A stretch of 64,000 bases of DNA, taken from Selaginella moellendorffii (lineage: Eukaryota; Plantae; Lycopodiophyta). The stretch spans positions 1 through 64,000 of the forward strand of contig NW_003314442.1 in assembly GCF_000143415.4 (NCBI RefSeq), in the 5' to 3' direction. The first letter of the stretch is position 1. Each line of letters opens with the position of its first letter. A model generated the notes under the pieces. That model did not search any database, was not told where the DNA came from, and saw nothing but the letters and a program-made list of their open reading frames with translations. Below are positions 1 through 64,000 of the stretch, piece after piece. Both the position numbers and the translations under genes were made by a program.

Positions 1-843
1 TTCTGATTGCATCCATCAAGGAGGAGTCCTGAGGGGCCAGGGAAATTGCCATAACTTGAAGCCGATCAAGACCGAGGATAACTTGATCCTGTTGATCGAA
101 GGCAGGATTACCAGGCCTGAGACTGAGATAGGAGCGCCTTGAAAGAGCATCAGGAAGGCCTTGAAACTTTCCAGGTCTGTACTTGATAACAAAGTCAAAC
201 CGACTCAGGAATTGTGCCCACCTTGCTTGACGACGGCTTAAAACTCGGGAAGTGGCAAAGTACTCGAGATTTTTGTGATCCGTCCAGACTGTTGTTTGAT
301 GGCTCGCCCCCTCCAAGAAACGGCGCCACGATCTTCAATCCGATGATCTCGCTAGCGACATTTTCCCCCATCTTCAGGCTGGACACCCAGTGACTCCCGA
401 CTGCCGGCGATTTGACGAGTTCGAGTTCTTAGATCCCGACTGCCGGCGATTTGACCGGTTCCATCTTAGACTCCATCTCGGACTCCATCTCAGGTCCACC
501 TCGGACTCCAATTCGGGTCTATCTCAGACTCCATCTCGGGTCCATCTCGGGTCCATCTCGAACTCCATCTTAGGTCCATCTCAGACTCCATCTCGGGTCC
601 ACCTTGGACTCTTCCATGTGTCATGTGTTGGACCTTTTGGGTCCCTTTTTGGAGCCTTGCTTATTGCTCGCTTCGTGCTCACTCCTCGAGCATGTTGTTG
701 AGAGTTCCACTCCCGCTCTCGACCTTTCAAGTAGGAGCTTTTAGTCCAAATGTGTTACGCTCGTTTGGTTTTCGCTTTGGCCACTACCACATGGCACCCT
801 CTCCGGCTCCACTTTGGGGCCTAGGGATTTTGTGTCTCACACA
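1..843. mobile_element. Probable LTR retrotransposon end/LTR inserted into the pogo element
   Basis: Non-coding and repeat-rich. It ends in ...TGTGTCTCACACA at 843 (reads TG... on the minus strand), after which AT-rich transposon-like sequence begins abruptly. No PBS or pol motif recognised. Confidence 0.4.
460..612. repeat. Tandem minisatellite of 11-12 bp units (ACTCCATCTCGG / GTCCATCTCGG variants)
   Basis: About 12 degenerate copies are visible. A 21-bp direct repeat CCCGACTGCCGGCGATTTGAC occurs just before, at ~396 and ~434. Confidence 0.9.
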
Positions 844-3823
844 TTGATGGCCTTAACATTGTCCATTTGTTGCCACGAGGAGTGAGGGCAATGTGGGATA
901 AGGACATTCTCCAAGTAACTACAAGCAAGCCAAGAGATATTAGAGAAACAAGCAAATTTGTTACTTTTGTATTTAGTGTTTGCTTGGCATTAGAGATTCT
1001 AGGACTTCATGCATTCTTTTATTTTATTTTTTCTCATTGCTTCCTCTTCTTTCTCCCTTTTTTTTTTAAGGCTTCTAATTTTTTCTTCTCTATTGCTTGA
1101 GCTTTTCTAGCTGTTGCTTCTTCCCTCTCCTTTTTCTTGATGGCTGCTACTTCTTTCTTTTTTATTGTTGTTTCTTCTCTTTCCTTTTTCCTTGCAGCCC
1201 TTTCAATTGCTTCCAATTTTTTTTGCTTCTCATGTGCTTCTTTTGCAGTGGCAATTGCTTTGACAACACTAGTGAATTCTAGACTTGTTGAAATAGTTCC
1301 AGCACTAGCTTGCAACACTGGTCCAAGTCGAGGATGACTTTGCACCCTTGAAAATAATTTTGTATGCAAGTATGCCACCCAACTGTTTTCTAATTGCCAT
1401 CCAGGCACATCCACGTGTTGCTCATGCTGCTCAGCTTGATGCTCTAGCAAAACTCTTGTGAATGAGAATTAAGAAGTGCTTTTTACCTAGCTGCTCAAGT
1501 TGTCTAGGAAGTTCAAGATGCTCAAGCTGGTCATGATCACTGCTTGCTTGCTACTTAGGCTACATTGGATGTTGTAGATGGACCGCAGCCTACACTAGAT
1601 CCTCATGCTGTTCAGGTTGCACTAGATCCTACTCAAGTCCTAGTTCTGATTGAGGTGGCTGCCGATCTCTTGGTCTCCCAGCTCCAAAGTGTTTTTGAAG
1701 TCTGCTTCAAAGTCGTCGAGAGATACTACATGGAGTGTACTTGGACCAAAGTGAGTGTCCATAGCATTCTTGTTCAATGGCCATAAACCACTTGCTCTAA
1801 AATTGGATTGGATGTTTGTAGGTGTCAGAGCCATAGCCATGGCTCTACTGGATAACTGTATGAGATCTTGACAATTGACTTCGTGTCTTAGATGTCCAAG
1901 AGTGTGTTCATCCATGCACTGCTTGAAGTAACACTTGTATGGCCCAAAACATGCAATGTCTAATAGCTGCATGTGGTGAGAAGTATATGCTGGAAGAAGA
2001 ATCACATCCACACCTAACATTCTTGCTATGTCAAGTGCAACCTTTGTGACATAGGATTTGTGGCCATCAACAATGAGAGCATGGCAGTTTGTAGGTGAGC
2101 ATCCATTAGGTACTGATTTCACAAAGTGTTCAAGCCATTGTGGCCACAAGTTGTCTGTCATCCAGGCTTTCTTACTGATGGTGAATGTAGCTCCAACTTC
2201 ACAATCTGCAATCCAATTTTGCATCCTCCACTCACCTTTGAAGATATAAAAGCCAGGTATTCGTCCACCTACTGCATTTATGGCCACTAGAACAGTCATG
2301 TGCTTTGTGTTATTTGGGACGATTCGGTAACAAGATCTTGCACCTCGAGCAGCTAACACTTTGACACCTCCAGAACGATTAGCCCAAATGCTAGTTTCGT
2401 CAGCATTCCAGATATGATCTGCCTCATAGTTGTTTCCAATGTAAGTTGCTTCCAAGTTTTTGTAGAATTGTGCCAAACTACTTGATTCAAGGACTTTGCT
2501 CGTTGCAACTCCAAGGCCTCAGTGACTTTGTTACTGATCTCTAGATGTCTTTTCATAAAACCTTTGCACCATTTTTGACTTAGTCCTCCTTCTATCCAGG
2601 TAATTACTCTGCCAGTAACTAATAGCTTTGCTGCATCTTTCAATTGATTGAAAGTGAGTGGATAATTGATTTCAGCTTGAGCTTTCATCAAAGATGCAAG
2701 AGACTCTTCTTCCGATGATGTAAGAATGGTGGGAGGACCTGGTCGTCCTATGCTATGTCCCCTTAACTAATCTCACAAAGTCGTCCAGACATGCCACACT
2801 CTTCCACCTCATGCATAGCCTTCTTTATTGATTCTTCATTCCATATTCTAATTGCATGCTTCTGGCTACGTGCTGTCACTTAAATCCTTCCTGTAAGAAC
2901 CAAAAAATTCATTGCTAATGATTACAGATGTAAAACTCACATATACACCCTATAGGGAATTTAGGTTTGAAGAACCTTTAGGGTGTCCTTGCAGCAAGAG
3001 GTAATTATCTGTTTCCATTTCAGATTTTTAACTGGACTTGCTTCCAGCTCATGGTGTAGAGAAGTCTGGCAGCTCTTGTCCCTGAAAGTGTACTTGAAAT
3101 CCAATGTCCTAGCATTATAAAGGTAAAAGATCGTCAGGTTGAAAGAAGAAGAAATGTCTGACTTCTCTACTGTTTGTCCATGTCTTGTAAGTCAGCATCC
3201 AGCCACGCACGAAAAGCCCAGAATGGGACAGCCTCTGGGAGCTACTAGTATTTGCGCACAAGCTCTTGAAAGTTGCGTTCTTTTGCCCTGTAGTATGCTG
3301 GTTTCTTGTTATAGAATTTTGACTAGGCAAGGAAATGGCATGCAATGTGCTTAGTGTATGCATATTGTGTTGGCTAAGTTTTGTAGTTGATTGAATAGTA
3401 AATCTTGTGATAGGATCTAAGAAATTATTAAGAAATGAATGTTTTTCTTCTTCAAAAGAATGGCATATCTCAAAAATTGATGTATTCTTTCCAACTTTTT
3501 TCACTTTTGAGATACTTTGACCCTATGATGAAATGTAGCTTGATGAATAGTTGAAGTCAACAAATTTTTTGTTTCTACAGTTTTATTAAGTTCTCTTCTA
3601 AACTCAAGAATAGAGATGAAATAGAGCAATGGAATGAGTTCCTTTTCTTTTAAATAGCTAGATTTTTAATTGAAAAAAGTGATGAATTCTTAGATGACAC
3701 TCAAATCCATCATAATTTAAAATGCCATAGAACCTGCCAAAAAATTGCCACATAATTTTCCATTTGTCACATGGACAAGGTTTGAGGGGTGGCCGGAATT
3801 AAGGAGAATTGGGCCCATTACCC
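844..3823 (-). mobile_element. Degenerate pogo-superfamily (Tc1/mariner) DNA transposon
   Basis: Contains an HTH ORF (2353-2691) and a DDE_1-type ORF (1640-2476). Candidate terminus on the minus strand is TA|GGGTAATGGGCCC...CCGGCCACCCC, with TA at 3824-3825. The other end was not seen. Confidence 0.75.
1640..2691 (-). pseudogene. Frameshifted pogo/Fot-like transposase (HTH CENP-B/Tc5 + DD35D)
   Basis: Motifs KWCKGFMKRH, IWNADETS, LIVDGHKSY and LLPAYTSHHMQLLD. Two overlapping frames are joined by a frameshift near 2476. Confidence 0.85.
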
Positions 3824-3925
3824 TAAAAGCTCCATTAAATTCTAGCGCGTTTTGTTTCTAAATTCCCGCGTTGGCTGTAAATAGTATTTTCCTTGCATTT
3901 TTTTATTTTAGGGCAACCAGGGGCA

Positions 3926-5088
3926 ATGGAGGCGGTCGTGGCGGATCTTCACAACCAGCTCGGAAAGAAGAGCAGCTTCGAGAGCGCGGCCACGGCGCTG
4001 GCATCTCTCTTCCGCGATCGCTATGACGGGGCCACGGCGGCGGAGAAGAGAGCGGTGAGTGAGCGATCTGATTCCTGTGAGAGGATTGATTTGAGCCAGG
4101 GAGAGTGTGTAGATGTACGCAGCTGCTTGCCGAGCGGGCTCGCTCCTTCAGAGCCGCTACACTGGAAAAGGATTCTGGATTGCTGGGCAGATACTGTTTG
4201 AGGAAGCTGGAGATGCCATCACAGACCCGCAAGAGCAGGAGAACATGATGAACTGGCTCACTAAGGCTCACGAGTTTCTCCACGAGGACGAAGACAATTC
4301 ACCGCCACAGCAGCAAGCGCAAGCAGGACCAAGTGCGTATGCAAATTTTTCTTTTAGTCTTTGTCTCCAACCGCCTCGTGAACAGGCTCACCATTTTTGT
4401 TCGAGGGACAATTGACTGTCGATCCGGAGCCACGACCTCCGCTATGGCTTCTCGCTCCGACTACGTATCATTACGGACCGGCACAGCTTGATGGTGAAGG
4501 CGAACATGACGACGAAGAGCTGGAGGATTATGTGCAGTCACTCACAGCGCTGGAGAACTTTGTGATTGAACAGGCAGTTCGGCTAAGCCAGGTAACGTGT
4601 TAGATGCCACCAAACTTCACAGCGATTCGAGTTATCTCTTCTTCTGTGCCTTGCAGGAGCAGGATACTCAGAAAGGACCACCTCCAGCTTCCAAGGACGA
4701 AGTCGCGAAGCTTTCCATCGTGCGCGTGACCGAGGAAGTGCTGAAGGGCCTGGGCGATGGAACCGAGTGTGCAGTTTGCAGAGAAGTTTTGGTGGTCGGC
4801 GATGAGATGCAAGAGATGCCTTGCAAACACTACTTCCATCCTCTCTGTCTCAAGCCATGGCTGGTACGTGTGCTGTTTTTTTTTTTTTTTTTCTGGATTC
4901 GTGTCTTGGCTGAGAAACGTTATATGACGTTCGCGCAGGAGGAGCACAACTCGTGCCCGGTTTGCAGGTACGAGATGCGCACCGACGACCACGAGTACGA
5001 GAGCAGAAAGGAGCGCGAAGCGGAAGCCGAAGCCGAGAGGAAAGGTGCGGCCAATGCACTTCCGGGTCTCGACTTCATGTACGTATAA
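3926..5088 (+). CDS. AIP2: RING-H2 E3 ubiquitin ligase, AIP2 (ABI3-interacting protein 2)-like; multi-exon
   Basis: N-terminal LGKKSSFE...SRYTGKGFW, then FLFEGQLTVDPEP, PPPASK, the C3H2C3 RING CAVC...MPCKHYFH..C..PWL..HNSCPVCR, and C-terminal ERKGAANA...FMYV. Canonical GT-AG introns. Confidence 0.9.
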
Positions 5089-5160
5089 GTAGATTAAAAG
5101 CGATTGTGGAACAACTTTTGTTCCCCTAGGCAGTACGTACTAATAAAACAGGATAGATCT

Positions 5161-5823
5161 TCACCGCCATTTCGATCCAACCAGGCTGAAATCCTGGCTA
5201 TCTTCGTAGAGAATGCTTCTGATGGTCATGGCGAATGCTGCTGCCGCAGAAACGCCGCCGGTGTTTGTCACGGTTTGGACGTATGGTGGAGCAGGCCCGA
5301 TTGCAGCCTAAGAAAGACAGAAAGAACAAGCTTGATCGAGTTTCCGAAGTACCTCAACAGCTTGTAGTTTTCTGAGGTACCACTCTCGCTCGAACAAAAC
5401 ACCAAGGTAAGATTTATCCAGCTCGTTTTCTGCCTCACCTGTAAGCAAGAAACGTCTCTGGTTCTCAAGAACTAGCCGAGGCGAGGTCTTACGGATCATA
5501 GAGTGGACTTCCAGTAGTCGCCGGAGATGCATGATGGGTTTCTTTAAGAGAGCCTTGCTCTCGACACTGATAACCTCGAGTGTGTGTTACTTTCCCAAGA
5601 TCTAATAGCAAGAAACACATTTTTGAGAGACCTGCTGGACTGGGAGTCTATGTCTTGAAAAATCTCTCGCAAGTTCTCCCACACGTCAGTGCTGGTGCTC
5701 TCCGAGTTTTGCGTTCCATCGTTGTCCAGAGAAAGAGCTCCGCCTGGAGAAAACATGAGAAAAAGATGGCAACACTATCTCCATACCAGCGTCAGAAGCT
5801 GCATTGTGGAGCTCTTCTTCCAT
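5161..5823 (-). CDS. Small (~150 aa) five-exon protein with EB1 C-terminal (EBH)-like motif and no CH domain
   Basis: Manual splicing of four GT-AG introns gives an open frame MEEELHNAASDAGG...HSMIREAENELDKSYLGVLFEREWYLRKLQAVE...AMTIRSILYEDSQDFSLVGSKWR*. Confidence 0.65.
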
Positions 5824-6012
5824 GGAAGCAAGACAGAAAAGAAAGAAAACTAAAGACCTAGATTCCAAAATATACCCGCAGTTCAAGTTATTTACAAGCA
5901 AGCTATGTACAATATGTACGTGAAAAAAGAGAGCAATCACTTGACACTTACACCGTTGGTCATCTCACTCTCACTCCTCGTTCACTACTCTCGCTTCTAC
6001 CATTCTACAAAA

Positions 6013-9000
6013 CTAATAAGCCAGTGACGTGAAGAGACCAACACCCCTGTTTATCCAGTGTGATTGATCTTCCTTGGAAGGCAGCTCTATATACATGACA
6101 AAGTTTGTCGAGTGACCAGTAGTCGATAGTGTTCCTGAAAAACGAGAGAGATTCTTGTGAACTTAAATGTTTTAACTCGCAAGGAGGGAGTGATCTGCGT
6201 ACCTGCGCGAACCAGTGTCTTGTAAACCGGGCACTCGTAGATGCCTTCCGTGGGAGCCTTCCTAAACTGGAGAGGCTTGAGCCACACCACCGGGAGCTCC
6301 GTGTACAACTCCTTGGGCCTGGATTCGTCCAGGACGTGCTGCTCGTAGTTCCACCGGCATCCCTCGAGGTATAGGCCCCGGATGTAGCAGCCATCGTCCG
6401 GGGGCTGCTTGATGGTGTCGTAAGTTCTGTCGTCAATGATCACGAAGTCGAAGCCCACGGTATCGATGGGGTATCTGTACTTTCTCGCAAAGTTTTGCAG
6501 TGTTCCCGTCAGGAAGGCCTGGGCGTGTTTGAGAGATGAGTTTAGCTTGCTGCTCGGAGACGTAAAGAAAAACAGGAGAAGCAAACCTGAGGGAAGAAAA
6601 ATCCTGAAATCCAAAACACGGGAGGAGCACCGTTCCTTATCCATGTACTGATGAAATTTGTTCGCTCCAATAGATCAGCCACCCAAGCCGAAAGAGGTTT
6701 CAACGAAGGATAAGCCTTACCAGCCCACATTTCAGGCACCTGCAAATATGCTCCAAAGGTTTTAACAATCTATACTACGAAACGGAAGAACGAATGACAA
6801 GAAAGTTTACCTGGTTATTGAAGATGCTAGAGCACACCATCTCAAGTTCCATGGACATGACCACGAGACCTATGAGAGCCTTGAGAGCGTCATTGAGCGA
6901 TGTCTTCATGACCGAGAGAAGACCATTGTACCGAATGCACTCCTGCGTCAGCACGGTGTTCATACTCTCGCTATACATGGTGGGATACAACTGCAGGACC
7001 GCCTCCACGTCAAACACCGAAGGCAACTTCTCCAGAATGTCACGGCACGACTTCTCGATCATCTCTTCCCGGGACAAGCCCCCTCCTCCGGAGCTCTGCT
7101 CCCTTGGTTGCAGCATGAGCACGGTGTTGAAGAGGTCGTACGACTCGTTCTGGTCGCAAGTGATGTCCGCGTTCTCGTGAAGTCCAAAGATTTCTGGCTT
7201 TGGTGCAAGTGGTAGCTCTTTGATGTAAGCCAGGAACTGATTCACGTTAGAGGCTTCTGGAACTCGAAATACACCCGATGGACTGAAGAAGTATTGAGAT
7301 GTTTCTACCACCTGAGAGAAAAAGTGGAAATAGTGAGCGTAGAACCAAGGGAAAAACACCATGTGCCGTACATTGGGATTGATAAAAATCAAAAGAAGAT
7401 TGTTGATGAGCCTCCTGTCTTTGTCGTCTGTAACTCGTCCTCCATAGTTGATTTCTCCACACAAGAATCGAATGACCTGCAAGCAATGCGGGTAGTTAGA
7501 TTCGGATCTTTGCTCGCAGCAGTACAAACCTTGTATGGGATTTCCTGATAGTCGTTCAAAAACATTCTGATCTGAGTTTGGCATACACTCAAATCTCCGT
7601 CAGTAAACTCGTACCGGATGTTCCAGCCAAGTGGTCCGAACTTGCGTCTCTCTTGAATGACAGCATGGAACAAGCAGCTTGCAAAAATAAGCTTCTTCCA
7701 CTCGTCTGGTTTTGCGCAGTCGCTCAAGATCTTGTCGGTGAAACGCAAGTAGGACCTCGCAAGATTGGATTTCAATCCCTTGGGTGGTTCCAGCGTCATC
7801 TTTACACCATTTTGAAGGATAGAAACAGGAAAGTCTGGACTGGGCATGCTTGTCAGCCACAGCCGGAAATCCTTGTGAACCTACAAAGGAATTCTTCCTT
7901 GTAATTCACAAAAAAAAAATAAAAAAATCCAATCTTGTACCTTCTCTGGATCAATATTGTCCACAATACGCTCCAAAGCTGGCATCCATGACTGGGACAA
8001 GTGGCAATTCTGTAAGCACACCCACATTCCTCGTTCCATACCAAGCTCTAGCAACTTTTCTGCCTTGGGACCTTGTCCTTGGCCCAAAGACACCTGGTGA
8101 TAGTCAAACGGTTAAGAACAAGTTCTAACGAGCTCGTGTACGTACCTTTTCGAACTTCTTGGTAAATCTCAGTTCATCAGCAAGCTTCAGTAGATCTGCC
8201 ATAGGATCTGCACCTGCTGAGAGAACGAATATAAGCGGTGATGAGTTGGATCCATCCTTATAACATGCACCCAGATCAAATGCTGGCGGCTCTATGAATC
8301 GTTGTCCCATTGTTGCAGCAACGAAGTCTTGAACACCGAGAAGAGCCTTGTCTACCCGAAGGCATCGAAGTATCAGCAACTTTTGGAGCATGCTGAGCTT
8401 TGTGTCCCATTCACCAGCCAGGGGCTCTCGATGAGCTTCCGGGCTGTCAAAATACTTTCTATAGTGTCCTACGTTCTCGGCCACGTGTTTATCAAGGCCC
8501 TGGTAGTTTGGAAGCTTGCTAAGGTTGGCAATTTCAATCCAGGACTGAAAGGTAGGCCACCGTAACGTTCAGTAGGGTGAGAAAAAAACAGGAAGAACCA
8601 GATGTACCTTGTCAGTAAGCCATGAAGGTGCTGGATTTGGACTGAGTGCACTTGAACTGGCAGCACCAGCCAGTAGAAACCGCCACTCGGCGGGATCAAC
8701 TTCTTTCCGTCCCTGTAGATATATGTCAGAAAGAGTTCAACAAGAACATAAATTCCATGCCTGCATAATCTTGATGCAAAGAAGGAACGAAAACATGAGC
8801 TTGTGCTTTTCGAAAAGCGACCGACAGATATTCACGTACAAGGAATACGTGAAGTATTCGTTTAAATTCTCAATTCGCTTGTCAATGATGGAAGCTTGCG
8901 CAGCACTTTCAATAGCTCGACCAAATAAGTTGATGAACCAAGCAAGACTGTACTGATACATGGGATCCACAATGGCCAAGTCCGAAATACAGAAAAATAG

Positions 9001-12000
9001 AATAGAGGCCCTTGTTGCCACTTTGCGATACACCTGACCATAGACCGAACTTTTCTATTGAGTTTGGGACACGATAGAAAGCTTACTTCACGTGTCTCGT
9101 CAATGGCAATTTCTGTCTTCTCGGCTTCAGCAACCTTAATGGTGATTTCATCCGAAGTTACCTTGGACTGTGCTAAAGTATTTATAAGTACTTCATCCTC
9201 TAATATGTCACCCTGTCGCAACGACACAACTGTGAGAAAATGGCGGAGACAAGCACAACGGTGTCACTGACCTGAGCATTTGATAGAAGAAACAATATTT
9301 TGGACTCAATTTCCTTAAGCTCGCGCTTCATGTTGGCATTCGAGACGACAAGCTGGTTCTTCATTTCAGCAAGATCAGGCCTTTCCTTGGTAACAACTTG
9401 ACCCAGAAGCTGATCCTCAAGACCCTCCATAGTCACGAAAAAATTAAGCAGTGTTACCTTCACGCACACCTGTCCGGAAACAAAGGCATTCAAAGAAACA
9501 TGACAGTTTCCATAGCCATACCTCCGGTGCATAGTGAGGATTTCGAAGCTTTGTTGTCATATAAAACCGGAAATCTTTATGGTATGGAATAAGATTGTCG
9601 CCTATCTTAATGACTTCTGTTCCTCCCTGCTTGAAAGTCAACCTTAGCAGAAGAGGTTCCAATGCTGGCTCTAATGTTTCCCAGATGTTTTCTAGCAGCA
9701 CCACTCTGCCAAACCGGACAGCATTTTCAAGAGTCCGTAGGTAATCCCTTTCGCTAAGTTTAATCACGTCCAAACCAGTTTCTCTGTACATGTTTTTCAC
9801 CCATTTGTTTGCTTGACCCTGCGCATGAGAAAAAAAGAAAAGAAAAAAGAGTACAGGAACCAATTTTATTGTGCTCAATTCACCTGTGGATCAATCATGA
9901 GAGGCCAGCGTCGCGCTTTGAAGACAATAATGCCGTTGTCCTCACTTAGAGAGTCACTAGGTAGCCCAGCAATATTCCAAGCTCGCATCTTCACGGGGTC
10001 TTTAAGCACAGCTTGAAGAGTAACACCACGCGTATGTGGCAGCTGAAAGACGGTAACGGTCAGTTCCAGTAGATGCAAGTTACAACATGGTCACTTACTT
10101 GCAGCGTTTGCAACAGCTTTACCCATTCCTGATTGAGACGTAGCCTGTATTGGGGGGTAAACGGCCCTGTATAGGCAATTGCTCCAGCGGCAACAGCAAC
10201 ATCACCAACAATGTTTTCCATGTCATCGGTGAGGTTTATAATAGTCTCGTTCCACCTCTTCCTTTCACCACCCAAGCCTCCGATCAGTTTTGAAGCACGC
10301 TCCATTTTTTTCTCGCAATCGCTTTTTTGCTTGGCAAGGTCTTCCTTCTTCTTTATTGCAGCATTCAGCTGTGCTTCCAACCTAGCTATTTTTTCTTCCA
10401 CCTATAATGAAGGATATACAGTTAGACATAAGCGGAGCATACTCAAAACGATACCTCTTTTAGCTTAGCCTGTGCCGCCTGGAGTTTTCCCATCGTTTCA
10501 TCAAGTAACGCTTGAGCTACTGCAAGTTGCTCCCGCTTCGGACGGACTATCTTAAGCACCTGATAATACTGGTGCATTGCTCGCACCCACATACATATTG
10601 ATGTGCAAGCCTTTGAAACTCTAGCGACCTGCAGCAAACGTATGAGCAACCTGCAGGTCGTTTAACATTACGTGCCTGTTCTGGCGTGAATGTTTCCAGT
10701 GCAAGATATGGTTCAATTTTCTGAATCGTAGCCTCTTGTATATTCTCTCTGTCAAACTGCAATAGAGAGTCTAAAAACTTCTGAGGGTCTGTCAGTAACT
10801 TTGTGCTGGGATCCCAATAGTCGGGTATTTTCTTTCCAAGCTGTTCAAGTTGAAAAATTTGGAGAGTCAGCATCGATCCAGAAACTCAAAAAGCCTTACT
10901 CTGTTGGGATCATTGACCATCTTCGGTGGCACGACAAACATGATACAAGTGGCTTCCATCACAAGCTTAACTCCTTCTGGTGGGTTTCGCAAGGACTTGA
11001 CTTCGACAAGATCATTCTTCGTGAGAGCTTTCAAAGCGGACAAGGCGGACTCCAGTGCAGGCATGGCCTGATCAAGGTCGTTTTGTGCACTGTCAGCAAT
11101 TGCTTTGGCGTCAGCAGCTTGGGCATTGGCGTCTGCTTCTTGTTGAGACACCTGCCAAAAACCAAACACATCTAAGTTCAACGCTTCACGTCAGATGATC
11201 AAGTTACCGCTTGCTTCGTAACATCTGCATCTTTCTTATCTTGCCCGATGGCAACCATCATTTCATCAGCTTCTTTCGCAGTTGCTTCGAGAATAGGCTG
11301 CAAAGCAACCAGCTCCTTTTGCATGACTTCAACATCAGCTGCCGTAGTCAGCAGCTTGTCCAATCCTATCTCCAGCCTCGATCGAAGTCCCTCAAGTTCG
11401 TCGCGCTTCTCCTCCAGAAGCTTGATGTATGTCGAGAGAAGTTCGAGGTAGCTCGTTGGTGTCACGTAGTTGTACCGACGTAGTTCCTCATAGAACTCTT
11501 TTGAACGCCTCTCCACAGATTGATGAATATACACACAGACTGTAACTATCTTCGCAATCTGAAAGTACCACAGGGGGGCAACAGATTGAATAAGAAAAGA
11601 AAGAGATTGTATACATACCTGTTCATTGTCCAGCATTTGAGTAGCATTCAAAAAGTTCCTCGCGACCGACTGAAGGGCCTCTTCAGGCCATTCACGAAAC
11701 CAGTCGATGGTACAGCAGTTGACAAGAGAGGGGAACATGCGAAGCCGGGTCCGAAATGCGTCTCCTATGGGACTCATGCAGATGACAAGATGGAGATTTC
11801 GCCGCACGCGCTTCAAAAATAACGTATAAAGTGCAAGCTTCGTGGCCGGAAGCCCCAGGGACAAGAGAATAGGCCGCATTGCATTTGAGATAAGATCCAT
11901 ATCCTCATTTTTCCATAGGTTTGGCACCTGAAGTCTTCGTAAGGAAGGGATTAAACGTGAAAAAATGTTACCTCGCCAGAGTTCAGGATATTGTTGATAT

Positions 12001-15000
12001 CTTCAAGAAAAGATTCCGTTAGGATCTGTGTGTCAGAGAAAAGGAACGTTGTTTCTTTGTCGTCAACGCCAGCTTTCATAAGAACTCTTTTCAGGTCATC
12101 TCTCCATTCTGTGTTGCCATAGCCTTTTGCAATCTCAATCTGCAAGGAGAAGTTTTGTCGACATTGTAAATGAGTGTTAGAAGTTCTTTAAGAATCTCAA
12201 CCTGGAACAACTCAAAGTCCTCCATGAAAGTCGCCAGCTTTGTTAGACTCTGCCTCCCGCTGCCTCCAACCCCAAGCAGCAGCGCATTTCCAAGTGGCAG
12301 ACGGATGACTCTGCACACTCTTGAAATATGTTCTATAGCGTCGAGAAATAGAACCAGCTTCATTGGGGCGTTGCTAACATTATTGTACTCCTCCAAGTAA
12401 TTTTCCACAACAGATGGTAGTTTCACGAGGTCAGTGATCTAGCAATGGGAGAAAGTTAGCTTCCACGACGATTAAAAGACATAGTGTACCTCCTCGTAAA
12501 TTTTTGGTTCTGCACCGGGCACTAGGAAATCCCCAAACATCAGACGTTCTCGCCTTACAACTTCGTTCCATTCAAGGTCGAAGTGTTTACGGATAAGATT
12601 TGCAAGCAAATTGGAAAACCATGTCCGATCCTCGTCATTGATGAGGCGATCCTGCAAAGCGCGAGAGTTAGAAAATCTGTTGCAAACAACCAAACACCTA
12701 CCTGAAAAACACGCATGGCCTCATGAAGCCAGATAGTAATCATGGAGTTGAAGCTCTTGCTCTGATTCGGATCGGCGCGAAGAACACCTTGTATGGTCTT
12801 ACTAAGATCTCTCAGGTTGAAAGTGTAATGAGACTTCGAAGGAGTTGGCAACAATTCCTGGCGTATAGTGTTGTACACATCAATGCTGGCGAGAACAATC
12901 GGAGTTGCGGCTCTATGCACATCTTCTTGGAACTTTTGCGTAAAAGTCGCTCCCAAGATGGTGGAGAAAATCATCGCCAAGCTCTCGTCAGACATGTCGT
13001 TGAAGGACAGAAAGTTAAAATGCCGTAGAAACCTGAAAGTGACGGGATTCCGTCCTCCTCCCGGCGGCCCCATGCAGCCAACAAACTGTATCTCGATCAG
13101 AGTTCTAAAGGCGCAAGGTGGCTTCCTGTCATACCATCCCTTGTGATCCATCCACTGACGAAGTATCTCGATTGGAGGCTGCGCGAAGTACTTCTCTCTC
13201 TGTGGCATGTTGACATCATCCACGAAGATAATGTACTTCTTGTTGATGGGGGGACCGAAAACTCCCTTCCGCCTCTTCTCGGTCTTGGAGTCTATCAAAT
13301 CCTGTGTCTGGTTGGCACTTGTTCTTGCAGAAAAGTTGACGAAAATGGGGATGAAAGCAGCGTCCATGTGATTCAGTAACTGATCTTGCATGACCAGAGT
13401 CTTGCCCGTCCCGGTCTCTCCGACACACAAAACGTGCTTCCCGATCTTCAAGAGCGTACTGATTACAAACTTGGATCGAACCGAATCCACTGTCGGGACA
13501 ATGAGCTCCGAAAACGGCTTGTCTGGGTTACAGACATACTTCGGAATGGTCTGCATCCAATCCAACCACTCCATAGTCAGATGGTTGAAGTGATAAGAAA
13601 AGACGTCCATGTCGGCTGGAGGAGGCTTTTCTAACGCCAGCGGCCCAAGCAAAGCCCGTAGCTGGTTATCGAACTTCATTCGTCCGGTGTTATCGCACGT
13701 AACTCCAATGGACCAGACAATAGAGAAGATAAATAGAGGCTCGATAATCTGTGACACAAGCGTCAGCTTCGAGCCGGTAAAACACGCAGAATAGAAAAAC
13801 ACCAAACCTGTGGCAAGCGTTCCTTTTCCTCATCATTTAGATCCTGACCGATATCCTTGACATAGGGGGCCATCATGCTGTCCATAACATTGAACAGGCT
13901 CAACACAAGATTGTCTTCCGTCGTCAATACAGTCTGCTTGAGATTCTTCTTTGTGTACTTAATCGCGTGACAGGCAACCTCGTTGAACAAAAGAGTGAGC
14001 TTTTCACTGTGAGCTTTGATAGCCGGGGACAGTCGCTGGAGCCATGAGACTATAAGAGGGTCAAATCCCCTGGCAGTAGGCTCCATATAAATCATCCCGC
14101 ATCTGCTAACTGTGGCCGGTGAGGCCACCGCCAAGTCTTCCACCTCAAACATCATCGTCATAGTAGAAGTCAGTTGAATAATCTCTCCACTGACGAGACA
14201 CAGCTTCTTGTTGTCGTCAAGAACAGTGTTCTACGCAGCAGAAAACCCGGGGATAAGTAAAAATAAAAACGAGACAGAAACATACCATGTTTTCTATCCA
14301 GACTGCATCCACTGGACCGTCAAACATAAGCCATTTTTTATCTTGTGATGGTTCTTCTGCCAAAGCGCGCATGTAACATGCTAAAACGCCATCAGTCCAC
14401 TCGTGAGTGTTTTCGTCAAAATCACCATAAAGCTGACCCATTGTGATGGATTTGGGATTCAGACAGACTATTTGCACCTGCAAGTCACCATGGATATAAG
14501 TCATTAATAGCATACACGCTTATAAATACCTTCTTATATTTCACGGAGCCTTCTTTCTCAAGTGTTGTCATAGCCATGGAGAGAGAACGATAACACATAG
14601 TCTTGCCGGCTCCAGTTGGTCCCACCAACATCAGCCCGTGCCTCACTATGGTTGTTTCATAGAGTTGAATAACCTTCAGAGGTAGAAAAAAAAACATGAA
14701 GAAACAATGCGGCCCAACACCTTTACATATACCTTGTTTGTAAAGGCAGGGACTGGTTGAATATTCAGCTCCACGGATGCTCTTGCCAAAGCATCAAGAA
14801 GATCCACGTACGATATTTCCGGTGGCTCTACTCCCGGAAACAAATCCGTAATGATACCGGCAAACAGGGGCAGATCCTGGCTAAGAAACTTGGGAACATT
14901 GACATCACGTAGGCCGCAAAGAAGCAGTACGTCCTCGTCTTCATCGGGATAAGCTCGCTTCAGATTACCAGCAGCGACAATAACACTTTTCACTGCTCTC

Positions 15001-18000
15001 ATTCCGTAGTCATAGTGGTCCTGCCGCGATTCATATGTTAGGAGTGACAAACAAAAATGAAGAGTAAGGACACTAACCTGTGAAGATAATTGCTCAGAGC
15101 AAAGTTTGAACGTGGCAACCATCTTTCTGGCAAGATTTTTGGCGCGACGAAATCCAAACGAAAATAGACTGATTTCGCCAATCAGTTCGTAATTGGGAAC
15201 CATCATTGCGCAGGGCCTGAAAAGAGCCTTAAGATTGTCTGGTAGCTCCGAGCGTCCGGCGTATCTGATCAACAATGTCTTTCGGATCAATGCGAAAGAA
15301 GTGTAGCTGTCAGTTACTTACCCGGGGTTCATAGTGATGTAAACAGAACATGATGGATCGAGCGAAATCTCCGTATCTTCGAAAATAAAACGCTTTAACT
15401 TTTGTTGGATAGCCAGTTGAATAGTTAAAATCTGCTGAGCAACCACGGAGAGCACTTCCAAATCAATCCGATTGAATTCATCAAAACATGCCCATGCTCC
15501 ACTGCTAGCAAGTCCTTTGAAAAACTTTCCCATAGCCAGGTAGTCAAGACCATCCGAGCAGTTGAAAACTACACACTGCTTTGCTAGCGCCTGCAGAATT
15601 TGTTCGTTACAAGATCACGCATGCATGTTGCGAAGCGTTTTTACCTTCGCAAGATCTTTTGTCGTCTCAGTCTTTCCAGTTCCGGCAGGACCAGCAGGAG
15701 CTCCACCCAGATTCAAATGCAAAGCTCCCATAAGGGTCATGTAACACCTATCTGTTAGAGGCGTTATAACAAGCCGTGGAGTGTTTCCCAGATATTCATA
15801 GCCATATGGAAGCGATGCTTGGACCATCTTCACATAAACTCCCTCATTTTCCCAGTAATAACGGAGCTGGCTCACCCATTCAAAATCTGTCACTGCTTTC
15901 ACCTGCAGGTCGTGAAACTTACTTAGAAACCGAAGACTGATAAAAAAAAAAGCCACTTACGTTCTCGTCAATGAGCTTTTGAGTGACATCACGAGCATGA
16001 ACATCAATGACAATAAGAGCCCCGAGGGTCAATCGGGCAAGTGCTGACAGAGGTTTTCGCACAAGATCCGTTAAAGCCATCAATTGCTCAACCTGTATAA
16101 GAACTGGAACACCATGTTAAACAACGGCCTCGCCAAAACATAAACTCTAACCTGTATATTCGTGAAATAATCTTGTAAATTATTTTCGTTGATAGCATTT
16201 TCCACTTGTTGCGTCCAATAGAATGAGCTTCCACAGAGAACTACTTGGCCGGGCCATACTTGAACCCAGTCAGTTCTTGCAGTTGTTTTATACGCAGCAA
16301 GCGAAAGACGGATCTATAGGGCAATCAATAAAAAATGCATCAAAGCGCGCGCACGCGCGCCAACGCACCTGAGCATGTATACTTTCTTTCATCCTCTTCT
16401 CCACTTCAGAAAGCCATACCTCTACATTTCCAAGAGGATGCATCGTGGTTGCAAACGGAACCTGCAGAAAACTATATGAGAACGAACTAAAAGTTAAATG
16501 ATCATGGTTAACCTTTTCCCCTTCGCCGGAGTTCATGGCTGTTATTTCCATGTCCTTCTTAAAGTCAAGCTCCGCAATGGCTTCGAAACATTTGCGCAAA
16601 TGCGGCTGAACAGCCAAAGGATTCTTTGCCTGTGATAGTATTTGGAGGAGCTCATCATTGGAAAGAAAAAAGAATCGACTAAATGCTAAACGCTTTGTCT
16701 CCAAATAATCAGCAAGGCCCTTTTGGACGAGATCAATCAACTGCGTGCAAAGAATGTGTTAGAAGCATTACAAGACGGACTCCACGTACCTTGTTAGAAT
16801 CCTTAAATTGTTCACACAGCTTCTTGCTCGTGCACATTGTAAGCATGTGAGGCGTTTGTTTCGCTTGAGCAAGAGCTTTTCGCCAGATTGTGTTGACAGT
16901 GTTGAATCTCTTACTCTCAATAGGAAGCTGTGTCTGAATGTCCGGACTGCTGAAAATAGGTTCCAAGTACATCCATTGTCTTTGCAGTGCAAACCATTCG
17001 TCGAGAAGGTCAGACATGAGTACAAGCTGAGCTTCCCACTTTGCAATTTTCTCTTCAAATGGTTTCTTGAAAGGAGAAAAGCTCATGGACTGGCTCATGG
17101 CAATATGGTCGTCAAGTTGCTGCAATATCGACTCGTCAACTTTGACAATGTACGTGCCAGTTTCTTTATACTCCATGACCTGTAAGAAACAATTTCCATC
17201 AGACACACATTGTAAGGTTTTAGAATTGTACGAACCTGCAAGTATGCCTCCTTCCAATCTTCTTCCATCTTTTCCAAAGCAACCTCGATTCCGTATTCTT
17301 TGCTAGCAACATCTGCAACTTGCTGTATAACCTCCAGATGATCAAGGAGGCCCATGGCAATGCCTTTCTTCAGATTGAAATCCGGTTTCATATGCAAATC
17401 CATCTTAAGCTCTGCGGAAAGTTGATCCCAATGACGGTCTCTCATTCCGGGAGTGCGGAGTGCTTGTATCAAAGGAACATAGGGTCTGAATTCCCCAACC
17501 TGAACAAAAATGTCAACCATGAAAACAATCTTTCTCTACCGGAGCAAACGGTATTACCTGACCACGAATCTCCTCACAGTTCGATGCACATTTGGGAAGT
17601 TCCTTCTGAGTAAAAACACGGTTGGTTTTGAACAGGCCTTTCCACCAGCCGGTGACACTTCTTTCAACATGATCAGAATCGAGTGTTGTGAACTCATCAT
17701 TCATCCAGCTTTGGTAGCTTCGTTTCCAATCATCAGCTGAAGTCCAAAGGTAGTGGAATGGTTCAAATGCCTCCACCGTTTTTCTCACACGGCTGTAATC
17801 AGTTGTCGGTACCCCAAACAAAAGCTCTCTGGAATTAAAGAGGCGTGACAGCTCCTCAGCTTTTTTGAGTTGTGCATGAATCTTACGAGCTTCAGCCGAA
17901 ACATTATCTGTCTGCACAGAAACAGTTTAGAAAATAGCATTTTCAAAAAACCATACGTGTACCTCTGCAAGATCTTCATACTGCTTAAACCCTCCAACAA

Positions 18001-21000
18001 CTGATTCCAAGGTATCCATGGTGCCAAGAAAAGCAATTTGCTGCTCTTCCATCTCTCGCTGGTAGCGTTCCATATCGGTTGCTAACGTTTTCTCAGTTTT
18101 CTCTATCTGTTTCTCGAGCCTTGATGGCCACCCCTGGCACGTCCACCTCAAGGCAAAATCGCTGTCGGAAAGGTTGTAGCTCAGCTCATCAAGTGCATTG
18201 TAATACACCTAGAAAGTATAACACGTGAATACATAACGCTTCTGTAGAGCATTACCTCGGTTTGATCAATTTCTCCTTTGAGCTCCGTAATCTTCATGGG
18301 GAGTGTGGCTATAAATTCACGCTGAGAAGCGACTTCTTCTGGTGTCTTAGTCTTGATTCTTAGCTGTTTTTCCTTTTCCTCAAACTTTCCGGAAACAGTT
18401 TGAGCCATTTGCCTTGGCGTTCCAGTTATCAAACCAAACACTGTAATCATTTGATCAGCTTCCTTTGCACAGTTAAAACCTCATACAAACCTAGCTCAGT
18501 TAGTTGGGACTTCTTTGTTACAAGAACAGTGCGCACTTTCTTGCATGAAATTGTAAATGGACCGAAGGCAATATTCGATGGTATCCTGCAAAATCAAATA
18601 GTCTATTAAGTATTGAAAACTAAGCTGCTTCACCTGGTTTCTAACTCCTCCTGGTCCACCCTATGAGTTCGAGCTTCCACGAGCAGATCTTTTAGTAGAG
18701 GCTTCCTTCCTTCGAGCTCCGTTTTATACTTTGGTATCTCCAGCTGAAGTAACGGTTCGTGAACTCTGTACTTGTCAAGATATGTTTTTGCCATATTGAT
18801 CGCCTTTTGCACAGCAGTCTGCAACGAACCTATTTAAATGTCTCAGTGTTCTACTTCCGTAGTTTAACACGCACAAGATCAACGTAGAACATACCTCTAC
18901 TCTCGATCTTAGCTTTTGAACCTTCGGTTCGAGTAGATTCACAGCACTTATTGACGGTATTTTGCTCCAGAAGAGCTTTTCCATGATGGCTGGCTCCACT
19001 GTGGGAATAGCTTGCAGTGATAGAACCGCAGCATCGAAAGCTCGACATATAACATCCTCAAATCTTTTTAAAGCTATATTATAATCAAACTTTCCTCCTT
19101 CTACATTGAGAAGCTCAAGGGTGAAGAGAGGAGGCTTTTTGATCACCTGAAAAAAAAAAAGCCAAGAGCGATGTAAGCGTGATACAAACAGAAAATCCAA
19201 GTGCTGTACCCCGAAGTCGTCTGCTGGCCAGACAGTTGAAACTGTGTCTGGATTTAGTATCTCTACAATAGGATTGCCGCAAAACCTTTCTACGAACTGG
19301 CAATAAGTCGCCAGTGCACCCTCTACGAGAAATCGCACTGAATCTTCCATCATGTACTGAACCATATGAAGGAATCGCTTCATTTTACTGCACTGATAAG
19401 CATCCATGCTGTGCTCACGGATATTGAACCAGCCTTTACCAACGTCTTTAAAAGCGCTACGCACTATATTTTTTAGCAATGTAGTCCAGCTGGAGCACAA
19501 AAATGCAAGCTTAGCAATAAAACACAGAATACCGTGATTTACCTGTCCCGCAAGTGCACCGAAGTTTGCTCGATCATCTGTGATTGCATCTGATCAAACT
19601 CGTCGAGTCGCAGACTCTTGTTGTAGTGAGTATTTAGCAAGGACATGTTGAGCACCTTCCTGCATTCCGCTCGAACTTTGACAGTGGCGATAATTACCTC
19701 TGTCTTCGTGAGACAGGAACAGAAATGGAACTCACTGGACCTTTCTTCAAAGTTATACTCTGGAACTCTAATACAACCAAACCTGAAGGTCACGGACAGT
19801 GCTCATTGTTTAGTCATAAAGCTAAAAAAAGATAAAGCAAGCACTTACTGTGGAACAGGTGGCATCACCTTCTTCGGAAACTGCATGTCCAGTGGAAGAA
19901 TAAACTCTTTGCAAGAGGTCGGGCGTTTCCGAAGGCTCTCGTCAAAGACAATGTTGTTCATTGCATGTGCATAGTCCAGGTTAATTTCTCCTATTCTGGA
20001 AGCAGCGTCGAGGTTCCTCTCCCTTAAATCTTTACTGTTGAATGCCAGGTTACGTATCCGGCTCTCCTGATCATCTCTAAGGTGAGGTATGTCGTCAACG
20101 GGCATATTGTTGACGAACAAGTTGTATTTCTGCATAGAAAGCGGAAATGATCAGAACTCCTGGAAACGACACAGGACATCTTACAATGAGAGCTTCGACA
20201 TCCTCCCGAAGTTTAACTGCTGCAACAACACGTTTTGTAAACAGAAAAGGATCTTCGGCTTTGAAGTGAACCAGCATCCTGCATTTGTAGATCGCTGGTG
20301 GTAAGTTGTCAAAGCAGCTATGACGCGGTAAAGCTAAAAAGGATCAGTACATTGCCTTGGCAACCACAACGTCTGTCCAGTATCCTCCCACTGGACAAGG
20401 TAAGTGTCATTCTCTTCGATGAAGTCAATAGCCAAGCAGTGTTTCCAAACACACCGCCCTTCGTAGTTAACGTACGCAGCTTGCGCAGAAACAACTGAGA
20501 CTTTGTCGATCCTACACAATACTGGATTATTCGCAGACAGCTCTATTTATATCGTGAAAGGCTCACCAGTTGGAAGGAAGTCGAGTCTCAAAGTCCGTGT
20601 TGTCGAACCAATGCAAGGGCAGCCTACCCGTCTCACTCCCCAGATCAAGATTCTCGAGACCTTCGGCGGCCAGCAGCACTCCAGCATCTTGGAGAGCATA
20701 GAGCCGCTTCTTTCTGGAGAGAAAGAATCAGCTCACAAAGTCGTTTCTAAGCTCTCTTTCGAACCTCTCCACTTGAACTTTGCGAGGGATCTCCCCGACT
20801 TTGGTGACATAAGGGACCATGACCTTGGGATCCAAAACGCTCTCATCCTCCAGAAAGGCCTGCGTTTACCACCAGCGCATTTCCGATCGATTTCCAGGCT
20901 GACGTGAAACGAAGAGCCTTACCGTAGAGGCCAGCCGCTTCTTCCCCTTGTCATCGTCTTCAGCCGCGGAGCTACTGGATTTAGCAGCTGCGAGAGACGC

Positions 21001-21078
21001 AAGAATGTGACCTACAGGCGGTGAATGGCGCCGATGGATCAGTGGCATACCTTTGGGACGAGGCTGGGGCGTCCTCAT
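6013..21078 (-). CDS. DNAH1: Axonemal inner-arm dynein heavy chain, DNAH1-like; many short introns
   Basis: P-loops GPAGTGKT (AAA1), [16 protein letters not shown] and GVGGSGRQ; [10 protein letters not shown]; stalk/MTBD; C-terminal [12 protein letters not shown]...[11 protein letters not shown]-terminal [16 protein letters not shown] resembles DNAH1. The exact start is less certain. Confidence 0.92.
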
Positions 21079-21266
21079 CGCTCCGCGCTGCGAGAAATCT
21101 GTGCTGCGGTGTGCTAGCTAGGCTTTAGGGCAAGCCAACTGAATGAGAGTTCTCGGGGCGCCAAATTTCACTGCCAGTGCCATGTCACGCGCAATCTTCG
21201 CCGTCGGAATCTTCAGCCGGCACAGAGGGATGAGGGTTTCTTCCCCTCTTCTCGGTTGAGAGTTTG

Positions 21267-22097
21267 ATGGGCTGGGCTCTCCTCGCCCGGATCGTCGTCA
21301 AGCGCGCCACCGCCAGCAGCAACACTAGCAGCGGCAGCAGCAATGGCGCCTATCAGCTCATCCGGCGCTGCTCCAGCGCCGCCCTCGTCGCCACCACACA
21401 CAAGCTGCCGCCGCCGCCGCCGCCACTTCCCAGCGATGAGCTCGCGGCCCGGGAGGCCAGGAGCGACAAGATCATCGTCAGCGGCTACGACGCGTGGTGG
21501 CGCGAGTGGCAGGAGCAGCGCCCCCACTTCCCGAGCCTGGGGGTGCCCGACATTCTGGCGTCGGACGACACGGTGGTGATGGACGCCAACATCGGCGCCA
21601 TCTTCTCGCGGATGCGGCTGGACAAGGCGTCGCCCGACCGGCAGGTGTTCCTGGGCATGCTCCGCGCGCTGGAGGACCGCGGGCGGCTCAACGCGCCCCC
21701 GAAGCTCATTCACAGGTACGCCATCGCGTGCAACCGGATGCACAAGGTCTGTGTCCCGGGCGCGTTTCTGGACGAGGGGGACCGGAACAGCATCGGGCAT
21801 TTGGCGGAGGAGGTGATGCAGTGGATCGTGGAGGCGCGGTATCAGTTGCCCAGGGATCCCGCGAAATCGATAGACTTCCTCGTCACCCTGCTCCAGTGCG
21901 CGTTTCTCTACAAGTCGACCATCTTCCTCACCAACAACAAGGACTACTACTTCGTGCTCAAGGCGGCCAAGGTCTTGCAAGAGAGCATGCACGCCAGCTA
22001 TCCCGAGTACGCCGACAGGATCGATCTGGGCAGCATCCGGATCGTCTTCGTGCAGGAGCAGCTCAAGTTGAACGTGCACCAAGTTGTGCGTGTCTGA
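21267..22097 (+). CDS. Intronless hypothetical protein, possible organelle presequence and one PPR-like helix pair
   Basis: 276-aa ORF with strong GC3 bias. The N-terminus is R/S/A-rich and acid-free. AIFSRMRLDKASPDRQVFLGMLRAL resembles a PPR motif. Confidence 0.65.
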   Translation: MGWALLARIVVKRATASSNTSSGSSNGAYQLIRRCSSAALVATTHKLPPPPPPLPSDELAAREARSDKIIVSGYDAWWREWQEQRPHFPSLGVPDILASDDTVVMDANIGAIFSRMRLDKASPDRQVFLGMLRALEDRGRLNAPPKLIHRYAIACNRMHKVCVPGAFLDEGDRNSIGHLAEEVMQWIVEARYQLPRDPAKSIDFLVTLLQCAFLYKSTIFLTNNKDYYFVLKAAKVLQESMHASYPEYADRIDLGSIRIVFVQEQLKLNVHQVVRV

Positions 22098-22229
22098 GAA
22101 AAAAACGTTTTTTTTTTCTTTTCGGGAACAGCATTTTTTCTCCTCAACAGGCTTTCTGTATTGTACATCCTTCCGAATGAGTTTCTCAAGGTCCTTTCTA
22201 CATCTCGACATCGACTACTTACAGATAAG

Positions 22230-25200
22230 CTAAACGGCTGCCACCTTGCTCTTGTTCTTGTTGAGGAGCCGCTCCAGTGCAGCCGCATCTGAGACTGGAG
22301 CATAGCACTTGAAATCCTGGCAAACAAAGGCCACTGCTTTGCTCTTGGGGGCTTTTCCCTGTGCCATGGCCAGGAGCATCGGATTCTTGGCTTGCCAAAA
22401 CTCTACGTCGCTAGGCAGCTCCGGATCTATCTGGATAATCTGGCATCGCGGGACAAAACAAATATCGTCACAAAGCCAAGTGAAAGATGGCAATCTTACG
22501 GTCGAATCCGGGTCGAAGAAGAGATGACTTGTCGTCACCAATGCATCAAACTCGCCTGACGTTTTGGCGCCTGCCACCAAAATCTGTCGCTTGGAAGGAA
22601 CGGCCAGCACATCGTAGGCACAGCACATCAGGGGCACTGCCATAGCCAATTCTTTCACCTTGCCTTCGAAAACAGCCTGTGTGCGAGAAGCGAGCAATGA
22701 AGAAAAGAAACTACGAAATGCTGCAAAACGTACCAAAAGATGCTGAGCCCTCTCAAGAAACAATTTTCCCTCCTCGCCGTGACAGATAGAAGCGAGACGC
22801 AACAAGTTGATGGCCGCTACTGAATTACCTGAAGGCTCGGCACCATCGTAGTCCTCCTTCATGCGGAACAAAATGGAGGAATCGCCTTCTGCAGTGCTGA
22901 AATAACCCCCACCTTCTTTATCCAAGAACAGATGGTCCTGCATTGCAAGCGACGCTCAAGTTACCAAGTGCAGGAAAGACGACATAATACCTGCACTTCT
23001 TGAAGCTCAAAGACCCAGGCAAGCCACTTCGTGTCTCCACTGGCCTCGTACAAGTCTAAAAGTCCAGCAATTAAAAACGCATAATCGTCCAAGAATCCGG
23101 GAGCCTGGGATGGAGACTTCCGGTAGCTACGCTGAAGTCGCTTCGCACTTGCATTGTAGATCTTATCTTTCACGAATTTTGCAATACGTTCAGCAACTAT
23201 CAAGTAGTCCTTCGGCTGCAATGACGGAAGGTTACTCCTAGAACTGAAATGAAAGAGAGGATGATCACTTACGTCGCATCCCATATCTGGAAAGTAATGC
23301 TTCAATCCTTCGGGTTCAGCCCTCAAGAATCTGGAAGCACGAGAGTAAGCTGAAATCGCTAGGCCATTCCAAGCAACAATAACCTGCATAGAAGTTTACA
23401 ACGTTCGAAAAGTAGAAACAAATGGTCCGTTACCTTGTCATCCAGATGTGGACGAGGCCTTTTGGATCTATGGGCGTGGAGCAACTCTCGGCATTGCCCA
23501 AGGAGGTCAGCAGTTTCTTCAACAGTTTTTCCAAACTTTGCCACGGTATCAGCTAAGCTCTGCCGCTCTATGAGCACATTTTTGCCCAGGAACTCATTGT
23601 GAGGATCGCTCATTCGTGACAGGTTGCAGTTTCCTTGCTCTCTCACGTAGTAATGAGCCGCGAAAATCTGAGCGCGATCCTTCCCAAGAACGTCTTCGAT
23701 CTGTGAGTCATTTGTTAGCTATCCTTACGTCAAACTGCAAGATTTCTTACTTCTTTGGCAGTCCAGACGTAGAATGCGCCTTCTTTCTTCTTTGAGGATC
23801 CGCTTGGTTCTAGACTGTCCGCATCTTCAGCAGAAAATATGCCACCCTCAGGGTGTGTCATGTCCCGGTTCAAGTAGTCTAAAATATCTCTTGCAACGCA
23901 GGCATGCATCGTATCTCTCGTGACGAGGTAAACGTCAAGGTAGGCATTTGCAAGCTGAGCCTGGTCATAGAGCATCTTTTCGAAATGTGGGACTGTCATA
24001 ACCAAGCAACCCGATATCGCTTCGATGAAGAAAACAAAATGATTTGATGCTTACCATGCCAGTAATCATCAACGCTATATCTGTGGAATCCTCCTCCAAC
24101 ATGATCGTGCATTCCTCCCCGCGCCATGCATTGAAGATTAAAACTTGCCATTTCCAAAGCCTTTTTGGAGAGGCTTGCTTTGCCAGCTTGATCCAGACGC
24201 TTATAATACCGAAGCATCAAGTTCAGCTCCACCGGCCTGGGAAACTTTGGTGCACTACCAAACCCGCCGAGCTTGGCATCAAAACCTTTCATGAGCTGCA
24301 AACGCAGATCCGAGAGACGTTAATAATGATAGCAAAGAACATAAGCTCAAACCTCAAACTACCTGACTAGCACAGAGCTGGACAGCTTGCTCCGCCACAC
24401 CACCTGAAACTTGAAGAGACGTTGCACACGCGGCCATTGCCTCTGCAAGCTGCTGAATGACATTGTCCCCAGCGTTTCGAAGCACGGCTTTCCTCGAGTC
24501 CCAGTTCTCCTTCACTCGCCTGCAGCAGCAAGATTCCAGCTTCAAAATGTGTAAGTGCTAGCTAGCTAGAGACCAGCTACCTTAAAACTGTCTTAAACCC
24601 TGGACGACCGTAATTATCCTCGGGAGGGAAGTACGTTCCTCCCACGATGGGCTTGAGCTCCGGCGTAAGAAAGACGCTCATAGGCCAGCCTCCTCCACCT
24701 TGTGAAGCTTGGACGAATGTCATGTAGATCTGCATGAAAGCATTCACAAGGTATACGGGCATGAAGACGAAAAAAAACCTTATCAACGTCGGGCCTCTCT
24801 TCCCGGTCGACTTTGATGCTCACAAACCAGTCATTGAGCAATTTGGCGACCTCTTCGCTCTCGAACGATTCCACTTCCATTACATGACACCTACAAAAGA
24901 AGTTCTCAGTCAGTTCTCTTATGCCGGAGAAAGAAAGGAGAAAAACACTCGAGCGCAGTACCAGTGACAAGTGCTGTATCCGACTGCAAGCCCTTTTTGT
25001 TAGGAAGCAGAAGACACACGCAGTAGCATACCTGATAGGAAAATCGGCTTGTCTTCTGCCTTGGCCTTGGCAAACGCTTCTTCTCCCCATGGATACCAAT
25101 CCACCTACATGCACACAAGACTAGATCATCATAAAAACGAAAACAAGAACAGAAGAGAAAACAAAATTGGAGGGAGCGAGCTATACTGGATTGTGTGCAT

Positions 25201-25459
25201 GCTGGAGAAGATACGGGCTGTTTTCATGGAGGAGGCGATTGGAATGCTTGTGCTTGTCTCCCGAGCCAGCCGCAGTGGCACTGCTAGCGCTGTGCTTATC
25301 GGCCATAGCATCTGGCCCTGCAGCTCTGGCGACCGTGCGCGCAAAGGCAAACGCGGGAGGCTTCCTCTTTTTCGCCTGCAAAGAGGACCGAGCAGGGGCA
25401 GCAGGCCTGAAGAAGGAGGCGGCGGCGGCGGCCAGGGGCAGGTGTCGCAACCGGAACAT
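22230..25459 (-). CDS. SPATA20/YyaL-like protein (thioredoxin-like DUF255 + six-hairpin glycosidase-like)
   Basis: [93 protein letters not shown]. Confidence 0.92.
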
Positions 25460-25797
25460 GCCGCATAAATACCAGCTGCTACCAAACAGGAAACAAAAAA
25501 TGTCGGGTGCCACTCACCTGGATCCAACTGCCAGTCGACTATCCCTCGCTCGCGCACGCACGAACCCTAATAGAAGACGAGTTTCTTAGCTCATCGTTTC
25601 TTCTAAATCTTTACAGGCGAGCCTGTAGTTGGATGGATTGCCACCAACACCTTCCACCTTCATCCACAGCTCTGGCGGTGAACAAAAGAAAAAAATGTGT
25701 CGTTTCTTTCATCACACTTAGAACTTACAGCTTCTATAGTTTTTTCTTCCGAGGATAAACGTCTAGACAATGAATGGGGTATATTGATGACTAGAAT

Positions 25798-27159
25798 TTA
25801 ATCTCCTCCGCCTCCGCTGCCTCCTCCCCCTTGATTTAGATACACCAGGCATTTGATGACTGCGTTCTCCAGGCGGAAGCCAGGCATGACAGTGAATCCC
25901 ACCGTGTGCAAGTCCCCGCCCCCGCCACCTTCGAGATCCACAACGCTCTCCATGAACTCGCTCTGGAAACTCGTGTCCTTCTTCACCTGGAAGATGCTGG
26001 CGGTGGGGTTGAAGGAGAAGGCGAGGCGATGGAGCAGCCACACGCTCTTGGCCAGCTCCAAGAACCTGTGATAAAACTGGCTGCTCGGGTGCTCGCCGCC
26101 CAGCACCTGGTTCCTGTGTTGCAGATGCCCGAAGAAGGACTCCTCCATCTTCTCGTGCACGATCTGGAGGTACTTCCGCAGGCAGAACTTGCCAAAGAGG
26201 CAGTCGGGCGTGGTGGAGACGAGCTCCAGCGGATCGATGGAGCGCATGTCCTGGAACTGCAAGAAGCAGTCGTGGCGGTGCTTGCCGGGGTCGAGGATGG
26301 ACGACAAGCTGCCGCTGAGATAAAAGTTTTCGTTCTCGAAGCCATTGAACATCCTCTGGCAGACGTAGGACTCGAATGCAAACCTGGTGTGGATTGGCCT
26401 GGCGTAGACGGCGCCCGGCTGGATCGAGTTTGCGGCGGCCTCCAGGTCCCAGTCGGCATTCTTGAGCAGTCCGATGAACATCTTTGCGAAGCTAAACGCC
26501 TCGCCGCGAGCAGCTTGAGCCATCTGCTCGAAGAGCGGGGGAGCAAGCGAGACGTTGCCGTTCATCATGCCCGCACCGCCGCCACCTCCACCACCTCGAG
26601 GGAGCTCGTTGAGCCGCCTCTCCAGCTTCTCCTTCTTGCTCGTCGCCCGCCTGAGCGACTCCTTGAGGCGCTCCATCTCCTCGTGCTGCTCCGCCAGCTC
26701 CTTCTCGCAAGCTTGCATGCGGCTGTCGTAGGAATCGATGATGGACTGCTTCTCCTTGAGGCCCGCCTGGAGCTCCTCCACAAGCTTGCGATCGTTGCTG
26801 TTGGCGGAGGCGGCGGCAGCTTGGTGGAGGAGGTAGTGACCCCCGCCGCCACCACCACCACCACCCCGGCTCCTCCCCTTGAGCATGTGTTTGATCTCCG
26901 AGAGCCTGCGCAGCTCGCCAATGACCAACCTGTCGGCGGAGCGCAGCTTATCCGCATTGTAGGGAGAGTGCGCCGACTGGAGCTGGATGTAGGCGTTCTT
27001 GAGCGCCGAGACAGTGCCGAAGATATCCACAATCACATTCTCCATCATCTGGACTCTCTGGTACAGCCTCTCCACCTCCTCGCCTTGCGCCTCCTCCGCC
27101 TCGTGGAAGCACTCCTCGGCGCCGCTGCCATTCCCATCCTCCTCGCTCCGTTGCGCCAT
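25798..27159 (-). CDS. DUF641-family protein (IRKI/GIL1-like), intronless
   Basis: VSALKNAYIQLQSAHSPY, a coiled coil, FAFESYVCQRMF.GFE, KYLQIVHEKMEESFFG, AKSVWLLHRLAFSF, GFTVMPGF...IKCLVYL. Confidence 0.9.
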   Translation of the reverse strand: MAQRSEEDGNGSGAEECFHEAEEAQGEEVERLYQRVQMMENVIVDIFGTVSALKNAYIQLQSAHSPYNADKLRSADRLVIGELRRLSEIKHMLKGRSRGGGGGGGGGHYLLHQAAAASANSNDRKLVEELQAGLKEKQSIIDSYDSRMQACEKELAEQHEEMERLKESLRRATSKKEKLERRLNELPRGGGGGGGAGMMNGNVSLAPPLFEQMAQAARGEAFSFAKMFIGLLKNADWDLEAAANSIQPGAVYARPIHTRFAFESYVCQRMFNGFENENFYLSGSLSSILDPGKHRHDCFLQFQDMRSIDPLELVSTTPDCLFGKFCLRKYLQIVHEKMEESFFGHLQHRNQVLGGEHPSSQFYHRFLELAKSVWLLHRLAFSFNPTASIFQVKKDTSFQSEFMESVVDLEGGGGGDLHTVGFTVMPGFRLENAVIKCLVYLNQGGGGSGGGGD

Positions 27160-27611
27160 GCCCTAGGTCTAGCCACAAATCCCGAGCTCGCGCTCACCTC
27201 GCTAGATCCACTCCGACTGCTACTCACTCACCCGCGGCCCATCAATTGGCGAGCAAGCAAGAATGATGGATCTGTCCATCATTCCTGGAGGGCAGAGGAA
27301 GCGATTGCGTGCGCCCTAGGCCTATGCGAGACGAGGAGGAGAGGATGAGAAGCAAGCAAGCCCCTTGTGCCATTATTCCACTCCCCTGCACGCACTTAGT
27401 ACTTACTACTCTTTCCTTTAAATTTTTTTTTTTTTTCTTTGCTCGTCTCGTCGCTCCCCTTCTACCTAAGAGGACAACGACAACAAACAGCGATGATATT
27501 ACTTTTACGAGCTTTTGTTTTCAGTGGAGGGGTCGCCCGCCTCCCCACCTTTGTTAGCTCGGTGATTCCAAAAGAGAGAAAGAAAGAAAGAAAGAAAGGA
27601 ACGCGCCTGGC

Positions 27612-30429
27612 CTACATTGTGAGCGCATTCTCCATGGAGCTCGCAAACGTGAGCAAAGGAGACGGGGAGTCGAATCCATGGCCGCCGCCGCCGCCGCCGC
27701 CGCCACCAAGCATCGGCGAACTCAAGCTCGACTCGGACGCGGTGGCCACGGCCTCGAGCATCTTGATCACGTCCACCGTGTCGTCCAGGTAGTAGCGGGC
27801 TTTGCTCGGCTTCTGCCCCACCGTGCATGCAAACACCTCCGCCGACGACGAGGAGATGGCGTGCCCCAGCTTCTCAAACATGTCCTCGTCCGACCGGTCG
27901 TCTCCGATGCACAGGACGAAGTCGGGTGACTTGCCCGTCTGTGCGAGCGACGATAGCAAGCGCTCCACCACCACGCCTTTGCTCACTCCCTGGAAGGAAA
28001 ACAGACAAAGCTCTTTACAACTCCGCCCAAACCCGTGAACAAGATAAGACTTTGCGTACCTGTGGCTTCACCTCCACGATAAACTGGCCGCTCTTGACGG
28101 ACACCGGATCATTGGCGAGGACGCTCTCCAGGTGATCCAGCAGCTCCTTGGCTTGCCACGATCCAAAGTCGGGGTCGGCGTCCCGGTGGTGCCACACGAG
28201 AGCGCTCTCCTTGGCCTCGATGTAGGATCCATCCGTGCTGTCCATGTACTGCCTCATCACCGGAAGTGCTACGTGCTTCCACTCGAAGTCGGGCACCGGC
28301 ACGCACGCCTGCCAATCCTCGTCTCTGGACCACCTGCGACAAGCAGCACTTGCTTTGAATATCTCGAAAGAGAGGAAAGCGAGAGAAAGTAAACGAACGT
28401 ACCTGTAGAAGTAGCCGTGCTCGGCCGCCAGCCCAAGCTTATCGCACTGGGAGAACCACTTATGGAGAATCTGTCTGTCACGTCCACTAACGATGAACAC
28501 CACGTTCTTGGGATTGCTACACAGCGTGTTGAGGATGGAGATGACCTCGGGGCTGGGAGTCTTGTTCACCGACGTCTGCGGCATCATGGTTCCATCGTAG
28601 TCGAGCAGGATCGCCCGGCAGGAGCTCCTCCTGTACACGGACACGAGGTGCTCGGTCATGAGCCTCCGGAAGTTTGGATCCAGCGCCACCACCCGGAAGC
28701 CCAGCCCGAACCCGATCCCGTAGGACCTCCTCCGCGAGTGATCCCGGCAAGCTCTCTCCAGGTCCGCCATGAAGCTCTGCGCCCAGTACGCAACGTCGTG
28801 CGAGCTCACGTACTTGAAGTGCTTCTCGTGCCTGGCGTGCTTCTCGGCCTCGGGCATGCTGACCGCCATTATCATCGCCTCGGCCACAGCCTCGATGTTC
28901 CAGGGGTTGACGCGGATGGCCCCGCTCAGCGACGGCGAGCAGCCGATGAACTCCGACACCACCAGCATGCTCTTCTTCTTGGGCTTGTCACTGTCCTCCA
29001 CTGTAATAACCCCGATGCGGCCAAGTCCATCATCGGCTTCGTGCTCGTCACCTTCTTCGCCCATGCCTTGTCGGCAGACGATATACTCGTAAGGGATGAG
29101 GTTCATGCCGTCGCGGACGGCCGTGACAATGCAGCACTCGGCGATGGTGTAGTAAGCGATCCGCTCGTACAGCGGCATGTCCCTCTCGATGAGAACCACC
29201 GGCTGGTAGCCTTCGCGGCCGTAGGCCTGGTTCACCCGCTTCGCCACCGCGTAAGCCTCGTGCTGGACCTCGAGAACGTCCTTGCCCCGCCCCCTGGCCG
29301 GGTTCCCAATCTGGACGAGCACCAACTTTCCTCTATACTCGGGGTGCTGGTTGAGCAGCTCCTCCATCGCCAGGAACTTGAGGCCGATCCCCTTGAATAT
29401 GTCCATGTCGTCCATGCCCAGCAGCACGATCTTCCCCGCAAACTGGACGCTGAGCTCCTCCACCCGGCCGTTGGTCTGCTGGAGCTTGAGCCCGGCCTCG
29501 AGCTGCGACATGTGGATGCCAACCGGCATGATCTTGATGCCCACCGTGCGGCCGTAGTACTCGAGGCCGATGTATCCCCTCCGCGACTCAAACTCGAGGC
29601 CCAGCATCCGGCTGCAGCACGAGAGGAAGTGGCGGGCGTAGTCGAAGGTGTGGAAGCCGATGAGGTCGGCGTTGAGGAGCGCCCGGAGGATCTGCTCGCG
29701 GACGGGCAGCGTGCGGTAGATCTCCGACGAGGGGAAGGGGCTGTGGAGGAAGAAGCCCAGCTTGATCCTGTTGAAGCGCTTGCGCAAAAAGGTTGGCAGC
29801 ACCATGAGGTGGTAGTCGTGCAGCCACACGAAATCCTCCTCGGGGCTGATCACCTCCATCACCTTGTCCGCAAAGATCTTGTTGGCGGAGACGTAGGCCT
29901 GCCACAGGAGGCGGTCGAAGCGGCCGCCGGGGTCCGTGGTGAGCGGCAGCATGTAGTGGAAGAGCGGCCATAGCTGCTGCTTGCAAAACCCGTGGTAGAA
30001 GCGGCCGTGGAGATCCGGCGGCAGGAAGGCGGGCACGCAGTTGAAATCGCGGAGGAGGATGGCGGCCACCTCGTCCTGCTCGCTCATGGGCACGTCCACG
30101 CGCAGGCAGCCGACGTACACCACCTCCAGCTCCTCGGGGAGCCCATCCTTGAGCTGCAACAGCAGCGAATCGTCATCCCACCTGAAATTCCAGAGGAGAT
30201 TGTCGGGGCGGCGCTCGCCGTGGAGGGGCAGCTGGTGGGCGACGATGATCACCCGGCTGCTGTGCGAGATGGAGGCCGCCTCGGACGCGCTGTCGTCCTC
30301 GATGATCCGGCTGTCGCTGCACAGCCCCGCCACCGTCATGACGCGCGGCAATCGTCGGCCCCGGGGCGACGCCGTGCCCTCTGCCGGGGACGATAGATCC
30401 AGCAAATTGGAGTAAGATCTGGACACCAT
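27612..30429 (-). CDS. Class II trehalose-6-phosphate synthase (TPS-TPP fusion)
   Basis: MVSRSYSNLLDL start, GFCKQQLWPLFHY, WLHDYHL, GFFLHSPFPSSEIYR, DGMNLIPYEY, HAD motif LDYDGT, GDDRSDEDMF. Two introns in the TPP half. Confidence 0.95.
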
Positions 30430-30849
30430 GGCTGCTATATGGCTGCCACAAACCTCACCCCTCGCCAAATATAGGTCTATCATATGCTCCTTCCTCTCAG
30501 TGCCATTGATAAGCTAAGCATATCCAGACATCAAATTCTTGCCTGATTGATTCGTCCGTCTCCTCCCCTTCGAATCGCTACCTCACCTTACGTAACGCAT
30601 TTGACACAAACAAAACATCTCCTCTAAGACTTGCGCTGTTCCAATGATTCCGCAATGTCTTTTCAGCTTCAACTCGTCCGTGGTTGTGGCGCTCGTCACT
30701 GTTAGTTTAGTCACCAGCAATGCTACGGTGGACTCGCGTTCGTGCTCAAAACAGCGTGCTCCTGCCAGGAAAAGATCAAGCACACGTCTGCCAGTTAATA
30801 GTTTACTCGACAGACAGGCAGACAGCAAACACAAAAGAAAGATTCATTC

Positions 30850-32489
30850 TCACCTCGAAGCCCCCGCTGCATCGGTTGCTCGCAACTGTCGAGACGACGA
30901 TAACGCTTTGTCAATTCGGACCTCGAACGGTGTAGAGTGCCAGGTGACCCGCTGATCCTGATGTCACGTCCACGACATGAGAAAGAGAAAAACGAGCAAC
31001 CAACGAGAAAATATCTACCTCTTTGTATTTCCGGGTGGTGTTTGGAATTCCCTGCCCGTCCCAGAGTTTGGGAGTTGCGTCCGCCTCCGCCTCCGCCTCG
31101 GCCGAACTTGTCTCGTCATCCCAGCGCGAAGTTGGTCTCAGCTGTGGAGTGATCTGCGTGGAGCCCCACTGCAGCTCCGAAAAGAAAGAGTAGTTCTCCG
31201 ATTCGATCTCCAGCTCGTTGGATCCACTGCTTGTTGTTGGTGATACTTTGTCTTCGTGAAAATCGTCTTCCTTTTCTTCCACCCGCTTGTTCTTGTGCCA
31301 TGCCTCTTCTTTCAGCTGTCGCCATTGCAGTACGTTTCCAACGGGTGTCAGCACGGAAGTTTGGTGATCCTGGCGCTTCTCCGCCTCCATCGGGGTTTTG
31401 CATGCAAATATATTTTCCTTGTCCTTGGATCCATCACTCCGAGCTTCGACTGTTTTCCTCTCCACAACGGGTGACATGCACCGAACGGGTGTTATTTCCA
31501 CGTCGCTGCCTTCGCTCCTGAGCCCCTCAAGCACTTCACTGGAGGACGGAGCCTCTGCCTGCGATCTTCTGCTGCAGTCGGAATTGATGCTCACGTTTGC
31601 CTGTGAAGGAACGTTTCCTTCCTCTTCGGAAGAGATGCTGGACTCTGCTTCGGCAACTGGTGAAAGTGGCTCTTGCCACATGAATGACCGGTGTGCAAAG
31701 CTTCTCTTCTTGGGAAGCATGAAGAATCCGGCCGTTTTCGGAAGACAGACGAGCGAAACCTGTTCCGGCACTGGCTTCGGGTTTGGTTCTGCCGTGCCTG
31801 CGGCCAGTGCAGCCTGTGTGTTTTTGTCCTTCATCCCTTCTGGCACTGTCCCCGCTTCGACATTGTTTGACGGAGGCGGAAGGCTAACAAACCACAAAAG
31901 TTAAAATGAATGAATGGAGAGCTCGAAAAACTTGCAAACCTTGCGGAAGTTGATACTGGTGAATCCTCCGGCGACGAATCCCATCTTGGTGCCTCCAGAG
32001 GAGCTTTAGAGACCTTTAGAGGTTCATGTGGAGTTTCTAAGGATATGACGCACGACCGAAACTGAGAGACCTGTGTGTTAAGCTCGCAGGAAGAAAATGA
32101 GGGGGATGTACCTCTTCCTTCAAAAACTTGGCTTGATCAGCTTCCAGCACACTCTGCAAGGGGCGATCTCTGATACGCAAGTGTTGGAGTCCATTGCTGT
32201 CCACACTGAGGCATTCACCTGAGAAGACACCGCCATTAAGCTACCAGAAACATAAAAAAGCTCACCACTTCTCAGCCAGGGATTTCCTCCAGCAGCAGTA
32301 GCAAACGAGGGCGTGAGCTGTGACGACTGGGCATGCTGCTGCTACAAACGTGAGCACATTGAAGAGGAAAAGGGCAGAAAGGGGAGAACTTACTGTGGAT
32401 TTATGGCCGCGACTAGTCCGTGAGCAGAGCCTTGGCAATCTTTCCTTCCTCCCTCCGCCGCATCCAAAGCATCCAAACAGCCAGCCCAT
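30850..32489 (-). CDS. JASON-like protein
   Basis: N-terminal MGWLFGCFGC and C-terminal WDGQGIPNTTRKYKE|DQRVTWHSTPFEVRIDKAL, the JASON family motif. The 3' end coordinate is approximate. Confidence 0.8.
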
Positions 32490-32622
32490 GGCGCTGATCC
32501 AGGCGCTAGGAGAAAACCCACATCTCAATCTCAGCCAAGCGAGAGCGCAGTTTGAAAAGAGCCGTTGCGGGGGAAAAAGAATTCCAGGAAGAAAGTGACC
32601 TAGCTTATGCTCTAGGGCACGG

Positions 32623-34607
32623 ATGAGGAGGACATTCCCCACAGCCCTAGGAGGAGGTAGAGCGTCCCCGCCGCGGCCCATCGCCAGGGCTCCCCATTTC
32701 CAGCGTTCATGCCACCGCCAGCAGCAGGAATGCTGCACCATGGAGGCGGCGGAGATTGCGAGTGTGATCAAGTATCACGAGGCGACCAAGCATTCTCTAA
32801 CAAGGTATGCTCGCGGCCCGCGTGGCCTGGATTGGATCAACCAGCCCGATCCATTTAGGCGCTACCAGGGAGCTCAATTGGCGCCCCTGGATCATCTCCC
32901 GCCGGACGAACAAGGAAAAGAGGACACTCCTCTTTCGTATCCCAGTGTCTTCAAGCTCGCGGTTGCTCCAAGGCCTGTTACCAAGCGGACGCTCTCGCAG
33001 CTGCTTTACGATTCTCTGGCGCTCTCCGCGTGGAAATCAGCAGGGGGATCGACATGGTCGCTCCGTGTGAATCCCAGCAGTGGAAATCTCCACCCCACCG
33101 AAGGATATATTATCAGTGGTCCGGTTACTGGCGTGTGTGACTCGCCATTCATTGCTCACTACGCGCCCAAGGAGCACGCATTGGAGATTCGAGCACAGAT
33201 GCCTCCGTCAACTTGGAAGGAGCTCTCCATGGATTTCCCGCCGGGTTCTTTTTTCGTCGGCCTGTCCTCCATCTTCTGGAGAGAAGCTTGGAAGTATGGG
33301 GAGAGAGCATTCAGGTACTGCAACCACGACGTCGGGCATGCTATAGGAACCGTGGCCATTGCGGCGGCAACACTTGGCTGGAAGACGAAGCTTGTCGACT
33401 CGTGGAGTTCCAGCGACTTGCGACTTTTGTTGGGATTGCCTCGAGATGACGCGTCGGCCTCGGACAGCAGTGATGTTGCCAAAGGACACTTTCCGGAGCT
33501 AGAGAACGAGCATGGAGACTGCGTCATGCTTTTGTTTCCGAGCGACAAGGCAGTTCCCTCCAACTGGTCTCCGTCTACAGAGCTCGTCTGTCAGCTTTCC
33601 AAACTGGCTTGGAATGGCAAGCCCAACTCGCTGAGCCGAGAACACGTTCGCTGGGAAATCATTTATCGGGCAGCACAGGCAGCCAAGAAGCCAGCGCTCG
33701 CAGAGTCGTTGTCAACTGGCTGCATGGAGGCGAGCCGCGAGCAGACAAGCCGAGAAACTTGCTTTCGACAGTTTGCTTCGTCATACGGCCGGGCTACTAT
33801 CCGTCATGTTGTCCGGACGCGCAGGAGTGCAGTCAGCATGGATGGTCAATACGGCATGCAGAGAGACGCTTTCTACCAGATTTTACTCAAAACAATGCCC
33901 TGTCTAGGGACGCATAAGCAGCTACCATTCTCATCGCTTCCTTGGGAAGCAGAGGTGAGCATGGCGTTGTTTGTTCACAGAGTTGCCGAGATGAAGCAGG
34001 GCCTTTACTTACTCGTCAGAAATCCGTTGCACGAAGAAGATTATAGAGCGGACTTGAGGCAAGATTTTGTGTGGGAAAAACCAGCAGGATGCCCGTCAGA
34101 GCTTCCACTTTATCTTCTTGCGAGAGGAGACTGTCGGAGCATTGCCGAGCGACTGTCTTGCCACCAGGTGAGATTTATTTATTTTATTCTCTTTCTTTCT
34201 TTTCTCTTTTTTACTGATGAATATGTTGGCTTTTAGGATATTGCGGGCGATGGATGCTTCAGCCTCGGAATGGTGGCAAGATTTGAGGATTCTCTCAAAG
34301 AGCATGGTGCTTGGATGTATCCGCGGCTCTTTTGGGAAGCTGGCTTGCTTGGTCAGTTGCTCTATCTTGAAGCGCACGCAGTTGGCATATCCGCGACTGG
34401 TATTGGATGCTACTTCGATGATTCTGGTATGTGACATGCTTTGGTTCATCTTACTGAGAATCTCTCTCACAAACAGTGCATCAAGTACTCGGCATCAAGG
34501 ACAGAAAATTCCAGAGTCTCTACCATTTTACGATTGGAGTGCCCGTTTTGGATACGCGCATTTCGAGCCTGCCTGCATACCCATCCACGAAATCGAAGAC
34601 GAACTAG
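32623..34607 (+). CDS. Nitroreductase-family (SagB/ThcOx-type dehydrogenase) protein
   Basis: YHEATKHS..RYARGP.GLDW.NQP.PFRRY, LRVNPSSGNLHPTE, REAWKYGERAFRYC.HDVGHA, RRSA, YPRLFWE.G..GQLLYLEA, ATGIGCYFDD. Two introns near the 3' end. Confidence 0.9.
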
Positions 34608-34743
34608 CGGATAAAGTCAGTAGGTATATATAAAAGCTCATTCATCATAAACGTGATATCCGGACTTGTGTGGTCAGCTACAACGTGGATCATGTGGGAG
34701 AAACAGTGGAAAAGAAAGGAGAGCTTCTAGTGGGTTATAGGCG

Positions 34744-37700
34744 ATGGAGGCGATGGAGGCCTGTGTCCGGGGAAGCCTCTGGGGGTGTCAAGCAGGAGCT
34801 AGCTCCGCGTTGAGGCGCCAAATAAGGCTCAAGCTCGTAGTACGCAATTGCAGTTCACAGCGATCTGTCTGGTGGAAAGCTGGAGCGGCGCTGTTGCTGA
34901 AGTCTGCAAGTGCATCAGCCTGCGCTCGCCACAAGCAGGTTCCAGTACTGGGATGCATCTCCAGCAGCCTGGCGACTGGTGCAGGAGGGGGCTGCAATTT
35001 CAACAGTGGTGGAGGCCAAGGACCAGGAGGAGGAGGTGGAGGCGGAGATGGGTTTCAGACGTCGGCTGTGCCAGCACAGTCAGTGAGTGGCGAAGCTGAC
35101 GATTCGAGTGCTGCTCAACCAGTAATTATTCTCGACGTTGGGGTATGTCACACATAGGAGCTTTTGTTTATCAGTTTATTTGGCTTGCAACAGGGAATGT
35201 CGTGTGGTGGGTGCGCAGCGTCCGTAAAGAGGATCCTTGAGTCCCAGGTCTCGGCTTCGATGAGTGTATGCATGCAATGACTATGAATTTTCCAGGTTCA
35301 AGTAGCTTCTGCTACTGTCAATCTTGCCACAGAAACCGCAGTTATTCACGTCAAACAGGATTCTCCTGCAGCATCTAATCGGGAGATTGCGGAACATCTT
35401 GCAAATCACCTGACTACTTGCGGATTTAAATCATCAGTACGAGGTGAGGTGTCTTCCCTTTGCAGCACAATAGACTAGGAAGGAATCCATCCTTGCCTGA
35501 TTTGTTTTTCTGCATGGTTGCAGAAGTTCCTCTGTAAAGCAGTGGAGATTTTGCTTTCAATAAACTATATCTTTGTGAACATGATTCAACTGGAATAGAC
35601 TGAGATGTTTCATTGGGCTTTGGTCATGCAGAACAAGGGTCCCAAAGTCGTCTTCAAGCAGCTTACAAAAGAAAAGAGGAACGTAAAGTTCGTTTGAAAG
35701 ACTCTGGTATGCATAGTGTTTTGTAAATGCATGTCATGGATTAACTTGACTGAGCAGGGCGGAGATTGGCAGCAGCCTGGACGCTATTTTCTCTGAGTCT
35801 CGTTGGCCACGCAAGTCACTTCGGTCTCAAATATTTTCCTCCATGGCTACATTTTTTCCACTCAGTGAGCTTTCAGATGTCTCTTTGCGTTTTCTCGCTA
35901 GTAGGACCTGGCCGCAGCCTTCTCTTGGACGGATGGAAAAGCTTTCGTCGAAGGAGTCCCAATATGAACACCCTGGTGGGCTTAGGAGCTCTTTCATCTT
36001 TTGCAGTCAGTGTCATCGCGGCACTATATCCAAAGCTGGTAGAGTTCGATCCTTACATTGAGAAGGCTTAAGCGTTTGTTTCACAGGGTTGGAGTTCGTT
36101 TTTCGAAGAGCCCGTAATGCTTTTAGCTTTCGTGTTGCTCGGCAGAGCAGTGGAAGAAAGAGCAAAAGTGAAGGCAAGCAGTGATATGGAAAGCCTACTT
36201 GGACTTCTTCCCAAAAATGCTCGGCTTGTTATGGGGAAAAGCTTAGACGAAGTTCCATCGACAGTGGACGTTCCATGTGATAGCATTGTACTGGGAGACC
36301 GGGTTATGGTCTTACCTGGGGTATGTTAAGTATAGCTATCATTCTTCGGTTCATTTAATTTTATTGTTCTCAGGACATTATCCCAGTGGATGGCATTGTG
36401 AAAGAAGGCAGAAGCACTGTGGATGAATCCAGTCTTACTGGTGAACCTCTTCCGATTTTGAAGAAATCTGGTGTAAGTTACGACTTTTGTGGCCTTGTTG
36501 CTCAACTTAATGCAATGCAGGATGAAGTAAATGCTGGAACAGTGAACCACAATGGTGTGATCCTGGTTGAAGCAGTGCGGTCTGGTGATGAAACCGTTGT
36601 TGGGGATATTGTGAGGATGGTAGAGAACGCTCAATTAAGAGAAGCACCAATACAGAGGTTGGCTGACAAGGTGTGTGGACGCAAACGTCACTGTTTAGCG
36701 CGCTGACTGTTTTTCTTTGTAGGTTTCAGGCAAGTTTTGTTATGCAGTAATGGCCTTATCTGTCGCCACTCTCGGATTTTGGAGCGTTTTGGGACCAAAG
36801 CTGTTTCCTTCCGTCATCCCGACTGGTGGTGGACTTCTTCTCGGCCTACAGCTTGCTTGTAATGTGCTTGTGAGTATATATTTCACTGATTGTTTGGCAC
36901 TGCTCAACTTCTTACCGGTTCTCCAGGTGATTGCCTGTCCTTGCGCTCTTGGACTTGCCACACCAACCGCTGTTCTGGTACTTAAAACTTTGTTCGTCAT
37001 TGTAAGACTTGTATTTGCACTTATCTAGGTGGGCACGTCACTGGGAGCACGAAATGGTTTACTAGTTCGAGGTGGAGACATTCTAGAAAAAGCATCCGCT
37101 GTTGATGCGGTTGTGTTCGACAAGACTGGCACACTTACACTGGGGAGGCCTGTTGTGGTTGACGTGGTGTTAAATAAGTATTACTATCGAGTTAGAAGAT
37201 ACTACACTTACTAACTATTTCTTTCAGGTACTGGAGTAAAGAAGAAGTTCTAAAGTTTGCTCATGGAGTGGAACGTACAGCAAGCCATCCTCTCGCAAAA
37301 GCCATTGTTCAGGAAGCAGAAAACGTAGGATCTACGGGCGCATTGGTGAGAACTATGTTCTCTGTGAGCAGAAATGTTCTGATCTGTTATTCTCTAGGTG
37401 CAAGATGGATCTTTCGAGCAAGAACCTGGGAGTGGGGCAACAGCTGTTGTGGATGGAAAGAGAGTAACTGTCGGCACCTTAGATTGGGTCCAAAGGTTTC
37501 TCTTATATCTATCTACTTGTGGCAATATCTATTAATTTTGATATGTTGTAGGTTCGGAACGGTTGGAGAGCCCCCGCGACTTCTGGGAAATCCGGAAGGA
37601 AGAACAGTTGTTTTTGTCGGGGTGGACAACTCCATTGCTGCTGCTATCACTTTGGTCGACGAAATCAGGGACGACGCCGCGGAGACTGTGAGAGCTCTGC

Positions 37701-38442
37701 AGAGGTTGGGAGTATCGACGTATATGCTGTCGGGTGACAAACGTGAAGTTGCCGAGCTCGTGTCAAGGAATGTGGGAATTGATAGAAACAAGGTATGAAC
37801 CTACTCATCTGAATCGATTTTTGACTGCTGCTGCTAGGTGTTTTCTGGAGTGAGGCCTCACGGAAAAGCTGAGCTTATTGTTCAGCTTCAAAAGGAGAAG
37901 AAGACCGTGGCCATGGTTGGAGATGGTATCAACGACGCGGCAGCACTTGCACAGGCCGATGTGGGAATAGCCATGGCAACGGGTATAGGAGCTGCAAGCG
38001 AGGTGGCGTCCATTGTTCTCATGCGAGACAAACTGCTTCAAGTAAGAAGATGGATTCTGATTTTCTTATCGTTCTCAAAATCTGGTTCCAGGTGGTGGAT
38101 GCTCTCGAATTAAGCCGAAGAATCCAGAGAAAGATAAAGCAGAACTTATGCTGGGCATTCATGTACAACATAGTTAAGTGGCTATTTTGGTTCTTCTTTT
38201 TGTTAAAACTTTCCAGTGCTGTTTGTTGACAGATTGGTTTGCCAATAGCTGCGGGGGCTCTTGTTCCAGCCACCAGAGTGATGCTCACGCCGTCACTGGC
38301 GGGTGCTCTCATGGGATTGAGCTCGCTGGGAGTGGTGACTAATTCGCTCCTGCTTCACTGGGAATACTTTGTTCACGTGGACAAGCATCGCAGTAAAGCA
38401 CCACTCGGAGCGAGCGATAGCATTGCCATTGTTACTTCATGA
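34744..38442 (+). CDS. PAA1: Chloroplast P1B-1 copper-transporting ATPase PAA1/HMA6
   Basis: Transit peptide with Gly-rich stretch, HMA motif [39 protein letters not shown] and MGLSS. Confidence 0.9.
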
Positions 38443-38515
38443 TTCGTTCAACTTTCACATTCTTCACGAACTCAGTGAGTTTTGAGGAAGAAAAACTGCG
38501 ATTCTTTACTCATCG

Positions 38516-39115
38516 TTATCTTACAATTCTGCAACTCCAAGGCTTGTCCCAGCTGTAATAATAGTAAACATCGCACCTCAGGAACTGGGAGCACCTGTCT
38601 AGCGTAGATTCCCAGAGGCTTGGCACTGCCTTGGGCAGAAATACCTTCACCAAGCCATCGCTACCATGGTAAGTTGCGTTTGCACCAACCGGGTGGTTAG
38701 GGGGAAAAGAAAGCCTGAGCGCGAACTCTTTGGTGTTCGCTCCTCCCCGCTCCAGCCTCCGTGCTTGGCCCTCGTCTTCGTCTTGAATCACGCCAGTGAC
38801 AGACACAATACAGCTCTGTAGCCAGCAAGAGCTTCAGGCTGAACCAGCTCCTCCGCCATGTCAGTAACCAGAAGATCGCACCGCACCCACAGCAGGAAGC
38901 ACAGCACGCTCCTCGCTCTCCGCCTCTTGCTCGTCGAATCCAAATCCCACAACAAGCGGCACAGTTACCCGCAAGAGACCATCGTCAAGCTGGTGGCTGA
39001 TGCGCCCTGCGTCAACGTGCTGCGGGAGGACAAACTTCGGAGCAAACAGCTTGGTGAGCGCACCGCGCTCCTCTCTCCGTGCAACGGAATATGCCTCGTA
39101 GAATTGGCAAACATC
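38516..39115 (-). pseudogene. Frameshifted HSP20/alpha-crystallin-domain gene with two ACD-like units
   Basis: First unit KFVLPQHVDAGRISHQLDDGLLRVTVP. Second unit, in another frame, EFALRLSFP...ATYHGSDGLVKVFLPK. Stops and frameshifts lie between and upstream. Confidence 0.6.
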
Positions 39116-39158
39116 GGCTAGGTTTTATGAATGGTCTAGGGCTGTTTGAGAGCTTGCG

Positions 39159-40689
39159 ATGGTGATCCTACTAGGCATGTTGCTGCTGATTGTGCTGGCG
39201 ATGCTGCACCCGCCGCCTAAGCATCGCAATGTGTGGGCTACTGCCACCTGGATCCTCTTCCTTGTGGGTAAGTTAAATCTTTTTCAATGCTTATAGATTG
39301 CTGCCATTCGACATTGCTGATGCTGTTTATTTTAGTGGGCATTTTGATTTTTCTTGCTCTGTGGGAGAGATATGGACACTTTGAGGAAGTATTTTCTCCT
39401 GTCGTGATTCTAGAAAACTGGTTTGCAGTCAAGAAGGGCACTAGTTCTGCGTTACCTTGGAGATTGCCCTCTTATGGAAATCGTCGAGGCTTACTAATAG
39501 TGGTCAACGATGAGAATATCACTAGATGCACTGATGATGCTGCTGACATTGAGATGTTACGCCACGAGTCTTTTGGATACACTGAAGTCTAGCTCCTGTC
39601 CGGTATCGTTACTGGTTTATGATTGTTTGCGTCTCTTTACTTTACATGGTTGGTTTTTGTTAGGTCCGAGCACTAGACGTGCTTATTTTGCAATCAAAAA
39701 GTTCATCACAAGTGGAGTTACTGGAGATCGGCTTTTCTTCTTCTTTTGTGGACATGGTTTGGAGAGCCTTCTTGATATGAATGGTGATGAACTTGATGGC
39801 AACAATGAAGCAATTTGCTTCTCAAATGGACTTCAGTTTATCCAAAGGACTTGTGGAGTAGCATCTCAATGTCAGCAACGTCATCAGTGCATCCAGTGAT
39901 ATTCTCATCATTAACCGTTATTAGTAGGCCTCGACGATCTTTATAAAAAGGCAATCTCCAGGGTAACGCGGAATCAGTGCCCTTCTTGACCGCAAACTAG
40001 TTTTCTAAAGTCACGACGGGAGAAAACGCTTCCTCAAAGTGTCCCTATCTCTCCCACAGAGCAAGAAGAATCGAAATGCTCACTAGAATAAATAGCATCA
40101 GCAATGTTGAATGGCAGCAATCTATAAGCATCGAAAAAGATTTGGGTATGCTTTTTCATTTATTCTTCTGTTATGTTTTTTGGTCATGATTTTGTTTGTA
40201 TGTAGGTGCTCATAGATGATATTCTACATAAGATAATGGTAGAAGATCTTCAACCTGGTGTCCAGCTAACTGCTGTGCTTAACGAATGCCACAGCGGCAC
40301 GATGCTTGATTTGCCTTTCCAGACAACAGGGAAAAGATGGATGAAGGCTTCAAATCAAGTTTCAACTCTGCTGCAAGCAAAGGTTTTCTTCAAAACGACT
40401 GTTACCTCAATTGCAGCGTGCCTGGATCACGAGATAACTTTGTTTGTAAGTTTCTTTTGCCCATTGTTTGATTTGTTCTCTCAGTTTCTGTTATTCTTTT
40501 CAGTATCAAACTCAGAGACACAGTCTTTTCACTCTCGATTTCACCAAATCCATTCGTGAAGGAGCAAACACGTACAAGCTACTCCTTGAGAGTATGCACA
40601 AGAAGCAGCAAGAAGCTGGATTAAGGAATAGCACAATCAATATATGTGCAACTGAGCCGTTTTCTCTTGATCAGGTACTTGTGTTGTAG
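39159..40689 (+). pseudogene. Type I-like metacaspase with hydrophobic N-terminus; disrupted
   Basis: RRGLLI, LFFFFCGHG (catalytic His), DELDG..EAIC, LTAVLNECHSGTMLDLPF (catalytic Cys) and a p10-like end. In-frame TAG at 39590 and an inverted insertion at 39829-40143. Confidence 0.8.
39275..40143. repeat. Inverted repeat: 315-bp arms 39275-39589 and 39829-40143, 239-bp spacer
   Basis: The arms align as reverse complements, e.g. ACTAGATGCACTGATGATGCTGCTGACATTGAGATG vs CATCTCAATGTCAGCAACGTCATCAGTGCATCCAGT. Roughly 85% identity by eye. Confidence 0.92.
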
Positions 40690-40992
40690 CCTCTGAATGA
40701 AGTTCTGCTGGCGTTAATAAAGTTTACTGACTTTCCATTCGTATGGCGTTCTGGTGCAATATAAAAACATGATGCTTTCATATAGGAATGTCGTTTCCAT
40801 GTCGGAGATGACGAGAGGAGGCCACTGCTGCCACGGACAGACCCGCAGAGCTTCTTAAGCGCTACTGAAAGCAATGAAAGAATACGGGAGCTTCCAGATT
40901 GGATACACCAAGGCAATTTTTGTGAGAGTAGAGTGCAGTGTCAGTACACGGGTAAGAAAGTGGAAAGCAAAAGCTCCGTCGGGATTTGAAAA

Positions 40993-42105
40993 ACGTTAAC
41001 ATTTAGGTCGGATTGCTTGGAAGGAGCGAGGAGCGCAGAGGATGGCGACGCGTCAGGCTCCTCGACATGTCGAGTGCCGCCGCTTCTTCTTGTCCCGTTG
41101 TTATGGAGGACGACGATCCGCCACCGGAAATGGGGATCTCGAGGTAGGCAAAATTTGCAGACTTTTCCCTGGATCCCTCTAGATGTCAGGGTCGAGGACG
41201 CTCCAGTTGTAGCTCCCGTTCCTCCTGGTCGAAAAATTAAGAAGTACCGTAATCTGAGGAAGAGTCTTGGCCTTTCTCACTGGCGAATGCGAAATTTTCG
41301 TGCTGTGCACCTAAATTTTACATCGGCGTTTTGGATCCGGACGAGCTTCCCATACCAACGCGATCATCACCCAAGAAGCTGCCGGAGCTACCCACTCTTG
41401 AAGTAAAGTCCAGTTTACACGACGAGTGCAACACAAGCGTGGAGAAGAATTCCAACAGGGACAGTTTGCGGGAGACATGTTTTTCCGAAAGATTCGACAG
41501 CCGTTCCAAGCCGCTTGGTATGTTTTCTCGTTCCTCGCTGTATGAGACTCATGTTCTTTTTACTTGTTCTTAGACATATCGATCATGGAAGAGTCTGCTC
41601 GAGACACTTCTGTAAGTTTGGAGCTTTATTTGTATGCCAAGGCCTATACCTCTAAGTCCAGTTGTGCTCCTGCAAAAACAGCGATAGAATCTGCTATACA
41701 AAAGGACACTCGGGTACGACTTCCCATTACATTCACATATCCTTTTACAGCTTCGTTCTTGTGATTTTTTCGATCAAACTTCCTGTAGCACTTCACACAG
41801 ACGAGAGAAAGACTATTCCTCGTCCATTAAAGCTGCAAAAGGAATCCAACTTGAGTAACCTCCGTTTCTAGGAGAGTTCAAGATACACTTCTTCCAGGTT
41901 CGCACTCATCATGAATATGTATTGGTTATTGATGGCTTCGTCTGGCACAGGGCGTCTTGATCCGTTCACAGCAGAAAGATCCTCGGCAGTGCGTTTGTCC
42001 AGCGACGTGGAGCCGAGCTGCTCGTTGCAATCCTGCTCAGTATCCGACGCTCATGATGAGATTTGGACACGGGATACGTTTCGAGTTTGAAGAAGGATCA
42101 GACAA
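40993..42105 (+). pseudogene. Degenerate inverted duplicate of the 5' part of the gene at 52855-54965
   Basis: Matches the reverse complement of ~53726-55041 with introns retained and many short deletions. It shares DPDELPIPTRSSPKKLPELPTLEVK. Confidence 0.92.
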
Positions 42106-42709
42106 GTAAGAAGATGGATTCTGATTTTCTTATCGTTCTCAAAATCTGGTTCCAGGTGGTGGATGCTCTCGAATTAAGCCGAAGAATCCAGAGAAAGATA
42201 AAGCAGAACTTATGCTGGGCATTCATGTACAACATAGTTAAGTGGCTATTTTGGTTCTTTTTGTTAAAACTTTCCAGTGCTGTTTGTTGACAGATTGGTT
42301 TGCCAATAGCTGCGGGGGCTCTTGTTCCAGCCACCAGAGTGATGCTCACGCCGTCACTGGCGGGTGCTCTCATGGGATTGAGCTCGCTGGGAGTGGTGAC
42401 TAATTCGCTCCTGCTTCACTGGGAATACTTTGTTCACGTGGACAAGCATCGCAGTAAAGCACCACTCGGAGCGAGCGATAGCATTGCCATTGTTACTTCA
42501 TGATTCGTTCAACTTTCACATTCTTCACGAACTCAGTGAGTTTTGAGGAAGAAAAACTGCGATTCTTTACTCATCGTTATCTTACAATTCTAGTAGAGGA
42601 TGCAACTCCAAGGCTTGTCCCGGTTGTAATAATAGTAAACATCGCGCCTCAAGAACTGGGAGCACCTGTCTAGCGTAGATTCCCAGAGGCTTGGCACTGC
42701 CTTGGGCAG
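42103..42709 (+). repeat. Near-identical direct duplicate of the PAA1 3' end and downstream DNA (~38039-38639)
   Basis: Same last two PAA1 exons. It differs by a 3-nt intron deletion, a 10-nt insertion near 42591 and a few SNPs. Confidence 0.95.
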
Positions 42710-45700
42710 AGTCACAGAGCCAATCCCAACTCCATAACCAAAGAGTGTAGATGGTTCCTCTAAAGAGATTTTATTCCTCTATTATATTTTGCAATAAAGA
42801 ATCCCTACTCTATAAATTAATTAATTAATTAAAATTAATTATTTTATGGATTAAGAAACCTTGGATCTGCTCAAAAACCCAAGAACACTCTATATTGGCA
42901 ATTTCTTTAATCACTAAAATTTATCTTGCTAAAACTATATCCTTAACATGGCTGGCTTTCTAGCATAGTGGTTGATTGTAATGTGGTAGGGCTAGTGATG
43001 ACTTATGTGCTATCACCAAAGGTAATTACCTTTTTGGGAAAAAATGCTTTTGCTTACAAATAAACAAGCTCCTCAGAAAATTTTACATGCCGATAAATTA
43101 AGAAAAAGGAAATCAAAATAAAAGGAGAATTTTTTTATCTTTGATGAGCTAAATGATAAGGTAAATGGTTATAAATTTCATGTAAACCATTTACTTTCCC
43201 CAAAACCTTAATTACAAACTAATTAAAGAACAGTTTAAGAGCAGTAAATCATGATTATATACTTAGAATATCTTTCACAGATCCTGGTAATTGCCCCAAG
43301 CATGAATGACTAAATCTACACTCAAGAACAATATTGCTTTGAAGTAGGTGTGATTCATTAAATGAAAAATGCTTATCACATAATGAGAAATCTCAAGTAT
43401 AAAGATCATATAGCCTAATTGACTATAGGTTGAAGAAGTGATAACCCTCTTCAAATCTTGCTGTAAGCTCATTGTAGATGCAATGAAGAATAGAGTCATG
43501 GCTCCAAAGACAACACAATTAACAAATTAGGCATATAGACAACACCAAATCAAGCCTTAGCTATAAGGATCTACCACCAGAGTTAGTGAGTGTGATTGAG
43601 TGGTTGTTGGAGGTTGGGATCAAGTTGGATTGGAGTTGGCTTGTGGATTAATGGCTCCACTATATAGTTATAACATTCAAAGGGTTGATTTTATCTATCT
43701 TTTGCAAGGGTCTCTAGTGAATTTTATAGGAATACTTGGAGACAAAGGCATTCCATCCTCAGCTGGCAATCTAGGGATATTAGGAAGATATGCCATTACC
43801 TTAGGTATATAAAACCCAACTTATGGTGACTCAAGTTTGGCTGCAAGAGGAGATCTCTCTATGATCCAAGAGATGCAAGGCGAGCTAATGGAGCTAGCTA
43901 GTAGAGAGACTATGCAACAGGTCATTGATGTACAACAACTTTGTGATGAGAAACAGAAGTTATTGGAGGTTGTGTAGCATTTGGTGAAGGCACACTAATA
44001 GCAAGGATTGGAATTTGAATAGCGGATTGTGGAATCAACACTTGATATAAAAATGCATTAGCAAAGTTTCAGAAGAATAATTAGATTTTAGAGGAGAGCT
44101 GTGCATTACAGGAGCTCATGACATGGCAGCATTGGACAGCTATAAATGCAAGGAAGCTAAATCAAGTTATCTAGATCCTTAAAAGAGTTGCAAGCAAAGA
44201 CTTGCAACAAAAGTAGAGGATCTCGAAGCTCGAGAAACAGGTACAATGTTCCTTAGTGCCAAAGGATATAAAACTTACCAAGAGGCATAGAAGGATGCAA
44301 TAGGAGAAAAGGAGTTTAAATAGGAATTTAAGGAGTTCATCAAAGAGGAGTTAGACCTGAGTGAGGATTTAGAGGACACCATCAGCAAGCTAAAAAGCAA
44401 GGATGAAGACATTTGAGAGGATGCAAAAACTTTGGAAGACAACCAAGAATCAAGTGTAGGAGATGGAGTCACCTACTAAGTAGGTGGTAAAGACAAGAGT
44501 AGGGGAAGCCAACATCAAAAGAGTGCTAAAATGAAAGGAATTTGGGATGGAGCAAAAGATTTTTGTAGAGGAACAAGTATAAGGATCTCTTACTTCAGCT
44601 TAAGGAGAAGTGATAAAGAAGGTTTTAGGAAGTGCTAGTGGGTTGACATTGAAGGTTCAATTATTGCTGAGGATTGTTGGAATTTCAGTGGAGTGCTAAA
44701 GATGTAGCAAGGATAGAATTCACTTACTACCATAAAGGATGAATATGGGAGTATTAGTAGAAAAGTATAGGCTTGGGCAAGACCCAAAGAAGTAATATGC
44801 AATAGCATTGCATTCTAGGTGGTGGTAGGGCAGAATAGCTATGCTATGCAAACCTTAGAAGCAGTCAAAGTTATGTTTTGATTAATGTAGTATTTAGGGT
44901 GTAACATAGAGATGCATGGATATTCTTTAGGAGTCATGGGAGGGGAATTTACACTAAAAGACAATAAAGATCTGGGTATTATAAATAGCTCTTTAGCATT
45001 TGTTCTAATCAATTATACTTAAGTTTCTTAATAGTGTTATTTCTTGGATGTGCATTACCATGCCTCTAACATCACCTTAAACTTTATTATATCAAGATCC
45101 TAACTACTATCTTTACCTCTATGTCTTTTCTATGATTAAAGATATTGGTCAACTTTTCAATAGTTCCATTTCTATAGTTTATTTATTTTCTTGGGTGGCA
45201 GCTCTAATTTAAAAAATAACTTTTAGCTAGTGAGCTGCAACAAATAAGCAACTTATTACCCTTGAGACATCAGCCATGCAGATCTAAGTTATAGCTCAAT
45301 ATTGTAACTAATAACATCTACAAGTTGAGTCATAGAGCAATTATTTATTTAGTTTTTTTCTTTTAGTACATTTTGGAAAAAAAATTCTCAATATTTCTAT
45401 TTCAGTGTAATTCTAAAATAGTGTGTAAACACATAGCTTATTTATATTACTGTAAGTTTTTTTATAGCATTAATACACCGGTCACTATCTTAATTATAAA
45501 CAAGAGAGACAAAAAGAGAAAACTCAAACCTGATGACCTTTTCTTTATTTAAAATAGAAACAAATGAAGTAAAAGCTTGTGTTGTAGTCAATAAAATCAA
45601 CTTGTTTGACTTCAAACAATGTCTAAATACATTGCAAAGCATCTCTTTCAAAATGTTCTTGAATCCATTAGCTATAGAGTAATAAAAGTTGTAAACCATG

Positions 45701-46560
45701 AGCATAAAATATATTTACATTTATGTTGCATACCTAGTTTTTGCATTTTGTTACTTATCTTCAGCTGCAAAACCCATTATACTATTTAAATCTACCATAA
45801 AGGGTATTTTCAGCTATGTGGATTTTAGCTTTGTAGAAATTACTCTCCAAAAATCTTGTAACTAAGACACTTGTGGATATAATTGATTGATAAGATACAA
45901 AGGAATTATGACATCTCAACAACTTTTTTGCACTATATTATTTTCCTTTGAGAGAAATTTGTTGCCACACATAGTCTTTGTATTTGCAAGATTCACATTT
46001 TGCTTCAAATCTTGAAAAACAAATTGTTACTAGAAGAAAAAGTGGTTTAAAGATTTACAGGATGTGAGTTGTCAATTTAAAACCAGCCTCTAATCTGTTT
46101 ATTAATAGACAAGTAAGACATTTTACTATATACATATCCTGATAAAATTCTCAGCAATCATCCGGAATAAATGTTCAAGTGACTGTCTTTTGCCATCATC
46201 AATAACATCAGTAATAATAGTCATACCAATAGCATTTGCAAGTTTAAAAATACTATCACCCTAAAGATGGATGAAGTAGGTGCATCGTCAAAATAGAATT
46301 CTCACATGAATATTTCAAAACTAAACATAGAATTAGCAAGGATCCTAGCTCCACTGGGAGAAGTATAATCACAAACACACAACCAGCAATGTGAACATAG
46401 ATTTGCAATTAATCTTAGAGTTTCCACAATTTGCCAATCTCTAAATAGGCCAACTCTTTCTTCTATGACACATGCAATACAAAGGGTAGTTCTGCCATTG
46501 TCAAAACAAAACCCTATAGTAATGGTTTTATAATAGTTTTTGAGATTAAACACAAACCAC
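42710..46560. mobile_element. AT-rich degenerate repeat/TE-like region
   Basis: Abrupt drop in GC, CpG depletion and stop-riddled coiled-coil-like remnants (43800-44900). No diagnostic domain recognised. Confidence 0.45.
43275..43499 (-). pseudogene. nad5: Mitochondrial nad5-derived fragment
   Basis: [20 protein letters not shown]...[23 protein letters not shown]...QDL matches the plant Nad5 motif NDLKRVIAYSTCSQLGYM...[30 protein letters not shown]. Confidence 0.85.
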
Positions 46561-47838
46561 TTCAAGTTGAGTCCTGGAACGTAAAGACATACTCACACTT
46601 AAAAGGCTTGCTTGGATCAGGATTGTGCTGCTTCCCTTTGGGAGTACAAAGTACCCAGCCTTAATGGCCAATGGTTCACTATTAAGCTGTCAGATCAAGG
46701 TTTATTATTTGTGAGAATATTATCACAAGTTGCTATATCATCCTACATGGCCTGTAGATGTTCTCCAGAACATGTATTGCCCACCCATGTGGAAGTCATG
46801 TTCTCAAGAACATATACGACTAATCAACAATTTGTACACATGGCAATGTTAATTCAACCGACTTAAACCTCTAATTACAGATTGCTGCGTGTACTGCTTC
46901 AATGGGCTCGCCACAGGACTGTTAAGGTAGGCTTGAAATGAGCAAGAGAGTGAACCCTAGGCCAACCTCCTAACCCTTAAGGCGTTATGGCCTATAATCC
47001 CACAGGCCATGGAATATTCTTGGAATATTCATGTGGTTTGTTGGGATACCAAGATTAGTGGGGATAAAACATCCTTGATTGGAACTCACACCACTTAAAA
47101 TGCTTGCTATCACCATTGTGTTGTTTCCCTTTGGGTGGAGGCCGAGCTGAGTCCAATCATGGCCAAGTTTGTTCCAATGTTTATAACACAACATTCTATT
47201 GGTCCTCGAATTGCAGCACAGGAGGAAGTGCCCAAAGAATACCATGACAACATCATTCTCATCACTTATACATCCTGCAACTACTGGGTCTCCATTGGGA
47301 TTCGCTACTGTTTCTGCAACACAATGAACTGGTGGCACTATTGTCCTAATTTGGCATTTCCATTGAAGCCCACACAAACGTAGGAGTTTTGGGGAGTTGA
47401 AGTGAGGCAGAATTAATTGATCTACTGAGTGCTAAAAATACTGAGAACAATGAGCACAAAACAGCAATCGGTTAAAGAGAGGGACAGATAATATAGCTTC
47501 CTGATACTCCGATTTGGATATTTGAGCATCCAATTACCTTCTTCTCATGGGGGATGCACATGTATGGCACATAGGATACATGGGATGGGGCCACCATTAT
47601 TGGAATTCCACGTGGTATATTCTATATAGAGCACGCCATTCCGCTAGAAAATGCATGCAGAACACTCTCCACCAATCCAATCCGGATTTAATTGCCATCT
47701 GGGAGGGATACAAAATCCGAGCTCATCTCCGCAGATCCATGGATTGGCGAGGATTGGCAAAGGTCGGAGACTGCTTGCGGGACCACTGGGAGGAGAATAT
47801 TTTTGACAGGAAGCTCGTGGAGGCCACCACCTTTGACA

Positions 47839-48639
47839 TCATTCCTGGAGAGCCGCAAGGAGTTCCCTCTCCAAGCTCTGGTTTTCCAGCTGCAGTGCCT
47901 TGACCTCGTGTTGCAACTGGTGCATTGCCCGCATCCAGTCCCTGGCCACGCCCACTTGCTCCTCCGCGCGCCGCTTGATCCACTCGTTCTCCCGCACTTG
48001 GTCTTGCACCTCGCCCTTCACCCCCGCCAGGTACTCCTCGCTCCTCGTCGCTGCTTCCACAGCGCTGTCCAGCCGCTTGAGCACCATCTCCAGCTGCGCA
48101 TACCATCGAATATTGAGTTTCATCGCAATGCTCAATATCACAGACCTCGCTCGCGGTCTGGCGCAATTCCTGCACGGATTCAAGCTGCTGCTGCTCGTCG
48201 CACTTGATCCGCTCCCCTTGCGCTTGCTGCTGCTGGAGCTGGCAAATCTCGAGCGCCACCTCTCTGTCCATTGCATTGCATCTAAGGAGATTTTAAAAGG
48301 AGGAAAAGGAACCTGCGCTCTTGGACGAGCTTGTCTGCCTTGGCTTGGCGACTTCGTAGCTCCTCTTGGGCCAGGGCAGTGTGCAGCTCCATTTTGCCCA
48401 GACCCAGCTTCAGTGCCAGGATCTGGCGTTGGATGCGCCGGAGCTCGCCCTTGCGCTCCTCTACAACCAGCCGCTTGCCACCTTGGAGGGCCGTCTCCTC
48501 CTGCATGGACTCATCACTCGCCCGCAATTCAAAAACTTTCAATCACTAAAAGGAATGCGTTTGTTACATTCAAGCGCTGGAGCTGCGCTTGCCGGGAGCG
48601 GAGCATCTCGTCCAGCCGCGCTTGGAACCCAGCAGCCAT
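47839..48639 (-). CDS. Hypothetical all-coiled-coil protein (~215 aa, four exons)
   Basis: Manual splicing of three GT-AG introns gives MAAGFQARLDEMLRSRQAQLQRLN|EETALQ...VQERR|CNAMDREV...TASE|LEMVLK...LAALQE*. Confidence 0.65.
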
Positions 48640-48686
48640 TTCCTCGCGTCGCGAGCCTACTAGGGCTTTTCAATTTTACACATCAT

Positions 48687-50214
48687 TCATATGTAGAACT
48701 GGCCCTGCTTGGACTGCGCCTTCAAGTCCTTGAGCTTCTTGAGGATTTGCGAGTAGTACTCCTGCAAATACTTCTCCAGGGTGGTGCTCTCGTTGGGATC
48801 CACGCCCAGCAGCGAGTATGTGTCGGCCATTGGTGCAGAGAAAACAGTGTCACTGGTGAGGATCTGTGTCGTCGAACTCACTGCTAAGTTAAATAGAGAC
48901 TTAAAACAGTCACGCACCTCTGAGAATGTGAGCCGGTCTGCCGCATCGTTTGTCCACTGAAAGAAACGAGTGACGAGCCGCGCAAGCTTGAGGATTCCCA
49001 AGGGAACTGTTGTCACCTTGGCGTCCTGTCCTGCCAGCCTCTCGCAAAGACTAATCACCTGGAGAAGGAAAAAGGAAAACAATATCAGAACAGGCAGAGG
49101 ATCAAAACTTGCGTTGCTGTGACCTCTTGTGTCGTCCATGCGCGAGGACCTGCAAATGTGAGCATCTTGCGATCTGCCTTTTTGTTTCTCAGAGCCATGA
49201 GAGTTAGCCGCGCTACATCCTGGTAGAGAAGAATTTATCAAAAAGGAACAGTGCCATACTATAATGCAATCACCTGCGTGTCCATGTACGCAATCCGCGT
49301 AGGAGCATCTGTTCCCCACACTGCTTGGTCCTCGAGGACAGGCACTGCGTACTGCCCGATGAGACCCTGCAACGCAAGCAACATATAATTCTCGTTTGTT
49401 TTTCTTCTTTCACCTGCATGAATCCACACAATCTGATGATTGTGTAGTTGAGACCGGAGTCCGCAATGTACTTCTCGGTGCAACGCTTGATCTCCATGAG
49501 GGGTACCTCCGGATGCTGGTCGCAATTATGGATAGAAAAGAAGATGAACTTCTGGATTCCCATGGCCTTCGCGCATTGGATCAAAGCCACCTTCCCATCC
49601 CAATCAACCTGCAACCAAAAAGAAAAATAAGAACCGCGAGGAGCAGCTAGTATCCACACCGTTCTGATAGGCTCCTCCGGCCGACCGGTTGCACAGTCGA
49701 TGATGGTATGAATTCCCACCAAAGTGGCCGGTAGCGTCTCCGGCTTGCTCAAGTCACCCTGCAAATGATGAGTGAAGAAGCATGATAGCAAAAACGGCAC
49801 ACGTACGTTGACGACGGTGGCACCCCAGTCACGGAGGAAGTCCGCAGGCGCCGGGCGGGGACGGACGAGGCACCTGACATCGTAGCCTTCGTCAAGAGCT
49901 CGACGAACAACCTGCCTACCCAGCGTACCAGTTGCTCCCACAACCAGAACGCTGGTTGCACGTACTCGAGTGCCCGAAGTGGCCGCTACCATTGTCCCAG
50001 CGTCCGCACGAACACTCACTACTCCTCTCGCGCTCCTGCTCCTTGCTCCTTCCTGTGCGACCACACCTCTTCCGCCAATGCTCACCTCGCTAAATTCCCC
50101 TTCTCCCCACAACGAGCAACGCCGAGTTGCAAATACACTTCTCCTCCTCGTCCTCGTCCCACAGTGAGCTCCCAGTCCAGCAGCTGGAGTTGACGGAGCA
50201 CTCGTAGTCGCCAT
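48687..50214 (-). CDS. HCF244: HCF244/Ycf39 atypical short-chain dehydrogenase (PSII assembly)
   Basis: Transit peptide, then LVVGATGTLGRQVVRRALDEGYDVRCLVRPRPAPADFLRDWGA, IDCATGRPEEPI, and C-terminal LEKYLQEYYSQILKKLKDLKAQSKQ. Confidence 0.93.
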
Positions 50215-50349
50215 GATAAGACAAGGAGGAGGGAAGTGCCTGCAACTGAGTAGAGACTTGGATTTCCCTTTCCCTGCACCACGCAATCCACATCCCGAGT
50301 CATCTTAGATTAGAAGTTGACATGCTGATTAACATTATCTTATCTGAGA

Positions 50350-52833
50350 TCACTTGTACACTTTGATATTCTTCCCTAAGGCCGCGTACAGCTTGTTGCC
50401 TTTGTAGACCATCGACATTACTGCATCATCGCATGTAATGCTCTTCTTGACATCATCATCGTTGACATGCACCACCTATACAAACACACGCCACACAGAA
50501 TAAAAAAACAAAGCATGACAAATCCCAAGTGCAACCTTGATCGATTTGTCCCAGCCACCCGTACACAGACAGCCATCTGTAGAGATTGTGGCCAGGCACG
50601 ATATTGGTCCATCGTGAGGCCTGATGGAAGCATCGCATTTGCCATTCTTCCACACCTGTAACTCAAGTTGAGTTCAACCAAACAGAGCGCGAGCTATTTA
50701 CCTGAATGCCACCGTTGTCGAGACCACAGACAACAGCTTCATCGTCAGAAGAGATGGATAGTGCTCGGATAGGATCAGTTCCAACGTTTAAAACTCCAAC
50801 TGAGCCAAAGTCGCTACGAGACCAGATGCGGATGCAGCCATCCCAGCTTCCAGAATACAGAAGTCCTCCGCCTACTGCAAGAGTTGAGACCACTCCTCGG
50901 TGGCCACAGAACGTTCCCAAAAGGCTGTGCGTCTGCAAAACATTCCTGCACATTTATTTTTCTAGACATAGCTCTGCATACCTCTGTACACCACGCTTTG
51001 ACAAGCATGTCACCGCTGCCACTGTAGAGAACGCCGTCGTCCGAGATAACAAGAGACGCGACACCAGTGAACCGCCAGTCGTTGTGGTCTTGCCATTTAG
51101 CCACGGGATGCTTCTGAAACGGTTGCGAAAGTTTCCATACGCAGATAAGTCGACCGTAATCGCCAGTGTAGCACACCTGAGAAGCTTCGTCTACCGCTAG
51201 AGCTTGAATACGTTGAGGATGCTGGTCTTCCCAGCTCCAGAGCAGAGATTCATCCTAACATTCCGAAATCAACTGGACGCTTCAGAAGAAAGATTTTCTC
51301 TCACCTGCAAAGACCAGAGCCGCACAGTTTTATCAAAGGAGACGCTCACCAAATTCGCTCCTGCAGCAGCAGTAAACGCAGAGGCTAGGTTCAAAAGCTA
51401 GAAGTTGGTAAGACACAAAACTCACCGCAAAAAGCGAGGGAAGTGATGCAACCCGTGTGACCTTCGAGCGTTGTGGTCTCCTCAAGCTGCAGGTCTTGCT
51501 GCTCCTGGTCTTGGAAAACTTCCTCTTTCATCAACATGTCCAGTGCTTGAAGCCCGAAGCACCAGCTTATCTGCGCGGGCGGAGCGTCCTCTTCGTCATT
51601 GGTAACTGAAGTCTCTGGAGAACGCAGCAGCTTGAGATGGTGGCAAAACTCTTTCATGGTTGGCCTCTCATCCGGGTGCTCCGCAAGGCAACTCAGCAAA
51701 AACTCTTGAAACGGACTGTCACCATGTCCCGCGGCGCCAAGGAGTGTTCTTTTCTGCTTAACCTCATCGCAAGCTTGCTTGAATGACAGCGCTGGGCAGG
51801 GTCGATCGAGAATGAGGTGGAGGAGAAAGCATGCGAGCGACCATACATCGGATGACTCCTGGTTTTCGCTTTCCAAGGTCCCTGCCCCAGAGGAAAGTGC
51901 TACCAACATCTCTGGACTTGTGAAATGCCATGCTTCACGAGTAGTTTTGTCATCCACTAGACTCCGATGCATGGCACCACGAAGCTCCAGTGCCCCGTTC
52001 CAGTGCATAATGATGCGACCAAACTGGCTCACTTGGAACATCTCCATGCCAAAAATTCCCAGCACCATCCCTTGGGAGTGGATTTGCATCAGTATCTCGC
52101 ACAAGTCCGCGGCAGCATCGGCGAGGCGGCCTCCTTGGACATGGTGCGCAGAAAGGCTTGTCGACCCAAATGAGATGTTATTTACCAGGTAGAGCTTGCT
52201 ATGCTCGTCATTCAACCACACTCCCACAACTTTGCACGCCGCTTGGCACAGCGAAGCTACCCTCAACAGCGCTAATATCTCCTTTCTCGATCCCTGTGAA
52301 AGCCCCTGCTGCCAAAGCTTCATCGCCGCCTCTTCTCTGCGCAAATCATCCTTGCCAGCAAGAATGCTTCTCCATTTCCTGCTGCTCCCAAGGAGCAAGA
52401 AGAGCGAAACGCGAAGCCCATCACCTAGCTGCCCATGCAAGAGATCCCCGGACGAGCTTGAATCTGAGCTTGAGCTGACGCAAATAGAAACCAAACCTGG
52501 GAACGGGTGGAGGAGATCACGCAGCACAAACTGTCCAGCTCCTTCCACAGACAATGACGATGGAGCGACAGTAGCAGGCCGAGGACGACGACTCCTACCA
52601 GATAGTCGCAGCAGCTCAAAGTTCTTGGGGAGCGATGACGGATACGCAAGGGCCGTGACGTGAGAGCACTCGGGGCACCGAACAAACCGCTGCTGCTGCT
52701 GCTGTTGCCGGTCTCGAGCAAGGTGGACAACGCACTCCTGGCACAGCGTGTGGCCGCATCTTAAAACTCGCGGAACATGCTCCCCTTCCTCCTCAAAACC
52801 TTGGAGACAGACGCAGCATTCGGCCTCCTCCAT
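50350..52833 (-). CDS. RING finger + kinase-like + WD40 protein
   Basis: RING-HC CCVC...PRVLRCGHTLCQEC...CPEC..LPKN. Kinase-like lobe SPEM...SDVWSLAC...HPDERP. WD repeats GHTGCIT..SFDKTVRLW and GHRGVV..SGSWDGCIRIW. Confidence 0.85.
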
Positions 52834-52854
52834 CGAACTTTACCTAAACTCTTC

Positions 52855-54965
52855 TCAGTCCCAGGCAACTTGAGCGTTTGACTTGGTACAGTCGAAGGGA
52901 CCCAGTTGCGTTCCATTCTTTCGAACCTGCCAGGACATGACGGCTTGATCACCCAGCCACGAAGATCAAAATACCAGCACCACGTACCGGAGACCACGGG
53001 CCTGGCTGAGGTTCTGCTTTATTGGGAGGCGAATGTTGTACTGGTCCGGGCTTGAGAATGTTTCCATCCTACAGAGTTCCAGATGCATTCCAGTTAGTAC
53101 TCTGTAAAATAAACAAGAATTCAACCTCTTTGATCGCTTCAGCTGACGACTCTGTCGATGCTCCATCACAGCTAGTAGCTATCCAAATTTTCTTCTTCTC
53201 CTGCACAGGCGACGCCAAACGGCCGACAGCCCTCTTTGCAAACGCGAAGAACGAGCCCTTCTCTTTGGCTACGCTGGGACCAGAATTTAGCAAACCACCG
53301 TTCACTCCCAACGGACTTTTAGTAGCTGAAGGAACGGGGCCGTCCTTCAAACTTGACTCGCTGTTCTCGTCTGTATGTCCCTTTTTCTTTAAGTTCTCCT
53401 GTTCCCCTGATATTACCTTGCGTAAGTGCGGGGCTGACGGAATAGCCGAAGAAACGCGCTCGATGCTAGCTGTTGACGGCGGCTTTCCTTTAGGCAAACC
53501 ATGCGGCTTTGTTTTGGAGCTCGGCATACCAGGAGGGATTCTAACTGCAGCCCTGGTAGCATAGTGATGTGTTGGTCTTCCCTGCATTGTGACGAAAGAA
53601 AGAGTCAAGTCAGCGAATACTTGTAAGAACTAACTCACAGCATCAAAAAATCCGAGTTTGGGAGATGGCATCTTCAGTGCAGTTGGCTTTGATCGCGAGT
53701 CCTCTGACAATAGCGCGTTTGTTTTTGTCTGATCCTTCTTCAAACTCGAAACGTATCCCGTGTCCAAATCTTCTAGAATCTCATCATGAGCATCGGATAC
53801 TGAGCAGGATTGCAACGAGCAGCTCGGCTCCCCTTCACTTGTGACTGAGACGTCGCTGGACAAACGCACTGCCGAGGATCTTTCTGCTGTGAACGCATCA
53901 GTATGCCCTGTGACAGAGGAAGCCATCAGTAACCAATACATATTCATGATGAGTGCGAACCTGGAAGAACTCTCCCCAGTGTATCTTTAACTCTCCTAGA
54001 AACGGAGGTTACTCTCTTGCCCAAGTTAGATTCCTTCTGCGGCTTTAATGGACGAGGAATAGTCTTTCTCTCGTCTGTGTGAAGAGTTAAAGGAAGTTTG
54101 ATCGAAAAAATCACAAGAAAGAAGCTGAAAAAGGATATGTGAATGTACTGGGAAGTCGTAACCGAGTGCCCTTTTGAATAGCAGATTCTATCGCTTTTTT
54201 TGCAGGAGCGCACCTGGGAACCACTGGACTCGGCAAGCCCTGAAACATATATAAGGCATTGGCATACAAATAAAGCTCCAAACTTACAGAGATGTCTCGA
54301 GCAGACTCGTCCGGCCCCTGAATGATCGATATGTCTAAGAACAAGTAAAAAGAACATGAGTCTCATACAGCAAGGAACGGAAAAACATACCAAGCGGCTT
54401 AGAACGGCTGTCGAATCTTTCAGAAAAACATTTCACTCGCAAACTGTCCCTGTTGGAATTCTTCTCCACGCTTGTGTTGCACTCGTCGTGTAAACTGGAC
54501 TTTACTTCAAGAGTGGGTAGCTCCGGCAGCTTCTTGGGTGATGATCGCGTTGGTATGGGAAGCTCGTCCGGATCCAAAACACCTGGAGCGTGCTACACAT
54601 TCGATGTAAAATTCAGGTGCGCAGCACGAAAAATTCACCTTCGCCAGTGAGAAAGGCCTTATCCCACGCAAGACTCTTCCTCAAGTTATGGTACTTCTTG
54701 ATTTTTCGAACTGGAGGAACCGGAGCCACAACAGGAGCATCCTCGACCGTGACATCTAGAAGCCAGAGAAATGGGGGATCCAGGGAAAAGACTTCAAATT
54801 TTGCCTACCTCGAGATCCCTGATTCCGCATTTCCGGTGGCGGATCGTCGTCCTCCATAACAACAGGACAAGAAGAAGCTGCGGCACTACCCGGCAGAAGA
54901 CTGTCGTCCTCAATCGACATGTCGAGGATGGAGAGCCTGTCCCGCCGACGCGCCTTGCCCGCCAT
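52855..54965 (-). CDS. Uncharacterised plant protein (LRKSLAWD...GVLDPDEL / PSPKLGFFD / GPFDCTK family)
   Basis: Multi-exon. Conserved-looking motifs LSILDMSIEDDSLL, NLRKSLAWDKAFLT, KPTALKMPSPKLGFFD and terminal PWSP|VRKNGTQLGPFDCTK. Confidence 0.75.
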
Positions 54966-55825
54966 AGCTGCGCTCTCCCCTTCGCCTCTCCTAGCAATCC
55001 GACCTAAACCAACGAGCGGGAAGTGCCGTACATGTTAACGTTACAATTTTTATTCCTCCACTTATTTCTATGCTCTATGATTAGAACTAAACTAATTAAA
55101 ACGATGCTGCTCTGTAAATCGCGCGTTTCGAACCCTGCTCCTGTCGAAATGCCATCTGGATTTCTGGATGGATCTTTCCCTTTTTCAGCTGACTTAAAGT
55201 ATTTTTAAATGCATTAAAAAGTAGAATGTGCTATGGAACACTTGGTTTGCTTTAGATTTTTAACATTTTCTCTAAGCATGTGATCAAATGCAATTTAGCA
55301 AGCTAAGGTCAAATTCAACAGCTTGAGCTTGCTAAGGTCAAATTCAACAGCATGTAAAGACCATATAGCTTTTTGTCTCTATTATTTGGTATTTGATCTA
55401 AATGACAAAGTTATGAGGAGAATGCTTGCCTTCTGGTGGTGCAGCCGCCAATGGTGTTGAGCTTCTCCATACTTAGTGATGACTATAGATGTGTCTTCTA
55501 TACATCCACCACACCTCTCCTACACTCAAAAGATAAGATTCTATGTCTTGACTTGAGCTGTATAGAAAGCACATAGTATAAATTCCTTTTGGTCATCTTC
55601 TGGCCTAATAACCATTGGTAAGGAAGTGTCACAAACACAAATAAATTCCAAGATGAAGGTGAGTCTTTTTAACTTTGACATTTTGCCCTTTGTAAACCAC
55701 AAGATCTATTAATGTTATTGCCAATAAGCTGGTTTTACATGAGTTGTTTTGCTTCTTGCAAGCATGATCTGATGGATAAATTTTAACACAATTTTAAATT
55801 GAAGATTATCCTAAATTATACTTGG

Positions 55826-55954
55826 ATGAGGGGCTTGGCACCCAAACTACCATTGACCTATGCCTCCATGTTTATTAGTGACTTCTCCTTGATCAGATTC
55901 CCCTATGTAGCTAGATTTTTCTCTAAGGATGTCATCTTGGAGCTAGTTTATACT
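55826..55954 (+). pseudogene. nad5: Second nad5-derived fragment
   Basis: MRGLAPKLPLTYASMFISDFSLIRFPYVARFFSKDVILELVYT matches Nad5 MGGLA..FPLTYA.M.IGSLSLIGFPF..GFYSKDVILELAYT. Confidence 0.8.
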
Positions 55955-57419
55955 CACTTTGATGGGGATACTAGCTGGAGGGAGGTAGTGTTTGGCTCTA
56001 CTCCTATCCAGAGGGCATCATTGGTAGACTTTAGGGGAGTAGAAAAGTAGTGAGACACAGCACTATGCCGGTCTCCTTGCATATGGCTCTCAATCCCATG
56101 AGTGGAAGAGATGCACCAAATGTCATGGTTATCCCCTTCGTCATCCTCTTTAGTCATTAAATTCCTTTCTAGAGTTCCCAATCGGCCCTTTATCCCTCTC
56201 CACCCAATGCAATCCCACCTCTGGCTGTGGGTTGCCCCACCAAAACCCTCCCACCCCATTGGGGTTGGCCGGCCATTGGCTATGTTTTTACAAGCACTCT
56301 AGAGAGTTATTTTTTATTCAAGTTCTAGATAGCAAAGTCTCAAAAAATCCAACAAATAGTAGTAGTTGATTTATCCAGAATAAAGAATACCACAAAGAGG
56401 TGTTACAAAATTTTGAAGTTATTTAGAAGTTTTGAAAATGTCTATTCAAGTAGTCATAGTTTTATAAACACTAATATAAAATGGAAGACTACTTGAAACA
56501 AAAGAATATAAAAAAAAATTATTAGCAAAAAGAAATACTTATATTATCCTTTCTATATTGGCTTTTCCTTTCTTGTGTTATCATTTGTTCACTTTTTTAC
56601 TTTTTTTATACTGTTAATTCTTTATTTTCTTCCCTTTCCTAAACTCAAATCTTTTTGTCTCTGCTTTTTTCCTTCCTTTAATACCTCCTTTAATCATTAT
56701 CTTTCTTATTTTGGTTACTTTTGTCCTCTTTCTCCCTTAATTTTTTTTGTTCTCCTTTTTTAGTTTTTCTTTGTGCTCCTCCCTTTTATCATCTTCACTT
56801 TTGTCTAAGTTATCTTTGTACTCCTCCTCTCTTGGTTTTTTCTTGTTCTCCTCCTCCTTTAGTATCTCACTTTGGTACTTTTTTTTGAACATTGATCCAC
56901 TTGGTTGTTCAATAGCTAAAGTATTGCCCAATTCATGATAGATGTACTTTGAGAAGCAAGTACAAAAAAAACTATATTAAAACTTACCCTCTTGAATAAT
57001 AATTCTTCTATTATAATTAGTCATTACTTTTGTAGCAATGAATTCTAATCCAATAGGATTAGAAAACAAACTACCAAACCAATGGATTTAGCCATCTCCA
57101 TCCTTAACAATATAAATGTTTTTAGATATAACAATAGTTTTCCCTAAAATAAAAACCAAATTTAAAACTAAGAAAATAAAAGTTTACCTATACAATAACT
57201 CTTAAACTTTTCCTTTATGATTTTTATAACCTTATTATTTTTGCCAATTATGTTGGTAACTTTGGAAGTGAGTGCTAGCACTACAAGGTTTGAACTTTGA
57301 TAAACATATTATTTAATGAACTCTAAAGTATCAAAAACATTAAAGATTTCACTCGAAGTGGCAAAATGACTACTAAATAGTGCATTTTATAAGGTCTCCT
57401 TTTCAAAAAAGCTTTCAAG

Positions 57420-57940
57420 TGCACTATAAGAGAAGTTTATAAGAAAGCAAAACAATATTAAAAAAAAGTTTTATAGTTCATGCATTCTTTTGTTATAAGC
57501 CACTTTGCTACTACTACCACTAGAAGAAGAACAACACAATTGGCTTTGGAAAAAAAAAAAAACAACACTTACATATCTTAGATGAAAAAACCACATCTAT
57601 ATATCTTTATGGTAAATAGTGCCAATGCCACCAATACTAATAGCCTTGCTCATGTAAAAGAAGTTTTATAAGAAAGCAAAACAATCTAATAAAACCTCTA
57701 ACAATTCATATTCTAACACTTACAAAAACAAAATTAGAGGGTAGTGCCAATAGTACCTTTATAACTAGGCTTCCTATAAAAAAAGTTTATGAGAAAATAA
57801 GAAAATAACAAAAACAACTCTTATAGTTCATATATTCTTTCCTTATAAATCATTCTAACTCCAATGACACTGCCACCACTGGAAAAATAGTGCAATTAGC
57901 TTCAAAAGGAAAAAAAAAAACTATACTTACATATCTCGAT
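57420..57940. repeat. Degenerate AT-rich internal repeats
   Basis: AAGTTTATAAGAAAGCAAAACAAT-like blocks recur at ~57431, 57660 and 57782. AAAAAAAAAA..ACTTACATATCT recurs at ~57550 and 57910. Confidence 0.6.
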
Positions 57941-58626
57941 GATTACACCATAACTAACTCTACCATAGTGATCCCTACACCCTTCAATTTCTCCCAACCC
58001 TCCACTATTGGTTACAATATAGTTACCACCTTAATCATGACTCATTGACCCACTAAGGGTGATAGAAATGATATAAACACTAACAATTGCCTTTGCCACC
58101 AAACTCGACAAGGAACTATTACTTGCCATCCCAACTAGCACTAACACTAACACTATCAAATCAATTGAATCATCACCCTAATCAATGGAACTCATACTAC
58201 ATTTGGCCACCTAAAGGTTTAGAAATGAAAGGTAAAGCACAAACATTGCCACTACAAAGGTGCCAAAATTCACTAATAGTTCAGTTTTAGTTTTAGTTTT
58301 GCTCACTTTATAAAGAAATTTTACCTTCCAATTACACAAACACCGTTTTGACCCTTGCCTGCCACTTGGAACCACTATAGTCACCTCCAACAGTGTCAAT
58401 TCCCAAGGCTATAAGCACTATCCTTGACAAAGAACCATGACTAGTGTAGTAAAGTTTCCTAATCTTGCTGTGGGGAGACTGATGGCTAGGAATTGTGTAT
58501 ATGCATAGCAAAAAAGCTTATTGGGTCCTTAGATCTATATCTAGATCACTAACACTTTTACTAACTTTGTGCTTCTGTGTTCTTGGTAGAGCTTGCCATG
58601 CAACTAGCTATATAACAAAATATCCA

Positions 58627-59657
58627 TGTAAGCTCCTAAGTCTGGACTTCCCGGGAGGTCACTTAACCTAGTACTATTCAAACCCAAGGCTACTTGGGGT
58701 TTAGGGTAGAAACCTAAAACCTTTAACCGATTGAAAAATGAGGTGCATTTTTATTCATAAGCCCTTTCCCTCTATATTTGAACCCTATAAACTGTCTCTC
58801 AAGTCATTCTCTTTGGTTGCTTACAATCCACCACACTTCTCTACAAATTCACGCCCTCGTGAACAGAAGCTAAGAGCCGCAACTCTCCTGAGAGCCCTGC
58901 TCTCTTAACACCCTACCCCTTGAGTTGAGCCTAGCGGGAGCAAATTGGACCAGTCAGATGTCAATCAATATGTGGTGTGATTCCCCTAGCCAACTAATAG
59001 AGTCAGACCTGCCCCTCAGGAGCAAACTAGACTAGCCAAATGTCAATCAATATGTGGTGTGATTCCCCTAGCCAACCAACAGACAGGAGAGCCCTGCTCT
59101 CCTGACACCCTACCCCTCGGGTCGAGCCCAATAGGAGCAAACTGGACCAACCAAATGTCCTCGGGTCGAGCCCAGCAGGAGCAAATTGGACCAGCCAGAT
59201 GTCAATCAATATATGGTGTGATTCCCCTAGCCAACCAACAGAGTCAGACCCACCCTTCGGGAGCAAACTGGACTAGCCAAATGTCAATCAATATGTGGTG
59301 TGATTCCCTTAGTCAACTAGATGTCAATTAATATGTGGTGTGATTCCCCTAACCAACCAACAGAATCAGACCCACCCCTCGAGAGCAAATTGGACCAACC
59401 AAATGTCAATCAATATATGGTGTGATTCCCTTAGTCAACCAATAAAGTTGGACCCAAGACCCCTCTAATACCAAATGTAAGCTCTTGAGTCTGAACTTCC
59501 CAAGAGGTCACCCAGCGTAGTACTATTCAAACCCAAGGATAATTAACCTTAAGTATCCCAAAACCCTTGACTGATTAGAAAAGCGGGTGCACTTTTATTC
59601 ATGGGCCCTTTCCTTTTATATTTGAACCCTATGGACCGTCTTTTAAGTTGTTCTCTA
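58627..59657 (-). mobile_element. TRIM-like non-autonomous LTR retrotransposon
   Basis: LTR 58627-58910 (TGTAAG...TTAACA) and a truncated second LTR from 59476 (TGTAAGCTC...). PBS-like TGGTATTAGAG on the minus strand at 59463-59473. PPT AGGGGTAGGG on the minus strand at 58911-58920. The internal region is non-coding. Confidence 0.85.
58937..59450. repeat. Tandem ~80-bp repeats inside the TRIM
   Basis: About 6 full or partial copies of GAGCAAA(C/T)TGGAC..GCCAGATGTCAATCAATATGTGGTGTGATTCCCCTAGCCAACCAA. Confidence 0.9.
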
Positions 59658-60100
59658 TGTAGGCTAATAAAGATGAGTTCGTTATTTACCCCTTTCTAAG
59701 TAGTAGATACCTTCAACTATTTCCAATGGTATTCCCAAATTCCTCAAGATATCTATTGTCCTTTAATGTAAATTTTTTCATGTCACACCTTAGATCAAGC
59801 CACATCAATCAAAATAGAACTTCAACTTAGACAACACAATCAAAAGAATAGTTAATTTTCTTGACTTAGAAGGTGTTATGAAGCTCTTTAATTAGATCAA
59901 AGTATTGATCCTTGGTATTTATCAAGCTATTCTTGGTCATTGCTTCATGCTTGCTTGTTATGGAAGCTAGGGCATGCTAAATAGCATTCCTTCACAACAT
60001 GTATTTGATATGCAAAATTTGTCAAATGACAGTTGTATTGTCTAGCATTTAGTGAAGTAGCCATAGCCCAAGGCCCACAAGTTGTTGAAATGGGGCATTA

Positions 60101-62142
60101 GGGTGGGGTCTATGTTTCACCTTGGGGGGAAATTTTCCATGGGGGAGAAATTAAACCCTAGATTCCATGCCTCTGCTTAATGACATAATACCCAAGGGGG
60201 CCCCTTTAAATTTCTCCTAGAGCTTGAAACCTAGTAAAATACACAAATAAAATAATGACATATGGTTAAATTACCACATCATTTAAAAATTTTATTTACT
60301 CTAATTTGCCACCATATGAATATGTGAGTTCTTGGAGGGCCTTAGGAAGGATTTTTGCAACAATTTGAGAAGGAAGTTTGCAAGAAATGAAGAATCACTC
60401 ACCTTCACCTCATCCATAGTCACAATTTAGCTTTTTTTTTAGTTCACTAATAGGTTAAATTCATGTAAGTATTAAATTTTGTAATTCTAAAGTTTTGTTT
60501 ATTTTTCTTAATGTTCAGGGAGGAAAGGGCTCTTTGTGTAATGTTATTCTGGAATCTATGCCAAATGTAGCCATGATCTAGATACTTTTCATTTTCTCTT
60601 TGGTTTTAGTCTTTTGTTTAGCAAAATTTGCAATGGTTTTTAGCGCAGCATTCCTACATGCAATCCAATGATTGAATTTATTCCAAGTATTTTTGCAATG
60701 CAAGCTAGCTTCAATTCCTTAAACTATGCATTTTTTTCCAATTATTTTTCTATTTTAATTACAAGTACAATATCCTATAAGGGAAACCATCATATTTTAG
60801 TAGTGAGTTTACTACAAGGATGAAAAAGGATATAAAGCTTCTTTATACATTAATGAAGGCCTCTATAATGTTATGGATGACACAGTTGAGAGTTAATATT
60901 TTAAGTAGCCACCGAGTTAATACATCTATGGGTTCCACAATTGCACCAAACTATAATAAGTTCATTTAGATTTATTGATTGACTTTTTATTTCTCTTTTT
61001 CCTAGAGACAAACACAGCTACAGATCCAGATGCAAATGCTATATTTGAGATACAAGATCCTAAAGATGTTAAGAAGGACATTTCAGAAGTATAAGTTGGC
61101 AAAAAAAAAAGTTTCAATAGCTATAGGGAAATAAAACAAATGCACTCCAAAGTGATTTGATAGTCTTCTTGAGTGAAGTGATGAGCAAAAGAAAGTAATG
61201 ATGCAAAAACTTCAAGATAGCAATATATAAATGATGGAAAAAATAAAGGCAATTGATAATCGACACCACCAAACTTCATTTGTGGCTACAGATAAAAGTG
61301 TAAATAAATATAGAGAGAGATACAATGGTGGGAATGAAGTCTTACTATTTACCATGGCTTGAACTACCATCAAGTAGTACTTTTTTGCCTTAGCATACCA
61401 ATTTATTGCATCCTATATCCTGAGAGCTCGATTACAATGTAAATGCAATCCATTATACCATAACAGTTTGGGAATCTACACAATCTTTGAAATCCTATTG
61501 TAACTTCATTAATTCCCTCTTCATCCGGTCAATGGATCATTAGTCCTTCATACTCAAGTAATGGATATTTGAAACAGTATAAACAAGCTTGCATAGTGTA
61601 TGAAGCCACTCCAAATACATCACTAATTGTTCACCATATATCCCTGGATGCCAAATGTTTTAAAGCCATAACTACTTACTTTGAAATATGCAAATGCCAC
61701 TCTAGTATTTCTATTGAACCTAGAGGAGAAATTTTGAAGCAAGCTCATCATAAAGAAAAGTGAATATAAATATTGAAATCCAAAAAACTTCTCTGAACCT
61801 TTATGGATCTATATGGAGAACTTCAAACTCTATTTGATGCCACTAGTGGAGACTCTTGTAGTAGGATATAGTATGAAAAACACTATAGCAATTGCTTCCT
61901 CCACCATTCAAATGAATAAAAGCTTTCTTGAAACTGGAATTAAGATTATGTCCTCTTCTTCCAGAAAAAACAACTTTACCAAATTTAAGTATTTCATCAA
62001 TAACATAGGAAATGATCAGCAAAGAAGAATTGCTGAGCTGTGGCATGTGCACTCAATTTAGGGCAAACCAAAATTATGACATGGAAATAAAAAAGCTGGG
62101 AAGTTGTTTTTGAGAAATTTCCTGGAGCATGGAACCCCACCC
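60101..62142 (-). mobile_element. Degenerate PIF/Harbinger DNA transposon
   Basis: TTA target-site duplication at 60098-60100 and 62143-62145. TIRs GGGTGGGGTCTATG.. and reverse-complement GGGTGGGGTTCCATG. Minus-strand transposase remnant ALKHLAS...DVFGVA...PDEEGINEVTIGFQRLCRFPNCYGIMDCIYI at ~61420-61700. Confidence 0.88.
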
Positions 62143-62432
62143 TTATAACAAAATAGTTAAACCACATTGCTGCAGCAAATTATTTTATTGGTGCTTCTAG
62201 AAACTTGTGGGATTCATTGGAGAACAGGGAAAGAGTAGCATTCTTGTTTTCTTGTACGATGATGGAGGAAGGTCGTTTGATGCTGCTGCATACCTGTACG
62301 AGGTACTGCTTGAGCAGCAAGCAGCAGTAGAAATTTGCGAGTTCTGAAACAAAGGTGCGCATTTCCATCAAAATATGCCCTATATCCAAAACTACAGAGT
62401 TTGGTCTAGGTCTCTCTTTCGCTGATTGAGAT

Positions 62433-64000
62433 ATGGCGCTCAGGGCATCAACAGCTTGGGCTGACGCGCCGCGGGGCCTCCAGCTCGACAGCAAGAAGCG
62501 GGAATGTGTCTTCGTTGTCAATCCCAAAGGTACATCAAGACCAAGCCTCCCACTCCATGCTAACGGGATAAACTTAGGAGCTAATGGTCGCACTGGCAGG
62601 GAATGGAGCAACATTTTCCCCAAGCTCTCGCTTGAGCTCAGCAAACATTACAATGTGAGTAAGTATGTTGATTCTATGTTTGCAAGATCTTGGCACTCGC
62701 AGGTCTCTCAGGTGAGGACGTCGGGACCATTCCATGCCACGGAAGCTACAAGAAAGGTTTCTGGAGAGTTTGTTTCAAGACCTCTTTTCTATCGTTGCTT
62801 GCAGGCTGTTGAGGACGGAGCTGCTGCTGTGATTGCCGTTGGTGGCGATGGTACACTTCACGAGGTATTCTTTTGTCCGTTCCAACTCTTTCACGACATT
62901 CATCCTTTGCGATCAGGTTGTGAATGGCTTCTTTCACGACAATTGCGCCTCCGCGGATGAGAGCAGCCATAAGACAGCTCTCGGGGTAGGCCGGTTGCTT
63001 AAAACTCAATCCTTGCTTGACCTGCAAATGCAAATGAAAATGGATGCCTGCAGCTCATCCCTCTTGGAACAGGCTCGGATTTTGCTCGAACATTCGGCTG
63101 GTAAACTTTTCCCGTTTTGTGATAATTCATTTTCATATATATATTCTCAACCTTGACACTGAACAGGAGCAATGATCCTTACCAAGCCATTCATCGGATC
63201 GCCCGAGGTGTGGATATAGTCTGTTCTTGACATGGTATCACAGCTTTAAAACTTTACTAGGAGACCATCGACGCATTGACACTGGCTACGTTTCTGTTGG
63301 TGGAAACCGGCATCATTTCATCAACGTTGGAGCACTTCATTTGTATGTCTGCTCTTTGCTTTCCCGGCACTTGCTTACCGTGCTTGACAGGAGCGCACAG
63401 GCCGGATACCATGCCACTAAGTATAAGTGGCTGGGAAACTTGTCTTACGTGATAGGGGCATTGCAGGCGTTCATGCATCACAAGAATCGCGACCTTGATA
63501 TCCGGGTAAATAACTTTTTGTGTTTTCTTTTCCTCAAAGTTTTTTTCTTGTTACACAGATCAACGGAGAGGAGTGGAAACGTTTTTCAAGAGTTACATCC
63601 ATTGCAATTGGAAATGGCAAGTACTTTGGCGGCGGCATGAAAATCACGCCAACAGCGGATCCTTACAGTGGAGATCTTGAGGTATGTGTGTGACCCTCGA
63701 CGGGGTCAAAGATGTAACAGTGGAGGAGAGATGATGCGCTCGCAGGTGACCATTTTGCAACACTTTCAGTGGTACCACTTTGTGATACACTTGTTCAAGC
63801 TGTACAAGGGCACTTTTCTCGAACTGAACAATACGTGGCGGTTCGACAAGTAGGTCTATGTCTCACCATCGGCTTGTCGATTGAAGGTGGCTTTGTTTCA
63901 GAGTGAAGAGCATCGAGATTAAGGAGGCCGACAACGAGAGTGGAGATGACGGCGTGTTTGTCCAGGCTGATGGAGAGCATCTTGGTTTTCTTCCCGCCGA
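62433..64000 (+). CDS. DAGK-catalytic-domain lipid kinase, sphingoid long-chain base kinase 2-like; runs off the window end
   Basis: [76 protein letters not shown]. Confidence 0.88.

Follow-up and report, generated by a model that had tools for sequence, protein, structure and literature searches.

The protein network at microtubule plus ends is centred on the RP/EB family. In these proteins, the CH domain binds growing microtubule ends, the EEY/F tail is a ligand of CAP-Gly domains, and the combination of a CH head with an EBH tail is regarded as fixed. Dominant negatives are known in the form of EB1-C fragments used in experiments and of plant microProteins of the LITTLE ZIPPER type. We know of no described class of CH-less EB paralogues that is dedicated to the flagellar microtubule apparatus. 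The locus that we compare with these systems encodes an annotated, uncharacterised protein of Selaginella moellendorffii, which is a member of a small, undescribed EBH-only family; our literature search found no publication that names gene identifiers of this family.

The window, i.e., the whole stretch of 64,000 nucleotides that was analysed, carries the gene on its minus strand at positions 5823-5161. Exon-wise translation of five exons yields a product of 151 aa, completed by three split codons (G, S, R). Exons, introns and protein domains are located as follows:

5787..5823, minus strand: exon 1, ATG at 5823-5821, residues 1-12 and the first base of G13, peptide MEEELHNAASDA
5744..5786, minus strand: intron 1, 43 nt, GT..AG, joint 5742->5786 in run X1
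5632..5743, minus strand: exon 2, residues 13-50, peptide GALSLDNDGTQNSESTSTDVWENLREIFQDIDSQSS
5567..5631, minus strand: intron 2, 65 nt, GT..AG, joint 5566->5632 in runs X1, X5, and X6
5493..5566, minus strand: exon 3, residues 50-75, peptide VESKALLKKPIMHLRRLLEVHSMI
5439..5492, minus strand: intron 3, 54 nt, GT..AG, stop-free and in frame, joint 5436->5491 in runs X1, X5, and X6
5353..5438, minus strand: exon 4, residues 75-103, peptide EAENELDKSYLGVLFEREWYLRKLQAVE
5308..5352, minus strand: intron 4, 45 nt, GT..AG, joint 5306->5352 in run X1
5161..5307, minus strand: exon 5, residues 104-151 and stop at 5163-5161, peptide AAIGPAPPYVQTVTNTGGVSAAAAFAMTIRSILYEDSQDFSLVGSKWR followed by the stop
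5410..5705, minus strand: family-specific N-terminal helix-loop-helix module, residues 26-84, split by introns 2 and 3
5182..5409, minus strand: EBH-like domain as delimited by the family profile against PDB, residues 85-145, split by intron 4

The exons divide the protein along its length. The conserved N-terminal module has its first helix in exon 2 (VWENLREIFQDID), and the long helix starts in exon 3 with LLKKPIMHLRRLLEVHSMIR (helix 54-106 of the AF2 model). Exon 4 provides the coiled coil and the first half of the EBH domain (LGVLFEREWYLRKLQAVE), where positions 4-18 of Pfam EB1 match and Bim1 and Mal3 are aligned. Just past ..AVE, the EBH domain is interrupted by intron 4, a position that is common to other land plants; three fragments from the family (P0021-P0023) continue into intron sequence at this same point. 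The order in exon 5 is a variable loop, the second EBH helix (IRSILYEDSQDF), and the conserved tail SLVGSKWR.

Transcript evidence comes from contigs of four public runs, one from each of four studies, which we mapped on positions 4400-8400. The RNA nature of these runs was a guess; they do contain transcripts, since spliced joints are present. All four junctions occur as CT..AC joints in the contigs. Run X1 has every one of them and extends to position 5812 in exon 1, introns 2 and 3 are additionally joined in runs X5 and X6, and altogether three studies supply junction evidence. The preliminary description of this DNA had joined a frame of about 150 aa across four short canonical introns and had named spliced reads as the check. 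With four GT..AG introns, 151 aa, and each junction recovered in transcript contigs, this gene model is borne out, and the two motifs quoted in its favour, EREWYLRKLQAVE and IRSILYEDSQDF, are encoded by exon 4 and exon 5. Contrary to the label 'hidden' used there, NCBI already annotates three isoforms of the gene as uncharacterized protein.

We reached the NCBI gene, LOC112341900, by a word search with a stop-free stretch that comprises most of exon 3, intron 3, exon 4, and intron 4. Its isoform X2 (151 aa) has identical junctions and begins with the exon 1 peptide MEEELHNAASDA; the exon translations align to it without gaps, and S17P and K149R are the sole differences. NCBI isoform X2 probably stems from the other haplotype. 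All full-length analyses were run on this isoform X2 product (P0001), which is thus two residues off the product of the window. Isoform X1 (169 aa, P0033) keeps intron 3 and gains 18 residues, and isoform X3 (128 aa) results from aberrant splicing. In run X7, contigs over introns 3 and 4 are unspliced (intron 3: contig 5427-5586). The 18 residues added by retention of intron 3 fall within the long helix, and the run X7 contig is likewise unspliced there; this could mean either a regulated isoform whose coiled-coil register is broken or pre-mRNA.

We hold with high confidence that the C-terminal half of the protein is homologous to the EBH domain, a judgement that draws on sequence profiles. 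Significance is reached at the level of the family profile, not by the Selaginella sequence alone. The latter scores 13.6 bits against Pfam EB1 (PF03271) over profile positions 4-40 of a model of 41 positions, whose gathering score is 27. Orthologues score 15-25 bits, with Klebsormidium (24.4) and Chlorokybus (24.5) as the best; Pfam EB1 matches 10 of 17 members, the best at E 6.4e-6, over nearly the entire 41-position model, and for the Ceratopteris member a PF03271 match was already precomputed. A profile of 17 family sequences, compared with all PDB sequences, finds Bim1 (E 7.8e-7) and Mal3 (1e-6), followed by EBH chains of human EB1 and EB3. When the profile is built from the C-terminal halves of 20 sequences, yeast Bim1 (E 2.7e-7) and Mal3 (8e-7) lead again, and 26 of the 29 PDB matches at E<=1 are EB-family chains. 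Both EBH helices are covered by these profile alignments, and the ILY...GF motif, which lies outside the coiled coil, is among the aligned parts. The nearest neighbours under a protein language model, taken as a lead only, are clusters with the EB1 C-terminal motif. Exon-wise Pfam scans, which gave a 13-bit EB1 match on exon 4 alone, were dismissed as evidence, the exons being too short. Thus, the preliminary description was right to place an EB1 C-terminus after a coiled coil as far as the family profile is concerned, which matches EBH chains, while the Selaginella sequence by itself stays below the Pfam gathering score.

The predicted structure agrees in outline. The AF2 models are monomers; that of the Selaginella protein has a mean pLDDT of 77.7, exceeding 90 at residues 61-110, and its helices 24-46, 54-106, and 124-137 arrange as an N-terminal helix followed by long helix, loop, and short helix. 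Fitting the Mal3 EBH domain, with an identity of about 20%, onto residues 66-140 of the model gives 1.6 A for 64 of 67 residues (Z 5.0), a test that is non-discriminating for a hairpin. Foldseek searches with the whole and the C-terminal model returned E values of 1.5 or worse, and in the VIA wide and Atlas structure searches generic long helices dominate the matches.

It is very improbable that the likeness to EB1 arose by chance from coiled-coil composition and that the protein is an unrelated small coiled-coil protein. Such an origin would explain why single-sequence scores lie below threshold, and helical proteins do draw spurious matches, e.g., HMG-CoA reductase and apolipophorin; yet the matches of the family profile are nearly all EB-family despite the thousands of coiled coils in PDB, the aligned ILY..GF helix is not a coiled coil, and the reverse Pfam matches span the full model in those 10 of 17 members. 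Separately, chain q of PDB 9qzc, a 380-aa 'centrosomal protein, putative' in the A-C linker of the Tetrahymena centriole, matches the first EBH helix at E ~1e-3 (LLAENSSYLEKLRKTEEILEE). The match does not include the ILY helix and is probably coiled-coil similarity.

In human EB1, the cavity that buries the Ile-Pro of SxIP is formed by L221, L246, F216', Y217', F218, K220', R222, E225, Y247, and A248 (PMC5686072). Mapped through the HMMER alignment to human EB1 chimeras, these correspond, in the same order, to L99, L136, W94, Y95, L96, K98, Q100, E103, Y137, and E138 of the Selaginella protein, i.e., six residues are identical, two are conservatively replaced (F216W, F218L), and two are changed (R222Q, A248E). 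Counted over 20 family members, L99, L136, and E103 are each kept in all 20, K98 in 19, L96 in 18, W94 in 16, Y137 in 15, and Y95 in 13. Position 100 is R in 11 members and Q in seven, position 138 is E in 12 and A in three, and the prasinophyte members lose the cavity tyrosines. The best-conserved columns of the family are core and cavity residues of EB1, which fits a retained peptide-binding groove, possibly of altered specificity. Given the changed positions, SxIP binding may be altered or lost.

The remainder of the protein differs from EB1. At its N-terminus, all members share a module of the pattern VWENLxxIFxDxDA...L[KR]xPxxxLRxLLxxH, which matches no Pfam family. Its conservation equals that of the EBH part and extends from Selaginella as far as Pyramimonas and Rhodelphis. 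This conserved module, missed by the preliminary description, makes the predicted protein more than a bare EB1 tail. A profile of the module against PDB finds calbindin D9k (E 0.014) and CaBP1 (0.046), both broken up into stretches of about 9-12 bits, and CML18 (0.18), and the single-sequence PDB search also pointed to calmodulin. As a criterion for an EF-hand, we used a loop of 12 residues, D-x-[DNS]-x-[DNS]-G-x-[ILV]-x-x-x-E, flanked by two helices, together with a significant profile match. The module was rejected as an EF-hand: the PDB matches are weak, Pfam gives no EF-hand match, and the loop has neither the canonical Gly6 nor the hydrophobic residue 8 nor Glu12. CDK2AP1/2, suggested for the N-terminal half by a lone single-sequence match to CDK2AP2 (2m1l, E 0.37), was discarded as well, being reproduced neither by three profiles nor by Pfam.

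An unlikely reading of these data is an EBH-derived scaffold without EB1-type ligands, whose hairpin only dimerises and whose activity resides in the N-terminal module, microtubules not necessarily being involved. The module, conserved as strongly as the EBH part, would then carry the function, possibly as a degenerate EF-hand-like fold in view of the calbindin (E 0.014) and CaBP1 (0.046) matches. However, these matches are non-significant and the putative loop is non-canonical. Similarly, the changes at the R222 and A248 positions in Selaginella, the loss of Tyr247 in several algal members, and the missing EEY tail would suit a hairpin that has abandoned its ligands, while the family-invariant columns are exactly the cavity and core residues of EB1, and a range confined to flagellates fits a cytoskeletal role.

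Upstream of the module, an acidic motif rich in Y and D/E is seen at the extreme N-terminus of some members, reading RYEPNDLNSSSEND in ferns and YDA[AS]RY[DN]... in algae. Its carriers are three fern sequences (P0005, P0034, P0032), Pyramimonas (P0030), Pterosperma (P0018), and Mesostigma (P0014). The motif is common to ferns and prasinophytes; the Selaginella and Diphasiastrum products are without it.

Pfam scans found no CH domain in the three NCBI isoforms or in any full-length relative, as the preliminary description had stated for the N-terminus of the window product. The longer relatives from Pyramimonas (435 aa), Ginkgo (332 aa), and Klebsormidium (220 aa) lack it, too; the Ginkgo member probably has a mis-predicted N-terminus. 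An upstream exon that might supply a CH domain, the alternative raised in the same description, did not emerge: the three NCBI isoforms share one start codon, exon 1 is not joined to upstream sequence in any contig of the four runs, and the poly(A) sites of the preceding dynein gene lie at about 5917-5876. The acidic EEY/F tail is absent from all members. The Selaginella protein ends in ...DFSLVGSKWR, and an F-x-L-[VI]-G-S-[KR]-W end is conserved among the land-plant members.

A small protein that is mostly dimerisation domain and has no CH domain might act as a heterodimerising microprotein. Its EBH domain and coiled coil would pair with a CH-containing EB1, leaving a single-headed, poor tip tracker, and EB1 function would be damped or cargo redirected wherever the protein is expressed, as with the dominant-negative EB1-C fragments. 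EB paralogues heterodimerise, and EBH homology with conserved core residues is in line with such pairing. Against it stand the age of the family and the identity of about 20% to the Mal3 EBH domain. Since, in addition, no canonical EB1 was found by a three-sequence family profile, coiled-coil compatibility is doubtful, and so is heterodimerisation with the canonical EB1 family, given the sequence divergence. Moreover, simple poisoning would leave the conserved N-terminal module without a role. We therefore assign a low probability to this reading, which is nevertheless the chief competitor of the adaptor explanation favoured below.

The distribution of the family was studied by an exhaustive HMMER search of 1.84 billion cluster representatives with the three-sequence profile as query, which gave 28 matches at E<=0.001; canonical EB1 is not among them. 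Family members alone, and again no canonical EB1, were returned by a word search that started from the 332-aa Ginkgo member. In total, the family comprises about 20 clusters, where it has to be considered that small genes often are unannotated and that taxon labels are available for part of the matches only. The named land-plant members belong to the lycophytes Selaginella and Diphasiastrum, the moss Sphagnum, the ferns Ceratopteris and Adiantum, and Ginkgo. Algal members are named from Chara braunii, C. vulgaris, Klebsormidium, Mesostigma, and Chlorokybus and from the prasinophytes Pyramimonas and Pterosperma, and a further member is from Rhodelphis, a flagellate relative of red algae. The other matches are unlabelled environmental contigs, single-exon fragments with intron read-through, and repeat-protein noise; in particular, P0020 (a bacterium), P0025 (a TPR protein), P0026, and P0029 (a fungus) were set aside as multi-stretch repeat or coiled-coil noise.

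All named members are flagellate Archaeplastida, which indirectly supports the proposed link to flagella. No member was found in angiosperms, conifers, or zygnematophytes, though their proteomes are abundant among the 1.84 billion representatives. The comparison of flagellated with non-flagellated plants that the preliminary description had named as a check agrees in part with the link to flagella: every named member is flagellate, but members from Physcomitrium, Marchantia, and Chlamydomonas were not seen in the profile search, and the match to the flagellate lineages is incomplete. Plant axonemal dyneins have the same phyletic range as this family (PMC9237703), as does BLD10 (bioRxiv 10.1101/2021.07.25.453666). 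Judged from its members' sequences and their taxonomic spread, the family is separate from canonical EB1 since before the divergence of streptophytes, prasinophytes, and Rhodelphis. Going by the taxa in which the family occurs, the likely place of function is the flagellar, basal-body, or spline apparatus.

In the window, the small gene directly follows a dynein gene on the same strand:

6013..6133, minus strand: last exon of the upstream dynein from ORF and sequence, stop TAG at 6015-6013, joint 6133->6202
5824..6012, minus strand: spacer of 189 bp between dynein stop and ATG, with dynein 3' UTR, poly(A) sites, and TATA-like TATATTTT

The dynein exon before the last matches Chlamydomonas DHC2 (E 8e-38) and human or other mammalian DNAH1 (~1e-31), which identifies the neighbour as a single-headed inner-arm axonemal dynein heavy chain. 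According to a survey, every land plant with flagellated sperm has a DHC2 orthologue, and DHCs are absent from conifers and angiosperms (PMC9237703). The DHC2/DNAH1-type gene (6013-8400, minus strand) shows low-depth transcription with correct splicing in 4/4 runs, and its introns are short (53-71 nt), as is typical of Selaginella.

The distance from the dynein stop (TAG 6015-6013) to the ATG at 5823 is 189 bp, matching the value of about 190 bp given beforehand. Dynein contigs stop at about 5917, 5895, and 5876; the first of these ends carries a loose T8, which marks a minus-strand poly(A) tail. The dynein mRNA 3' ends sit 50-95 nt ahead of the ATG of the small gene. The TATA-like TATATTTT is at 5874-5867, 51 nt ahead of the ATG; together with the position of the dynein 3' ends, this means that the promoter of the small gene overlaps the dynein 3' UTR. 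Not one contig of the four runs mapped on 4400-8400 bridges the two genes. Within 10 kb of the family members in Diphasiastrum and Klebsormidium, no dynein was found; hence, the adjacency looks incidental to a compact genome. In Diphasiastrum complanatum (CM055103.1), two identical copies at about 16.28 and 16.33 Mb, about 44 kb apart, lie in opposite orientation, and one of them adjoins a retrotransposon integrase fragment. On the other side of the Selaginella gene, a convergent RING-H2 zinc-finger gene is located at 4407-5088 (plus strand; introns 4589-4653 and 4863-4937; stop 5086-5088). The two genes overlap at their 3' ends, since single contigs of runs X1 and X6 span from the last RING-H2 exon into exon 5.

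The explanation that we favour, at about an even chance, is that the protein would be a homodimeric, CH-less adaptor of the SxIP type in the flagellar apparatus. It would consist of the N-terminal helix-loop-helix module, a long helix expected to form a parallel coiled coil, and the divergent EBH domain. On the model of EB1, Bim1, and Mal3, a dimer would form through the long helices of two chains, and the short C-terminal helix would fold back to give a four-helix bundle with a hydrophobic cavity for SxIP-type peptides, such that the dimer presents two SxIP-type grooves. Lacking a CH domain, the protein has no means of its own to recognise microtubule ends. Instead, the N-terminal module would set where the dimer sits, and SxIP-type partners would be held there. 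In flagellate cells, this place would belong to the microtubule apparatus, be it the flagella, the basal bodies, or the spline/multilayered structure. That the chains pair, that they bind such ligands, and where and when the protein acts are inferences.

A wider and more tentative proposal, possible but somewhat short of an even chance, is that of an ancient CH-less EB1 paralogue with its own targeting module, dedicated to the flagellar, basal-body, or spline apparatus of Archaeplastida and lost at each loss of flagella. While spermatozoids or zoospores are formed, its role might be that of a docking hub of the SxIP type that stays in place, or that of a natural antagonist of EB1.

Compared with the RP/EB proteins (EB1/MAPRE1, Bim1, Mal3, and plant EB1a/b/c), the Selaginella protein has the same succession of a C-terminal coiled coil and an EBH hairpin. 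The motifs ER[DE][FW]Y.xKLRxIE and ILY...F are common to both, the SxIP-cavity residues are largely kept in the family, and the variable loop between the EBH helices is long as in Bim1. In contrast to the RP/EB proteins, it has no CH domain, no linker, and no EEY/F tail, and brings its own N-terminal module and an F-x-L-V-G-S-K/R-W end. At 151 aa, the Selaginella protein is also much smaller, and while EB1 is nearly universal in eukaryotes, the family is limited to flagellate Archaeplastida. If a natural, conserved family has held on to the cargo-binding tail, has given up the microtubule-binding head, and carries a different N-terminal module, this would amount to a new use of the EBH/SxIP interaction.

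With the EB1-C fragments and the plant microProteins of the LITTLE ZIPPER type, the protein shares its small size and the fact that it is essentially the dimerisation and partner-binding domain of a larger family. Unlike these, it belongs to a natural, ancient, and independently conserved family with an extra domain. With the plant axonemal dyneins and BLD10, finally, the family has no sequence relationship but shares the phyletic pattern, which reaches from bryophytes to Chlorokybus and leaves out the angiosperms. This common range makes it a tractable candidate for the assembly of the microtubule arrays of plant spermatozoids, i.e., the spline, the multilayered structure, the basal bodies, and the flagella, a poorly understood process.
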